In this document: positions 1 through 64,000 of the stretch, in pieces
Layout of the letters: every line of letters starts with the position of its first letter
Numbering within the stretch: the first letter of the stretch is position 1
NCBI GenBank assembly: GCA_947499635.1
Contig: CANMPD010000012.1
Span: 35,857-99,856, forward strand
DNA: 64,000 nt
From: an uncultured Rhodobacteraceae bacterium
GTDB taxonomy: Bacteria > Pseudomonadota > Alphaproteobacteria > Rhodobacterales > Rhodobacteraceae
Direction of reading: 5' to 3'
Notes under the pieces: generated by a model
Seen by the model: only the letters and a program-made list of their open reading frames with translations
Database searches by the model: none
What the model was told of the DNA's origin: nothing
Made by a program: the position numbers and the translations under genes

Positions 1-96
1 AACAGGCTAACCTGTTCTATCATTAGGGGCAATTCTAACCATCACAGCTGCACGGTTTTGATGGAAGATTGAACAAGGGCGGTCTAAAAGACTGGC

Positions 97-432
97 ATGA
101 CAGATACATTGCCCCCCTGCCCCGAATGCGCCTCGGTTTACGCCTATGAAGTCGACGCGCTGTTAAACTGCCCTGAATGTGGCCATGAATGGTCCGCGAA
201 TGAGGAGGCCAGCCCTGAGATTCGCGACAGTGTCGGCAATGTGCTCAACGACGGCGACACGGTGACCGTGATCAAGGACCTGAAAGTCAAAGGATCTTCA
301 GCGGTGGTCAAAGTAGGCACCAAGGTGCGCGGCATCCGTCTGGTCGATGGCGACCACGACATTGATTGCAAAGTTCCCGGTGTCGGCCCTATGGGATTAA
401 AAAGCCAATTCGTCAAAAAAGTGGCCGAGTGA
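97..432 (+). CDS. yjdM: YjdM/PhnA-family zinc-ribbon protein
   Basis: 111-aa ORF. N-terminal CPxC...CPxC ribbon (CPECASVY...CPECGHEW), then the [11 protein letters not shown]...KVGTKV C-terminal domain typical of PhnA/YjdM. Confidence 0.85.
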
Positions 433-496
433 TTGCGAAAAGACAGGGGCAATTTGCCCCGCCCGTTAATCTGTCTATGATTTAGACGATGAACGC

Positions 497-531
497 AAAA
501 CCCCCGCCCTGTTTCCAGAGCGGGGGTTTTT
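497..531. terminator. bidirectional rho-independent terminator between yjdM and rplQ
   Basis: AAAA-CCCCCGC (501-507), 12-nt loop, GCGGGGG (520-526), then TTTTT. A-run and T-run flank the stem, so it reads as a terminator on both strands. Confidence 0.6.
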
Positions 532-552
532 CAACCATTAAGGTTGGAAATC

Positions 553-972
553 TTACTCGGCGGCTTCTGCTGCTGCTTCAACGCGGGCTTTATCGCCTGC
601 ACCTTTTGCAGCAACGTCGCGGTCGACGAATTCGATAATAGCCATAGGCGCCATATCACCATAACGGAAACCCGCTTTGAGAATACGGACATAACCGCCC
701 TGACGATCTTTGTAGCGTGGGCCCAAGATGTCGAAAAGTTTCGCAACATATTGGTCTTGCTTCAGCTTAGAAGCGGCCTGACGACGGGCGTGTAGATCGC
801 CACGTTTCGCCAAAGTGATCATTTTTTCGATGATCGGGCGCAGTTCTTTTGCTTTTGGCAAAGTTGTTTTGATTTGCTCGTGCTCAATCAAAGAGCCGGC
901 CATGTTGGAAAACAGGGCCTTACGGTGCTCATGAGTACGATTGAGACGACGGTAACCACGTGCGTGACGCAT
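553..972 (-). CDS. rplQ: 50S ribosomal protein L17
   Basis: [24 protein letters not shown]... is the canonical L17 N-terminus. ORF-track start 1032 trimmed to the ATG at 972. Last gene of the alpha operon. Confidence 0.95.
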
Positions 973-1086
973 TGTTAAAATCCTTATAGTGCGTTGTTTT
1001 GCTTTGTCAGGCAGCTGTTTACGTTCAGCCACTCACCTTGGGGCGGATATGCCCATTTCGACCCCGGCTAACCCCGGGAATTATGT

Positions 1087-1106
1087 GGGGAGAGTTGCCT
1101 CTCCCC
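1087..1106 (-). other. GC-rich hairpin in the rpoA-rplQ spacer (no U-tract)
   Basis: GGGGAGAG-ttgc-CTCTCCCC, a perfect 8-bp stem 13 nt after the rpoA stop. Possible processing or attenuation site. Confidence 0.3.
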
Positions 1107-1118
1107 GTTCAAAGCAAC

Positions 1119-2135
1119 CTAGAAGTTGTCTTCGAATTTCTTAGCCAGATCTTCGATGTTCTCTGGCGGCCATTCCTCAACATCCATGCCAAGGTGCAGT
1201 CCCATACCGGACAGAACTTCTTTGATTTCGTTCAAAGATTTCCGGCCAAAGTTTGGTGTCCGCAGCATTTCTGCTTCGGTTTTCTGGATCAAATCGCCGA
1301 TGTAGACGATATTGTCGTTCTTGAGGCAATTTGCAGAACGTACAGACAGTTCCAGCTCGTCCACTTTCTTGAGCAGAAGCGGGTTGAACTCGAGACCGTC
1401 ATCCTCGTCTGCGCGATTTGCAGACTCGGGCTCTTCAAAGTTCACAAAGATCGACAGCTGATCTTGCAGAATCCGCGCAGCATACGCCAATGCATCATCT
1501 GGAGTCAAAGACCCATCAGTTTCAACTTTGAGTGTCAGCTTGTCATAGTCCAGAACTTGACCTTCACGGGTCGGTTGAACGTCATAAGAGACCTTCTTGA
1601 CCGGTGAATAGATCGCATCAATTGGCATAAGACCAATCGGTGCGTCCTCGGGTTTGTTCTTTTCGGCAGTGACATAGCCCTTACCGGTGTTGACTGTCAG
1701 CTCCATGAACAGATCGGCACCGTCATCAAGGTGGCAAATCACGTGTTCACGGTTCAGAACCTCAATGCCAGCGCTTTCCGCAATATCACCTGCGGTGACG
1801 ATTGCTGGACCTTTGGCAGAGATCGACAGGCGCTTAGGCCCTTCGACTTCCATACGCAGGGCAACCTGCTTGAGGTTCAAGATAATGTCGGTCACGTCTT
1901 CACGTACGCCTGCAACCGAGGAGAATTCGTGCAGGACGTTATCGATCTGAACAGCCGTGATGGCCGCGCCTTGCAGCGAGCTCATCAAAATACGGCGCAA
2001 TGCGTTCCCAAGAGTAAGGCCAAAGCCCCGCTCAAGCGGTTCAGCAATCAGCGTTGCTTGACGAGCCGGATCATTGCCCGGTTTCCCTTCAAGCTGTGTG
2101 GGCTTGATTAACTCTGCCCAATTCTTATGGATCAT
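1119..2135 (-). CDS. rpoA: DNA-directed RNA polymerase subunit alpha
   Basis: [20 protein letters not shown]...[14 protein letters not shown] is the RpoA signature, 338 aa. ORF-track start 2171 trimmed to the ATG at 2135. Confidence 0.95.
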
Positions 2136-2248
2136 ACGTTCCCTCCATTCCTGTCTGAACCTCATGTCCAAAAGGATCAGACGCCCGAGGTTTCAAATGA
2201 CATACTGGGGCCGTGCAAACAGCACCGCCCCAGAAGGTTTTCTTATGA

Positions 2249-2638
2249 TTATACGCGGCGGCGCTTTGGTGGGCGGCAGCCGTTGTGTGCGATCGGAGTT
2301 ACGTCACGGATAGATGTGATGTTGAAACCGATTGCTGCAAGAGCGCGCAGAGCGGATTCACGGCCAGAACCTGGGCCTTGAACCTCAACTTCGATGGTTT
2401 TAACACCATGATCTTGCGCTTTTTTGCCTGCATCTTCTGCAGCCATCTGTGCGGCATAAGGCGTGGATTTACGAGAACCCTTAAAGCCCATGGTGCCCGC
2501 AGAGGACCAAGAGATTGCATTACCCTGAACGTCAGAGATCAGGATTTTAGTGTTGTTGAACGAAGAATTAACGTGTGCAACACCAGAGGCAATATTCTTG
2601 CGCTCTTTTTTCTTAGTACGAGTCTTTTCGCGTGCCAT
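2249..2638 (-). CDS. rpsK: 30S ribosomal protein S11
   Basis: 129 aa, ...[30 protein letters not shown]... Conserved position between rpsM and rpoA. Confidence 0.95.
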
Positions 2639-2653
2639 TGATCAAACCCTCCC

Positions 2654-3022
2654 TTACTTCTTCTTACCAGCGATGGCCTTTGCGGGGCCTTTGCGAGTAC
2701 GAGCGTTGGTGTGGGTACGCTGACCACGGACAGGCAAGTTACGACGGTGGCGCAGGCCACGGTAGCAACCAAGGTCCATCAGACGCTTGATGTTCATTTG
2801 CACTTCACGGCGCAGGTCACCTTCTACGGTGTATGTTGCGTCGATGTGCTCACGGATGGCCAGAACCTCTGCATCGGACAGTTCATTTACGCGGCGTGCC
2901 GAGTCAATGTTTACTGCTGAGCAGATTTCTTTAGCGGATGCTGGACCGATACCGGTGATATATGTGAGGGCGATTGGAACCCGTTTGGAAGTCGGGATAT
3001 TTACGCCGGCAATACGTGCCAC
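2654..3022 (-). CDS. rpsM: 30S ribosomal protein S13
   Basis: 122 aa, [15 protein letters not shown]...[24 protein letters not shown]. Confidence 0.95.
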
Positions 3023-3174
3023 GTGTTAAATTCCTTTTGTTGCGGTTCCGTAGTGCCAGAACCTTTTTTCACAACGCGTTAACTTTGGCATATGCATAAG
3101 TTTACCGCGTAACGAGTAGGTAATCACAGGAACAGACGAATCTGTCCAACTGGAATCATTCCCAGTAGGGATGG

Positions 3175-3202
3175 GGGTTCGTATGAGCAGAACCAAAGCC
3201 TG
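3175..3202 (-). promoter_or_regulatory. candidate sigma70-type promoter for rpsM-rpsK-rpoA-rplQ
   Basis: Minus strand reads TTGACA (3197-3202), 16 nt, ATACGA (3175-3180). It would give a 5' leader of about 145 nt. Sequence pattern only. Confidence 0.25.
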
Positions 3203-3443
3203 TCAAGCCCTAGAGACAACTATAGACTGTATTGTATTTTTATCTGTTTCGCGCGGCAAAAACGACACTTAATCACGCAACGTTTACGCGTTTATACGCC
3301 GATAAAATCACTCAGTTACTCTGTTCTCTTGATTCCACATCTCGCGACATCTAGATGTTACTATCATGACAGGTACATGTCAGATTTCAAAATATTTAAA
3401 TGGTCGCAAGCAGTCAGCCAGACAACAGGATAAATATCGTCAA

Positions 3444-3920
3444 ATGGTTATTCGTTATTTTTATAAATCTAGATCCACATATCCACATTATACATTTCAC
3501 GACCTCGACATTATGCGCTCTGCCCTTAGGGTAAACGAAGAGAAGAATATAAACAGCTTTCTGTTGCGCAGCGACTCTGCTTATTATCAAATCCTCGAGG
3601 GTGAAGAGACCGTTGTTATGGATCTGGTCGACACTATTTTAAAAGACTCGCGCCATTTTGATGTCACCACACTGCTAACCCACGAAATTGAAACACGTTA
3701 TTTTCAAGACTGGGCTTTAGGCATGCGTGTATTGCGTCCCGCTGACAAACAGATCCATACACAACTTGACCAACTTTCCGCTGACTCTGATATGGCGACA
3801 AAACACAGTGTGGTTCGGGATATCCATCGTATCGCGACAAGATATCATCAACGCGACAAGGCGTTACCACCCCGCAAAATGCTGCGTTCTGATCGGACTC
3901 GCTCACTCGCTTCAGCCTAA
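3444..3920 (+). CDS. short BLUF-domain blue-light photoreceptor protein
   Basis: IRYFYKS (Tyr), YYQILEG (Gln) and FQDWALGM (Trp/Met) match the BLUF flavin-pocket pattern. Start set at ATG 3444 with an AGGA upstream; the ORF extends to 3366. Visibly AT-rich compared with its neighbours. Confidence 0.8.
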   Translation: MVIRYFYKSRSTYPHYTFHDLDIMRSALRVNEEKNINSFLLRSDSAYYQILEGEETVVMDLVDTILKDSRHFDVTTLLTHEIETRYFQDWALGMRVLRPADKQIHTQLDQLSADSDMATKHSVVRDIHRIATRYHQRDKALPPRKMLRSDRTRSLASA

Positions 3921-3958
3921 CACGCCCGAGTCTGCGTCTGCAGGCTTGAGCACCCCAT

Positions 3959-3995
3959 AAAAAAAGTCGCCGAATACTCGGCGACTTTTAAAAAT
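3959..3995. terminator. bidirectional terminator between the BLUF gene and adk
   Basis: AAAAAA-GTCGCCGA-atac-TCGGCGAC-TTTTAAAAA. Perfect 8-bp stem with A/T runs on both sides, located between convergent genes. Confidence 0.7.
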
Positions 3996-4016
3996 ACGAA
4001 TCTATGATCTGGTGCC

Positions 4017-4664
4017 TTAAGTGCCCATGATCCAAGAAATTGACTCACGCACTTCATCGATTGACGCCAATCCATCCAACCGTTGAAGATTGCCTTTGGC
4101 GTAATAATACCCAATCAAAGGCGAAGTCTTCTTATAATATTCGTTGAGACGGGTTTTAAGGCTTTCCGCATTGTCGTCAGGACGACGCTTCACCTGCGTA
4201 GAACCGCAATTGATGCATTCACCGCTTTCAGGCCAAGGCTTGGTTTCGTCGTGGTATACTTCACCACATTGACCACAGGTTGAGCGACCAGAGACGCGTG
4301 CGACCAGCGCTTCGTCATCTACTTGCATCTCGATAACCGCGTCGAGCTTCATATCCATATCGGACAGGAGCTTTGCGAGAGCATCAGCCTGCGGCAGAGT
4401 GCGTGGAAATCCATCAAAGATGAACCCACCCTCTGCACCATCCTGCAACTTCTCGCGGATCAGACCGATAACGATCTGGTCCGTAACAAGCTTGCCCTCG
4501 GCCATGATAGCCGCGACTTTTTTGCCCATCTCGGTTCCAGCGGCTTGCGCATCGCGCAACATGTCACCAGTTGACAGCTGAACCATCTGCTTGGTGTCGA
4601 CCAAATAACGCGCCTGCGTTCCTTTGCCGGCACCGGGTGGGCCTAAAAGAATAATGTTTCTCAT
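4017..4664 (-). CDS. adk: adenylate kinase (Cys4 zinc-lid type)
   Basis: [19 protein letters not shown]-loop. The lid has CGQCG...CINCG (four Cys). Overlaps the secY stop. Confidence 0.95.
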
Positions 4665-6031
4665 CGACGCGCAGGTCCTCGTTTCGTGCGTTTCTTACTA
4701 CGGCCGCGCAACTGGCTTTTCTCAATTAAGCCTTCGTATTGATGCGCCAGCAGGTGGCTTTGAATTTGTTGGATTGTATCCATGGTCACGGATACAACGA
4801 TCAGAACGGATGTCCCGCCAAAATAAACAGGGAAGGCAAATTGGCCGCGCAGAACTTCTGGCAGTAAGCACACAATGGCCAGATAACCAGACCCCAATAC
4901 GAGAATACGGTTAACAACATATTCAATGTATTCTTCGGTTTTCTTACCCGGGCGAATGCCTGGAACAAAACCATTCTGATTTTTCAGGTTCTGCGCCACA
5001 TCTTCAGGCTTGAAAGCGACATTAAACGTATAGAAATACGCAAAGAACACAATCATCGCGATGAAAAACAGCAGATACAGCGGCTGACCGGGACCAAAGT
5101 TTGCAAGCATCCAAGACATAATCGGATTGGTTGCAGATCCAGTGTTAAAGGTCGAAATCGTAGTGGGCAGCAGCAAAAGCGATGACGCAAAGATTGCAGG
5201 AATCACGCCGGCTGGGTTCACCTTAATTGGCAAATGGCTAGAGCCACCGTCGTAGACCTTCATCCCGACCTGACGGCGCGGGTATTGTATGTGTATCTTG
5301 CGCAGTGCTCGTTCCATAAACACGACGAACATAATGACGCCGATCGTCATTGCGATCACCGCGATAATCACACCGGGAGAAATCGCGCCAGAACGACCAG
5401 AGGCAAAGAACTGTGCCAATGCAGCGGGAACTTCGGCAACGATGCCCACAAAGATGATCAAAGAGATGCCGTTACCAATGCCACGCTGTGTGATTTGCTC
5501 ACCCAGCCACATCAGGAACATCGTACCGCCAACCAATGTAATCATACACGCGGCGATAAAAAACCAAGGCGCTTGATCGCCTGCGACCATATCTCCGCTC
5601 AACAAACCAGCAGACAGGCCATAGGACTGGGCAGTTGCCAAGGCAACTGTTCCATAGCGGGTATATTGGTTTATCTTTTTGCGGCCTTGTTCACCTTCTT
5701 TTTTCAACTGTTCCAGCGCAGGGACCATGGAGGTCAGCAGCTGCACAATAATCGAAGCTGAAATATAAGGCATAATCCCGAGGGCAAAGATGCCCATACG
5801 GCCCAGTGCGCCACCAGTGAACAACGACACCATGCCGCCGATCCCCTGCCCTGCACTTTCCATGAACTCACGCAATGCATTTGCATCGATGCCGGGCACT
5901 GGAATAAATGTGCCGAGGCGATACACGATCAATAGAACGATCGTGAATAGGATGCGATTGCGCAGATCCGTGGCCTTGCCGAGCGCCGCCCAGCTGGTGT
6001 TGGCCGCCATTTGTTCTGCTGCTGATACCAT
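4661..6031 (-). CDS. secY: preprotein translocase subunit SecY
   Basis: 456 aa and multi-TM. Conserved position rplO-secY-adk. Confidence 0.95.
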
Positions 6032-6138
6032 TAGATCCGTCTCTTTTAGCGAAAACGCCGCCCTAACCGTTTTCTGGCTGGGCGGCGTTAGGAAAACATA
6101 AGGACTATGTAAGCAGCTTATGCGCTGCTCACAAGTCG

Positions 6139-6609
6139 TTACTCAGCAGCGGCAGCCGCTGCCACGGTCAGCGCGCCACCAGCTTTGGCCACGGCCTCAA
6201 CTGCTGAGTTAGATGCACCGGTCACAGCAATGGTTGCTTTTGCAGTAAATTCACCTTTGGCCAGCACGCGAACGCCGTCCAATTTGCGACGTACCAGACC
6301 AGAAGCAACCAGTGTGTCTTCGGTAATGTTGGCTGCGTCCAGTTTGCCCGCGTCGATGAACTTTTGGATCAAGCCCAGGTTCACAACAGCAAATTTCTTT
6401 GCGTTTGGCTTGTTAAAGCCGCGCTTTGGCAAACGTTGGTACAAAGGCATCTGACCGCCTTCATAACCGTTGATCGACACACCTGAACGGGATTTTTGAC
6501 CTTTGATACCACGGCCACCCATTTTGCCTTTGCCGGAGCCTGGGCCACGGCCAACGCGTGTGCGTTTTGAGGTTGCGCCAGGATTGTCGCTCAGCTCATG
6601 TAATTTCAT
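6139..6609 (-). CDS. rplO: 50S ribosomal protein L15
   Basis: [41 protein letters not shown]-track start 6660 trimmed to the ATG at 6609. Confidence 0.95.
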
Positions 6610-6719
6610 ATCGCTTCTCCTTATGCCGGAAATGTCCCCAGAAGCGTAATCGGGACACACGCGGCGTTTTTTGGTTTTACTTCGTCTTGATTCGAGGACA
6701 GTGAGACTGCCATTGGCCG

Positions 6720-6748
6720 CGTATAGACGGGATGCTGGTTTGGATCAA
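6720..6748 (-). promoter_or_regulatory. candidate promoter for rplO-secY-adk
   Basis: Minus strand reads TTGATC (6743-6748), 17 nt, TATACG (6720-6725). A promoter is needed here because a strong terminator lies upstream at 7124-7157. Confidence 0.3.
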
Positions 6749-6970
6749 GAGCAGCGATTGAGTTCCCACACAAAATGCCGCCAAGACCCTGCCCTGTCGG
6801 TTTTTGCACGCTTTTGCAGCGCTATGCCGTGATCTCTATATCGTCCTTATCCTGTCGTTCGATTTGACCGTTATAAAATGGCGGCGCCGCCGAATGGATA
6901 TGGATTAGGGTGTCACCCCTATATGAACAGAATTCTGGTCAATTGCTTCGCGTTTTAAACGAAGTCCGAT

Positions 6971-7009
6971 TCCGTGTGATTGGAGTGCCAAATCCAATCC
7001 GTGTGATTG
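6971..7009. repeat. 12-bp perfect direct repeat TCCGTGTGATTG x2 with a nested hairpin
   Basis: Copies at 6971-6982 and 6998-7009 (27-bp period). GATTGGA (6978-6984) pairs with TCCAATC (6994-7000) between them. Confidence 0.6.
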
Positions 7010-7114
7010 CAATCAACACCCACGTTAGTCACGCAAGCTGAATATATCACAAGCAGAGCGTGCGCTACGCATGCAACGGATTAAAAAGCAGCAATGATTT
7101 TGAAAAGCTCGATT

Positions 7115-7195
7115 AAAAAACAAAACGCCCCTGCCGGGAGGAGGTGGCAGAGGCGTTTAAAAAATTACCAGACTAGGGAGGAGGACGCCTGGCAA
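7115..7195 (-). ncRNA. ccsR: CcsR/cuckoo-type sRNA (two hairpins with CCUCCUCCC loops)
   Basis: Hairpin 1: CCAGGC-GUCCUCCUCCCUA-GUCUGG (7168-7192). Hairpin 2: ACGCCUCUGCC-ACCUCCUCCC-GGCAGGGGCGU (7124-7157), followed by UUUUGUUUUUU. It begins about 25 nt after the stop of a DUF1127 gene, as at the ccaF1-ccsR locus. Confidence 0.7.
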
Positions 7196-7217
7196 TTCTA
7201 TTCTAATTCAGATGTAT

Positions 7218-7430
7218 TTATGCGCCGTAAACGTGCTGGCGCGCCAAGTCAGAGATCTGTGCGCGTGAAATACCGATGTCGGCCAGTTCACGGCTGTCCA
7301 GTGAGGCCAGCTCTTCGTAGGTACGTTGGTATTCTTGGTAACGTGCCCAGCTTACCTGCACAGCGTCATAGGCAGCACGCAAGCGAGAAGTCAGAGAAAC
7401 GTTCGCGGAATATGTAAATGCTTGTGCCAT
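7218..7430 (-). CDS. DUF1127 small protein (CcaF1-like)
   Basis: 70 aa. The C-terminal ELASLDSRELADIGISRAQISDLAR matches the DUF1127 signature (LsDreLaDIGisR). Confidence 0.85.
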   Translation of the reverse strand: MAQAFTYSANVSLTSRLRAAYDAVQVSWARYQEYQRTYEELASLDSRELADIGISRAQISDLARQHVYGA

Positions 7431-7495
7431 CTTAGGTCCTTTCTTAGCTGAAACGGTTTTTTCAGCTCTGTGTGTATGTCATTGCTTACGACCTA

Positions 7496-7524
7496 TAGAT
7501 AGCCGCTTATGGTGGCGCTAACAA
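7496..7524 (-). promoter_or_regulatory. candidate promoter of the DUF1127-sRNA unit
   Basis: Minus strand reads TTGTTA (7519-7524), 17 nt, TATCTA (7496-7501). The predicted 5' UTR contains a perfect 8-bp hairpin AGCTGAAA/TTTCAGCT (7446-7467) just before the RBS. Confidence 0.3.
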
Positions 7525-7608
7525 CTGACAGTTCGGAACATCAGATATGCATTTCCTGCATGGTGAAATAACAATTCGTTAATTTCAAAGCCAACACCTG
7601 CCCCCATA

Positions 7609-8427
7609 TTAGCGACGTCGTGCGAACCAGTTCCACGCATCCCTAGCGATTGCAGGACCGGCCTGGTAAAACCAATGATTATGCCCCGGAATCATATGCA
7701 GCTCTACATCATGCCCGTTCGCCGCCATTTCATTTGAGGCAGAGCGCGCGGCATCGGGCAGAAAAATATGATCCCGAGTGCCTAAGTAATACCGAATTGG
7801 TTTGGGGTCTGCGGGGCTAATAATACGAGATGGGTCAGAAAACCCGGCATGTACAGCAGCGGCCTTCCACGGGCCTATGGCACGATTAATCAACGCCTCG
7901 ACGTATTGCGCACCTTCGGAATGACCGAACAAATAAATACGATCTGGATCAACAAGCCCTTGCTCTTTGGCGACCCGCAAAATTTCATGTAACGTCTCAG
8001 GCTGTTCTTGCCCTGACATCCATCGGGTTTGTGGCTCTGGTGCGATTAACAACAGCTTTTTTCGATCCGCCACTTTGCGCCACATATCGATCATAGAAAG
8101 ACCACTGCGGCCGGCCCCATGGAATAAGATCACAACCGGATAAGGACCTGAACCGAATCTAGGTTCGTAAGAATACCAACGACGCCCATCGGTTTTGTGC
8201 ACTTTGACGACATTATACAGATCATCAGGCACATTATATGTGGCGCCACGCACATAAGGTACAAACAAATCTTTACGATCCATTTCAGACATATGTCCAA
8301 TGCGCACGGGATCTGCCTGATCCGCGAATAAGTAAGCAGCCCCATCGGGTGCTGAACCGGTGCCATTATGTTTATAAGCATACAGACCGTAACACACGGC
8401 AGCGATCAAAAATAACAGACGTAGCAA
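7609..8427 (-). CDS. alpha/beta-fold hydrolase (esterase family) with N-terminal membrane anchor or signal
   Basis: 272 aa. Hydrophobic N-terminus MLRLLFLIAAVCYGLYAY, HG oxyanion motif (VVILFHGAG), nucleophile elbow GHSEG, and candidate Asp (GTRDH) and His (PGHNHW). Confidence 0.75.
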   Translation of the reverse strand: MLRLLFLIAAVCYGLYAYKHNGTGSAPDGAAYLFADQADPVRIGHMSEMDRKDLFVPYVRGATYNVPDDLYNVVKVHKTDGRRWYSYEPRFGSGPYPVVILFHGAGRSGLSMIDMWRKVADRKKLLLIAPEPQTRWMSGQEQPETLHEILRVAKEQGLVDPDRIYLFGHSEGAQYVEALINRAIGPWKAAAVHAGFSDPSRIISPADPKPIRYYLGTRDHIFLPDAARSASNEMAANGHDVELHMIPGHNHWFYQAGPAIARDAWNWFARRR

Positions 8428-8560
8428 AATATAACCTATGAGAAAATTGAATGGTAAAAATCTACTCAGGAGTTGTGGTTATAAATCGTCCGAAATGTGA
8501 CAATAGGACCGGCCTCCACCCGCTTTAGACGAGGCACCGAGACGGACATAGACAGGTCCC

Positions 8561-8591
8561 AATAAAAAACGCCCCGGTAAAACCGAGGCGT
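8561..8591 (-). terminator. rho-independent terminator after rpmD
   Basis: Minus strand: ACGCCUCGG-uuuua-CCGGGGCGU followed by UUUUUUAUU, 25 nt after the rpmD stop. Confidence 0.7.
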
Positions 8592-8616
8592 TTTAATCTT
8601 TACTCCAAGCGGCGAC

Positions 8617-8805
8617 TTAGTCGCGCTCTTCGATGATCTCAACCAGATGCGGGATCTTGTTGACCATACCGCGTACGGAAGGTGTATCTTCCAGTTCACG
8701 GGTTTTGTGCATTTTGTTCAGACCCAAGCCAACGAGCGTTGCGCGTTGGTCAGCTGGACGACGGATCGGAGAACCGATCTGTTTAACAACGATAGTTTTC
8801 GCCAT
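8617..8805 (-). CDS. rpmD: 50S ribosomal protein L30
   Basis: 62 aa, [33 protein letters not shown]. Confidence 0.95.
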
Positions 8806-8817
8806 TGGTCGATCTCC

Positions 8818-9393
8818 TTACGCTTCTGCTGTTTCGGAAGCGGCAACAGGGGCCTCTTCGCGTTTCGGCAGAATGTCTGCAACTTTCTTACCACGACGTT
8901 GAGCAACGGCACGTGGCGACTGCTCTTTTTTCAGACCGTCGATGGTGGCGCGGATCATGTTGTATGGGTTCTGTGTACCGATCGATTTAGACACAACATC
9001 TTTGATGCCGAGCATTTCGAAAACAGCACGCATAGGACCACCAGCAATGATACCAGTACCTTCAGGCGCAGAGCGCATGATGACTTTACCAGCACCGTGG
9101 CGACCATTCATGTCGTGGTGCAGAGTACGGCCTTCTTTCAGCTGTACACGGATCATCTGGCGCTTGGCTTGTTCAGTGGCTTTACGAATGGCCTCGGGGA
9201 CCTCTTTCGCTTTACCTTTACCAAAGCCTACGCGGCCTTTTTGGTCACCAACAACAACCAGAGCTGCGAAACCAAAGCGCTTACCACCTTTTACGGTTTT
9301 AGACACACGGTTGATCGCGACCAGGCGGTCTGCGAATTCTGGTGTTTCATCACGATCGCGGCCTTTGCCACGACGGTTATCACGTTCTGCCAT
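8818..9393 (-). CDS. rpsE: 30S ribosomal protein S5
   Basis: 191 aa, ...[27 protein letters not shown]... Confidence 0.95.
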
Positions 9394-9515
9394 AAGACAT
9401 TCCTTTCAGAACGATTGGATGCGATTGCGCACATCCATAAAAACCAATCCTAGTGAGGGGGCATGCCGCCTCCTGGATCATCGGGACAGAGAACCTGCCC
9501 GCATTTAAAAAGCTC

Positions 9516-9541
9516 GTGCGCCCCAGAGATCTGAGGCGCAC
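9516..9541 (-). other. terminator-like hairpin in the 154-bp rplR-rpsE spacer
   Basis: GTGCGCC...GGCGCAC 7-bp stem 7 nt after the rplR stop, followed on the minus strand by GAGC-UUUUU. Possible attenuator or processing site. Confidence 0.35.
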
Positions 9542-9547
9542 AAATCT

Positions 9548-9907
9548 TTAGATCTTCAAGCCACCTTCACGCGCAGCGTCGGCCAGAGCCTTCACTTTGC
9601 CGTGGAACAGGAAGCCGCCACGATCGAAGTATGCTTCTTCGACACCGGCCGCTTTCGCGCGCTCTGCGATCACTGCACCAACTTTGGTCGCCGCTTCGAT
9701 GTTGTTTTTGCCAACAAAGCCCAGATCCTTTTCGAGGGTCGAAGCTGCTGCCAAAGTGACACCTTTTACGTCGTCGATCAGCTGAACAGAGATGTTCTTG
9801 TTCGAGCGGTGAACGGACAGACGCGGGCGTCCGGCGTTCACTTTGCGAAGTTTGTTCCGAACGCGCAGGCGGCGTTTCAGAAACAGGGTACGTTTGCTGT
9901 TTGCCAT
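9548..9907 (-). CDS. rplR: 50S ribosomal protein L18
   Basis: 119 aa, [22 protein letters not shown]...[24 protein letters not shown]. Confidence 0.95.
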
Positions 9908-9918
9908 TGTGTTCGTCC

Positions 9919-10452
9919 TTACTTCTTCTTGCCTTCCTTACGGAAGATGAATTCGCCCTTATAGCGGATCCCTTTGCCTTTGTAGGGCTCAGGGCGACGC
10001 CAGTCGCGGATTTTTGCTGCAACTTCGCCAACCGCTTGTGAATCTGTACCTTCGACAACGATTTCCGTTGGCTTAGGTGCCGTGATGGTCACACCTTCAG
10101 GTGCTTCCATTGTCACTTCGTGCGAGTAGCCGAGGTTCAGTTTCAGGGTGTTGCCCTGCATCTGAGCACGGTAACCAACACCTTGGATCTCAAGCTCTTT
10201 TTTGAAGCCGCCGGTGACGCCGGTAACCAAGTTTGCAACCATAGTGCGGGACATGCCCCACTGCTGGCGTGCGCGCTTGGACTTGCCGCGTGGTTCAACA
10301 ACAACTGTGTCGTCCACGACGGTCAAAGTAACGTCGTCGGTTGCGGTGAAGCTTTTCGCGCCCTTAGGGCCCTTAACTTCGATGGACTGGCCGGAAACCG
10401 CAGCGGATACACCGCTGGGGAGTGCGACCGGTTTTTTACCAATACGAGACAT
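9919..10452 (-). CDS. rplF: 50S ribosomal protein L6
   Basis: 177 aa, [15 protein letters not shown]... Confidence 0.95.
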
Positions 10453-10466
10453 GTGCGTTGATCTCC

Positions 10467-10859
10467 TTAGAAGACGGTGCAGAGCACTTCGCCGCCAACA
10501 TTGGCTGCGCGTGCGCGTGCATCCGACATCACACCTTGTGGTGTGGAGACAATCGACACACCCAAGCCCATGCGGACTTGTGGGATGTCATTAACGCCCA
10601 TGTATACGCGACGGCCAGGTTTAGAAACCCGCTTCACTTCACGAATAACTGGTTCGCCTTCGTAATACTTCAGGCTGATTTCGATGGCCGGGTGGCCAGC
10701 GGCGTCGGTGGTTTTCTCATAGCCGCGGATGTAACCCTCGTCCTGCAGCACGTCCAGAACCCAAGCACGCAGTTTTGACGCTGGTGTGGATACAGTGGAT
10801 TTGCCACGAAGTTGTGAGTTACGGATGCGGGTGAGCATATCGCCGATAGGATCGTTCAT
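10467..10859 (-). CDS. rpsH: 30S ribosomal protein S8
   Basis: 130 aa, [17 protein letters not shown]... Confidence 0.95.
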
Positions 10860-10872
10860 ATCTGTCTCTCCC

Positions 10873-11178
10873 TTACCAGCTCGATTTCACCATACCGGGG
10901 ATTTGGCCGTTTGAGCCAAGTTCCCGCAGCGCGATCCGGCTTACCTTAAGCTTACGGTAGTAAGCGTGAGGACGGCCGGTCAGCTGGCAACGGTTGTGCA
11001 AACGAGTTGCGGACGAATTACGAGGCAATTTCGCCAGTTTCAGACGCGCGGTGAAACGCTCTTCCATTGGACGGCTCTCGTCATTTGCGATTTCTTTCAG
11101 CTCGGCACGTTTGGCAGCATATTTAGCCACCAGGCGCTCGCGCTTCTTTTCGCGTTCGATCATGCTTTTCTTAGCCAT
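10873..11178 (-). CDS. rpsN: 30S ribosomal protein S14
   Basis: 101 aa, [28 protein letters not shown]...[28 protein letters not shown]. Confidence 0.95.
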
Positions 11179-11197
11179 GTCTCTTCCTTCCCCGCGA

Positions 11198-11761
11198 TCA
11201 GCTATTGAAGGGCATGTTGAAAGCTTTCAACAGTGCCTTCGCTTCAGCGTCGGTTTTTGCGTCAGTGGCAATTACGATGTCCATACCCCAGGATTCGTCG
11301 ATTTTGTCGAACTCAATCTCAGGGAAAACCATGTGCTCTTTCATGCCCATAGCATAGTTGCCACGGCCGTCGAAAGATTTACCGGAAACACCGCGGAAGT
11401 CGCGGATACGAGGCATCGCGATGGTGATCAGACGGTCGAGAAATTCGAACATACGATCGCCGCGCAGGGTCACTTTTGCACCCATCGGCATGCCTTCACG
11501 TACACGGAAGCCAGCGATAGAGTTTTTCGCAATTGTTGTCAGCGCTTTTTGACCTGCAATCAAAGTCAGATCTGCTTGAGCAGACTTGGCTTTTTTGCTG
11601 TCTTTAACAGCCGCACGGCCACAACCGATGTTCAGAACGATTTTCTCCAACTTAGGGATCATCATCTCGTTCTTATAGCCGAATTCCTCTTTCAAAGACG
11701 CGCGGATGCTGTCCTTGTAAAGGGCTTTCAAGCGTGGAGTGTAGGTTGCATCATCAAGCAT
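11198..11761 (-). CDS. rplE: 50S ribosomal protein L5
   Basis: 187 aa with L5 motifs ([22 protein letters not shown]). Conserved order. Confidence 0.95.
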
Positions 11762-12066
11762 TATACAGTCTCCCCGGTTGTTTTCGCAAAGCGAACTTTC
11801 TTGCCGTCTTCCTCGCGGAAGCCAACACGGGTTGCTTTGCCGTTGCTGTCGAGCAGGGCCAAGTTAGACAGTTGGATCGGCACAGCCTTTGGCAGGCGGC
11901 CACCTTGTTCTGTCTGGGACTGACGGGTGTGACGGATCGCCATGTTGACGCCTTCGACAACCGCTTTGCCGGCAGATGGGTCAACAGAAAGGATCGCGCC
12001 TTCTTTGCCCTTGTCTTTACCAGCAAGTACGACGACCTTGTCGCCTTTGCGCAGTTTAGCAGCCAT
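11761..12066 (-). CDS. rplX: 50S ribosomal protein L24
   Basis: 101 aa, [23 protein letters not shown]... Confidence 0.95.
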
Positions 12067-12068
12067 TG

Positions 12069-12437
12069 TTACAGGACCTCCGGCGCAAGCGAAATGATCT
12101 TCATGAAGTTTTTCGCGCGAAGTTCGCGAACAACTGGGCCGAAGATACGTGTGCCAACCGGCTCACCGCTGTTATTCAGGATAACAGCCGCGTTGCGGTC
12201 AAAACGAATTGCGGTACCGTCTTCACGACGAACCTCTTTGGCGGTGCGAACGACGACGGCCTTACGGACGTCCCCTTTTTTAACGCGACCGCGCGGGATG
12301 GCTTCTTTAACCGAGACGACAATAATGTCGCCAACGGAAGCGTACTTACGCTTGGAGCCACCCAGAACCTTGATGCACTGAACTCGGCGAGCGCCGGAGT
12401 TGTCAGCAACATCCAGATTTGTTTGCATCTGGATCAT
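12069..12437 (-). CDS. rplN: 50S ribosomal protein L14
   Basis: 122 aa, [27 protein letters not shown]... Confidence 0.95.
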
Positions 12438-12537
12438 GTGGTTTCTCCCGACCTTTGGGGCACCGATGCGTGGTGTACTCCCCCAGGGTTTCGACTGTGC
12501 TAAAAAGCCTAGTCGCCAGGAATCTCGTTAGAGATTC

Positions 12538-12768
12538 TTAGGCTTCCAGAACTTCCCAGCGTTTCGTTTTCGACTTCGGTGCACATTCAATAATGCGAAC
12601 GGAGTCACCGACTTTGAAAGCGTTCTGTTCATCGTGAGCCCGGTATTTTTTGGACTTACGGATGGTTTTCTTAAGAACTGGGTGCGTAAAGCGACGCTCT
12701 ACGGAAACAGTTACGGTCTGTGCGTTTGCGTCAGAAGTTACGACGCCAGACAGGATACGTTTAGGCAT
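12538..12768 (-). CDS. rpsQ: 30S ribosomal protein S17
   Basis: 76 aa, [42 protein letters not shown]. Confidence 0.95.
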
Positions 12769-12779
12769 TCGAGTGCTCC

Positions 12780-12980
12780 TTATTCAGCCGCTGCTGCAGC
12801 TTTTTCGTTCAGGATGGTTTTAACACGTGCAGCGTTGCGGCGTGCCGCGCGTACTGTAGCAGTGTTTTCCAACTGACCGGTCGCCTGCTGAAAACGCAGG
12901 TTGAAGCTCTCTTTTTTCATGGAAGCAAGCAGATCGCGGAGCTCATCCACGGTCTTCTCACGAAGATCATTGGCGTTCAT
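12780..12980 (-). CDS. rpmC: 50S ribosomal protein L29
   Basis: 66 aa, ...[35 protein letters not shown]... Confidence 0.95.
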
Positions 12981-13134
12981 CGCCTTTGTTCCTTTTCCTT
13001 GGCACCAGAAGGCCCCTTATGGTGGGTAACCTTGCGTCTGGTGGGTTATGTAAACTGCGTCACGCCAAATAAGCGCTAGCACAAAATTAACCCGCATCAG
13101 GGATTCGCAGAACGATCCCTAGGCGAGATGAGTT

Positions 13135-13163
13135 CCTATAGAGGTTTCAAACAGCAGGAGCAA
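13135..13163 (-). promoter_or_regulatory. candidate promoter for the rpmC-to-rpmD block
   Basis: Minus strand reads TTGCTC (13158-13163), 17 nt, TATAGG (13135-13140). A promoter is needed because rplP is followed by a terminator. Confidence 0.3.
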
Positions 13164-13268
13164 GGGAAACTTGGAAAGACGGCCCTATTGATCATCCTTG
13201 CTGCAGACCTGCGTTGGAACCTGTTAAAGACACGCATATCTCGCGAGGGCGTGTCGCAATAACTTCTG

Positions 13269-13889
13269 TTATCCCCAAGCGTAATTAAAGCTGACAGAGA
13301 TCCGTTCATCTTCGGCCATGTTTAGCGGCACCTCGTGGCGGATAAAGCTTTCCCAAAGCAGGACATCACCAACCTTAGGGGCCTGATAGACAAACGTGCG
13401 CAACTCTTCGCGGCAGTCTTTGATCCGCGGCGGATGTGCCATCATCATCGCGTGGCGTGGATCCTCCAACTTTAGCGCACTGGCCCCATCCGGCATAGAC
13501 ACATAGGTCGTACCGGAAATCACCGAATGTGGGTGGATGTGGCTGGCGTGCGTGCCACCCTCGGGGAGGATATTAATCCACAGATCCTCGAGCTTTAGCG
13601 CGCGCCCATCCAGGTTCAACTCAAGATCTTGTGCAAAGGCCGCCACATGGGCGTCCAGAGACTTCACCAGATCGGCAAAGATTGGAAACCGCCACGGCAA
13701 ATCGGACAGGGACGCATAGGAGGTGTACCCTGGATAGCCGTTTTCCTCGCACCAGTCCTGCCCCGCCTCATCATCTTCGGCGATGGTCATGCAGGAGTTT
13801 TCCATCTCTGCTGCATCAATTGCGGGTCCATGTTCGGCCAATGCGGCGCGATACAATCGGGTGACGAAAAGGGAATCAATCTGTGCCAT
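13269..13889 (-). CDS. 2OG-Fe(II) oxygenase-like protein (TIGR02466 / PF13759-type)
   Basis: MAQIDSLFVTRLY... with THASHIHPHSVISGTTYV and a distal RHEV histidine (HxH...H metal triad pattern). Start set at ATG 13889; the ORF extends to 13934. Confidence 0.6.
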   Translation of the reverse strand: MAQIDSLFVTRLYRAALAEHGPAIDAAEMENSCMTIAEDDEAGQDWCEENGYPGYTSYASLSDLPWRFPIFADLVKSLDAHVAAFAQDLELNLDGRALKLEDLWINILPEGGTHASHIHPHSVISGTTYVSMPDGASALKLEDPRHAMMMAHPPRIKDCREELRTFVYQAPKVGDVLLWESFIRHEVPLNMAEDERISVSFNYAWG

Positions 13890-14016
13890 TGCGCGGTGAT
13901 AACCTATGCAATAGGGGTTTGGCGAGGGGCGCATCGCCGCAGGATTGTGACCCTTGAACTTTACCCTCTGACAGAGTCACTTAGACGACACACACACGTG
14001 AAACCGAATACGTGCA

Positions 14017-14604
14017 ATGCCCAACTATGTTGATGAAGCGGAAGCGGCGCGACAACTTTCACATGCCAAACGCCTGTTGGTTTTGGGCAGTTCTGCGGGC
14101 GGGAAATCCACGCTGTCCGCAAAGATCGAAGCGAAACTGGGTCTACCGCATATTTCCTATGATCGCGACATCCGCTGGCTGCCTGGGTGGACCGTACGTC
14201 CAGAGCCTCAACAGGTTGAAATTGTAACTGAGATCGCCGCACGCGAACACTGGGTGATGGATGGAACAACCATATCAACTCTTCCGATCCGCCTGCCCCG
14301 TACCGATCTGGTGATCTGGATGCGGCCGCCGCGCCTGCGCGCCATATGGCAATTGGCAAAACGCGTCTGGCGCGGATATGGCAAGGTCCGCCCAGATATG
14401 GCCGAAGGATGCCCCGAGGGCTTTCCTGACTGGGAATTCTTGTCCTACATTTGGACGTTTGAACGCAAGCAAAGCCCGCGCATCCTGCGTAGTCTCGACA
14501 CTTATGGCCCCGATGTGCCGGTTTATATCATCCGCAGCAACGCCCAAACTGCGCAACTGATGGCCCGCCTTGAACAGGACAGAGTTAAGCAGGGCCAGAG
14601 TTGA
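14017..14604 (+). CDS. P-loop NTPase, adenylate-kinase/topology-modulation (FlaR)-like
   Basis: 195 aa. Walker A is LVLGSSAGGKST. Size and layout match small nucleoside-monophosphate-kinase-like ATPases. Confidence 0.65.
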   Translation: MPNYVDEAEAARQLSHAKRLLVLGSSAGGKSTLSAKIEAKLGLPHISYDRDIRWLPGWTVRPEPQQVEIVTEIAAREHWVMDGTTISTLPIRLPRTDLVIWMRPPRLRAIWQLAKRVWRGYGKVRPDMAEGCPEGFPDWEFLSYIWTFERKQSPRILRSLDTYGPDVPVYIIRSNAQTAQLMARLEQDRVKQGQS

Positions 14605-14764
14605 ATTGTCTTGACCACGAGATAGCCCATGGTATTGTGTACGCGGTTTTGTGGTACCCGCCGCGCGCACCCTATGGGAGTGGTGAAACGCACATAGTTT
14701 CCTAAAGACGACATCCCGACCAGCATTCGGCTGGCAATGCGCGCACCACTGAAAATATGCTGGT

Positions 14765-15310
14765 ATGGAGACAACAATGTTTAGCCCAGACCAAGCCAAA
14801 TCAATGGCCAAAAAACTGCGCGCCGCACTGGCCGCAGACGATATGAATGTCCCTCATGCAAAAGCGCTTGAACTGATCGCAATGAGTTTTGGCTTTGCCG
14901 ATTGGAACACCGCCAACGCCACACTTGCAAAAGCTGCGCCGGATGAGATCGCATTCACCGATTGCAATCCGATTTTACGGATATTCGATGAAACCAAGGC
15001 CCGCGAATTTTACTGTGGTTTCCTTGGCTTTAAAGTCCTGTTCGAACACCGCTATACGCCGGACCTTCCTCTTTACATGGCGGTAGAGCGAAATGGCCTA
15101 CAGCTGCACCTATCAGAACATCACAACGACGCCAGCCCGGGATCAAACGCGTTTATTCCAACCACGAACCTACGTGCGTTGCAGCACGAGCTATCCGAAA
15201 AGAACTATACGTTTAACCGCCCCGGCTTGGAGAAAATGCCGTGGGGCTTGCAAATGCAGGTTCATGATCCTTTTGGGAACCGTCTGCGACTTTGTGAACA
15301 GGGGTCGTAA
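14765..15310 (+). CDS. VOC/glyoxalase-bleomycin-resistance superfamily protein with N-terminal helical extension
   Basis: The C-terminal 120 aa (ILRIFDETKAREFYCGFLGFKV...HDPFGNRLRLCE) is VOC-like. The N-terminal ~55 aa carries the HAKALELIAMSFGFADWNT motif. Confidence 0.7.
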   Translation: METTMFSPDQAKSMAKKLRAALAADDMNVPHAKALELIAMSFGFADWNTANATLAKAAPDEIAFTDCNPILRIFDETKAREFYCGFLGFKVLFEHRYTPDLPLYMAVERNGLQLHLSEHHNDASPGSNAFIPTTNLRALQHELSEKNYTFNRPGLEKMPWGLQMQVHDPFGNRLRLCEQGS

Positions 15311-15370
15311 AATAGGATCTCTCGCGGCTGAATACAGGCATCCCTCCCTTATCAGGTGAGACCACATATA

Positions 15371-15410
15371 AAACAAAACCCCCGCCAGTTTCCTGACGGG
15401 GGTTTTTATT
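15371..15410. terminator. bidirectional terminator after rplP and the VOC gene
   Basis: AAACAAAA-CCCCCGCCAG-tttc-CTGACGGGGG-TTTTTATTT. U-runs are available on both strands. It lies between convergent genes. Confidence 0.7.
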
Positions 15411-15447
15411 TCTCTGACGGCACAGGCTGTGCCATCCTGCAAAAGAC

Positions 15448-15861
15448 TTACCAGTCTTCGCGAACCACAACGCGGGTTTTCACCGGCAATTTCATGGCAG
15501 CAAGACGCAGAGCCTCGCGCGCGATGGTTTCGTCGACACCGTCGATTTCAAACATCACACGACCTGGCTTAACTTTGCAGGCCCAAAAGTCCACAGAACC
15601 TTTACCTTTACCCATACGAACTTCGACGGGCTTAGATGTTACAGGAACATCAGGGAAGATACGGATCCAAACACGACCTTGACGTTTCATGTGACGTGTC
15701 ATCGCGCGGCGAGCCGCTTCGATTTGACGCGCTGTCACACGCTCAGGTGTGGTGGCTTTGAGGCCGAAAGTCCCAAAGTTCAGATCGGAGCCGCCTTTGG
15801 CTTCTCCTTTGATCCGACCTTTGAACATCTTGCGGAATTTAGTACGCTTTGGCTGAAGCAT
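15448..15861 (-). CDS. rplP: 50S ribosomal protein L16
   Basis: 137 aa, [19 protein letters not shown]... Confidence 0.95.
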
Positions 15862-15873
15862 GTCGCGTTCTCC

Positions 15874-16593
15874 TTACCGGTCGCCACGACGGTTACCGCC
15901 TGCACCGCGTGGTGCTGGCCCGTCCTGAACTTCCTGGGATTTGCGGTCACGCGCTTGCGGATCATGTTCCATGATCTCGCCTTTGAAGATCCATGTCTTG
16001 ATCCCGATGATACCATAGGGAGTCATGGCTTCTACGTGCGCGTAGTCGATGTCGGCGCGCAGGGTGTGCAAGGGCACACGACCTTCGCGGTACCATTCAG
16101 TACGCGCAATTTCAGCACCACCCAAACGGCCTGCAACGTTCACCCGGATACCCTGGGCGCCCATACGCATTGCGTTTTGAACGGCACGCTTCATTGCGCG
16201 ACGGAAAGATACACGGCGCTCGAGCTGCTGAGCAATGGACTCACCAACCAGGGCTGCGTCCAATTCTGGCTTACGCACTTCAACGATGTTGAGGTGCAGC
16301 TCAGAGTCGGTCATTGCCGCCAACTTTTTACGCAGAACTTCGATGTCCGCGCCTTTTTTACCGATGATCACACCCGGACGCGCTGTGTGAATTGTCACAC
16401 GGCACTTCTTGTGAGGGCGTTCGATGATCACGCGAGCAATACCAGCTTGCTTGCATTCTTCTTTGATGAACGCACGCAGTTTGATGTCCTCTAGCAGCAA
16501 GTCACCATAATCTTTGGTGTCTGCGTACCAGCGGCTGTCCCATGTGCGGTTGATTTGCAGGCGCATGCCAACCGGATTGACCTTATGTCCCAT
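15874..16593 (-). CDS. rpsC: 30S ribosomal protein S3
   Basis: 239 aa, [24 protein letters not shown]... Confidence 0.95.
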
Positions 16594-16973
16594 TAGGCTT
16601 GCTCCTCAACTTGACGCACCGTGATGGTGATCTCCGAGAACGGCTTCAAGATTTTGCCGAAACGGCCACGCGCCCGTGGACGACCACGTTTCATGACCAT
16701 GTTTTTACCAACAAATGCCTCGGCAACGACCAAAGAGTCGACGTCCAGGTTGTGGTTGTTTTCCGCATTCGCAATTGCAGACTGAAGACATTTCTTCACG
16801 TCTTGTGCAATCCGCTTGTTTGAGAAGGTAAGGTCAGTCAGAGCCTTATCAACTTTTTTGCCACGGATCATCTGTGCAACCAGATTCAGTTTCTGCGGGC
16901 TAGTACGAAGCATGCGCGTTTTCGCCATTGCTTCGTTGTCGGCCACGCGGCGGGGGTTCTTATCCTTGCCCAT
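16593..16973 (-). CDS. rplV: 50S ribosomal protein L22
   Basis: 126 aa, ...[29 protein letters not shown]... Confidence 0.95.
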
Positions 16974-16976
16974 GAC

Positions 16977-17255
16977 TTACTTCCGCTTCGCTTTTTTGTC
17001 TGCTGCGTGACCGTAATAGGTACGAGTTGGCGAATATTCACCGAACTTTTGACCGATCATGTCTTCAGAGACGTTAACTGGGATGTGCTTATGGCCGTTG
17101 TAAACACCAAAGGTCAGACCCACGAATTGGGGCAGAATGGTGGAACGACGGGACCAAATTTTGATCACTTCGTTTTTACCCGACTCGCGGACAGCAGCGG
17201 CTTTTTTCAGCACGTAAGCGTCGACGAAAGGGCCTTTCCATACAGAGCGAGACAT
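16977..17255 (-). CDS. rpsS: 30S ribosomal protein S19
   Basis: 92 aa, [18 protein letters not shown]...GHKHIPV... Confidence 0.95.
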
Positions 17256-17258
17256 ATA

Positions 17259-18101
17259 TTAGCGCCCTTTCTTCTTGGCGTGCCGCGAGCGGATGATCAG
17301 CTTCTGGCTTGCCTTGTTTGTGTTACGGGTACGTTTCCCTTTTGTCGGCTTACCCCAAGGAGTAACCGGGTGACGACCACCAGAGGTACGACCTTCACCA
17401 CCACCGTGAGGGTGATCGATTGGGTTCATAACAACACCACGGACGCTTGGACGTTTGCCTTTATGGCGCATACGACCGGCTTTACCGTAGTTCTGGTTAG
17501 AGTTGTCTGGGTTAGATACCGCGCCAACTGTTGCGATACATTCCTGGCGAACCAGACGCAATTCACCTGAGGACAGGCGGATCTGCGCGTAACCACCATC
17601 GCGACCAACAAACTGTGCATAGGTCCCAGCCGCACGTGCGATCTGACCACCTTTACCAGGTTTGATTTCGATGTTGTGAACGATTGTACCGATCGGCATG
17701 CCAGAGAACGGCATTGCGTTGCCCGGCTTGATGTCTGCCTTCGCGGAGGCGATGACCTGGTCACCAACTGCCAAACGCTGAGGTGCGAGGATATAGGCTT
17801 GTTCGCCGTCCTCGTACTTGATCAACGCGATGAACGCAGTCCGGTTAGGGTCATATTCAATGCGCTCGACGGTCGCGGCGACATCAAATTTATTCCGTCT
17901 GAAGTCAACGATCCGGTAAAGACGCTTTGCGCCACCACCACGGCGGCGTGAAGTGATCCGTCCGGTGTTGTTCCGGCCGCCCGATTTGGTCAAACCCTCA
18001 GTGAGAGATTTAACCGGACGCCCTTTCCAAAGCTCCGAACGGTCGATCAGAACCAGCCCACGCTGGCCCGGCGTCGTCGGCTTATACGACTTAAGTGCCA
18101 T
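17259..18101 (-). CDS. rplB: 50S ribosomal protein L2
   Basis: [17 protein letters not shown]... ORF-track start 18140 trimmed to the ATG at 18101; 280 aa. Confidence 0.95.
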
Positions 18102-18264
18102 GCTTTCTGTCTTCCGTTTAGCTACGATGAGTTTCCCCATCGATGCCGAACCTTAGGTAATATGCCTCTGGCCCGGCTATGTGAAAGCCCCCTGCCTTGC
18201 CGCAAAACGACCGGTTCAGGTGACCGAGTTATAGGGCCCCGAAGGTCCCAGAATTAGATATCCT

Positions 18265-18298
18265 GACAAAAATAACAGCCCCGGACGAATCCGAGGCT
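18265..18298 (-). terminator. terminator-like hairpin inside the rplW-rplB spacer (distal)
   Basis: Minus strand: AGCCUCGG-auucgu-CCGGGGCU followed by GUUAUUUUUGU. Confidence 0.45.
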
Positions 18299-18470
18299 TG
18301 TAGGATGGGCGGGAATTACCAGAGGACCTTTAGAGAGTCTAGAACTAAATCTAAACCCCATCCATCAATGGCCACCCAAACGCTCTGTTTCGTTGAGCCG
18401 TGCACACTCACTTCGCGTCACACTGCCAGCGCGATAGCTCGCGCCGATATTGGACACCCGGATACTTCGC

Positions 18471-18506
18471 ACGAGAAAAGCCCCCCACATCACTGCGAGG
18501 GGCTTT
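18471..18506 (-). terminator. terminator-like hairpin directly after rplW
   Basis: Minus strand: AAAGCCCC, 14-nt loop, GGGGCUUU, then UCUCGUG, 25 nt after the rplW stop. Confidence 0.4.
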
Positions 18507-18530
18507 CTAGTTCTTACAGAAGGCTAGCCT

Positions 18531-18827
18531 TTACAGACCAGTGGACACGTCGATTGTGTTGCCTTCTTCCAAGGTCACGTAAGCTTTCTTCACGTCTTTG
18601 CGCTTACCCAGCGCGCCGCGGAAGCGTTTTACTTTACCCTTGGTGATAGATGTGTTGACCGCTTTGACCTTTACACCAAACAGCGCCTCTACGGCCTCTT
18701 TGATCTGAGGTTTGTTGCTGTCGATCGCCACTTCGAAAACCACAGCACCATTTTCAGACGCCATTGTGGATTTTTCGGTGATGATCGGCTTGCGGATCAC
18801 GTCGTAATGTTCTGCCTTAGCGCTCAT
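18531..18827 (-). CDS. rplW: 50S ribosomal protein L23
   Basis: 98 aa, [21 protein letters not shown]... Confidence 0.95.
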
Positions 18828-19441
18828 TTCAGGCGAGCCTCCAATGCTTCGACACCTGCTTTGGTGATCACAAGTGTATCACGCTTGAGGATGTCATAGA
18901 CGTTTGCGCCCATCGTTGGCAGGATATCCAGACCTTCGATGTTACGAGATGCTTTCAGGAACTCTTCGTTCACGGATGCACCGTCGATGACCAACGCACG
19001 TTTCCAGCCCAGGTTCTTGACCTGTTTTGCTAGAGCAGCGGTTTTGCCAGCAGATGCAGCATCTTCGATGATGACCAGTTCACCCGCTTTTGCCTTTGCA
19101 GACAGCGCGTGACGCAGACCCAGCTTGCGGAATTTCTTCGACAAGTCGTGGCCGTGGCTACGTGGGGTTGGACCCTTGTAGATACCACCTTTGCGGAAGA
19201 TCGGCGCGTTACGGTCACCATGGCGTGCGCCACCGGTGCCTTTTTGGCGATAGATCTTCTTGGTCGAGTAGCTGGTTTCAGAACGAGTCTTAACCTTGTG
19301 CGTACCGGCTTGTGCGTTGTTACGCTGCCAGCGGACAACACGGTGCAGAATGTCTGCGCGTGGGTCCAGACCGAACAGGTCTTCGGACAATTCGATATCG
19401 CCCGCAGTCGCACCGTCGAGTTTGATCACGTCAAGTTTCAT
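18824..19441 (-). CDS. rplD: 50S ribosomal protein L4
   Basis: 205 aa, ...[17 protein letters not shown]...[14 protein letters not shown]... Confidence 0.95.
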
Positions 19442-20142
19442 GCTTCACCACCTTCCGCGGGAGCTTCCGCAGTTTTCAGACCGGCCGGGAACGGCAGACC
19501 CTCGGGGGCTTTCTTCTTCACGGCGTCCTTAACAGTAACCCAGCCAGATTTTGGACCAGGAACGGCGCCTTTGATGAAGACCAGACCACGTTCGGCGTCA
19601 GTTTTTACAACTTCAAGATTCTGAGTGGTTACGCGGGCTGCACCCATGTGACCGGCCATTTTCTTGCCTTTGAAAACTTTACCTGGATCTTGACACTGAC
19701 CTGTCGAACCATGCGAACGGTGAGAGATAGACACACCGTGTGACGCACGCAGACCACCAAAGTTGTGACGCTTCATCGCACCGGCAAAACCTTTACCGAT
19801 AGATGTGCCTGTTACGTCAACTTTTTGACCGTCAAGGAAGTGCTCGGCAGAGATTTCTGCGCCGACTTCGATCAGGGCATCCGCAGGAACGCGGAATTCA
19901 ACCAGCTTGCGCTTAGGCTCAACCTTTGCAGCGGCGTAATGGCCGCGCATTGCTTGAGACACGCGCTTAACTTTTGCAGTACCTGCACCAAGTTGAACAG
20001 CTGTGTAGCCGTCTTTTTCCTCAGTACGCTGAGAAACAACCTGCAGGCCATCAAGATGAAGAACGGTTACAGGGATCTGCTTGCCGTCTTCCATGAACAA
20101 GCGGGTCATGCCCACTTTTTTAGCGATAATACCAGAGCGCAT
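19438..20142 (-). CDS. rplC: 50S ribosomal protein L3
   Basis: 234 aa, [28 protein letters not shown]... Confidence 0.95.
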
Positions 20143-20160
20143 ATAAATTACCCTCCGATC

Positions 20161-20475
20161 TTAAGATTGCAGCTTGATTTCGACATCAACACCAGCCGCG
20201 AGGTCGAGCTTCATCAGCGCGTCTACAGTCTGGGGAGTCGGATCAACGATGTCGAGCATACGCTTGTGCGTACGGATTTCGAACTGGTCACGAGATTTCT
20301 TATCCACGTGTGGACCACGCAGAACAGTGAATTTTTCGATCTTGTTCGGCAGCGGGATGGGGCCACGTACTTGGGCACCGGTCCGCTTGGCAGTGTTGAC
20401 GATCTCTTGCGTGCTGGCATCCAGAACGCGATAGTCAAATGCCTTGAGCCGGATACGGATATTTTGGCTTTGCAT
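20161..20475 (-). CDS. rpsJ: 30S ribosomal protein S10
   Basis: 104 aa, [19 protein letters not shown]... Confidence 0.95.
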
Positions 20476-20595
20476 TATATAGCCTTATCTTCAGGCGTTG
20501 GAGTTGAGAGGAGGGGCAGCGACCATCGCGGGACCCTCATCGAACCCAAAAGACGGGAATCACCCCGCCTTTGACTCGCTGATGCGAGATGGCGC

Positions 20596-20624
20596 TCTAT
20601 ACGGTGGATTATATCATCTGACAA
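20596..20624 (-). promoter_or_regulatory. candidate promoter of the S10 block
   Basis: Minus strand reads TTGTCA (20619-20624), 17 nt, TATAGA (20596-20601), about 120 nt upstream of rpsJ. Confidence 0.3.
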
Positions 20625-20656
20625 GTAGGTGAACGGAAAAACAGATACAGCGCACA

Positions 20657-21100
20657 CTATGTTACACTCTTCTGTGGTTTGATCACAGAACGCACGCCCA
20701 AAGACTGATAAAACCGCAACAAGTACCCGTCAGGATCAGCAACAATAAACTGCCGATTACCATGTTCCTGCGCGGCATTTCGGTACCACTTATCTTCTAA
20801 CTCAAGATACAACGCGATATCAGCGCGTTGCAAGGCCTCGGCCAAATCGAGAATATCAGAGACTTCGATCTGAAGATTAACCCCGCGGCCAAACGGATAA
20901 GAGTCGGGCCCGTACCCATCATCAAAGGTTCGTCCCATATCAACCTGATCCAACATAATCTCAGCACCGTCACGGCTTAAATAAGCGAACCCTTCCTCTG
21001 CGCGTTCATATTCGCATGTAAATCCCAAAACATCACAATAAAAGCGTTTAGAAGTCGTGCAGCTACGTACTGCCAATTCAGGGACAAGAACATTGGCCAT
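20657..21100 (-). CDS. VOC family (glyoxalase/bleomycin-resistance-like) protein
   Basis: 147 aa. RFYCDVLGFTCEYERAEEGFAYL...FIVADPDGYLLRFYQ is the typical beta-alpha-beta-beta-beta VOC pattern. Confidence 0.7.
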   Translation of the reverse strand: MANVLVPELAVRSCTTSKRFYCDVLGFTCEYERAEEGFAYLSRDGAEIMLDQVDMGRTFDDGYGPDSYPFGRGVNLQIEVSDILDLAEALQRADIALYLELEDKWYRNAAQEHGNRQFIVADPDGYLLRFYQSLGVRSVIKPQKSVT

Positions 21101-21367
21101 AGCAGCCCCCTCTCAGTATAGTTTGAACATCTATATGACGCGTACTGGTTAGGGCGGGTTTATATCCTGCACATGACAGTTCACTATTTGGGCTTCAAAC
21201 AAAGGCTAAATACGCTGTACTGCCACTGAATGTACTGTCGTTTAAACCAACCTGATTGGCACATAGACACCGAGTGATATTTTCATTCACGTAACCGTGA
21301 GAGGAAATGCGCCACGAGGCTGCTAGATATATATACTGAACTCCCTTCCTCTGCAGGAGATTATATT

Positions 21368-21856
21368 ATGTTTAATCCATTCCAATCGCGCCGCAGTTTA
21401 TTGACTGGTCTTGCGGCAACAGCCATCACAGGCAGTGCGTTGCGTACCCTCCCCGCGCGCGCGCAAGGCATACAGCCGACCCCAACCATGCGTGGCGGAG
21501 CAAACAATTACCGCCCTAACGCACCTATCGTGGACAAAATCGGTGGTGGTGGTTTTTGGATGACCGGCTCTGTGCGCCGTGCTGGTGATGGCGTGCCGCT
21601 CAGCGGGCAACGGATTCAAATCTGGGCACACACCACCGAAGGCCACGAGCGCGACCCACACAGCCACGGTGCAACTTTGACGGACAGCAATGGCCAGTTT
21701 CGCCTAGAGATGCCGCAGATTGTTCCTGCCTTTGGGCAACCTCATGGTCACTTGGCATATGACGGCGACACCTTTCAGACGGTTTTCTTACGTCCCGTCA
21801 TGGCCAGCCCCAACGAGACCAGCCTGCATGTGGATTTCGTACTGATCCCTGCATAA
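21368..21856 (+). CDS. TAT-exported small beta-sandwich protein (intradiol-dioxygenase-like fold)
   Basis: Twin-arginine signal SRRSLLTGLAATAITGSA...ARA-QG. The mature part, GSVRRAGDGVPLSGQRIQIWAH...TDSNGQFRLEM, resembles dioxygenase-C/CarboxypepD_reg-type sandwiches and is His-rich. Confidence 0.55.
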   Translation: MFNPFQSRRSLLTGLAATAITGSALRTLPARAQGIQPTPTMRGGANNYRPNAPIVDKIGGGGFWMTGSVRRAGDGVPLSGQRIQIWAHTTEGHERDPHSHGATLTDSNGQFRLEMPQIVPAFGQPHGHLAYDGDTFQTVFLRPVMASPNETSLHVDFVLIPA

Positions 21857-21860
21857 TCTC

Positions 21861-22469
21861 GTGTCTAAATATACTTCAGCTGGGGTTTGGCTCGGCCTGT
21901 TTGGCATCGCTGTGCTGGCGTTTGCGGGCGCGGCCAACAGCCCGCTTCTGGCGTGGCGCGATCCTGTCTACATTGTTGCGGGCTTTTCCGGCGTTGCCGC
22001 ACTCGTTTTGTTATTGGTGCAACCCCTGCTGGCCGCAGGGCTGCTACGAGGAATAAGCCGCATACGCGCACGACGTTTGCATCGCTGGATCGGGGGCGGA
22101 TTAACCGCTGCGGTGGTCATACATGTCGCAACCCTGTGGCGTACCAGCCCGCCGGATGTGGTGGACGCCCTTCTCTATCGGTCCCCGACACCGTTTTCGG
22201 TTTGGGGCGTCAGTGCGATGTGGGTGCTATTTGTGACCGCATTCCTTGTTGGTTTGCGCAAGAAACTGCGTCTACGGCCAACGGTATGGAGCCAATGGCA
22301 TCGCGGCCTCGTAACCGCTGTATCTGTGGGGAGCATTGCTCATACCATACAGATCACAGGAACGATGGAAAGCGTAAGTAAATGGCTACTATGTGGCGCC
22401 GTACTGTGTGCAACGGCATGGGCCGTTTGGCTGCGTGACCTGTTGCGATCACGCGGCCCAAACGCCTAA
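21861..22469 (+). CDS. ferric-reductase-like (YedZ/MsrQ-type) transmembrane protein
   Basis: 202 aa, GTG start 4 nt after the upstream stop. About 5-6 TM helices with intramembrane His (LHRWIG, VVIHVATLW, QWHRGLV, SIAHTIQ). Confidence 0.6.
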   Translation: MSKYTSAGVWLGLFGIAVLAFAGAANSPLLAWRDPVYIVAGFSGVAALVLLLVQPLLAAGLLRGISRIRARRLHRWIGGGLTAAVVIHVATLWRTSPPDVVDALLYRSPTPFSVWGVSAMWVLFVTAFLVGLRKKLRLRPTVWSQWHRGLVTAVSVGSIAHTIQITGTMESVSKWLLCGAVLCATAWAVWLRDLLRSRGPNA

Positions 22470-22491
22470 GCGCTTGGGCTTAAAGCTTAAC

Positions 22492-23415
22492 TCAAAGCTC
22501 ACTCAGCCACGGTGGGTTGGCCCCCGCGCGGGTGACTGTGATGGCAGCAACCGCTGCACCATTGGCCATCGCTGTTTGTAAGTCTTCACCGGACAAACCA
22601 CGCAGCGCTGATTTCGTCAGCAAGCCCATTTCATCCAACTTAGCAATTGTGCCAGCGTTAAACGTATCACCTGCACCGACCGTATCGATCACGTCGACTT
22701 TTGGAGCCGATACAGAAACAAATGTACCATCCGGCAACAATCCCATGGCGCCATCACCGCCACGGGTGACAATGACCACCGCAGGCCCCAAAGCTTGCAA
22801 GGCCCGCGCTTGGTTTTCAAGACCTTCAACATCCGGAATAACCCAAGCAAGATCTTCGTCAGAGACTTTGACCAAATCGGCCTGTGCCAACATCTGTGTC
22901 TGACGCACCCGGTAACGGTCCTCATCCGGCGCAAACCCCAAACGGATGTTAGGATCCATAACCACAGCGCGCTGTGCACCTTCACGAGACAAAAACGCCG
23001 CATAGGTATCGGCACCGGGTTCACACGCAAGTGAGATACCACCAAAGAACAAAGCGCCGATATCATCACCAAGCACCGGCAGATCCTGCACACTCAGCAT
23101 ACGACCGGCCGTATTTTCATCATAGAACATGTATTTCGCATGCCCGTCGGTCAGCGTCACAAAGGCCAAGGTCGTTGGCCGGTCTGAACGCACCAAATAG
23201 TCAATCCCAACCTGACTGTCCTCGAGTGCTTGCGCCAACTGCGCCCCAAAGGGGTCGTGGGACACACCGCTCAGCAGGTGTACTTTACGCCCCAAACGGC
23301 CCAAAGACACTGCGGTATTAAAAACCGCCCCACCCACATGCGCACCATAGGTTGGCGTGCCAGTGGCATCGGTTGGGATCATGTCTATCAACGCTTCACC
23401 GCAGCATAGGATCAT
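22492..23415 (-). CDS. PfkB-family carbohydrate kinase (fructokinase-like)
   Basis: MILCCGEALIDMIP... N-terminus and C-terminal DTVGAGDTFNAG motif. Start set at the third ATG (GGAAG RBS); the ORF extends to 23430. Confidence 0.85.
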   Translation of the reverse strand: MILCCGEALIDMIPTDATGTPTYGAHVGGAVFNTAVSLGRLGRKVHLLSGVSHDPFGAQLAQALEDSQVGIDYLVRSDRPTTLAFVTLTDGHAKYMFYDENTAGRMLSVQDLPVLGDDIGALFFGGISLACEPGADTYAAFLSREGAQRAVVMDPNIRLGFAPDEDRYRVRQTQMLAQADLVKVSDEDLAWVIPDVEGLENQARALQALGPAVVIVTRGGDGAMGLLPDGTFVSVSAPKVDVIDTVGAGDTFNAGTIAKLDEMGLLTKSALRGLSGEDLQTAMANGAAVAAITVTRAGANPPWLSEL

Positions 23416-23686
23416 CTGAACTTCCATCATTTGTTGAAACGGGCAGCGCCCTTATCCGCGCCAGACGCTAGTGGAAAACGTCCCGTAAGGGAACAATAAT
23501 TCACGACACCTAGCCCGATATAATGTCGCTTTGCACCTAAGTGTCCAAGAATAAAAGCACAAAACACCCCGACTCTCGTTAGCGCAAACAATTTAATGAC
23601 CTAATTTAGACCTCTGCCCTATGCCATAGGCGCACAAACGCAGCAAAAACATTGCCCTTTAGCCCTAATATTGCGAAGCAGGCCGT

Positions 23687-24664
23687 ATGAACAAAACATC
23701 CGCACGCACCGATCTGAGTCTGAAATGGCTAGAAGTTTTCCAAATCTGTGCCCAGCGCGGGTCGTTGCAGTCCGTGGCCAAGGAAACCGGTCTCTCGGTG
23801 AGTACCGTTTCACATCATTTGCGCAGTCTTGAAAAGGCGCTTGGGGCACAATTGCTGGATCACAAGCGTCGCCCGATGGTGCTAACCCCTAAAGGTCAAG
23901 TCTTCCTGCGCACGATCGAGGATGCCTTGACCACTATTCGCAAAGCGCAAGCTGAGGCGTCATCCGGCGATGTGGCCGAGGTGCGATATCTACGAATTGC
24001 CACAATCGAGGATTTCGACAGCGAAATTGCACCAGAATTGGCGGTATCTTTGTTCAAGAACATGCCCAATTGCGATTTTCGCTATATCACCGACGACAGT
24101 CACATGATGTTTGACATGTTGCGCGACCGCAAGTTGGACCTCGCGATTTCGACCGAACCCGCAGAACGCATCCCTGAATTAATCGACCGGCCCATCCTGC
24201 GCGATCCTTACGTGCTGGTGATGCCCGCGCATGGCAACCACACAGTGCGTGACGTGATTGATGGCACCGCTGAACTGCCTCTCTTGCGATTCTCCAGCGA
24301 CCAGATCGTCGCCCGTCAAATCGAAGCCCAACTGCGTCGCAGTGATGTGGTATTCCCCCATCGATTTGAATGCAGCAATCATCAGACTTTGATGGCGATG
24401 GTCGCAGCCGGGACCGGTTGGACGATCACAACGCCTATGCTTTTTTCACGTTCTAAACAGTTTCACCACGCGCTGGCTGTGCATCCTTTTCCTGGCAAAA
24501 GCTTTTCGCGAACGATCAGTTTGGTCAGCAACGCAGATTGTTCGCAAGCTGTACTAGAACTCGTTGAGAGCGAAATACGGCGATTGATCACGCGGATATC
24601 TATTGAACCCGTAGTCGATCAACTTCCTTGGCTGTCGAACAGTTTTCGATTGGTAGATCTGTAA
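23687..24664 (+). CDS. LysR-family transcriptional regulator
   Basis: 325 aa. N-terminal wHTH LKWLEVFQICAQRGSLQSVAKETGLSVSTVSHHLRSLE. Confidence 0.9.
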   Translation: MNKTSARTDLSLKWLEVFQICAQRGSLQSVAKETGLSVSTVSHHLRSLEKALGAQLLDHKRRPMVLTPKGQVFLRTIEDALTTIRKAQAEASSGDVAEVRYLRIATIEDFDSEIAPELAVSLFKNMPNCDFRYITDDSHMMFDMLRDRKLDLAISTEPAERIPELIDRPILRDPYVLVMPAHGNHTVRDVIDGTAELPLLRFSSDQIVARQIEAQLRRSDVVFPHRFECSNHQTLMAMVAAGTGWTITTPMLFSRSKQFHHALAVHPFPGKSFSRTISLVSNADCSQAVLELVESEIRRLITRISIEPVVDQLPWLSNSFRLVDL

Positions 24665-24810
24665 AACAACCCAAAAATGAGGCGAGACATAAATTAATTC
24701 TCATATTGTCGAATTTGTATTCTGAATATTTCGAAAATCCTGCGTGAGGCATTGTTTTTGCCTGCGGGTTGACCCTTGCTTGGCGAAAATCCTTTTGCAA
24801 AGGCAGTCCG

Positions 24811-26124
24811 ATGGCCATCACGTACCTCAAGAAAGCGACCCCGCGCCCCGTCACCGAGAACACTCAAATCCGCGACATCGTCCGTGATATGTTGTCAACA
24901 ATCGCCGCTGGCGGAGAAGATGCCGCACGCGATTACGCCCAAAAGCTTGATGGTTGGGAAGGTGATATTGTGCTGTCGGCCCAAGATCGCGCCGCAGCTT
25001 GTGCCCGTGTTCCACAACAAACCAAAGACGACATCACCTTTGCGCAATCCAACATTCAACGCTTTGCCCAAGCGCAAATGAGCACGATCTCTGACTGCGA
25101 AATCGAGATCATCCCCGGCCTGACCGCTGGCCAAAAACAAATCCCCGTTTCAAGTGCCGGCTGTTATGTGCCCGGTGGCCGCTATAGCCACATCGCCAGT
25201 GCGTTGATGACCATCACAACGGCCAAAGTGGCCGGTGTAAAGCATATCACGGCCATCTCTCCGACCCGTCCGGGCCTTGGTATCCCAGATCCGATTATCT
25301 ACGCGATGGACCTGTGCGGCGCCGATTTGATTTTGAATCTTGGTGGGGTCCAAGGCATTGCTGCAATGGCGCAGGGGCTATTTGGCGGCAAGCCTGCTGA
25401 CATCCTTGTTGGTCCCGGAAACGCCTTTGTCGCCGAAGCCAAGCGAATGCTATTCGGTGAAATCGGCATCGATATGCTGGCGGGTCCGACCGACTCTCTG
25501 GTGATTGCGGATCATACTGCCGATGCAGATATTGTCGCTTGGGATCTGGTGTCTCAGGCGGAACACGGCAGTGACAGCCCTGTCTGGCTGGTTGCGACAG
25601 ACCAAGCTCTAGCCAAAGCCGTGATGACGAAGGTTGACGCAATGATTGACAGCTTACCAGACCCAAACTCCTCTGCTGCACGCATTGCCTGGGACGAACG
25701 TGCAGAGGTTGTGGTATGCGACACCCGCGAAGAAGCCGCGCAGGTTTGCGACCGCTATGCTCCAGAACATCTGCATGTACAATGTGCTGACCTAGACTGG
25801 TGGCTAACTTCGCTCACCGCCTATGGGTCGTTGTTCTTAGGACAAAACACCACTGTTGCATTTGGCGACAAAACATCTGGCCCAAACCACGTGCTGCCGA
25901 CATCTGGCGCGGCGCGCTATACTGGTGGTTTATCCGTACATAAGTTCACCAAAACCGTAACCTGGCAGCGTTGTGATGCAGATGCCTCTCATGAATTGGG
26001 GCTGCGCACAGCGCGCATCAGCCGTATAGAAGGCATGGAAGGTCACGCGCGTGCAGCAGATTTGCGTATCAAAAGGCCTGTAGAAGCAGTTCTCGATCAA
26101 GGTGTCGATAAAGCTTTGGGCTGA
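24811..26124 (+). CDS. histidinol-dehydrogenase-family NAD-dependent dehydrogenase (non-his-operon paralog; HpsN-like?)
   Basis: 437 aa from ATG 24811 (MAITYLKKA...). HisD-family core (QAEHG, GDK.SGPNHVLPT). Not in a his context and directly downstream of a LysR gene. Confidence 0.75.
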   Translation: MAITYLKKATPRPVTENTQIRDIVRDMLSTIAAGGEDAARDYAQKLDGWEGDIVLSAQDRAAACARVPQQTKDDITFAQSNIQRFAQAQMSTISDCEIEIIPGLTAGQKQIPVSSAGCYVPGGRYSHIASALMTITTAKVAGVKHITAISPTRPGLGIPDPIIYAMDLCGADLILNLGGVQGIAAMAQGLFGGKPADILVGPGNAFVAEAKRMLFGEIGIDMLAGPTDSLVIADHTADADIVAWDLVSQAEHGSDSPVWLVATDQALAKAVMTKVDAMIDSLPDPNSSAARIAWDERAEVVVCDTREEAAQVCDRYAPEHLHVQCADLDWWLTSLTAYGSLFLGQNTTVAFGDKTSGPNHVLPTSGAARYTGGLSVHKFTKTVTWQRCDADASHELGLRTARISRIEGMEGHARAADLRIKRPVEAVLDQGVDKALG

Positions 26125-26214
26125 GTGTCACCGCGGCATTGGCAAAGATCGGATCCTATGTCATTTCGGCGTTACGATTTTCGGCTAAGTGAGTGCCGAG
26201 ACAAGGAGGCCAGT

Positions 26215-26898
26215 GTGACATTTACGCGATACGCGATTTATTACGCCCCAGATGCAGATGCACCCTGGGCCAAGTGGTCTACGGCATGGCTGGGTTGGGA
26301 TATGGGCGCAAGCACCGAGGTCAAGCACCCCTCTATCCCCGAGTTAGATATTGCAGCAATCACGCAAACACCGCGTAAATATGGGCTGCATGCCACGATT
26401 AAACCTCCCATGTATTTGGCCAAAGGGACCAGCGTCGATCAATTGGATACGGCCTGTGCCGCATTGGCCAAACGGCTGTCGCCGGTGACACAAGATGGGT
26501 TGAAACTGGTCCGCCTAGGGCGTTTTCTAGCTTTGCGACCCATTGGTGACGAGAGTAATTTAGCTGCCTTAGCTGCAGCTTGCGTCCGCGAACTGGACAT
26601 ATTTCGCGCCCCCGCGACCCCTGAAGATCTGCAACGCCGTCGCGCCACAGAACTGAGCGAAACCCAGGAAGCCAATTTGATCAACTGGGGTTACCCCTAT
26701 GTGATGGATCAATTCCGGTTTCACATCACATTGACCGGAAAGCTCGACAAACCGACGCTTGCAGCAACAGAAACTGCGCTCATGCAACACCTTGCGCCGC
26801 TGCTGCCCAAGCCATTTGAGATTAAGGCGCTGGTCTTGGCAGGCCAAGCGGATGATGGACGGTTTCACCTGATCAAACGCTATGATCTCGCTATGTAG
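26215..26898 (+). CDS. DUF1045 protein (2H-phosphoesterase superfamily, phosphonate-metabolism-associated family)
   Basis: VTFTRYAIYYAP..., two H-x-T motifs (GLHATIKPP, RFHITLTG). GTG start at 26215 with AGGAGG 5 nt upstream. Confidence 0.75.
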   Translation: MTFTRYAIYYAPDADAPWAKWSTAWLGWDMGASTEVKHPSIPELDIAAITQTPRKYGLHATIKPPMYLAKGTSVDQLDTACAALAKRLSPVTQDGLKLVRLGRFLALRPIGDESNLAALAAACVRELDIFRAPATPEDLQRRRATELSETQEANLINWGYPYVMDQFRFHITLTGKLDKPTLAATETALMQHLAPLLPKPFEIKALVLAGQADDGRFHLIKRYDLAM

Positions 26899-27103
26899 GC
26901 CATTGCAGATGCCACGATACTGACGTCTCGCCGCCGTGCAGAGCGCCGCATGAAACAATCGACCCTCTCCCGCGCCAAACATCCACTAGGCTTGTGGTGT
27001 CAACTTTCATAGTGATTTTGGCTGTATACGGCCCTAGGCGTTGCCCATCCAAGGCGCTATAGCTACCAAAATCTCACGAGTCACCCCATCAGGAGGCGCC
27101 TTT

Positions 27104-27793
27104 ATGGCCTTTGACCGCTCTATCAAAATTGCCCCGTCGATCCTTTCTGCTGATTTCGCCAACTTCGGCCAAGAAATCCAAGCCATCGAAGCCCAAGGGG
27201 CCGATTGGGTTCATATCGACGTCATGGACGGTCACTTTGTTCCCAACCTCACCTTTGGTCCGCAGGCTGTGAAAGCGTTTCGTCCACATGTCAAAACGGT
27301 CATGGATGTGCATCTCATGATTTCACCGGTTGATGCCTATATCGACGCCTATGCCGATGCAGGCGCAGATGCCCTAACCGCACATATCGAAGCAGGGCCG
27401 CATATCCACCGCACGCTTCAGGCCATTCGTGGCGCAGGTATGAAAGCGGGCGTCGCATTGAACCCTGGCACACCTGCCGAAGCAATGGCGCATCTTTTGG
27501 ACCTGACGGATCTGATCTGCGTTATGACCGTGAACCCTGGTTTTGGTGGCCAGAAATTCATCGATATGACCAGCAAAATCAGCCAGCTGCGCAGGATGAT
27601 TGGCGACCGCCCAATCCACATCGAAATCGACGGTGGCGTTGACCCGAAAACCGCACCTTTGGTTGCACAGGCTGGCGCAGATGTCCTCGTGGCAGGGTCC
27701 GCCGTCTTCCGTGGCGGCTCAGTAGACAGCCCCGAAGTTTACGGTGAAAATATCCGCAATATCCGCGCTGCAGCGCAAGGCAGTTGGGCTTAA
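27104..27793 (+). CDS. rpe: ribulose-phosphate 3-epimerase
   Basis: MAFDRSIKIAPSILSADFANFGQEI...HIDVMDGHFVPNLTFG. ORF start trimmed to ATG 27104. Confidence 0.95.
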   Translation: MAFDRSIKIAPSILSADFANFGQEIQAIEAQGADWVHIDVMDGHFVPNLTFGPQAVKAFRPHVKTVMDVHLMISPVDAYIDAYADAGADALTAHIEAGPHIHRTLQAIRGAGMKAGVALNPGTPAEAMAHLLDLTDLICVMTVNPGFGGQKFIDMTSKISQLRRMIGDRPIHIEIDGGVDPKTAPLVAQAGADVLVAGSAVFRGGSVDSPEVYGENIRNIRAAAQGSWA

Positions 27794-27813
27794 TTCAGGC
27801 CCAATCATATCGC

Positions 27814-29445
27814 TCAACACGCGTGTAGGCAGTCGCGTTTTCGCAGCTGCCCGCGCATTGTGCTTTCGGCGCAGATATCCAGACACAAGCCAAGAACCTT
27901 ACGACTGTCACGTGGGTCAATCATCCCCATGTCAAGGCATTGCCCCGAGCTCACAAAAGCATCTGATTGACCTGCGACGATAGACTGCAGGCGTTCACGT
28001 TGATGCGCCAAACGCCCCTCGTCTACGGCCAATCCGCGCCTGCGCGCAGACCGCCGCGCCACCTGATCCATAGTTTGCGCGGCATCAGCGCTGTTCATGA
28101 CGCCGGTCACCGCATTCGGCCATGTAAACAGGAAATCGGATCCCCCTGCACCGCCGCCTAAGGCATAACTGGCCGCACCGAAGCTTTCCCCAATCTTGAG
28201 ACTTATTTTGGGGACTTTTAACCCAGCCACGGTGCGCACGAGGCGCGCCGCCAGTTGAACAATACCGCTGCGTTCAGCCTGCCGCCCCGTGGCAAATCCG
28301 CGTGTATTATGCAGGAAAATCACCGCCGTCCCTGTGACCTCAGCGCGCTGCAGGAACTGCATGATCTTGCGCGTGCCATCTGGATCAATCAGGTCATTAT
28401 GGGCAACAATCGCAACCGCGTGCCCACAAAGCCGTGCGTTAAAACATAGGCTTGCAGGTCCATAACCCGGCTTAAACGGGCGCAGCTCACCATCATCGAC
28501 CAACACAGAAATAAGATTTTTGATGTCCCACGGCAGACCCTGCCGATCTGTTATGATATCTAGCACATCCTTACACTGCGTCTCTGCTTGCTGAGCAACA
28601 TTCGCTACAACGGACCCCGACCGTGCCGGTATCTTGGTCCAATCCAAGCCCGCAATAACATCACGAGCGCGCTGAATTGCATCGGTATCATCCTTGGCGA
28701 GCACATCCACAAGGCCTGTGACCTCTGCATGAAGTTCAGCACCACCCAATGCCTCATCGCGGGCGACCTCTCCTGTAGTTGCGCGAACCTGTGCCGCGCC
28801 AGCCATCATGGCCGTCGCCTGACCCCGAACCGCGATCACCGCATCTGCCAACCCTGGCAAAAGCGCATTTGTCCCAATCGCTGTCCCATGGAGCACCGTT
28901 ACAATTGGTATGCCCTGAGCTGTCAGCTCGCTCAGCGCGACAAAAACCGACCCTGCCTGCCCCCACTGACCCGCATCACAGCGCATTAGATCAATGCCGA
29001 TACTGTCCATAAGGTGCACAAATGGCAACTTTTTCTGTTTAGCGATACCAATAACACCCAACAGTTTATCAACGGTCTTTGCCCGTAGTGCCCCTGCGTT
29101 GATGCCTGCATCATCGACACAAATCACACAGCGCACACCACGGATAAACCCAACCCCTGCCAGCAAGGATGCCCCCGGCACTGAACTTTCTGGATCAGGA
29201 TCATCTACCAGATAAGACGCCATATTGTATAATTCGAGATAGGGTGCGTCGGCATCTAAGATAGCGGAGAGCCGAGCCCGCGCTGACATCTGGCCACGCT
29301 GGTCTAGCAGAGCTCTGCGGGCTTCGGATCGAACCGCTGCTCGGGTTTGTAAGCGTTTCAGACGATCAATTAAGTCTTCAACCTCGGCACGGCTGGAAAC
29401 AACACTGGTCGTCGCAGGAAGAATAGTACCGTTGATAGCATTCAT
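27814..29445 (-). CDS. acyl-CoA carboxylase carboxyltransferase (beta-subunit family), divergent and stand-alone
   Basis: 543 aa with the two-crotonase-lobe layout of MCC/PCC/GCC beta subunits (...ATTGEVARDEALGGAELH..., ...GESFGAASYALGG...). GAAAGGAG RBS. No biotin-carboxylase or BCCP gene nearby. Confidence 0.75.
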   Translation of the reverse strand: MNAINGTILPATTSVVSSRAEVEDLIDRLKRLQTRAAVRSEARRALLDQRGQMSARARLSAILDADAPYLELYNMASYLVDDPDPESSVPGASLLAGVGFIRGVRCVICVDDAGINAGALRAKTVDKLLGVIGIAKQKKLPFVHLMDSIGIDLMRCDAGQWGQAGSVFVALSELTAQGIPIVTVLHGTAIGTNALLPGLADAVIAVRGQATAMMAGAAQVRATTGEVARDEALGGAELHAEVTGLVDVLAKDDTDAIQRARDVIAGLDWTKIPARSGSVVANVAQQAETQCKDVLDIITDRQGLPWDIKNLISVLVDDGELRPFKPGYGPASLCFNARLCGHAVAIVAHNDLIDPDGTRKIMQFLQRAEVTGTAVIFLHNTRGFATGRQAERSGIVQLAARLVRTVAGLKVPKISLKIGESFGAASYALGGGAGGSDFLFTWPNAVTGVMNSADAAQTMDQVARRSARRRGLAVDEGRLAHQRERLQSIVAGQSDAFVSSGQCLDMGMIDPRDSRKVLGLCLDICAESTMRGQLRKRDCLHAC

Positions 29446-30058
29446 ACCGAACTCCTTTCACAGAATTGGTCTCTCGGCCCCCACCGAACTGAACACAGCT
29501 CTTTAACCCACACCACAGAAGGCTCCCCAGCCCAATGCGGCTCACTTGCGCCACGGATACCCGCGACAGCACAATGTAATCTCTCTGATAGATCAGAGAC
29601 AAAATTCGCCACGCCAAGATACGATATATCCCCATCAACACCGTCGAAAATCGACGAGGTGACAGAACATCACGATACGTGGCAAATAGATTGGAATAAA
29701 AAAAGCAAGCAAGAGACCGTAACAGCATGTCTCTGGACAAATAAGCCCGCATGGCAGCGCGTATGGCTAATAAGATACTCACTTCGTTATTACGTCTCCG
29801 ATTAGAGTGTAATCATCAAAAATCTGGCGAAACACCACCAATGGTAGCGTTCGAATCAGTCTTCTATACTCAATATTGCATAAAAACCGCGATTACCTAG
29901 TGTTTTTCGAAGATGTAGCCTGTAAATTAATTGCTTACACTATATCTATTGCAGACTAGCAACATATATACGCAACTGACGCTGATTGCTGACGACCGTG
30001 ACCCTTGCGCATAAGATCAGGTTGCGCCACACTGACCCCTGAACAATCAGAGGCTCCT

Positions 30059-30514
30059 ATGCGCAAATTCCTTGTTGTCCTAGATGATAGCCGTGAGTGC
30101 TTGAACGCCCTGCGTTTTGCTGCAATGCGTGCAGCAAATACCGGAGGTGGTGTTGAGATCTTGGCGATTATTCCGCCTGAAGAATTCAATCACTGGATCG
30201 GCGTCGGCGAAGTCATGCGCCAAGAGGCGCGCGAACGTATCCATGCGCACTTTGAGGTTTTCGCCAAATGGATGCGCGACAAACAGCATGTAGACCCCGA
30301 ATTGGTCATTCGCGAAGGAAAACCTGTCCAAGAAATCATGAATCAAATCGCAGAAGATCCCGAAGTCGGCGTTTTGGTTTTGGGCGCGGCAAGTGATCGT
30401 AAAGGCCCCGGCCCCTTGGTTACACAACTGACCAAAAGCGCAGGCTCGCTTCCCGTACCGGTCACGATCGTTCCTGGCGATTTGTCCAAAGAAAAGCTAG
30501 AAGCGATTACGTAG
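30059..30514 (+). CDS. universal stress protein family protein
   Basis: MRKFLVVLDDSRECLNALRFAA...VLVLGA...PVPVTIVPG. ORF start trimmed to ATG 30059. Confidence 0.85.
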   Translation: MRKFLVVLDDSRECLNALRFAAMRAANTGGGVEILAIIPPEEFNHWIGVGEVMRQEARERIHAHFEVFAKWMRDKQHVDPELVIREGKPVQEIMNQIAEDPEVGVLVLGAASDRKGPGPLVTQLTKSAGSLPVPVTIVPGDLSKEKLEAIT

Positions 30515-30574
30515 AACGTCATACCCCCCTGCTTCACGGTGTTTTGACAGTTAATTTTACAGCCTTCGAATTTA

Positions 30575-30591
30575 GAACGATTCTAAAACTT
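30575..30591. promoter_or_regulatory. perfect palindrome TTTAGAA-cga-TTCTAAA upstream of nfu (candidate operator)
   Basis: 7+3+7 palindrome 54 nt upstream of the Nfu/NifU start, next to TTGAC-type -35-like hexamers. Confidence 0.3.
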
Positions 30592-30644
30592 GACTTTAGA
30601 TGCAGGGGCGCGCATATCCATAGGGACCCATTCGGAGGCTCCAT

Positions 30645-31208
30645 ATGTTTATTCAAACCGAATCCACACCAAACCCTGCAACACTCAAGTTCTTGCCAGG
30701 TCAAACCGTCTTGGACGCAGGCACCGCAGATTTTGCGTCACGTGATGCTGCACAGCACTCTCCGCTCGCTACGCGTATTTTTGCCGTTGAGGGCGTCACC
30801 GGTGTGTTTTTTGGTCATGACTTTGTAACAGTCACCAAGGAAGAGACATTGGAGTGGGACCACATCAAACCCGCTATTTTGGGTGCCGTGATGGAGCACT
30901 ATCAATCTGGTCAGCCCGTCATGGCAAGTGGGACAGCACAAACGCCAGCCCATGCCGAGCATACCGGAGAAGATGGCGAAATCGTTGATCAGATCAAGGA
31001 TCTTCTGGATAGCCGTGTTCGCCCTGCCGTTGCACAAGATGGGGGTGACATCACATTCCATGGCTTTGAACGCGGTATTGTTTACCTGCACATGCAGGGC
31101 GCCTGCGCGGGTTGCCCATCTTCAACACTCACGTTGAAAATGGGGATCGAAAACTTGTTGCGCCACTATATCCCTGAGGTCACCGAGGTGCGCCCGGTTG
31201 CTGTCTGA
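30645..31208 (+). CDS. NifU/Nfu-family Fe-S cluster assembly protein
   Basis: MFIQTESTPNPATLKFLPG (Nfu_N domain) plus a C-terminal CxxC (GACAGCPSS) NifU domain. Confidence 0.9.
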   Translation: MFIQTESTPNPATLKFLPGQTVLDAGTADFASRDAAQHSPLATRIFAVEGVTGVFFGHDFVTVTKEETLEWDHIKPAILGAVMEHYQSGQPVMASGTAQTPAHAEHTGEDGEIVDQIKDLLDSRVRPAVAQDGGDITFHGFERGIVYLHMQGACAGCPSSTLTLKMGIENLLRHYIPEVTEVRPVAV

Positions 31209-31401
31209 CGCCAGCGACACCCCTTACAGCAACAACGCGCTGCTATAACAGCGCATTACATCGATCATTATACATTTCGCTTTGACCCCAGTGACCATCA
31301 CCACATGAGTGGTGGTCGCTCATGGACAACGCTGATACCCTATGATGCTCCTGTATTTTCCAAATACAGTTCAGATTTAGGTATTTGTAGCCAGAGTCTT
31401 C

Positions 31402-32082
31402 GTGTACAGCCTGCAACAGATACCTCTCGTCACAAACACACCTCAGAACGTACAGAACTGCATACTGCCGGAGACATCTTCTTTGACACGTGAACCGCTT
31501 GTATTGGCTTTCGACACCTCCGGGCCCTATTGCGCTGCAACACTCACTTGCGCAGATGTGGTTATCGCAGAGTGCGCACAAGAGATGACCCGCGGCCAAG
31601 CCGAACGATTGTTCCCCCTGTTGCAAGAGGTCATGGCCGCCGGTGATACAACCTGGTCTCAGCTTGACGCGATTGGAGTGGGAACGGGTCCTGGGAACTT
31701 CACAGGCATTCGCGTCTCAGTATCAGCCGCCCGAGGTTTGGCGCTTGGGTTGAATATTCCGGCCGTGGGCGTGGATGGATTTGAGGCCCGCGCCACAGTG
31801 GGCTGCCTTACCGCGATTCCTGCCCCCCGCGATCATGTCTATGCCCAAATCCCCACAGAGACCGCGCCGCGTCTCATGCCCGTTCAAGAGGCCGAAGACA
31901 GCGCGCGCGACGCAGGGCTAACCATTGCGCCAGCCGCAATGCCACTTGAGATCACTCGACGTATCGCGGCGCTTGCCGCGCAACGCTACCGATGCAACCC
32001 AGGCGCGCCCGCTCCGCTTTATCTACGCGCTGCCGACGCCGCGCCCGCGCGCGACAGCGCGCCCGACCTCCTCGATGACTGA
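31402..32082 (+). CDS. tsaB: tRNA N6-threonylcarbamoyladenosine biosynthesis protein TsaB
   Basis: LVLAFDTSGPYCAATL... and ...IGVGTGPGNFTGIRV. The true start is probably the in-frame TTG at 31483. Overlaps rimI. Confidence 0.8.
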   Translation: MYSLQQIPLVTNTPQNVQNCILPETSSLTREPLVLAFDTSGPYCAATLTCADVVIAECAQEMTRGQAERLFPLLQEVMAAGDTTWSQLDAIGVGTGPGNFTGIRVSVSAARGLALGLNIPAVGVDGFEARATVGCLTAIPAPRDHVYAQIPTETAPRLMPVQEAEDSARDAGLTIAPAAMPLEITRRIAALAAQRYRCNPGAPAPLYLRAADAAPARDSAPDLLDD

Positions 32083-32497
32083 TCTAACCGCGGATCAAAT
32101 GGCCGACACTCATCGCGCTGCATTCAACCAGTCGCGCCCTTGGGGTAAGGTCGAGTTTGAAAGCCTTCTGAAGGATCGCTTTACCTTTGCTATCGGAAAC
32201 AGATACTGTTTTGCCCTAGGGCGTGTCATCGCAGACGAAGCCGAGCTGCTTACCCTTGCCACTCACCCAGATCATCAACGTCAAGGACTGGCCCATGCCC
32301 TTATGCAACGCTGGATGTCCGCAGTTACGGCAAAAAGTGCACGCGATGCTTTCCTCGAGGTTGCGCAAGACAATCACTCTGCCCAACACCTTTACTTGAA
32401 ACTTGGTTTCATCCGTGTCGGTCATCGCAAAGCCTATTACACGCGTAAGAATGCACCACCCGTGGCCGCTGTGCTTATGAAACGTCAGCTTCCCTAA
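32075..32497 (+). CDS. rimI: ribosomal-protein-alanine N-acetyltransferase (GNAT)
   Basis: 140 aa from ATG 32075. GNAT motif A is HPDHQRQGLAHALM. Conserved tsaB-rimI pairing. Confidence 0.85.
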   Translation: MTDLTADQMADTHRAAFNQSRPWGKVEFESLLKDRFTFAIGNRYCFALGRVIADEAELLTLATHPDHQRQGLAHALMQRWMSAVTAKSARDAFLEVAQDNHSAQHLYLKLGFIRVGHRKAYYTRKNAPPVAAVLMKRQLP

Positions 32498-32666
32498 CGG
32501 AAAAGTGTTTTGTTTTGTCCAATAGGTTAAAAAGCGGTTGACCCTACACAAAGACGAACGTCTAAATTATGCTATCATTTGAATAACCACCTCGCATAAT
32601 CGCTGGCATCTCGCGTGACAGCTAGAACAATCACCGCGAGGAAAGACACATAACTGGGAGTAACCA

Positions 32667-33665
32667 ATGACTCTGACCAAAACCCTTATGGGCGCAGCTG
32701 CATCCATCGCCTTAAGCGCAGGCGCAGCTCTTGCCAATCCTGCGATCATCTTTGATCTTGGTGGCAAGTTCGACAAATCCTTTAACGAAGCTGCATATAA
32801 CGGTGCAAAACGTTGGGCGGATGAAACCGATAGCAAGTATCTAGAGATTGAACTGAAATCCGAAGCTCAGCGTGAGCAGGCTTTGCGCCGCTTTGCTGAC
32901 ACCGGTGCCAACCCAATCATAACAGTTGGCTTCGCCATGGCAGATCCGCTGGCGACAGTGGCGCCTGATTATCCTGATACCAATTTTGTCGCCATTGACG
33001 TCACATGGTTAGAAGCCGAGAACATTCGCCAAATCGGCTTTGCTGAGCACGAGGGTTCATATCTCGTTGGTATGTTGGCAGCGATGAAATCCCAAAACGA
33101 CACCGTCGGATTTGTGGGTGGCATGGATATTCCCTTAATTCGCCACTTTGCCTGCGGCTATGCCCAAGGTGCCAAAGCGGTAAACCCTGACATCAAGCTG
33201 ATCGCAAACATGACCGGCACCACACCTGCCGCATGGAATGATCCTGTAAAGGGCTCCGAATTGACCAAAGCTCAGATCGCACAAGGCGCTGATGTGGTTT
33301 ACGCAGCCGCGGGCGGAACCGGTGTTGGCGTTCTGCAAACAGCTGCCGACGAAGGCATTTTGTCCATTGGCGTTGACAGCAACCAAAACCATTTGCACCC
33401 GGGCAAAGTCCTGACATCTATGCTAAAACGCGTTGATGTTGCTGTTTACGACGCTCTGACTGCTGGTGATGATCTGGAAACCGGTGTCTTTGCTATGGGT
33501 CTCGCAGAAGAAGGCGTTGGCTATGCGCTGGATGAAAACAATGCTTCGCTGATCACTGAAGAAATGGCTGCTACGGCCGATGCCGCGCGCGAAAAAATCA
33601 TCGCAGGTGAACTGAATGTTGTCAGCTACTATGAAAACAGCAGCTGCCCCGTACTCGATTTCTGA
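32667..33665 (+). CDS. BMP-family ABC transporter substrate-binding protein (nucleoside-type)
   Basis: 332 aa, signal peptide, DKSFNEAAYNGAKRWADE...VGFVGGMDIPLI. Confidence 0.9.
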   Translation: MTLTKTLMGAAASIALSAGAALANPAIIFDLGGKFDKSFNEAAYNGAKRWADETDSKYLEIELKSEAQREQALRRFADTGANPIITVGFAMADPLATVAPDYPDTNFVAIDVTWLEAENIRQIGFAEHEGSYLVGMLAAMKSQNDTVGFVGGMDIPLIRHFACGYAQGAKAVNPDIKLIANMTGTTPAAWNDPVKGSELTKAQIAQGADVVYAAAGGTGVGVLQTAADEGILSIGVDSNQNHLHPGKVLTSMLKRVDVAVYDALTAGDDLETGVFAMGLAEEGVGYALDENNASLITEEMAATADAAREKIIAGELNVVSYYENSSCPVLDF

Positions 33666-33692
33666 TTTTGTAGAAATCACTATGTAAGCTGC

Positions 33693-33730
33693 TGAAATTT
33701 TACCCGGAGGACGTTTTACGCGTCCTCCGG
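33693..33730 (+). terminator. intra-operon terminator/attenuator after the SBP gene
   Basis: Perfect 11-bp stem CCCGGAGGACG/CGTCCTCCGGG followed by TTTGGTTTTTATT. Confidence 0.65.
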
Positions 33731-33813
33731 GTTTGGTTTTTATTGCACGTGTTTTATACAATACGTTCTGAATAAAACGAATACGCTGACACGAAAATCT
33801 GAGGGACGCCCGC

Positions 33814-35370
33814 ATGACGGCACCGCACACCGATAGCCCTGCTCTTGAACTTAAGGGGATTTCAAAGGCCTTTGGCCCAGTACAGGCCAACAAAGACATC
33901 TCTATCAGCGTCCTTCCTGGTACGATTCACGGTATCATCGGTGAGAATGGCGCGGGAAAATCAACGTTGATGAGTATCCTTTACGGGTTCTACAAAGCCG
34001 ATAAAGGCGAGATATGGATCAACGGGACACGCACGGAAATTCCCGACAGCCAGACCGCAATTGCTGCGGGTATTGGCATGGTATTTCAACACTTTAAACT
34101 GGTTGAGAACTTCACTGTTCTGGAAAACATCGTATTGGGGGCTGAGGACAGCGGTCTTTTGATGCCCTCGCTGAGCCGCGCCCGTAAAGAATTGAAAGCC
34201 CTGGCACGTGAGTATGAGCTGTCTGTCGATCCCGACGCGCGGATTGATGAGATCGGTGTTGGAATGCAGCAACGAGTCGAGATTCTCAAAGCACTGTATC
34301 GCAAAGCCCAAATTTTGATTTTAGATGAGCCCACAGGCGTGTTGACCCCTGCAGAAGCCGACCAGCTGTTTCGGATTCTTGATCGTTTGCGCAGCGAGGG
34401 GAAAACCATCTTGTTGATCACGCATAAAATGCGCGAAATCATGGAATATACCGATACCGTATCGGTAATGCACCGCGGGCGCATGACTGCAACCGTGAAG
34501 ACTGCAGAAACCTCTCCCGAAGAGCTGGCCGAGCTTATGGTTGGGCGCAAAGTTTTGCTACAAGTAGACAAAACACCTGCGCAACCCGGCGCACCGATCC
34601 TTGAGATTGAGAATTTACGCGTCACGGATGAAGCAGGCGTTTTGCGTGTTAAAGGCATCAACCTCACTTTGCGCGCAGGCGAAATTCTGGGCATTGCCGG
34701 TGTTGCTGGCAATGGTCAATCTGAATTTCTCGAAGTTCTGGGCGGTATGTCCAGTGATGGCGCGCGTATTGAGGGTACAGTAAAGCTACATGGGCAACCT
34801 TTGTCGTTAAAAGGCCCGGGATCTGATGCCAAACAGCGCCGTGCCGACAAAATTGGGCATGTCCCCGAAGACCGGCAGCGCGAAGGTTTGATCATGGACT
34901 TTCATGCCTGGGAAAATGTAGCCTTTGGCTATCACCGCGCCCCAGAATATCAATCTGGCCTGTTGATGAACAATGCCGAATTGCGTGCCGACACTGAGGC
35001 AAAGATGGCGAAATTTGATGTGCGCCCTCCGCATCCGTGGTTGGCCGCAAAAAGCTTTTCTGGTGGAAATCAACAAAAGATCGTTGTCGCGCGCGAAATC
35101 GAACGCAATCCAGACCTGCTACTAATCGGCCAACCAACCCGCGGCGTGGACATCGGTGCCATTGAATTCATTCACCAGCAAATCGTGGCTCTGCGCGATC
35201 AAGGTAAAGCGATCTTGCTTGTGTCTGTAGAACTCGAAGAGATCCTATCGCTCAGCGACCGCGTTGCAGTCATGTTTGACGGCAATATCATGGGCGAACG
35301 TGCCACCGCTGACACCAATGAAAAAGAGCTTGGCCTGATGATGGCCGGAATCGCGGGGGAGGCCGCGTAA
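33814..35370 (+). CDS. ABC transporter ATP-binding protein (two fused ATPase domains)
   Basis: 518 aa. Walker A GENGAGKST, signature and Walker B (ILILDEPT), then a second, degenerate nucleotide-binding domain (LSGGNQQK). Confidence 0.9.
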   Translation: MTAPHTDSPALELKGISKAFGPVQANKDISISVLPGTIHGIIGENGAGKSTLMSILYGFYKADKGEIWINGTRTEIPDSQTAIAAGIGMVFQHFKLVENFTVLENIVLGAEDSGLLMPSLSRARKELKALAREYELSVDPDARIDEIGVGMQQRVEILKALYRKAQILILDEPTGVLTPAEADQLFRILDRLRSEGKTILLITHKMREIMEYTDTVSVMHRGRMTATVKTAETSPEELAELMVGRKVLLQVDKTPAQPGAPILEIENLRVTDEAGVLRVKGINLTLRAGEILGIAGVAGNGQSEFLEVLGGMSSDGARIEGTVKLHGQPLSLKGPGSDAKQRRADKIGHVPEDRQREGLIMDFHAWENVAFGYHRAPEYQSGLLMNNAELRADTEAKMAKFDVRPPHPWLAAKSFSGGNQQKIVVAREIERNPDLLLIGQPTRGVDIGAIEFIHQQIVALRDQGKAILLVSVELEEILSLSDRVAVMFDGNIMGERATADTNEKELGLMMAGIAGEAA

Positions 35371-36465
35371 ATGGAAAAGATGCCAAAATGGGCAGACGTT
35401 GTTCTAATCCCTGTGATTAGCCTGTTGTTAGCCGCCCTTATCTCTGCCCTCGTTATTCTTGCAATTGGCGAAGACCCAATCGAAGCGCTGAACCTGATGA
35501 TCACCGGTGCGCTTGGATCAACCTATGGCTGGGGTTACACGCTGTATTACACGACGAATTTCCTGTTCACCGGTCTTGCGGTTGCAATCGCCGCACATGC
35601 AGGGTTGTTCAATATTGGTGGCGAAGGTCAGGCGATGTTGGGCGGCCTTGGTGTGGCGTTGGTTTGCTTACACCTGCCCCTTCCCCATTGGTCGATCGCC
35701 TTGATTGTTGCCGCATTGGGTGCTGGTATTTTTGGTGCGGTCTGGGCCGCAATCCCCGGTTATCTGCAGGCCAAACGGGGCAGCCACATCGTGATCACCA
35801 CGATCATGTTTAATTTCATCGCTTTTGCCGTGATAAATTACATGCTGGTCGAGGTTCTTAGGCCGCAAGGCGCGATGGATCCCGCAAGCGCCAAATTTCC
35901 CGAAGCCGTGCAGCTGCCCACATTACATGATCTATTGGCACCATTGGGAATTGAGTTTTCAAAATCGGCGCCAGCCAATGTGACGCTGTTTGTGGCGCTT
36001 TTGTCTTGTGTCGCCGTCTGGGGCATTATCTGGCGTACACCGCTGGGATTTGAAATCCGGGCTCTTGGCAAATCCGAGGCTGCGGCGCGCTATGCAGGGA
36101 TTTCGTCCGTACGGATCATCATGATCACCATGATGATTTCTGGGGCTCTATGTGGATTGATGGCCATCAACAATGTTATGGGAGAAGCCGAACGGCTGGT
36201 TCTCAACGCCACCGAAGGTGCAGGCTTTATCGGCATTGCTGTTGCTTTAATGGGGCGCAATCACCCTTTTGGCGTGCTGCTTGCTGCAATTTTATTTGGC
36301 TTCTTATATCAAGGCGGCGCGGAACTTGCCCTTTGGACCAATATCCCAACCGAGCTGATCGTCGTCATCCAAGCCTTGGTCATCCTATTCACCGGTGCCT
36401 TGGACAATATGGTCCGTATTCCACTTGAACGTCTGTTCCTTGCGCTGCGAAAGGAGCCCAACTGA
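35371..36465 (+). CDS. ABC transporter permease
   Basis: 364 aa, multi-TM, follows directly on the ATPase gene. Confidence 0.9.
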   Translation: MEKMPKWADVVLIPVISLLLAALISALVILAIGEDPIEALNLMITGALGSTYGWGYTLYYTTNFLFTGLAVAIAAHAGLFNIGGEGQAMLGGLGVALVCLHLPLPHWSIALIVAALGAGIFGAVWAAIPGYLQAKRGSHIVITTIMFNFIAFAVINYMLVEVLRPQGAMDPASAKFPEAVQLPTLHDLLAPLGIEFSKSAPANVTLFVALLSCVAVWGIIWRTPLGFEIRALGKSEAAARYAGISSVRIIMITMMISGALCGLMAINNVMGEAERLVLNATEGAGFIGIAVALMGRNHPFGVLLAAILFGFLYQGGAELALWTNIPTELIVVIQALVILFTGALDNMVRIPLERLFLALRKEPN

Positions 36466-37430
36466 TGGACTTCCTGACACTCATCCAAGTTTTAGACAGC
36501 ACATTACGTATGGCAACTCCGCTCTTGCTATGCTGCCTTGCCGGGTTGTTTTCCGAACGTGCTGGCATTTTTGACATCGGGCTTGAAGGTAAGATGCTGA
36601 TGGCCGCGTTTTTCTCGGCCGCGGTTGCGGCTGTCAGTGGCAATGTTTGGCTTGGTATGCTGGCAGGGATTGCCGCATCACTGATCCTGTCTGGGCTGCA
36701 TGGCGTGGCCTCGATAACGTTTCGTGGGAACCAATTGATCTCAGGCGTTGCGATCAATTTCCTTGCCTCAGGTCTAACGGTCCTCATCGCGCAAAGCTGG
36801 TTCCAACAAGGCGGGCGCACTCCGTCCTTGATTGGAAATGGACGGTTCGAAGACATTACGCTGCCTTTTGCGGATGCTCTGGCGGATGTACCACTCCTTG
36901 GGCCGATCTATTCGGAACTGATTTCGGGACATAGCTTTATCGTTTATCTGGCCCTCGCCTGTGTTCCCGCCACATGGTGGATACTGTTTCGGACTCGCTT
37001 TGGCCTGCGCTTGCGCGCTGTCGGAGAAAACCCCGCAGCGGTCGACACAGCAGGTATTTCCGTCGTGCGGCTGCGTTTTGCAGCGGTCGGGATCTGCGGT
37101 GTTCTATGCGGCATCGCCGGTGCATATCTGGCCACAGGTTTACAGGCAGGTTTTGTGAAAGAAATGAGCTCGGGACGTGGTTATATTGCCCTCGCTGCGC
37201 TGATTTTTGCCAAATGGCGGCCATGGCATGCCCTTGGTGCGTGCCTGTTGTTTGGCTTACTGCAAGCCATAGCCCTGCGTTTCCAAAGTATAGAGATCCT
37301 GGGTTTGACAATTCCTGTTCAGGTTATGGAAGCCCTTCCTTATATTCTGACCGTGGTGATCTTGGCAGGTTTTGTCGGCAAGGCGGTCCCCCCCAAAGCA
37401 GGTGGAGAGCCTTACGTGAAGGAACGTTAA
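36465..37430 (+). CDS. ABC transporter permease
   Basis: 321 aa, multi-TM, start overlaps the previous stop. Confidence 0.9.
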   Translation: MDFLTLIQVLDSTLRMATPLLLCCLAGLFSERAGIFDIGLEGKMLMAAFFSAAVAAVSGNVWLGMLAGIAASLILSGLHGVASITFRGNQLISGVAINFLASGLTVLIAQSWFQQGGRTPSLIGNGRFEDITLPFADALADVPLLGPIYSELISGHSFIVYLALACVPATWWILFRTRFGLRLRAVGENPAAVDTAGISVVRLRFAAVGICGVLCGIAGAYLATGLQAGFVKEMSSGRGYIALAALIFAKWRPWHALGACLLFGLLQAIALRFQSIEILGLTIPVQVMEALPYILTVVILAGFVGKAVPPKAGGEPYVKER

Positions 37431-37434
37431 CAAC

Positions 37435-37462
37435 AAAGCCTCCGCAAAACGGAGGCTTTGTC
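37435..37462 (+). terminator. rho-independent terminator of the BMP-ABC operon
   Basis: AAAGCCTCCG-caaaa-CGGAGGCTTT, a perfect 10-bp stem 4 nt after the stop. Confidence 0.7.
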
Positions 37463-37684
37463 CATTATGGTGCCGGCTTGTACTGCAACGGCGCCAAGAC
37501 CTAAAACTTATGGATTTTTAAAAGATCACCTTACAAACTATCATATCAAGCGTGATTTCTTCACCATATCAGCAACCAAACTCGCGATAGACAGAATATT
37601 TTTATGTCTTGCGATACCGCCTTAACTTAGTCGTAGTTTTCTGAAAGATTGCGCGCAAGTCAGTGGTGTTATGAGGGAAAGACC

Positions 37685-39172
37685 ATGAAACTAAGTACGA
37701 TTGGCATGCTGTGGATGGAAGGCCCTCTCAGCTACCTCGAGCAGCTCTGTGTTAAATCCTTTGTTGACGCAGGTCATGAGGTGGTATTGTACCACTATGG
37801 TGATGTTTATAACGTCCCTGACGGTGTCGAAATGGATGATGCTGGGCAATTCCTGCCTCGTGACGGCTTTCTCGTCCATAAACGGACCGGCAGCCCTGCG
37901 CTTCACTCCGATGTCTTTCGCTATAAAATGCTTAAAGCCAGCCGTAATATGATTTGGGCCGACACCGATGCCTATTGCTATCGCCCCTTTGAAACGCCCA
38001 ACGGCCATTTTTACGGCTGGGAATCCAAAACGCATATCAATGGCGGTGTCTTAGGACTGCCGCACGATTCGGAAACGCTGGATGCGCTGCTCGAGTTCAC
38101 ATCAGATGAATTCGCAATCCCCAGCTATTACGGCCCCGAGTATGAACAAGAACTTATCAACGCTAAGGCTGCTGGGGTACCAGTGCACGCCAGTGAACAG
38201 CCATGGGGTGTATGGGGTCCGCATGCGATCACGCATTTCTTGCACGTAACTGGCGACGCCAAATACGCCCTGCCCCAAGAAGGGTTGTATCCGTTCACGT
38301 TCAAAGACCGGCGTATGATGTTGAAACGCAATTTTGATGTCACACCTTATGTCACTAAGAACACAAAATCGATCCATTTTTATGGCCGCCGGATGCGCAA
38401 GCGTCTGGTTGAAAAAGAAGGGGGTGAACCACATCCCAAAAGTCTGATTGGGCAATTGCTGAACAAGCATGACATTGATCCGAAACTGGCCCCTCTGCCT
38501 GTTGCAAAACCCGAACCAGATCAGTCAGTACAGCCTGAGCAACCCGCCTTGATCAATTTGGTCGACCTCGTGGGACAAGAAGCTGAGACACAAAGCTCGG
38601 CTGCGCTTTATCAAATGTTGTTCGTCAACAACCGTGCGCAAATCAAAAATCTGCTTCAAATCACTGCAGACAAAGCTGACGTAGCAAAGCCGTCATTGCA
38701 AACATGGATCACCTACCTCCCCGACGCGCAGCTGCACGCGCTCGGGCGCGCAAAAATGTCACCCGTGAAACATGACCGTGTCAGCTATCAAAGCTGTGAC
38801 ATGGATACACGCGATGCGTTTACGCCAATTGTCGCAAAGCTGCCCAATCTGGATGTGGTTATCGACACTGGATCGCAGGCGTCCCACCATCAACAAAACG
38901 CATTTATCGAAATGTGGAGCAAACTCGCATCCGGAGGGATCTACATCTTCGAAGGATTACGTTGGCAACCCGCTGACCTAGAACCCGATAACTTCACCAA
39001 AACCGGTGATCTGTTCTATCGTTATCAGGTCGACAAGGTCTTCAAACATGCTGACAGTGATATGCAATCTGCGTTCGAAGCCATAGCTCCTGAAATCTCT
39101 GGGTGTTTCGTTTTTCAAGTTGATTACAATCGAAACAAGCGCCACCAGATTGCGGTTCTACACAAACGCTAG
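37685..39172 (+). CDS. DXD-motif glycosyltransferase (Gly_transf_sug/Och1-like) fused to a degenerate class-I methyltransferase-like domain
   Basis: N-terminus: HSDVFRYKMLKASRNMIWADTDAYCYRPF. Pro/Gln linker. C-terminus: LDVVIDTGSQASHHQQNAFIEMWSKLASGGIYIFEGL, resembling the IIDDGSH...GG.Y.IED methyltransferase core. ATG 37685 has a GAGGGA RBS. Confidence 0.65.
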   Translation: MKLSTIGMLWMEGPLSYLEQLCVKSFVDAGHEVVLYHYGDVYNVPDGVEMDDAGQFLPRDGFLVHKRTGSPALHSDVFRYKMLKASRNMIWADTDAYCYRPFETPNGHFYGWESKTHINGGVLGLPHDSETLDALLEFTSDEFAIPSYYGPEYEQELINAKAAGVPVHASEQPWGVWGPHAITHFLHVTGDAKYALPQEGLYPFTFKDRRMMLKRNFDVTPYVTKNTKSIHFYGRRMRKRLVEKEGGEPHPKSLIGQLLNKHDIDPKLAPLPVAKPEPDQSVQPEQPALINLVDLVGQEAETQSSAALYQMLFVNNRAQIKNLLQITADKADVAKPSLQTWITYLPDAQLHALGRAKMSPVKHDRVSYQSCDMDTRDAFTPIVAKLPNLDVVIDTGSQASHHQQNAFIEMWSKLASGGIYIFEGLRWQPADLEPDNFTKTGDLFYRYQVDKVFKHADSDMQSAFEAIAPEISGCFVFQVDYNRNKRHQIAVLHKR

Positions 39173-39227
39173 AGACAGGAACCAGAACGGTGCGTTGCCG
39201 TTCTGATCTCTAAAGGAACGATTTAAG

Positions 39228-41462
39228 ATGAGCACCGCGCAGCTTTTTACGCGACATCTGGCAACACAAACACGCGATGGCTTAACAATTCTAGATGCTG
39301 TGGACACGAGCGCAGGCGCAGGGCCCGTGTTTTTTGCGCGCATGACATCGGCGCAACTGGCTGCGGTTTATTGTCAATCTCCTCTTGAAGCCGTCTTAAC
39401 GATAAATGACGCACCAATTGTGCAGGTTGATACATTTCCTGATGATCTCGAAGTTGCGCCAGCCGAGCCCGAACTGCTGTCAGGGCGCAATGTTCTGGTC
39501 GCGTTGCGTAATGGTCAACCTGTTGAAATCGTCACGAAGTGGTTGTTTTATCATCATGATTTCTTTGGCGTTACGGCTGCCGTTCTGGTAAATCGTGGGC
39601 CATCCGGTCAAGATGACCATTTTCTCCGTGATTTAACGGGTGCGCTTGCATCCTCGAAACGTGATCTAAAGATCATCGTGGTCGAAAGTGGTATCCCGCT
39701 GGGACATCCAGAACAGCCACATGAACACCACCCGTTTTGTATCGCAGAGGCCCCCGGCAAAGATCGCATGGAAGTCCCAGCCGCCGATCCGTGGTTTTCC
39801 CCCCTTTATGAGGGGTCAATTTACGAAGTGATCCGTGCACGTTTTCTGCGAGATGTTCGCGCGGTCGCCAATCTAGATCTATGTGATCTGATGTATGCGC
39901 CCAGTGATGCTTTACAGAATGCTCGGGCTGGAAAACCCTTTGAGACGCCTTTTGACATAGCCGCGACCACCCCTGGCGCGGTCGTCGCTTTGCGTGGACA
40001 GCACTGTTATCCGTGGCGCATTCGCAAAGGGCAAGAGGTCAGTTTTGCCGACCATATCTGTGTTCAGTTTGACACGCCGCGATTTAGAGCACGTTGGTGT
40101 GTGACCCCCTCGGGCTTGCCTGCAGAGGCTGTTTTGAAGTTCCGAAAAATCTCTCACACGACATCAGTCGCGCAAGCTAATTTCTTTGCACATATGGCAA
40201 TACGCCACCCTGTGGGAAAGTTCGGGCAAATTGTCCCTCAGTCCAGTCTTGTTGAAAACACCGCTTTGTTGACAGCATCACAAGAGATCTTTGATTTCAA
40301 ACCTATCCGACCACCAGAAATAGAATACACCGCCCCCAACGCAGACAATATTCGTACAGCAATCGTGACCACGATGAAAAACGAAGGCCCTTTTATCCTT
40401 GAATGGCTGGCCTATCATCAGGCGATCGGGGTGGAAAACTTTCTTGTTTACACAAACGATTGTACCGATGGCACCGATACGATGTTTGACTTGTTGCAAA
40501 GCAAAGGCATTCTACAACACCGTCAGAACCCTTTTCGCGAGATGAATTTAAAACCACAGCACGCCGCACTTCAGGCCGCTGAAGGTGAAGACATGCTGAA
40601 ATCGGCGGACTGGGCGATTTGCATGGATGTGGACGAATTCATCAATATTAAAGTCGGCAATGGCACCCTTGCAGAGCTGTACCAGACCGTTGGCGACGCC
40701 AATATGATCTCTTGCACCTGGCGCCTGTTTGGCAATGGCGACCGCCATGATTTTGAAGACATCTATACGATTGGTCAATTCAACCGTTGCGCTGAAGAAT
40801 ACTCTCCCAAACCCCATCAAGCGTGGGGATTTAAGACCCTGTTTCGCAACACCGGCATCTTTAAAAAGATGGGCGTTCACCGCCCCAAGGGCCTGCACCC
40901 GCAGTTATGGGAAAAAATCAACTGGGTGAATGGTTCAGGACAACCCCTGCCCCGAGGAGAATACCGCAACGCGTGGCGGTCCACTACCGAAACCTACGGA
41001 TATGATTTGGTCAGTCTCAACCATTACGCCGTACGCAACGCCGAAAGTTTTTTAGTGAAACGGGACCGTGGCCGTGTGAACCACGTCGATCGCGATCAAG
41101 GTCTGGCTTACTGGTTTCGTATGAATAACAACGCTGTCGAAGAAAACTCAATCAAAGCGCGTATCCCAATGATGGAAGAGCGGCTCAAAATTTTGATGTC
41201 AGATCCAGAAATCGCGGCGCAGCACCATAAATGCGTCGCCGCCCACCGCACCAAAATTGACGCGTTAAAAGCTCAGCCTGCACAACAGGAGTTTTTTCAA
41301 ACCCTCACTAGTGCACGCATGGAAAGACTTTCAAAACTTCACCGACATTTCGGGTCTGCTGTCTTTTTGACCGGTCCTGAGGCCGTGCCCGACGATGTGG
41401 TCTTTGGTGATCACCCAAGCGACTATTTCTTTACCGTCGACAAAGGCGAGACCCAACACTAG
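39228..41462 (+). CDS. glycosyltransferase with tandem GT2/GT92-like (Glyco_tranf_2_4-type) domains, N-terminal copy degenerate
   Basis: C-terminal copy: AIVTTMKNEGPFILEWLAYHQAIGVENFLVYTNDCTDGT...CMDVDEFI. N-terminal copy: VLVALRNGQPVEIVTKWLFYHHDFFGVTAAVLVNRG...NLDLCDLMY. Confidence 0.7.
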   Translation: MSTAQLFTRHLATQTRDGLTILDAVDTSAGAGPVFFARMTSAQLAAVYCQSPLEAVLTINDAPIVQVDTFPDDLEVAPAEPELLSGRNVLVALRNGQPVEIVTKWLFYHHDFFGVTAAVLVNRGPSGQDDHFLRDLTGALASSKRDLKIIVVESGIPLGHPEQPHEHHPFCIAEAPGKDRMEVPAADPWFSPLYEGSIYEVIRARFLRDVRAVANLDLCDLMYAPSDALQNARAGKPFETPFDIAATTPGAVVALRGQHCYPWRIRKGQEVSFADHICVQFDTPRFRARWCVTPSGLPAEAVLKFRKISHTTSVAQANFFAHMAIRHPVGKFGQIVPQSSLVENTALLTASQEIFDFKPIRPPEIEYTAPNADNIRTAIVTTMKNEGPFILEWLAYHQAIGVENFLVYTNDCTDGTDTMFDLLQSKGILQHRQNPFREMNLKPQHAALQAAEGEDMLKSADWAICMDVDEFINIKVGNGTLAELYQTVGDANMISCTWRLFGNGDRHDFEDIYTIGQFNRCAEEYSPKPHQAWGFKTLFRNTGIFKKMGVHRPKGLHPQLWEKINWVNGSGQPLPRGEYRNAWRSTTETYGYDLVSLNHYAVRNAESFLVKRDRGRVNHVDRDQGLAYWFRMNNNAVEENSIKARIPMMEERLKILMSDPEIAAQHHKCVAAHRTKIDALKAQPAQQEFFQTLTSARMERLSKLHRHFGSAVFLTGPEAVPDDVVFGDHPSDYFFTVDKGETQH

Positions 41463-41634
41463 GCGGAACTGCTGCATTCCTGCACTCTTGGCGGGATTAA
41501 GTGTCTGACAGACGATCAAACTTCAGCTTTTAAAAACCAATTCGCGTAAAAAGAGATAAAGCTAACGTCGCCACACTGGCATATTGCCGCAGACAACGAT
41601 AGCGATTGGCAAAAGGAATATCAGGAGGTCTTCC

Positions 41635-42468
41635 GTGGAAACCGTATCCGAGAATCGGGCATTTGGCGGCACACAAGGCGTATATCGCCACGCCAGCACA
41701 TCAACAAACTGCGACATGACCTTTGGGCTGTTTCTGCCCGATGACGCCAAAGATGGCCCTGTTCCCGTGTTGTGGTATTTGTCCGGCTTAACCTGCACCC
41801 ATGAAAACGCCATGACCAAGGCCGGCGCGCAAAGCTGGTGCGCGGAACAGGGGATTGCCATTGTGTTTCCCGACACTTCACCGCGCGGCGAAGGCGTTGC
41901 CGATGATGACACATATGATCTGGGCCAAGGGGCTGGGTTTTATGTCAACGCCACTCAGGCTCCGTGGGATGCACATTTTCGGATGTGGGATTATATCGCC
42001 GATGAATTGCCTGCATTGCTGGGCGAAAAATTCAATCTGGATATGAACCGTCAATCCATCACCGGCCATTCTATGGGGGGGCATGGTGCCCTCACGCTGG
42101 CCATGAACCTGCCGGGTCGTTTCAAATCAGTATCGGCTTTTGCCCCAATTTCAAATCCCACCGCCAGTGATTGGGGACGCAAGCAATTGTCGGCCTATCT
42201 TGGCGATGACGAAAGCACGTGGTCGGCCCATGACGCCAGCCTGTTGATGCGTGAAAAGGGGTTTGACGGCCCGATCTTGATCGACACCGGCACCGGCGAT
42301 ACCTTTCTTGACTTACTCAAACCCGAAGCCCTCGCCCAGGCGGTGAATGAACGTCGTCAACAAGCAACCTTGCGATTACAGCCAGGCTACGACCACAGCT
42401 ATTTCTTTGTGTCCACATTTATGGAAGATCACATCTCCTTCCATGCAGATGCCCTATACGCGGAGTAA
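41635..42468 (+). CDS. fghA: S-formylglutathione hydrolase
   Basis: VETVSENRAFGGTQGVY...WYLSGLTCTHEN...GHSMGGHGAL...GYDHSYFF. GTG start at 41635 behind CAGGAGG. Confidence 0.9.
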   Translation: METVSENRAFGGTQGVYRHASTSTNCDMTFGLFLPDDAKDGPVPVLWYLSGLTCTHENAMTKAGAQSWCAEQGIAIVFPDTSPRGEGVADDDTYDLGQGAGFYVNATQAPWDAHFRMWDYIADELPALLGEKFNLDMNRQSITGHSMGGHGALTLAMNLPGRFKSVSAFAPISNPTASDWGRKQLSAYLGDDESTWSAHDASLLMREKGFDGPILIDTGTGDTFLDLLKPEALAQAVNERRQQATLRLQPGYDHSYFFVSTFMEDHISFHADALYAE

Positions 42469-42471
42469 ACT

Positions 42472-43962
42472 ATGAGCGACTTTGACTATGATCTGATCAT
42501 CATTGGCTCCGGACCCTCGGGACGGACGGCCGCAATTCAAGCAGCAAAACTCAAACGCAGCGTGTTGGTTATCGACCGTAAAGACCGTCTTGGCGGCGTG
42601 TCAGTCCATACTGGTACAATCCCGTCAAAAACCCTGCGCGAGACTGTTTTAAACCTCAGCGGTTGGCGTGAACGCAGTTTTTACGGGCGCTCCTACCGAG
42701 TCAAAGATCAGATTAAAGCCGAAGACCTCAAAGGGCGTCTACATATGACCCTCGATCACGAGGTGGATGTACTGGAGCATCAGTTCAACCGAAACCACGT
42801 AGAGACATTGGCGGGATTGGCGCATTTCGTTGGCCCCAATGAATTAGAAGTCGAAACCGAAGCAGGCGATACAACGCGCGTCACCGGCGAGAAGTTCCTG
42901 ATCGCGACCGGCACGCGCACCTACCGCCCCGATTATGTCCCCTTTAACGGCACCACCATCGTCGACGGTGATGAATTTCTGGAAATGGAGGAAATTCCCC
43001 GCGCGCTCATCGTCGTTGGCGCCGGCGTGATTGGTGTAGAATATGCCACCATGTTTGCAGCACTGGATGTCCGTGTCACACTGATCGAGCCTCGAGACAC
43101 CTTCCTTGATTTTATCGACCAGCGTTTGATTCAGGAATTCACCCATCAAATCCGCGAAAACGGTGTTGATTTACGCCTTGGCTCTGCGATCGACAGCATC
43201 AAGGACGAAGAAGAACACATCGAAGTCACACTCGCCAATGGGCGTCATATACGTGGCGATATGCTGCTCTTTGCGGCTGGACGGATGGGCAACACTGACA
43301 AGCTCAATCTGGCAAAAGTTGGCCTGAAAACAGACCACCGTGGCCGTGTCAGTGTTGAGCGTAAAAGCTACCAAACAGAGGTGCCGCATATCTATGCCAC
43401 CGGTGACGTTATCGGACACCCTTCGCTCGCGTCCACATCGCAGCAACAGGGCCGCGTTGCGGCTTGCCATGCGATGAATGTTCCAACCGTTCCGGAAAGC
43501 CCATGGTTTCCATATGGCATTTATTCCGTGCCAGAAATGTCCACCTGCGGCATGTCCGAAGAAGAGCTTAAAGAACGCGAAGTCCCTTATGAGGTTGGCA
43601 TTGCCCGTTTCCGGGAAACCTCACGTGGGCATATTATGGGGCTAGAGCACGGATTTCTAAAAATGCTCTTCTCTCTCAAAACGCGCCGTGTTTTGGGTGT
43701 TCAAATCGTAGGAGAAGGCGCGACAGAGCTGATTCACATCGCTCAGGCTGTTTTGAACCTGCAAGGCACCGTGGACTATTTCGTTCAAAACACCTTCAAT
43801 TACCCAACCTTGGCCGAGGCCTATAAGGTCGCAGGTCTAGACGCGTTCAACCGTATGCCGATCCCCGAGGAATATCGCGACACCGCGCCCGAGAAGAAGG
43901 CCCCGCGTAAGAAAGCGGCCCCAAAGACAGACGCAAAAAACACGGCTAAGGCGAAAGAGTGA
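42472..43962 (+). CDS. sthA: soluble (Si-specific) pyridine nucleotide transhydrogenase with Lys-rich C-terminal tail
   Basis: [11 protein letters not shown]...[17 protein letters not shown] (SthA-type, no redox CxxxxC). About 30 extra residues, [25 protein letters not shown], at the C-terminus. Confidence 0.85.
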
Positions 43963-44417
43963 GCGGGCTCTACATTGACGCAGATGCTTGCCCTGTAAAG
44001 GCCGAGGCCGAACGTGTCGCCACCCGTCATGGGTGGCCCATGTTTGTTGTCTCAAACGGCGGCTTGCGCCCGTCACAAAACCCGTTGGTTCAAACAATTG
44101 TCGTGGCTGATGGCCCTGACGTGGCAGATATGTGGATCGCAGACCGCTGCGGGCCAGGCGATGTGGTCGTCACAGGTGATATCCCACTGGCGGCCAAGTG
44201 CATTGAAACAGGCGCTCGGGTTTTACGCCACAATGGCGAGGCCTTTACCACCGCCAATATTGGCCAGCAACTTGCGATGCGTGATCTCATGGCGGATCTA
44301 CGCGCAGCCAACCCGTTGGGGATGGCGGGGGGCGGAAAAGGCTTTACCAAAGCTGACAGATCTCGTTTTCTCGACGCATTAGAGCGTGAGATTCGCGCTG
44401 CAAAATCAGCCAAATAA
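43959..44417 (+). CDS. yaiI: YaiI/YqxD family protein (UPF0178)
   Basis: 152 aa, [11 protein letters not shown]...[13 protein letters not shown] start overlaps the sthA stop. Confidence 0.85.
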
Positions 44418-44427
44418 GGGTATTCTC

Positions 44428-45048
44428 ATGACAATCAAAGCCGTCGTTTTCGATATTGGTCGTGTCCTTATCAATTGGGAACCCGAAGCTTTTTACCATG
44501 CGCAAATTGGCGTAGAACGCAGTAAATCTTTGTTTGACGAAGTCCCTTTACACGAAGCCAATCTCGACATTGACCGTGGCGCACCCTTTCGTGACACTAT
44601 CTATGACTTGGCCCAAGCACACCCTAAATGGGCCGCAGAAATTCGTTTGTGGCATGATCGCTGGCTTGAAATGGCCTCGCCCGACATTCCGCATTCCGTA
44701 CGCCTGTTGCGGGCTTTACGCGCCAAGGATATCCCTGTTTTTGCACTAAGCAATTTTGGAATTGAAACCTTTGAAATCGCTTTAAAAGACTATCCTGTGC
44801 TGCACGAGTTTGATCAGGCTTATATCTCTGGGCAACTCAAATGTATTAAGCCAGATCCCGAAATTTACGAACATCTCGAACAAGGGTCGGGATTATCAGG
44901 CAACCAGCTCATCTTTGCAGATGATCGCCCGGAAAACATCGCCGCAGCGGACGCTCGGGGTTGGAAAACACATTTGTTCACCACACCTAACCTGTGGGCT
45001 GATTGTCTCGTTCGCGAAGGTCTGCTGTCCAACGACGAAGCGGTCTAA
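44428..45048 (+). CDS. HAD-superfamily hydrolase
   Basis: MTIKAVVFDIGRVLINW (motif I), ALSNF (motif II), FADDRPENI (motif IV). ORF start trimmed to ATG 44428. Confidence 0.85.
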   Translation: MTIKAVVFDIGRVLINWEPEAFYHAQIGVERSKSLFDEVPLHEANLDIDRGAPFRDTIYDLAQAHPKWAAEIRLWHDRWLEMASPDIPHSVRLLRALRAKDIPVFALSNFGIETFEIALKDYPVLHEFDQAYISGQLKCIKPDPEIYEHLEQGSGLSGNQLIFADDRPENIAAADARGWKTHLFTTPNLWADCLVREGLLSNDEAV

Positions 45049-45051
45049 GGG

Positions 45052-46287
45052 TCAGGTTGCCGCTGCAAGTGGCCGTTCGCGCACGGGAAGGTGCACCAAT
45101 GCGCTAAAGGCGCCAACACCGATGCCGATCCACCAAACCATGGTGTAATCCCCATAGACATCGTACATACGCCCCCCCAGCCAGACCCCTAAAAAACCGC
45201 CAACTTGGTGACTAAAGAATACAATACCATATAGCGTTCCCATACAGCGCAAGCCGTAAATATGAGCAATCAACCCTGAGGTCAGCGGTACAGTGGCCAA
45301 CCACAAAGATCCCATAGCGACCGAGAAGACCAACACTGAAACCGGCGTGATGGGCATTAAGATAAACACAGTGGCGACCACTGTGCGTGCGGTATAAATC
45401 CCGGCCAACAGGTACTTTTTTGAGTATCGCTTGCCCAGCCACCCTGCAAACAGGGTCCCACCGACATTGGCTGCGCCAATCAATGAAATAGACACCGCCC
45501 CCAAAACGGATGTGGTTGTAATACCAATCGAATGCAGTGCTCCACCGGGTAGGATTGGCCCACACATCTCTGTCACAAAGGCAGGAAAATGCGCCGTGAT
45601 AAACGCAAGTTGATAACCGCAGCTGAAAAATCCCAAGAACAATAAAGTATAAGTTGGGTCTTTAAAGGCCTTGCCCAAAATCGTGCCCATGCTCTCTTCA
45701 AGTTCGGCTTTACTGGCAGGCTGTGGCAGGCGCATCATCGGCAATGTCAAAATCAACGACAAAACGACAACGGCAAACACGATGAACACGCTCTGCCAAG
45801 CCATAAAACTCAACAGAAACTCGGCCAAGGGCGCGCCAAAGATTTGTCCTCCTGACCCCGCCGCAGTGACAATCGCCAAGGACATCGAACGATTCTCGTC
45901 AGAGCTCGCCCGCCCGACAACTGCCAACACGACTCCAAACCCCGTTCCTGCGATCCCAAAGCCAACCAACCATTCATAGGCTTGCATCTCAAATGGTGAC
46001 GTTGCTCCGGAACTGAGCACCAATCCACTTGCGTAGATCAACGCGCCAATAACGATGGCTTTACGATCACCGATCCGTTCGGCAAGCGCGCCGAAAATTG
46101 GTTGCCCGATACCCCAAGCCAAATTCTGAATAGCGATAGCCAGAGAAAACTCTGCCCGTAACCAGTTAAAATCTTCTGCAATCGGGATCTGAAACACCCC
46201 AAACGATGCGCGAATAGCAAAACTCACCATAATGATGACACAGCCGACGATGAGGACTGGATTCAGTAAGGGTTTCGTCTCGGCCAT
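45052..46287 (-). CDS. MFS transporter
   Basis: 411 aa from ATG 46287, about 12 TM helices, GALAERIGDRK loop motif. Confidence 0.85.
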   Translation of the reverse strand: MAETKPLLNPVLIVGCVIIMVSFAIRASFGVFQIPIAEDFNWLRAEFSLAIAIQNLAWGIGQPIFGALAERIGDRKAIVIGALIYASGLVLSSGATSPFEMQAYEWLVGFGIAGTGFGVVLAVVGRASSDENRSMSLAIVTAAGSGGQIFGAPLAEFLLSFMAWQSVFIVFAVVVLSLILTLPMMRLPQPASKAELEESMGTILGKAFKDPTYTLLFLGFFSCGYQLAFITAHFPAFVTEMCGPILPGGALHSIGITTTSVLGAVSISLIGAANVGGTLFAGWLGKRYSKKYLLAGIYTARTVVATVFILMPITPVSVLVFSVAMGSLWLATVPLTSGLIAHIYGLRCMGTLYGIVFFSHQVGGFLGVWLGGRMYDVYGDYTMVWWIGIGVGAFSALVHLPVRERPLAAAT

Positions 46288-46435
46288 TCTATTCTCCACA
46301 CCTGATCCCTCAGGTGTGACGCTTTTGTATACTATGGTCAAATGAACATCTTTGACGTATTCAATCACAAAATTTGTACACCCTCGCACACAAAACGCCC
46401 TGTCCTCTTCCAAGGTTAAAGGCCATCCCTTCGCC

Positions 46436-47509
46436 ATGACAAACTTAAGCACACTGTATCAATCCAAAGTCGACGCTGGCGATATTCGCCCTGACACGGC
46501 GCAACTGGCTGTAATCCCTGAATTTCAACGCATTTCTGACGGGTTGAACGCCGAACCAATTAAACAAGGTTTCTTTCGCAAACCCGTGCGTCCCGATGTC
46601 AAAGGCCTGTATCTATGGGGGGGGGTCGGTCGTGGAAAATCCATGGTGATGGATCTTTTTGTCGAAAGCCTCGGCGATATCCCAAAACGACGCGTGCATT
46701 TTCACGCCTTTATGCAAGAAATTCATGCAAAAATGCACCAAGCGCGGCAAAATGGTATCGAAGATACGCTTGCCCCGGTTGCCGCAGATGTCGCAAGTTC
46801 GGTGCGCCTGCTTGCATTTGACGAAATGCAAATCACCGATATTACAGACGCAATGATCGTCGGCCGCCTGTTTGAAGCTTTATTTGCGGCCGGTGTCACA
46901 GTTGTCACAACCTCCAACCGCATCCCGGACGATCTGTACAAAAATGGCCTAAACCGGCAACTCTTTTTACCGTTCATCGAGATCATCAAAGACAAGATGA
47001 CGGTTTGGGAAATGGTATCACCCACTGATTATCGCCAAGACCGTCTAAAAGGAGGGCAAGTTTATTTCTCTCCTCTTAATCCAGACACACGCAGTCAAAT
47101 GGATGCGATCTGGTCAGACTTCACTGGGGGGCATTCGCAACCGCTGGATTTAAAAGTCAAAGGCAGAACGCTGACCATTCCCGCCTATCACAACGGTGTC
47201 GGTCGCGCGCGTTTCTTTGATCTTTGTGGCGCCATGCTGGGTCCTGGTGATTATCTAGAGATCGCTCAGGCAGTTAACGTCTTGATGCTCGACGATATCC
47301 CGGCACTGAACCGGAGTAACTTCAACGAAGCCAAACGTTTTGTGACCCTGATTGATGCTCTCTACGAGGCTCAGGTACGGTTGATTTGCTCAGCCGCAGC
47401 AGAGCCTGAAGTTCTGTATCTTGAGGGCGAAGGTGTGTTTGAATTTGAACGCACTGCATCGCGTCTGCGTGAGATGCAAGACAAGAGCTGGGGAACAACC
47501 TCTGAATAG
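46436..47509 (+). CDS. zapE: cell division protein ZapE (AFG1-like ATPase)
   Basis: MTNLSTLYQSKV...GLYLWGGVGRGKSMVMDLF...LLAFDEMQITD. ORF start trimmed to ATG 46436. Confidence 0.9.
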   Translation: MTNLSTLYQSKVDAGDIRPDTAQLAVIPEFQRISDGLNAEPIKQGFFRKPVRPDVKGLYLWGGVGRGKSMVMDLFVESLGDIPKRRVHFHAFMQEIHAKMHQARQNGIEDTLAPVAADVASSVRLLAFDEMQITDITDAMIVGRLFEALFAAGVTVVTTSNRIPDDLYKNGLNRQLFLPFIEIIKDKMTVWEMVSPTDYRQDRLKGGQVYFSPLNPDTRSQMDAIWSDFTGGHSQPLDLKVKGRTLTIPAYHNGVGRARFFDLCGAMLGPGDYLEIAQAVNVLMLDDIPALNRSNFNEAKRFVTLIDALYEAQVRLICSAAAEPEVLYLEGEGVFEFERTASRLREMQDKSWGTTSE

Positions 47510-47516
47510 GACGCAA

Positions 47517-47538
47517 GCGCATCGCGTCAGCGATGCGC
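47517..47538. other. perfect 9-bp hairpin between convergent zapE and folC (no U-tract)
   Basis: GCGCATCGC-gtca-GCGATGCGC. Confidence 0.4.
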
Positions 47539-47593
47539 CCGGCCCAACGGGGCGAGATTGTAAAATCGAGAACGGGCGGGAGTATCTGCTTAC

Positions 47594-48868
47594 TCAGGAG
47601 TTGTGACGCAACACATGCCCAGCAAGGTAAAGCGACCCACAAATCAAAATACGCGCGATTGGATCCTTCTCGATGATCTGCTGAACCGCGACCTCAACAC
47701 TCTCGGCCTGAAACGCTAAAATCCCTTCAGCTGTGGCTGCGTCCTTGGTATCTTCGGCGCTCAGTGTATTGACTTCATCAGGAATAGAAACGGCTGTTAA
47801 GCTTTGGGCGCACTGCGCCAGAGGTGCCATATACCCCTGCACATCCTTTGTGTTCAGCATCCCACATACCAAATGCGTCGGACGTTGCGATAAATTGGCC
47901 AAGACATCCGCCAACGCCAGCCCAGCAGCCACGTTATGCCCTCCATCCAACCAGACTTCAGCCTTTCCGGCCAAATCCACCAACGGTCCGGCCTTCAAGC
48001 GTTGCATCCGTGCAGGCCACTGCGCATTGGTCATGGCAGCGTCGCAAGCCGTCTCACTCGCACCAAGGTATCTCAGGGCTGCCAATGCCGCCCCCGCGTT
48101 TTGGATTTGGTGTTTGCCCATCAAACTTGGCAAAGGCAGGTCAAGCAATCCCCGTTCGTCCTGAAACACCAATCGACCACGTTCTTCCCAAACGTGCCAG
48201 TGCTGACCAAAGGCCAAAACCGGGGCCCCGAGGCGCATAGCTGTTGCCTCGATCACTTCCATTGCTTCGTCTGGCTGGGGGCCGACGATCACAGGAATGC
48301 CTCGTTTGATAATGCCAGCCTTCTCTGCAGCAATTTTTGCCAGGGTATCCCCCAAGAATTGCTCGTGATCGATTGAAATAGGCGTGATCACCGAGATCTC
48401 AGGCGTGATGACATTCGTTGCATCCAAACGCCCCCCAAGCCCAACTTCCAAAAGCGTATAATCCGCCTTTGTCCGCGCAAAGGCCAATAAGCCTGCAACC
48501 GTTGTGATCTCAAAATAGGTTATTGAGCGCCCCGCATTGGCCGCGTAACACGCGTTTAGCAACGCAATCAGCGCCGCTTCAGAGATTAATTCCCCCCTCA
48601 GACGGATACGTTCATGGAACCGTGCCAAATGGGGCGACGTATAGGCGTGAACCGACTTTCCCCACCCTTCAAGCCCCGCTCGGATCATCGCCTGCGTTGA
48701 TCCTTTGCCATTCGTGCCCGCGATATGAATAACCGGTGGTAATTTATCTTGCGGATTGTCAAGCGCGGCTAACAGTTCCCACACACGATCCAATGTTAGA
48801 TCAATAATCTTGGGATGCAACGCCATCATTTGCGCAAGAATATCGTCAGAGGTTTGGGTCATCATCAA
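47594..48868 (-). CDS. folC: bifunctional folylpolyglutamate synthase / dihydrofolate synthase
   Basis: 424 aa, HIAGTNGKGST P-loop, Mur-ligase layout, downstream of accD. Confidence 0.9.
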   Translation of the reverse strand: MMMTQTSDDILAQMMALHPKIIDLTLDRVWELLAALDNPQDKLPPVIHIAGTNGKGSTQAMIRAGLEGWGKSVHAYTSPHLARFHERIRLRGELISEAALIALLNACYAANAGRSITYFEITTVAGLLAFARTKADYTLLEVGLGGRLDATNVITPEISVITPISIDHEQFLGDTLAKIAAEKAGIIKRGIPVIVGPQPDEAMEVIEATAMRLGAPVLAFGQHWHVWEERGRLVFQDERGLLDLPLPSLMGKHQIQNAGAALAALRYLGASETACDAAMTNAQWPARMQRLKAGPLVDLAGKAEVWLDGGHNVAAGLALADVLANLSQRPTHLVCGMLNTKDVQGYMAPLAQCAQSLTAVSIPDEVNTLSAEDTKDAATAEGILAFQAESVEVAVQQIIEKDPIARILICGSLYLAGHVLRHNS

Positions 48869-48956
48869 TATCCAAATCTATCTGGTGCCTGGTGTTTAAA
48901 AACCCGCCAAACAGATGTTCAGCGGGTCTAAAACCTCACAGTTTAACGTCGCACGC

Positions 48957-49913
48957 TTAGGCGAGTTGCACGTCATCTGTCTCTTCTGGCGTCTCTACCA
49001 CAGGTTCTTCTGCAAGAACCTCTTCGACGGCTGGTGCAGGCAGTTCTCCCATAACTTGAGGGGGCAGCCCCATAAGCATACGGATAATCGTGATCAGCTC
49101 TTCCCGCATTTGCGTGCGTGGTATCACACGGTCCAACATTCCATGATCCAGCAAATATTCGGCGCGCTGAAAACCCTCGGGCAGTTTTTCACGAATGGTT
49201 TGTTCAATCACCCGCGGCCCTGCAAAACAGATCAATGCGTTGGGTTCAGAGATATGTACATCCCCAAGCATAGCGTAGGATGCCGTCACCCCTCCCGTCG
49301 TCGGATGCGTCAGCACCACGATGTAAGGTAGGTTCGCCTCTTTGAGCATCTGAATGGCAACCGTTGTTCGTGGCATTTGCATCAGGCTTAAAATGCCCTC
49401 TTGCATGCGCGCACCACCGGCTGCGGAAAATAGAACCAGTGGACGCTCTAAGCGCACGGCTTCTTCGGCAGCAGCAATAATCGCATTGCCGACATACATG
49501 CCCATAGACCCGCCCATAAACGTGAAATCCTGCGCAGCGGCCACAATTGGCGTACGACCGATCTCGCCTGCTGCAATCAACATAGCCTCGGCTTCACCAG
49601 TTTTTTTCTGCGCGGCACGCATCCGGTCAGGGTAGCGTTTTTGATCCCGGAACTTCAAAGGGTCTGCGACCGGTTCAGGCACATCAATCTCTGTAAATAT
49701 CCCACCATCAAACAATGCAGCAAACCGATCACGCGGTGTGATATTCATGTGGTGTCCGCAATTGGTACAGACATTCAGGTTATCACTCAGCTCGCGATGG
49801 AAAAGCATCGTGCCGCATTCGCTACATTTTTTCCACAGATTTTCAGGCACCTCGCGGCGAGAAAAAATCGAGTTGATCCGCGGACGGACGTAATTGCTGA
49901 TCCAGTTCATCAA
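48957..49913 (-). CDS. accD: acetyl-CoA carboxylase carboxyltransferase subunit beta
   Basis: MMNWISNYVRPRINS...CSECGTMLFHREL...CTNCGHH zinc finger followed by the CT domain. Confidence 0.95.
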   Translation of the reverse strand: MMNWISNYVRPRINSIFSRREVPENLWKKCSECGTMLFHRELSDNLNVCTNCGHHMNITPRDRFAALFDGGIFTEIDVPEPVADPLKFRDQKRYPDRMRAAQKKTGEAEAMLIAAGEIGRTPIVAAAQDFTFMGGSMGMYVGNAIIAAAEEAVRLERPLVLFSAAGGARMQEGILSLMQMPRTTVAIQMLKEANLPYIVVLTHPTTGGVTASYAMLGDVHISEPNALICFAGPRVIEQTIREKLPEGFQRAEYLLDHGMLDRVIPRTQMREELITIIRMLMGLPPQVMGELPAPAVEEVLAEEPVVETPEETDDVQLA

Positions 49914-50570
49914 AGGCCTCTAACAGTGGGCATATTTAGCGTCGTTTGTTCCCAGATAAGACCAGCGCAGAGCAATTGCAATCAACACCCTCATTTGCGC
50001 ACCTTGCAAAAGGATAAATCTTGAGCAGAACATAGACAAATACCGCACGGACACAAACCTGCGTCAGCACAATTGTCCCGGCATTTCTTGTACGAATATC
50101 TACCTTCTCTCTGGCATTTGCAGTATCGCCATCCTTGCGAGAGGGATAAAAACCGCTCGAGGTAGTTGCGAAAACTGAAATTTACATCGTTTATCGGTGA
50201 TCGCATCGAAACCTTGCAGCAACGCATATTCGTTCCTGACCAGTTGTGATAATCACTGGTTGATTCTGTCTGCGCCTGAGGGTTCTTGCTGCAACACAAC
50301 AATGAAACGATATTCTACAGAGAGTGTATTTTCTTTCATGCGAAATGTAGGCACATCTACACAGCAAGATTACATCCCGTTACAATGAGGTTATCACCGC
50401 CGCATCTGCCCGAACCAATCACCAACAGCCACGCCGAGACAACGCCATACAGCTGGCTTTAAACCGCGTGCAAGAACAACACAGCGGCCACGGTTAGGCC
50501 CCAATTCCCCCCTATAGGATATGCAGTTGTATTACAAAAAAGCGTTTTATATCTGGATAGAAGGTATGAC

Positions 50571-51332
50571 ATGGTTGGGATAATCCATCGTCTTTTAACG
50601 GCTTTATCCCAGCGGGACTGGCAAAATTACGTCGAACAAGCCGACACGAGCCCCATGTCACTGTTGCGCAAGCGGCGGGAGGATGCGCGCAAATTGCGAC
50701 ATACTTTGAATTTGGTCATTCATACGGCGAACCAACGTCTGGCTTTGCCGCGTATCGGATCGACTTTCTTTCCACGGCCTCTTGGCACTGATTGGTCGTG
50801 GCGACCTGCACTCTGGCGCGGTCCGCTTTCAACAAGAGGCCTGTCTGGCGCAACAAGCAAGGCGTTTCTGGGGAATGAGATTCAGCTGTTTCACGACTGT
50901 CCCCTGCGAGAAATCTCGCTACGACAACTGCGCAATACTCGCGAGGAAGATCTTGCTCCGTTTGCTCTGCGTCTGGAGGTGTTCAAGTTTCAGGGCAGCT
51001 TTATGTCTATTGCCATCAATCTCCCCCATGACGCCTTAGAGGGTCTTAACAAGCAGCATGTTATACAGTTGGACGGTATAATCGTGAGTGAGGCGCCGTT
51101 TAAGATATTTGCCCGCCTGAACATTAAAAATGGCCCGAACACCGAACAAATCACACAAGAGCTGCATGTCTCAAAAAATCAGACAAGTGTTGCATTTGAT
51201 CTAGCCGACACTGATATCAACGAAAAACGTCTCGAGAATGCGTGGCTTGATTTTATCTTTGAAGCCCCAGAAATGAATCAAATCGTCATCCGTGACCTTA
51301 CTTTTGCACGCTATTTGCGTGCAAATATCTAA
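50571..51332 (+). CDS. hypothetical protein (conserved-looking, no recognisable catalytic motif)
   Basis: 253-aa ORF with GAAGG RBS. I could not assign a domain from sequence. Tightly followed by a second unknown ORF. Confidence 0.6.
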   Translation: MVGIIHRLLTALSQRDWQNYVEQADTSPMSLLRKRREDARKLRHTLNLVIHTANQRLALPRIGSTFFPRPLGTDWSWRPALWRGPLSTRGLSGATSKAFLGNEIQLFHDCPLREISLRQLRNTREEDLAPFALRLEVFKFQGSFMSIAINLPHDALEGLNKQHVIQLDGIIVSEAPFKIFARLNIKNGPNTEQITQELHVSKNQTSVAFDLADTDINEKRLENAWLDFIFEAPEMNQIVIRDLTFARYLRANI

Positions 51333-51343
51333 GCGAGAGCCCT

Positions 51344-51712
51344 ATGAGTACTCTTTCACTGCAAAAAATCCGCTTCCAGAATGGCCAATGGGAAGGGATC
51401 ATCCACGGCGCTGCGGAAGGCCAACCGGATGTTCAAGTGCGTTTTCAGGATCACCCGTTAGAAACGCTTATCCTTGAGCAGATGGAAGATGACACACAAT
51501 GGAGTCTACATTTTGAAGTTCCACAATCAGCGCTGCAAGATGGGGTACACTGCTTTTTAATTCACGATATGACAGAGGATCTTACTCTTGGTCACTTCAA
51601 TCTCTTCATCGATGAGCCAATTGCAGATGATTTGCGCACCGAAATTGAACTGCTGCGCGCAGAGCTAGATATGCTCAAACAGATGTTTCGGCGCCATTGC
51701 CGTGAAAGCTGA
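51344..51712 (+). CDS. hypothetical protein with C-terminal coiled-coil segment
   Basis: 122-aa ORF 11 nt after the previous stop, ending in the heptad-like segment LRTEIELLRAELDMLKQMF. Confidence 0.5.
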   Translation: MSTLSLQKIRFQNGQWEGIIHGAAEGQPDVQVRFQDHPLETLILEQMEDDTQWSLHFEVPQSALQDGVHCFLIHDMTEDLTLGHFNLFIDEPIADDLRTEIELLRAELDMLKQMFRRHCRES

Positions 51713-52195
51713 TCAAACCGAGCGGCGGTACTGCAGCTCAATCTCAACCAAACGCTGTTTACGCCAAAGCCCGCCCCCATACCCGGTCAATGACCCGTCC
51801 GCACCAATCACACGGTGGCATGGGATCATCAGTGCAATTTGATTAGACCCATTCGCGCGCGCCACAGCGCGGGCCCCGGTTGGTTTGCCCAAATCACACG
51901 CCAGCTGCCCATAACTTTTGGTTTGCCCTGCGGGAATATCCTGTAACGCTTGCCACACCTGCACCTGAAATGCAGTACCATGGAGGGCAAGTGGCGTTTC
52001 AAAACAATCACGTGTACCCGCGAAAAACTGTGCCAGTTCTTGTTCGGCTTGGTCAATGATCTTTGTTCGCCCAAATCCAATGCCGCCGGGTTGCGATTTA
52101 TGCAGTTTTGACACTTCGGTCGATAGGGCCTTGCGATCCGCGAATTCTAATAAATGCAACCTGTGCTGACATCCAATCGCAACCATCGCGCCCAA
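51713..52195 (-). CDS. ogt: methylated-DNA-protein-cysteine methyltransferase (Ada C-terminal / Ogt part)
   Basis: PCHRVIG active site. In-frame with the upstream adaA ORF, separated only by TGA plus 4 codons. Only TTG 52195 or ATG 52186 is available as a start. Confidence 0.8.
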   Translation of the reverse strand: MGAMVAIGCQHRLHLLEFADRKALSTEVSKLHKSQPGGIGFGRTKIIDQAEQELAQFFAGTRDCFETPLALHGTAFQVQVWQALQDIPAGQTKSYGQLACDLGKPTGARAVARANGSNQIALMIPCHRVIGADGSLTGYGGGLWRKQRLVEIELQYRRSV

Positions 52196-52207
52196 AGGCG
52201 TATCAAT

Positions 52208-52771
52208 TCAATCCGCCAACAATTCTGCATCTTTACGAAAGTGCCCCGGTGCCATTCCAACCAATTTGGCAAAAGCATCGCGAAACGCGGCAGGACTTTC
52301 AAAACCTGCTTCAATCTGCGCTGCAATAACCAGCTCACCCGCAGTTAGGATCGTAAACCCTTCACGCAAGCGACGTTGACGGGCCATATCAAGAAATGTC
52401 ATTCCAAACCGGCGTTTAAAACTACGCCGCACAGTCGAGGGGTCATACCCCATTTGACCAAGATCCCCTTCCGACCATCGATACTGTGGTCGCGCCTCTA
52501 GCGCTGTTAAAAGCGCCTGAACCATGGGATCATTTCCCGCTGCCGCATTCAGCGGAGTACAACGTTTACAGGCGCGAAAACCTGCCTCAATACATTCGCC
52601 GGGCGTGGCAAAAAACGTGCAGTTTTCGTATTTTGGCTTACGGGCAGGACATGTCAGGCGACAAAAAATACCCGTCGAGGACACACAGACATAGGCACGT
52701 CCATCATAGCTGTCGTCGCGCTCGAGCAGAGCCGTGTAAAGGGTCGGGGAATCAGGCAAATCAAACATCAT
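52208..52771 (-). CDS. ada: Ada N-terminal part: methylphosphotriester-repair Zn domain plus AraC-type HTH
   Basis: GIFCRLTCPARKP...FRACKRC Cys4 site, then an AraC HTH. Ends at a TGA that is in-frame with the Ogt domain. Confidence 0.8.
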   Translation of the reverse strand: MMFDLPDSPTLYTALLERDDSYDGRAYVCVSSTGIFCRLTCPARKPKYENCTFFATPGECIEAGFRACKRCTPLNAAAGNDPMVQALLTALEARPQYRWSEGDLGQMGYDPSTVRRSFKRRFGMTFLDMARQRRLREGFTILTAGELVIAAQIEAGFESPAAFRDAFAKLVGMAPGHFRKDAELLAD

Positions 52772-52844
52772 TATCTATTGTAACCTAGCCACAGGGTATG
52801 AACCGCCGAAAATCAGGCGTTGATTTCATACGCCATAAAAAACG

Positions 52845-52882
52845 CCCTCCGAAATTCGAAAGGCGTTTTTCTAATAATATTG
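52845..52882. terminator. terminator after ctpA (bidirectional geometry)
   Basis: AAAAAACGCCCTCCGAA-at-TTCGAAAGGCGTTTTT. The minus-strand reading ends in UUUUUUAU, 9 nt after the ctpA stop. Confidence 0.65.
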
Positions 52883-52890
52883 TTTAGCGC

Positions 52891-54225
52891 TTATTCCTTA
52901 GGACCCAACGCATTGAGACCTTTCAGAATATCGATAGCATAGGCGAGCTGATAATCTTCGAGGCGCAATTCCGCAGCTTTTTCAGTCTTTTCACGATCTG
53001 CCTCGATTTGACGAATTTCGTCTTCGGACAGGCTGTCATTGTTCAAGCTGCCACGCAGATCGGCCTCAGAACGTTGACGAATTGCTGTACTTACTTCGTC
53101 TTCTTCTGCTTCGGGCACACGTCGCGGCTGTTCGACCACGATGTCGGGACTCACGCCCAGCGCCTGAATAGACCGCCCTGATGGAGTATAATAACGCGCG
53201 GTTGTCAGACGCATTGCACCATCACTGCGCAGTGGCATTACTGTTTGGACTGACCCTTTCCCAAAGGATTTTGTCCCCACAACAATTGCACGACGATGAT
53301 CTTGCAACGCCCCGGCCACGATCTCGGATGCAGATGCAGAGCCGCCGTTGATCAAAACGACGATCGGTTTACCATCAATCAAGTCACCTGCTGTCGCGTT
53401 AAAGCGCTCGCCGTCCTCTGGGTTACGGCCCCGAGTGGACACGATTTCTCCGCTTTCCAAGAAGCTATCAGACACACGAATTGCCTGTGTTAACAAACCA
53501 CCAGGGTTGTTGCGCAGGTCGAGGACAACACCATTGACGTTCTCCATGCCACCCAGTGACTCAACCTGTTCGATAAGGCTGCTTTCCAAATTGGGGGTCG
53601 TTTGATCATTAAATGTGGTGACACGTAGTACAACCGTATCGCCTTCGGTACGGGCACGTACAGCTGTCAACTTGATCGTATCGCGCACGATTGTCACGTC
53701 AAAGGGCTCATCTTCACCTTCGCGCACAATCGTGATCAAGATCTCGGACCCAACTGGGCCACGCATCAAATCAACCGCCAAATCCAACGACAATCCCAGA
53801 ACACTTTCGCCATCGACATGCGTGATAAAATCACCCGCTTCGATGCCGGCCTGATCTGCAGGTGTTCCGTCAATAGGGGAGACAACTTTGACAAAGCCCT
53901 CTTCCTGGGTGACTTCGATACCTAGGCCCCCGAATTCACCCCGTGTCTGAACCCGCATATTGGCGGCGTCATCTGGCGATAAATAAGACGAATGCGGATC
54001 AAGCGACTGCAACATGCCACCAATCGCGGCTTCGATCAGATCTTTCTCATCAACTTCTTCAACATATTGTGCGCGAATACGCTCAAAAATATCTCCAAAC
54101 AGATCAAGCTGTTCGTAAACGTTGGTCTCGCGTGCATCTTGTGCAAACAACGGGGCCGCTACGTAGGTTGTAGCCAAAAACCCGGCGAGGGTACCGCCCA
54201 GAGCGGCCATCGCAAATTTATTCAT
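52891..54225 (-). CDS. ctpA: S41-family carboxy-terminal processing protease
   Basis: PDZ plus S41 core (...GGSASASEIVAGALQD...GTKSFGKGSVQ). Start set at ATG 54225; the ORF extends to a GTG at 54240. Confidence 0.9.
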   Translation of the reverse strand: MNKFAMAALGGTLAGFLATTYVAAPLFAQDARETNVYEQLDLFGDIFERIRAQYVEEVDEKDLIEAAIGGMLQSLDPHSSYLSPDDAANMRVQTRGEFGGLGIEVTQEEGFVKVVSPIDGTPADQAGIEAGDFITHVDGESVLGLSLDLAVDLMRGPVGSEILITIVREGEDEPFDVTIVRDTIKLTAVRARTEGDTVVLRVTTFNDQTTPNLESSLIEQVESLGGMENVNGVVLDLRNNPGGLLTQAIRVSDSFLESGEIVSTRGRNPEDGERFNATAGDLIDGKPIVVLINGGSASASEIVAGALQDHRRAIVVGTKSFGKGSVQTVMPLRSDGAMRLTTARYYTPSGRSIQALGVSPDIVVEQPRRVPEAEEDEVSTAIRQRSEADLRGSLNNDSLSEDEIRQIEADREKTEKAAELRLEDYQLAYAIDILKGLNALGPKE

Positions 54226-54232
54226 GTAATGC

Positions 54233-55387
54233 CTATCCACCTTGTCCGATGCGAAACCATGTTTCGGGGTCCACCGGACTGTTTTCCATCCTAGTTTCTA
54301 TATAGAGCGTTTCTGAACGATCAGTTCCAGCCCCTTCACTACTAAGTGACAAAATAGCACCCGCTTCTGGCGCTTGCCCGCCCATTAGCCCGATCGGTGT
54401 GCCCTCAGGTATCACCTGACCAGCGTCACCGTACACTTCAGCCAAACCAGACAATATAAAGAGCGTGTCCGGTTGTGGTTCCAGAATCATGACGTTTCCC
54501 AAATCCAGTAACGGGCCGCGATAGCGAATCGTTGCGGCGGTTGGGCTGGTCACTAAGGCACGCGGGCGTGTTGCAATCAAAATGCCTGGCCTAACGACGC
54601 CAGCCGCATCGCGTTGGCCATATCCACGTAGCTTCAATCCCGACACAGGCATTTCCAAAGAACCGCGCAGCTCAGAAATATCCACGTCCTGTGGCGCCAA
54701 CCCATCACTTTCAGCAATCTGTGCTAAACCATCCGCAAAACTTGTCAGCGTTTCAGAAGAGGCAACAAGAATAGCCGTTTGAATTGGATCTTCCACATAT
54801 CGTTGCGGCAAATCCTGCCGGTCGGCAATGGCCGTAGACAGGGCTGTGCGGGCCTCTTGGACGCCCTGTAACCCATCTTCCAATTGTGTGGCCGCATTTT
54901 GTTGCAAAACCCGCAAGTTTTGAACCTCTTGCAAGTCAGATTTCAGTGCATCTACACGGGCTTGCAACCCCGGTGTCACTTCGGCCAGCATCATTGCAGA
55001 CCGCGCTGCACCAAGCGGACCAGAGGGATGCAGCATCAAAACCGGCGGGGTCGAGGTTTCGATCGTGGTGATCACCCCTAGCAAATCCGCCACTTCGCCT
55101 TCACGTGCGGCCAGCTGTGTTGAGAGCTGCGTTTCCCGCCGCGCCACGCGCCGCAACCCATCACGCATGGATTGCAGCCCGGCCTCATAGGCCCGCACCG
55201 TTTCCGTCAGAGCCTTGACACGATCACTTGCAGTTTGCGCGGATGAGAGTTGCGCCGAGGCGGCCTCCAGTCGTTCGACCGCATCCTGAGCGTTCTGTAC
55301 AAGCGTATCCTGTGCGCGAACACTGCCAATATTATTGAACGTAAGCAGTATAGCCAAAGCGACGCCAAGTGAACGAGCAGTCAACAT
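54233..55387 (-). CDS. EnvC-like murein hydrolase activator (coiled coil plus degenerate M23/LytM domain)
   Basis: Signal peptide, long coiled coil, C-terminal LytM-like fold lacking obvious HxxxD/HxH metal ligands. Conserved gpmI-envC-ctpA order. Confidence 0.8.
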   Translation of the reverse strand: MLTARSLGVALAILLTFNNIGSVRAQDTLVQNAQDAVERLEAASAQLSSAQTASDRVKALTETVRAYEAGLQSMRDGLRRVARRETQLSTQLAAREGEVADLLGVITTIETSTPPVLMLHPSGPLGAARSAMMLAEVTPGLQARVDALKSDLQEVQNLRVLQQNAATQLEDGLQGVQEARTALSTAIADRQDLPQRYVEDPIQTAILVASSETLTSFADGLAQIAESDGLAPQDVDISELRGSLEMPVSGLKLRGYGQRDAAGVVRPGILIATRPRALVTSPTAATIRYRGPLLDLGNVMILEPQPDTLFILSGLAEVYGDAGQVIPEGTPIGLMGGQAPEAGAILSLSSEGAGTDRSETLYIETRMENSPVDPETWFRIGQGG

Positions 55388-55393
55388 CGCGTT

Positions 55394-56923
55394 TTAGGCC
55401 CCGCGCACAAGCAAACTGGTTCCGGTCATCTCTTCCGGTTGCTCTAACCCCATTAAATCCAGCAACGTCGGCGCAAGATCCGCAAGCCGTCCGTGATTCA
55501 GCTGCACCCCCTGAGGGCCACCGACCAAAGCAACGGGAACCAAATTGGTGGTATGTGCCGTATGTGCCCCGCCTGTTTGTGGGTCCATCATCATTTCGCA
55601 ATTCCCGTGGTCCGCAGTGACAATCATTGTCCCCCCTGCGGCCTCAAGCGCTGTTACCACCTGTGCTAACCCCTGATCCACAGCTTCGCAGGCTGCCATT
55701 GCGGCCTGTAAATCGCCTGTATGTCCGACCATATCAGGATTGGCGTAGTTGGTGACGATCAGATCATACCCTGCCTCAATCGCTTCGACGAATTTCGCCG
55801 TCACTTCGGGGGCAGACATTTCCGGTTGCAGATCATAGGTCGCAACCTTGGGCGATTGCGGCATATAGCGATCTTCGCCCTCTTCTGGGGTTTCTTTACC
55901 ACCGTTCAAAAAGAACGTTACATGGGGGTATTTCTCGGTCTCGGCCAAGCGGAATTGCCGCTTGCCGTGTTTGGCAACCCATTCACCCAAAGTGTTCACA
56001 AGCGCACGCTTGGGGTAAGCCGTGGTCATATAGCTGTTGTGATCTGCCGAATATTCTACCATCCCCAATAAGGCAGCAAGAGACGGGCGCGGACCGGTTT
56101 CAAATTCAGAGAACTCAGGCTCGCCAATGGCACGTAGAATTTCACGGGCACGGTCTGCGCGAAAGTTCAAACAAAAGACACCATCGCCATCCTGCACACC
56201 ACCAAAACCATCAATCACAGTGGCCTCGACAAATTCATCCAGTGCGTCGCGCTCATAGCTGGCCTCAACCGCCGCTGTTGCAGATGATGCGACCTGCTGT
56301 CCTTTTCCATTTACCATCGCATCATAGGCTTGAGACACACGCCCCCAACGGTTGTCTCGATCCAATGCGAAATAGCGACCGGTGACGGTTGCGATTTTTG
56401 CACCCTCAGCCATTCCTGCCTCAAGTTGGCTCAGATATTTTAGCGCAGACTTGGGAGCGACATCACGACCATCTGTCACAGCGTGCAACCAAACAGGCAC
56501 CCCCGCGTCGCGAATGGCCTTTATCGCTGCTAAAATATGCGTGACATGTCCGTGCACGCCACCATCGGACACCAATCCCAGTAGATGTGCCGCCCCGCCT
56601 GTTTTTTTCAATTTGGCGATGAAATCCTGCAGACTCGCATTTTCAAAGAACGACCCATCTTCGATTGCAAGATCGATTTGACCAAGGTCCATTGCAACAA
56701 CACGTCCGGCCCCAATATTGGTGTGACCCACCTCGGAATTTCCCATTTGCCCGCTGGGTAAACCCACATCTGGGCCGTGTGTGATTAACCGGGCCTGCGG
56801 GCCTGTTGCCATGATTTTGTCAAAGGTTGGGGTTTTCGCAAGAGCCGGCGCATTCGCCTCGCTTGGCTCTGCGCTCCCCCAACCATCGAGGATACAAAGA
56901 ACGACAGGTTTCGGTATGGTCAT
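55394..56923 (-). CDS. gpmI: 2,3-bisphosphoglycerate-independent phosphoglycerate mutase
   Basis: 509 aa, VVLCILDGWG...GNSEVGHTNIGAGR...TADHGN. Confidence 0.95.
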   Translation of the reverse strand: MTIPKPVVLCILDGWGSAEPSEANAPALAKTPTFDKIMATGPQARLITHGPDVGLPSGQMGNSEVGHTNIGAGRVVAMDLGQIDLAIEDGSFFENASLQDFIAKLKKTGGAAHLLGLVSDGGVHGHVTHILAAIKAIRDAGVPVWLHAVTDGRDVAPKSALKYLSQLEAGMAEGAKIATVTGRYFALDRDNRWGRVSQAYDAMVNGKGQQVASSATAAVEASYERDALDEFVEATVIDGFGGVQDGDGVFCLNFRADRAREILRAIGEPEFSEFETGPRPSLAALLGMVEYSADHNSYMTTAYPKRALVNTLGEWVAKHGKRQFRLAETEKYPHVTFFLNGGKETPEEGEDRYMPQSPKVATYDLQPEMSAPEVTAKFVEAIEAGYDLIVTNYANPDMVGHTGDLQAAMAACEAVDQGLAQVVTALEAAGGTMIVTADHGNCEMMMDPQTGGAHTAHTTNLVPVALVGGPQGVQLNHGRLADLAPTLLDLMGLEQPEEMTGTSLLVRGA

Positions 56924-57042
56924 ACGAGATACTCTCCGGCTCTGGTCTGTAGTGGGTCTTTGATTGGTCTTATAGTGTTGTCTTAAACGGTCACGGCCTT
57001 TGGCATAAATGGCTTATTACCTGCCCAAAAGATACAACGGTG

Positions 57043-57888
57043 TCATACAGGGATATTGTCGATTAATCGCACATCTTCAAGCCAGACAGCAATAAAGAGG
57101 CGTGCTGGTCTATCAGCGACAGGTAGCGAAACCAGTGTGTCTGCGCAACGCAGATCCAGATACTCGACGTCTCCAAAGCCTAAATCCGCCAATTCGTTCA
57201 ACGCTGCTGACTGCAATGGCGCATAGGCTTGCCCCGCACGCAGTTGCTGCGCCATCGCAGTCAAAATTCGGTAAATATGCGCAGCCGTGTCCAGCCCTTG
57301 TGGCGTCAGTTGAACATTGCGCGACGACATCGCCAATCCACCTGTCTCGCGGACGGTTTCACATCCGACAACTGTAATTGGGATATCCATATCCTGTGCC
57401 ATGCGACGCACAACCAGCAATTGCTGATAATCCTTTTCACCAAAAAAGGCGTGATCTGCCCCAGTTTGCAAAAAGAGCTTGGCGACAACAGTCGCAACCC
57501 CTTCAAAATGACCCGGACGAAAAGGTCCTTCCATCACATCAATAATCGCCCCAGCAACAGCAACCTCTGTGGCAAACCCCTCTGGGTAGATTTCGTCAGG
57601 GTCTGGCACATAAATCGCATCCACACCCAAAGGAGCAAGCTTTTGCGCGTCGTCCTCTTCCGTACGGGGGTAGTTCGCTAAATCAGCTGGATTATTGAAT
57701 TGCTTTGGATTCACGAAAATCGTGACGACAACACGGTCGCATGCGGCTTTCGCCGCTTTGACCAGTGACAAATGTCCCTGATGCAAGGCACCCATCGTTG
57801 GAACCAGACCTACGGTTTCTCCACGCATCGTCCACTCACGGCGCAAAGCGCGCATCTCACTCAGACGACGCAAAATTGGTGCGGTCAT
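57043..57888 (-). CDS. panC: pantoate-beta-alanine ligase
   Basis: 281 aa, VPTMGALHQGHLSLV... Confidence 0.95.
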   Translation of the reverse strand: MTAPILRRLSEMRALRREWTMRGETVGLVPTMGALHQGHLSLVKAAKAACDRVVVTIFVNPKQFNNPADLANYPRTEEDDAQKLAPLGVDAIYVPDPDEIYPEGFATEVAVAGAIIDVMEGPFRPGHFEGVATVVAKLFLQTGADHAFFGEKDYQQLLVVRRMAQDMDIPITVVGCETVRETGGLAMSSRNVQLTPQGLDTAAHIYRILTAMAQQLRAGQAYAPLQSAALNELADLGFGDVEYLDLRCADTLVSLPVADRPARLFIAVWLEDVRLIDNIPV

Positions 57889-57912
57889 TCGTTCAGCCTT
57901 TGTCGAATAAAT

Positions 57913-58743
57913 TTACGTTTTGCGCGGCGCGGAGGCTGCAAAAACATGCTCTGGCGCAGGAAATTCGCGCGCCCGGACCTCTGACGCGTATTGCGCCACG
58001 GCGGCCTCGGCATCGTTGCCTAAATTGGCGTAGCGTTTAACGAACTTTGGCTTGAACGCTGTGAAAAAGCCCAGCATGTCGTCAACAACCAAAACCTGAC
58101 CATCGCAATTCACCGAAGCGCCAATACCAATAGTTGGGATCGAAATTTGTTGCGTAATTTCATCCGCCAGCACGGAGGGTACTTTTTCCAGTACTACGCT
58201 AAATGCGCCAGCTTCCTCGATCGCTTGTGCATCTGCCAAAAGCCGCTGCGCTGCATCCCCTCGGCCTTGCACTTTGTACCCACCCAACGTGTTAACCGAT
58301 TGTGGAGTAAGGCCAATATGCGCCATGACAGGAATACCGCGTGAGATCAAAAAGCGGATGGTATCGGCCATTTCGACACCGCCCTCCAGTTTGACAGCAG
58401 CAGCGTTGGTTTCTGCCATCAAGCGCGCTGCGTTGCGAAAAGCCTGTGCGGGGCTCTCTTCGTACGAGCCAAATGGCATATCAATAACCATCATTGCCTG
58501 CCTCAGCCCACGGGACACAGCCTGACCATGCAGGATCATCATGTCCATAGTCACGCCAAGGGTCGACGTCAGTCCATGCAACACCATACCGACACTGTCA
58601 CCCACGAGAACAAAATCACAATGCGCGTCCATCATCTGCGCCATCGGTGTCGTATAAGCTGTCAGGCTCACAATCGGGCGTTGACCTTTTAGCGCGCGAA
58701 TATCATCGGCGTTTAAGGCCGTCTTGCGGGCAGTGGCGCTCAT
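57913..58743 (-). CDS. panB: 3-methyl-2-oxobutanoate hydroxymethyltransferase
   Basis: MSATARKT...LTAYT...[12 protein letters not shown]...KLEGG. ORF start trimmed to ATG 58743. Confidence 0.95.
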
Positions 58744-58981
58744 CACATTCTCCTCGGATCCCTGACAGTTCACTGACTGTCGCCGGTGCTGAGCCCGTAT
58801 ACTTTACTTACGGACAAAGTCGCGCGCTGTGTACCAACTCAGATCAAGAAACGCCACACCCTGAAATCAGCGATGCCTATAACCACAATGTGAATACACT
58901 TTTTTCCTGTTGCGATGACTCTATTTTTCCTCAATTATCTACAGAAATTGCGTTTAAACGCAGATTTTGGGAGGACTACTT

Positions 58982-59992
58982 ATGAAATCTACACTCAAAC
59001 TCGCCACGGTCGCGGGCCTGTCTCTTGCTTTTGCAACCGAAGCGATGGCAACCGAATGGAACGTGTCTCTTTGGGGGAAGCGCCGCGCCTTTACAGAAAA
59101 TGTTGAAAAGCTTGCCGAGTTGGTTTCCGAAAAAACCAATGGCGAATTCACCATGAACATTTCTTATGGTGGTCTGTCCAACAACCGCGAAAACCTTGAT
59201 GGCATTTCCATCGGTGCATTTGAAATGGCCCAGTTCTGCGCAGGCTACCACCGCGACAAGAACCCATCGATCACCGTGCTTGAGCTCCCATTCCTTGGCG
59301 TGTCCTCGCTGGAGCAAGAGATTGAACTGTCCATGGCCGTGTACCAGCACCCTGCCGTTGTCAAAGATCTGGGCCGCTGGAATGCAACTCTGCTGATGCC
59401 GTCCCCCCTGCCACAGTATAATATCGTCGGCACTGGTGATGTGCCTCACACAGTTGAAGACTTTGCAGGTATGACTGTTCGTGCCACTGGTGGCATCGGA
59501 AATGCCATGGAGACCGTCGGCGCTGTTCCAACGTCGATGTCTGCAACCGAAGTTCGTCAAGCGATGGATTCCGGCGTTATCAAAGCGGTCGCCTTTGCAC
59601 CTCATGCACATATGTCATTCGGCACCGTTGAAAATGCAAACTGGTGGACGACAAACCTAAACCCAGGCACTGTGAACTGCCCGGTTGTTGTCAATAATGA
59701 CGCGCTAGAATTCCTGACAGATGCAGAACGCGAAGCCCTGATGTCATCAGTAGATGAAGCACTGGCTTATTATGTTGACGAATATAACACGAAAACAATG
59801 TCAGCTTGGGGTCCGACTCTCGAAGAGCGCGGCATCACGCAGGTCACATTTAGCGACGAAGAACTGGCAGCCTTCAAAACGGCTGCCGCCGAACCTGCGG
59901 CTCAAGCTTGGATCGAAGCAAACACGGCACGTGGCCTGCCCGCTCAAGAACTATATGACATGGTCACGGGTATGATCGCTGACAGCAAATAA
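58982..59992 (+). CDS. TRAP transporter substrate-binding protein (DctP family)
   Basis: MKSTLKLATVAGLSLAFATEAMA signal peptide, GGGAGGA RBS, followed by the Q and M subunits. Confidence 0.85.
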   Translation: MKSTLKLATVAGLSLAFATEAMATEWNVSLWGKRRAFTENVEKLAELVSEKTNGEFTMNISYGGLSNNRENLDGISIGAFEMAQFCAGYHRDKNPSITVLELPFLGVSSLEQEIELSMAVYQHPAVVKDLGRWNATLLMPSPLPQYNIVGTGDVPHTVEDFAGMTVRATGGIGNAMETVGAVPTSMSATEVRQAMDSGVIKAVAFAPHAHMSFGTVENANWWTTNLNPGTVNCPVVVNNDALEFLTDAEREALMSSVDEALAYYVDEYNTKTMSAWGPTLEERGITQVTFSDEELAAFKTAAAEPAAQAWIEANTARGLPAQELYDMVTGMIADSK

Positions 59993-60011
59993 CCTATAAA
60001 CGTAACTCATC

Positions 60012-60066
60012 AGCCTCGCTCGCGCGTTTCAACACATGTTGATAGCACGGGCGGGGCTATCTTTTT
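60012..60066 (+). terminator. intra-operon terminator/attenuator after the TRAP SBP gene
   Basis: 14-bp stem AGCCTCGCTCGCGC/GCACGGGCGGGGCT (two G-U pairs, one mismatch) followed by ATCTTTTT. Confidence 0.5.
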
Positions 60067-60087
60067 GGATACAGGAGATACCAGCAA

Positions 60088-60732
60088 ATGGCCGGATCCT
60101 CTTTGGTGCTGACCGATGACAGTGGCCTCAGCCGCATCGATCGCACTCTTTATAAACTCGAAGGTATTTTAGCCCTGCTTTCTGGCCTTGCGGTGTTCTC
60201 TCTTATGCTCCTGGCCGTAGTGTCTGTGAGCGGGCGCAATGGATTTAACGCGCCCCTGCCCGGATATGTGGATTGGATCGAGCAAGCCATGCCACTCATC
60301 GCCTTTATGGGGATATCCTTCACCCAACGTGATGGCGGGCATATTCGCATGGATATGCTGGTAGGCGCACTTAAAGGGCGCGCGCTGTATCTCGTTGAAC
60401 TCATCACAACTCTGGCGATGTTGGCATTGATGGTGCTCATGGTTTGGGGCAGTTGGGCCCATTTCGATCGTAGTTTTGATTGGTATGCCCCCATGTGGAG
60501 CACCGACAGTTCAATGGACATTGCTTTGCCCATTTGGCCTGCCAAACTACTCGCTCCCGTTGCGTTTTTCGTTTTGTGCCTACGCCTTGTTTTACAAATT
60601 TACGCGTATATACGCGCCTTTATCCGAAACGATACGACACCAATAGCCGTCCCGTTGGTCGCCGATGCTGCGACCCAAGCCGCCATGGAAGCGGATCAAT
60701 TGGCTGAACGCGAAGAAAAGGATCCGAACTAA
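60088..60732 (+). CDS. TRAP transporter small permease (DctQ family)
   Basis: 214 aa, 4 TM helices, lies between the P and M subunit genes. Confidence 0.85.
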   Translation: MAGSSLVLTDDSGLSRIDRTLYKLEGILALLSGLAVFSLMLLAVVSVSGRNGFNAPLPGYVDWIEQAMPLIAFMGISFTQRDGGHIRMDMLVGALKGRALYLVELITTLAMLALMVLMVWGSWAHFDRSFDWYAPMWSTDSSMDIALPIWPAKLLAPVAFFVLCLRLVLQIYAYIRAFIRNDTTPIAVPLVADAATQAAMEADQLAEREEKDPN

Positions 60733-62132
60733 TGGAACCCATTGATATTGGACTAATCGTTACGGGCGGATTGCTTGTGACGGTTGTTTTAGGAATGCGC
60801 GTCGCCTTTGCTGCCGCTCTTGCCGGTATGATTGGCCTAATCTGGATCTTTTGGGCTAAGTTCGGTTATGATCCTGCACGCTTTTCTCGCGCCCTAACGA
60901 TTGCGGTTAAAACGGCTGGGCAAGTTCCGCACTCTAAGGTCTCCAGTCAGGCTCTGTCCTTGATCCCAACCTTTATTCTGATCGGATATCTTGCCTATTA
61001 CGCAGGTCTGACAAAGGCGCTGTTTGAAGCGGCAAAACGCTGGCTCGCTTGGGTACCGGGTGGTCTTGCGGTCTCAACCGTATTTGCCACCGCAGGCTTT
61101 GCAGCGGTGTCTGGCGCCTCTGTAGCAACTTCGGCTGTTTTTGCACGTATTGCGATCCCCGAAATGCTCGCTATCGGATATGACAAACGCTTTGCAGCCG
61201 GAGTTGTCGCGGCAGGCGGCACCTTGGCATCGCTGATCCCTCCTTCAGCTATTCTGGTGATCTACGCTATTATCGTGGAACAAGACGTGGGCAAGCTGCT
61301 CTTGGCAGGCTTTATCCCCGGCGCGTTTTCTGCAGTGATCTACGGTTTATTGATCGTTGGCCTCGCCTTAACAATTAAAGGATTTGGCCCGCGCGTCACA
61401 GGGTTTACCTGGGGCGAACGCTTTGCGTCATTACCTCCGGCCCTACCTATTCTCTTTGTGGTCGCGACAATTATCTTGTTCGTCTACAACCCCTTTGGCG
61501 GCGACGCATGGGGCACACCAACCGAAGGTGGCGCAATCGGGGCGTTTGTCGTGTTCTTGATGGCGCTTTATCGTGGCATGCGCTGGAGCGAGCTAAGATC
61601 TGCACTGCTTGAAACAGCGAAACTCTCGGTCATGATCTTTACCATCATCTGGGGTGTCCTGATCTACGTGCGGTTTTTGGGCTTTGCTGACCTGCCTGGC
61701 GCCTTTGCTGATTGGATCACGTCACTGACCTTGTCCCCCATGCTGATTTTGGTCTGCATTTTGCTCGCTTATGCGGTGTTGGGCATGTTTATGGATGCCA
61801 TTGGCATGCTGCTGCTTACCCTACCTGTCGTATATCCAGCTGTTATGGCCTTAAACGGCGGCGAAAGCGTTGCGGCGGCTGACAGTGCCTTTGGTATGTC
61901 AGGCCCCATGTGCGCGATCTGGTTTGGGATCTTGGTTGTGAAAATGGCAGAGTTCTGCCTGATCACGCCCCCCATCGGCCTCAACTGTTTCGTCGTTGCA
62001 GGCGTAAGAGATGATTTGTCCGTTCAGGATGTTTTCACAGGCGTGACGCCCTTCTTTATTGCGGACGCTATCACTATCGCGCTGCTGGTAGCCTTTCCCT
62101 CTATTGTACTTTGGCTCCCCAGCCTCGCCTAA
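60732..62132 (+). CDS. TRAP transporter large permease (DctM family)
   Basis: 466 aa, multi-TM, start overlaps the dctQ stop. Confidence 0.9.
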   Translation: MEPIDIGLIVTGGLLVTVVLGMRVAFAAALAGMIGLIWIFWAKFGYDPARFSRALTIAVKTAGQVPHSKVSSQALSLIPTFILIGYLAYYAGLTKALFEAAKRWLAWVPGGLAVSTVFATAGFAAVSGASVATSAVFARIAIPEMLAIGYDKRFAAGVVAAGGTLASLIPPSAILVIYAIIVEQDVGKLLLAGFIPGAFSAVIYGLLIVGLALTIKGFGPRVTGFTWGERFASLPPALPILFVVATIILFVYNPFGGDAWGTPTEGGAIGAFVVFLMALYRGMRWSELRSALLETAKLSVMIFTIIWGVLIYVRFLGFADLPGAFADWITSLTLSPMLILVCILLAYAVLGMFMDAIGMLLLTLPVVYPAVMALNGGESVAAADSAFGMSGPMCAIWFGILVVKMAEFCLITPPIGLNCFVVAGVRDDLSVQDVFTGVTPFFIADAITIALLVAFPSIVLWLPSLA

Positions 62133-62160
62133 CCTGGCTTGCAATAAACACCTGATAACA

Positions 62161-62195
62161 AACAAAAGCCCCCTGCAAAACAGGGGGCATTCCGG
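62161..62195. terminator. hairpin terminator after dctM (better U-tract on the minus strand)
   Basis: GCCCCCTG-caaaa-CAGGGGGC (62168-62188). The minus-strand reading is followed by UUUUGUUUGUU. Confidence 0.55.
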
Positions 62196-62419
62196 ACTTT
62201 AAGACATGGCTCCGCCATTTTGGCGGGGCCACATTTTTTGGTGCACTCTCTTCGAGGTAGTCCTTAAATCGTGTGAGCAGGGGGCGAATCTTTTTGTAGT
62301 AAACCTTCTTTGGGACCGCATCGAGATTAACACAGCAGCAATCACGTAACCTCGAACCACTTCCACACGGGCAAAGATGCCGATCCCTTTTCCATTTACG
62401 ACTGAGCAAAATAATGAGA

Positions 62420-63880
62420 CTTTTGGCGAATTCTGTTGAAAAACTCTTCCTTGATCGAGGGCTTATTAGCTGATTCAATTCCTTTATTGGTTGGAGGATT
62501 TGGCGATGATGGGACCGAAGCAAGAAGCGCAGGCGGCGCTGTTTTATGAGTTCTCGCTTGAAGACCATGTTCCCCAAGATCACCTGTTGCGATCGATTGA
62601 CCCGTTCGTCGATCTTGATGACATCCGTCAATACATAGCCGAGTTTTACAGCCACACGGGCCGCCCTTCGATTGATCCTAAGTTGCTGATCCGCATGCTT
62701 CTGGTGGGATATTGCTTTGGCATTCGGTCTGAGCGACGGCTGTGCGAAGAGGTTCATTTGAACCTGGCGTATCGTTGGTTCTGTCGCCTCGATCTGAACG
62801 AGCGCATTCCTGACCATTGCGTATTTCAAAGAACCGTCACGGGCGCTTTCGGGAAAGCAAACTGCTGCGGCATTTGTTCGAGAAGACCGTTGCGAGGTGC
62901 ATCGCGGATAGCTTGGTGAGCGGCCAGCGTCTCGCCTCGGATGCCAGCTTGATTGAGGCTGACGCCAACAAACAGAATTCCACACCGAAGGAAGATTGGG
63001 ACAACAATGCTATTGATCCTAACGATGCGCCCCGCGCCGTAAAGGAGTACCTCGACGTCTTAGGCGACGCAGGTTTTGGCGCAGCACCGCAGGTTGAGCC
63101 AAAATTCACATCTCATTCCGACCCTGCCAGTCAGTGGACTGCAGCCCGCAAAGGCCCTGCGTTCTTTAGCTATTCCACCAATTATCTCATTGATACTGAC
63201 CATAGCGTGATTGTGGATGTCGAGGGCACCAGGTCTACTATCCGGCAGCTCAGTGCGTACCATGCTTGATAAGATTAAGGATCTGCATGACATCGATCCT
63301 GAGCGATTGATCGCAGACAGTGCCTATGGATCAGGACCAATGTTGGGATGGCTGGTTGATCGCAACATCAAACCTCACATTCCTGTGCTGGATAAAGCTG
63401 GACGGACTGACGGCACATGGAGCCGCACTGACTTCGAATGGGACCCTGAGAACAACCAATACATCTGCTCTGAAGGCGAGCCGCTCAAGCAATTCCGACG
63501 CAATTACTCGGACCCGAACCGTGGGCCGACCGGTAAAGGCGTCGCTAAATATCAGGCGTTGAAGCACGCCCGCCAAGTGGCCCGCGATATTGCCAAAACC
63601 AAGCAGTATGCTGTCTCAATGAGGTTGCGAAAGAAGGTCGAGATGCTCTTCGCCCACCTTAAACGCATCCTCGGCTTGGGACGGCTCCGATTACGAGGAC
63701 CATGCGGTGCAAATGACGAATTCCTCCTCGCCGCAACCGCCCAAAACCTCCGCAAACTAGCCAAGATCTTTCCTGCACTGCAGCAAAGGTGCGAAGCCTG
63801 ACAAGAAAGGCACTCGCACTGTGTTTGAAACAATATTTTCTGCGCCTGCAACACGGTGTTTTCCACAGAATCGGCTATCA
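62420..63880 (+). mobile_element. decayed IS5/IS1182-type insertion sequence (boundaries approximate)
   Basis: Imperfect terminal inverted repeats GCGAATTCTGTTGAAAAAC (62426-62444) and GTTTTCCACAGAATCGGC (63858-63875) flank a frameshifted DDE transposase. Confidence 0.65.
62491..63801 (+). pseudogene. IS5/IS1182-family transposase, disrupted by two frameshifts and a probable internal deletion
   Basis: Three consecutive ORFs in frames 1/3/1. Part 1: N-terminal ...YSHTGRPSIDPKLLIRMLLVGYCFGIRSERRL... Part 2: SKNRHGRFRES...LIDTDHSVIVDVEGT. Part 3: ...LIADSAYGSGPMLGWL...RKKVEMLFAHLKRILGLGRLRLRG. Confidence 0.8.
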
Positions 63881-64000
63881 GCGGATTTTCAGCGCAATCA
63901 AGGTATCTTGCATACGATTGGATCAAGACCGCCACGCCATGCTTCAATTTACCGAAGGGCTAAGTTCCCTTGCATTTCAAATGATGATGGCCGTAAAAAT

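Follow-up and report, generated by a model that had tools for sequence, protein, structure and literature searches.

Cuckoo RNAs are small RNAs of alphaproteobacteria (Rhodobacteraceae or Rhizobiales; PMC4615179) that consist of two to four adjacent hairpins, each with CCUCCUCCC in its loop (Reinkensmeier and Giegerich, 2015; PMC4615179). Cuckoo RNAs encoded beside DUF1127 genes make up the CIN1 group, which comprises the CcsR RNAs and several members of the ar14 family (Gruetzner et al., 2021; PMC8034643), and cuckoo RNAs are included in ar14 (PMC8034643). In Rhodobacteraceae, adjacency to a DUF1127 gene, with the RNA oriented as its 3' UTR, is the signature of CIN1/CcsR loci (PMC4615179; PMC8034643), and this 3'-UTR arrangement is the predominant one there (PMC8034643). 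Further traits of these loci are a DUF1127 protein of the CcaF1 group (OG1), an RpoHI/RpoHII-dependent promoter, co-transcription of RNA and ORF, and induction by stress (PMC4615179; PMC8034643); the usual flank is a benzoate transporter gene (OG18), which is typical, not obligatory (PMC4615179). In Rhodobacter sphaeroides, RNase E processes CcsR from the ccaF1 3' UTR at AU/U-rich sites, and CcaF1, a protein of 27 amino acids, the DUF1127 domain and 11 further amino acids, binds the CcsR RNAs and modulates their maturation (PMC8034643). The anti-Shine-Dalgarno (anti-SD) loops of NfeR1, an ar14 RNA (RF02344) of Sinorhizobium meliloti, block translation initiation regions (PMC10746234).

Here we describe a locus of this kind in a 64-kb stretch of DNA from an uncultured Rhodobacteraceae bacterium (hereinafter, the window). 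It is probable that the window encodes a single two-hairpin sRNA of the cuckoo/CcsR type, located in the 3' UTR of a DUF1127 gene of the CcaF1-like type, and that this RNA is processed from the mRNA and exerts an anti-SD action.

Two hairpins with anti-SD loops

Hairpin 1 occupies positions 7161..7199 of the minus strand and consists of a 12-13 bp stem and a 13-nt loop; its core, CCAGGC(GUCCUCCUCCCUA)GUCUGG (loop in brackets), lies at 7192-7168 and can be extended to 7199-7161, and the anti-SD nonamer is found inside the loop at 7184-7176. Hairpin 2, ACGCCUCUGCC(ACCUCCUCCC)GGCAGGGGCGU, lies on the same strand at 7156-7125 with 11 standard pairs out of 11; its G+C-rich stem extends to 13 bp (7158-7123), and its 10-nt loop, ACCUCCUCCC, carries the nonamer at 7144-7136. 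The U-tract UUUGUUUUUU follows at 7124-7115 and, on the basis of fold and sequence, hairpin 2 with this tract (7115..7158, minus strand) is the intrinsic terminator of the DUF1127-sRNA unit; other terminators in these genomes have stems of the same ACGCC...GGCGUUUU type. Both loops, located 3' of the DUF1127 ORF on the minus strand, display CCUCCUCCC. The loop of hairpin 2 together with its closing bases reads CACCUCCU, presumably the same as the 3' tail of 16S rRNA.

At the DNA level, CCTCCTCCC occurs only twice in the window on either strand (0.33 copies expected), namely in the two hairpin loops, 40 nt apart; two or more copies anywhere in the window were present in 4 of 100 shuffles. The region folds with a minimum free energy (MFE) of -39.5 kcal/mol (z = -4.8), and none of 200 shuffled sequences folds as well; within the boundaries set for the sRNA, the two-hairpin shape is the MFE structure at -37.9 kcal/mol. 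The spacer between the DUF1127 stop codon and the hairpin 1 core is 25 nt long (7217-7193) and 72% A+U, in a window of 52% G+C, and its unpaired AU-rich part (7200..7217, minus strand) is, from sequence and fold, a candidate site of RNase E processing. A preliminary description of this DNA had reported two consecutive minus-strand hairpins some 25 nt past the stop codon of a 70-aa DUF1127 ORF, and the sequence confirms them: hairpin 1 lies exactly where it had been placed (7168-7192), both loops carry the exact nonamer, and folding bears out the two-hairpin structure. Hairpin 2 has the reported structure, but the interval given for it (7157-7124) takes in one base too many at either end.

Membership in the cuckoo family

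A thermodynamic matcher provided the original definition of the cuckoo family (PMC4615179), and each general rule of that definition was checked on the element. There are two hairpins with the exact nonamer in both loops; the hairpins are 39 and 36 nt long (24-50 nt required), the motif-bearing loops 13 and 10 nt (9-27 nt), the helices 12-13 bp (at least 6 bp) and the linker 2 nt (at most 10 nt), and E(shape)/E(MFE), with both energies at -37.9 kcal/mol, is 1.0 (at least 0.85). The host belongs to Rhodobacteraceae, within the range of the family, and hairpin 1 follows the end of the DUF1127 ORF, which is on the same strand, at a distance of 25 nt, as in the CIN1 adjacency. Judged by the definition of the family itself, the element qualifies as a cuckoo RNA with two hairpins (HP2). 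A benzoate transporter gene is not among its flanks, which are an alpha/beta-hydrolase gene and rpmD on one side and rplO on the other.

A gathering-mode Rfam scan of the whole window gave no match at the position of the sRNA and returned only an L2 leader. In e-value mode (1-kb search), the sole significant match was RF02344 (ar14), with 55.6 bits and E 3.5e-9, which is below the gathering score of 58.8 bits, so that the Rfam threshold is not reached. The alignment runs over the full length of the model (positions 1-123) with the 5' hairpin (27 model positions) deleted, and the score narrowly misses the threshold since three hairpins are expected by the model. The preliminary description had proposed a search with Rfam models of the CcsR/cuckoo family; ar14 was the only one to match significantly, but Rfam contains no dedicated CcsR model. 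The CcsR/cuckoo-type identity that it had put forward is supported by the matcher rules and the ar14 match as well as by the conservation and covariation considered below.

Among named systems, the locus resembles CcsR1-4/CcaF1 (RSP_6037) of Rhodobacter (Cereibacter) sphaeroides in having two hairpins with CCUCCUCCC in both loops, located in the 3' UTR of a gene for a DUF1127 protein of about 70 aa with the same layout (27 aa, the domain and 11 aa), in having a TTG-N19-CTATNT promoter and an intrinsic terminator at the end, and in its Rhodobacteraceae host. In contrast to the cluster of four RNAs at that locus, the window has a single copy, and, unlike CcsR/CIN1 loci adjoining a benzoate transporter gene, this copy lies between rpmD and rplO. 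With ar14 RNAs such as NfeR1, the element shares the loop motif and the stem-loop modules, and the action to be expected by analogy with NfeR1 would be anti-SD pairing at translation initiation regions; the 5' hairpin of the three-hairpin ar14 RNAs is, however, missing here, and NfeR1, unlike the sRNA of the window, has its own promoter and is located upstream of its DUF1127 gene.

A scan of metagenomes for two nonamers 20-45 nt apart returned 120 loci, with a DUF1127 gene at 4. One metagenome contig (L200; L numbers denote the loci compared here) encodes a canonical cluster on its reverse strand (approximately 4347-4970), in which a gene for a 71-aa DUF1127 protein is followed by five two-hairpin cuckoo RNAs with ten CCUCCUCCC loops altogether, adjoining mrp/apbC, mraZ and rsmH. 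Rhizobiales-type short DUF1127 genes with three-motif RNAs are present in L111 and L198.

The DUF1127 gene and its transcription unit

The DUF1127 gene (7218..7430, minus strand) encodes a 70-aa protein that matches Pfam PF06568 over residues 28-59 (E 1.8e-13). With about 27 N-terminal amino acids, the DUF1127 domain and about 11 C-terminal amino acids ending in HVYGA, the protein shares the architecture of CcaF1 and, judged by this layout, is probably CcaF1-like; it shows only 34% identity (pairwise E 5e-12) to the 71-aa CcaF1-like protein of the L200 cluster. A protein word search with the DUF1127 protein of the window retrieved only itself and one relative, 87% identical, which led to three sister contigs (L081-L083). 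These are short metagenome-assembled contigs of a close relative, with the same order of rpmD, hydrolase gene, DUF1127 gene, sRNA and rplO.

Upstream of the ORF, a promoter-like element is located at 7497..7524 on the minus strand (TTG at 7524-7522, N19, CTATCT at 7502-7497), with transcription predicted to start near 7488 and to yield a 5' UTR of 58 nt. The pattern TTG-N19-CTATNT recurs about 70 nt before the ATG in at least 14 orthologous loci of other genera, and the window and L081 share 92.7% identity over the promoter block. The R. sphaeroides RpoHI/HII logos have TTG at -36 to -34, A-12 and T-9 (PMC3441632), and the alpha-proteobacterial RpoD signature is N17-CTATAT (PMC10746234); TTG-N19-CTATCT matches both equally well. 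A firm assignment to RpoH was rejected: the RpoD signature and the housekeeping rplO promoter (TTG-N19-CTATAC) share this layout and, accordingly, the sigma factor is not assignable from sequence. Just past the -35 TTG, positions 7521-7510 (minus strand) form a conserved, partly palindromic stretch that reads GTTAGCGCCACC in the window; its fullest form is GTTAGCGCTAAC, and equivalents are found in L001, L012, L015, L018, L027 and L057. The palindromic GTTAGCGCTAAC/GTTAGCGCCACC stretch may be the operator for a regulator.

The 5' UTR contains a predicted hairpin, AGCUGAAA(AAACCG)UUUCAGCU, at 7446..7467 (minus strand), about 5 nt upstream of the Shine-Dalgarno sequence AAGGA (7441-7437). At least 15 orthologous 5' UTRs have a hairpin at the matching place, with differing stems and AAUNNG-like loops; the stem covaries across genera, and an A-to-G change in L081 preserves pairing.

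An alternative account of the unit, which we regard as unlikely, is that the RNA is an ar14/NfeR1-like sRNA transcribed independently from its own promoter in or just after the DUF1127 ORF, without processing. Such RpoD-type promoters are indeed present at NfeR1 and other Rhizobiales ar14 members (PMC10746234), and a weak TTGGCG-N19-CATAAA sequence is found near the end of the ORF in the window. However, this sequence loses its TTG in L081 and was rejected as an sRNA-specific promoter; moreover, the promoter upstream of the ORF is conserved in all orthologous loci, and the 3'-UTR arrangement predominates in Rhodobacteraceae (PMC8034643). Given that comparison of the window with L081 revealed no conserved promoter in the ORF-sRNA interval or at the 3' end of the ORF, a single transcript that covers both the ORF and the sRNA and ends at hairpin 2 is most likely.

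Conservation and covariation in related loci

The ribosomal protein L15 encoded in the window is 89-91% identical to those of Phaeobacter and Leisingera, and the best 80 related loci all come from Rhodobacteraceae. In the comparison with the close relative (L081), the sRNA is identical at 83 of 85 positions (97.6%), the DUF1127 ORF shows 85% nucleotide identity with 20 of the 32 differences at third codon positions, and the 100 nt after the U-tract are only 44% identical; the sRNA is the best-conserved stretch of the locus. One of the two differences in the sRNA converts a G-U to an A-U pair in hairpin 1 and the other falls in the U-tract; the loops are invariant in the face of 15% divergence of the ORF.

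Hairpin 1 came out misaligned when the distant 3' UTRs were aligned with MAFFT, and a covariance model built from the element was therefore used to search the window and 83 loci. One strong match was obtained in the window, and there were matches 3' of the orthologous DUF1127 genes in a Phaeobacter sp. metagenome-assembled genome (L001; 47.9 bits), Parasedimentitalea (L024; 35.7 bits), L015 (33.2 bits) and two Leisingera loci (L048 and L039; two genes each, 22-32 bits). The top Rfam match at the equivalent position in L001, L024, L039 and L048 is also ar14. In the distant loci, hairpin 1 retains a UCCUCCUCCCU-like loop on a rewritten stem: in an alignment fitted to the model, 12 of the 13 pairs are changed on both sides and 95% of the cells are paired, a result obtained in none of 500 shuffles.

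The preliminary description had made its case depend on conservation of the loops in orthologous loci. For hairpin 1 this holds, its motif being conserved in at least four named genera, but in the terminator loop the motif does not extend beyond the closest relatives, namely the window, L081-L083 and, one base off (GCUCCUCCCU), L001. In Leisingera, Parasedimentitalea and others, the motif is found in hairpin 1 only, and in Ruegeria and Shimia the orthologous DUF1127 gene is followed by a plain terminator without an anti-SD hairpin. The two-motif form is lineage-restricted. The one-motif loci (L039, L048, L056, L024 and L015, from Leisingera, Phaeobacter, Parasedimentitalea and unclassified Rhodobacteraceae) occupy the same gap and have the same promoter, the 5'-UTR hairpin and a hairpin 1 whose loop is CCUCCUCC(C), with a terminator after it; unlike the element of the window, they would fail the rule of a motif in each loop, given that their terminator loops lack it.

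These comparisons bear on the view that the two hairpins are nothing but a compound terminator or an mRNA-stabilising 3' structure, with C-rich loops that have no role in trans. The typical terminator form of hairpin 2, the plain terminators of the Ruegeria and Shimia orthologues and the absence of the terminator-loop motif beyond the nearest relatives are what such a view would lead one to expect. Nevertheless, we consider it quite improbable, given that the hairpin 1 nonamer is retained in at least four named genera on a rewritten stem, that neither loop differs between the window and L081 despite the divergence of the ORF, and that the exact nonamer, present twice, is the hallmark of the cuckoo family.

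The gap between rpmD and rplO

The locus lies in the gap between rpmD (8805-8617, minus strand) and rplO (6612-6139, minus strand), which also contains a gene for a 272-aa alpha/beta hydrolase similar to Peptidase_S9 and dienelactone hydrolases (8427-7609, minus strand). No homologue of the hydrolase was found in the 80 related rplO loci; it is present only in the sister contigs L081-L083 (290 aa there) and is a lineage-specific cargo of the gap, and the composition of the insert shows no anomaly that would mark a foreign origin. An intrinsic terminator, AAACGCCUCGG-UUUUA-CCGGGGCGUUUUUU, is located directly after rpmD (8593-8564, minus strand), and similar weak covariance-model matches are found after rpmD in many related loci. 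Given that rpmD has its own terminator, the spc-type cluster is split into two transcription units at this point.

The length of the rpmD-rplO gap in the 66 Rhodobacteraceae loci that showed both genes varies between 105 and 4163 bp (median 1352 bp) and is 320 bp or less in only 12. Between one and three DUF1127 genes, in every case with the orientation of the ribosomal-protein genes, are found in 17 of these gaps, and unrelated cargo is found in the gap in other genomes. Some Shimia and Pelagimonas gaps contain three tandem DUF1127 paralogues (L018 1167-2259, L027 1606-2703, L013 3274-4473), each with its own terminator in L018 and L027; the genes that were inspected at these loci lack an anti-SD hairpin. 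Between the sRNA terminator and the rplO promoter of the window, a block at 7030-6865 (minus strand) is approximately 72-75% identical to L081-L083, with flanks at about 40%; a near-direct repeat, AATCACACGGA(A)T(T/C)GGA, is present within the block, the end of which reads GGCGGCGCCGCC followed by ATTTTA. Beyond L081-L083, this block is absent from the other fetched loci, and it may represent either a remnant or a small transcript specific to this lineage.

Upstream of rplO, a conserved promoter-like element (CTTGAT at 6749-6744 and CTATAC at 6726-6721, minus strand) is followed by a leader of about 100 nt (6749-6613 of the window including the promoter, minus strand) that is conserved across Rhodobacteraceae and has no Rfam match. 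In the leader, the outer helix (GCCG/CGGC) is invariant and the inner one, of 6 bp, shows compensatory changes; a conserved loop sequence, CGCUUC, is complementary to GAAGCG between the Shine-Dalgarno sequence and the AUG, which suggests a pseudoknot or occlusion beside the Shine-Dalgarno sequence. The 3' part of the leader is present even where rpmD abuts rplO. It is a candidate for an undescribed ribosomal-protein leader. The L2 leader returned by the Rfam scan (L2-Alphaproteobacteria ribosomal-protein leader, RF03142) lies at 18104-18250 (minus strand); it reaches 44 bits (gathering score 37.8) and differs from the model by an insertion of 99 nt. Sub-threshold matches to RF00140 (Alpha operon ribosome-binding-site; 30-35 bits against a gathering score of 38) were seen in six related loci, approximately 2.8-4.2 kb downstream of the rplO start (L001 7898-7975, L039 and L048 7818-7897, and others).

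The location between rpmD and rplO, which the preliminary description had singled out as a notable address, is physically correct, but no special link to ribosomal-protein mRNAs came to light, and the address is best understood as a gap that separates two transcription units and tolerates insertions, rather than as evidence of a functional connection with these mRNAs. A local or cis action, in which leaky termination lets stress-driven transcription run into rplO-secY or the loops pair with the Shine-Dalgarno sequences of neighbouring ribosomal-protein genes, would explain the address and could draw on the co-oriented DUF1127 genes in 17 of the 66 sampled gaps, on the report that a DUF1127 gene of S. 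meliloti senses ribosome availability (PMC12218461) and on the initiation region of S11, with its G-rich Shine-Dalgarno sequence, which ranks third of 78 at -20.6 kcal/mol. We give this reading very little credence, given that rplO has its own conserved promoter and leader, also in insert-free genomes, that the gap varies from 105 to 4163 bp and holds unrelated cargo elsewhere, that canonical cuckoo clusters are found at other sites (beside a benzoate transporter gene, PMC4615179, and at mrp-mraZ in L200), and that duplex scoring of both loops against the 78 translation initiation regions of the window revealed no enrichment of ribosomal-protein genes among the best pairings and no convincing target.

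A broader proposal, which also appears improbable, is that the DUF1127 gene of the gap, together with its conserved promoter, its covarying 5'-UTR hairpin and, in some lineages, the anti-SD sRNA of the 3' UTR, serves the Roseobacter group as a dedicated module for translation status or stress and is functionally linked to the ribosomal-protein operons. If this were true, the module might tune the availability of ribosomes or Shine-Dalgarno sequences or feed regulated read-through into rplO-secY, and the series of loci with zero, one and two motifs would represent the way in which a plain terminator evolves into a cuckoo sRNA. A functional meaning of the address has found no positive support in this analysis, and the literature search produced no paper that combines DUF1127 with rplO or rpmD among the matches listed; the S. 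meliloti report keeps such a meaning alive at low probability.

Proposed mode of action

For the reading that we prefer, a cuckoo/CcsR-type sRNA that comes from the DUF1127 mRNA's 3' UTR, the observed features of the locus can be assembled with what is known of the family as follows. Transcription most likely starts at the conserved promoter at 7524-7497 and would produce one mRNA that extends across the hairpin-bearing 58-nt 5' UTR and the 70-aa ORF and stops at the hairpin 2 terminator. An sRNA of about 80-90 nt (roughly 7203-7115) would probably be released by endonucleolytic cleavage in the AU-rich spacer, the likely enzyme by analogy with Rhodobacter sphaeroides being RNase E, with the DUF1127 protein as a possible helper. 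Through its two exposed and redundant CCUCCUCCC loops, the sRNA would then base-pair with G-rich stretches that resemble Shine-Dalgarno sequences in the translation initiation regions of target mRNAs, which may block ribosome binding and alter mRNA stability. Co-transcription, processing, action in trans and stress induction are thus attributed to this RNA by analogy with its family; in CcsR, processing is a published observation, and for the window both processing and stress induction are expectations drawn from the relatives.

Implications

The element is a previously unannotated and otherwise ordinary member of the well-described cuckoo/CcsR family, and its peculiarities are modest: the single copy, the rpmD-rplO address and a terminator loop that acquired the motif. 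The known picture of how the family works is unchanged. The locus adds a regulatory RNA and a likely RNA-binding partner protein to the genome of a marine member of the Roseobacter group, and it illustrates that two-hairpin cuckoo RNAs are missed at the Rfam threshold for ar14. The rpmD-rplO interval, with DUF1127 genes in 17 of the 66 gaps, is a second site at which DUF1127/cuckoo modules recur, and the related loci with no, one or two anti-SD loops provide a natural series for the origin of 3'-UTR sRNAs from terminators.
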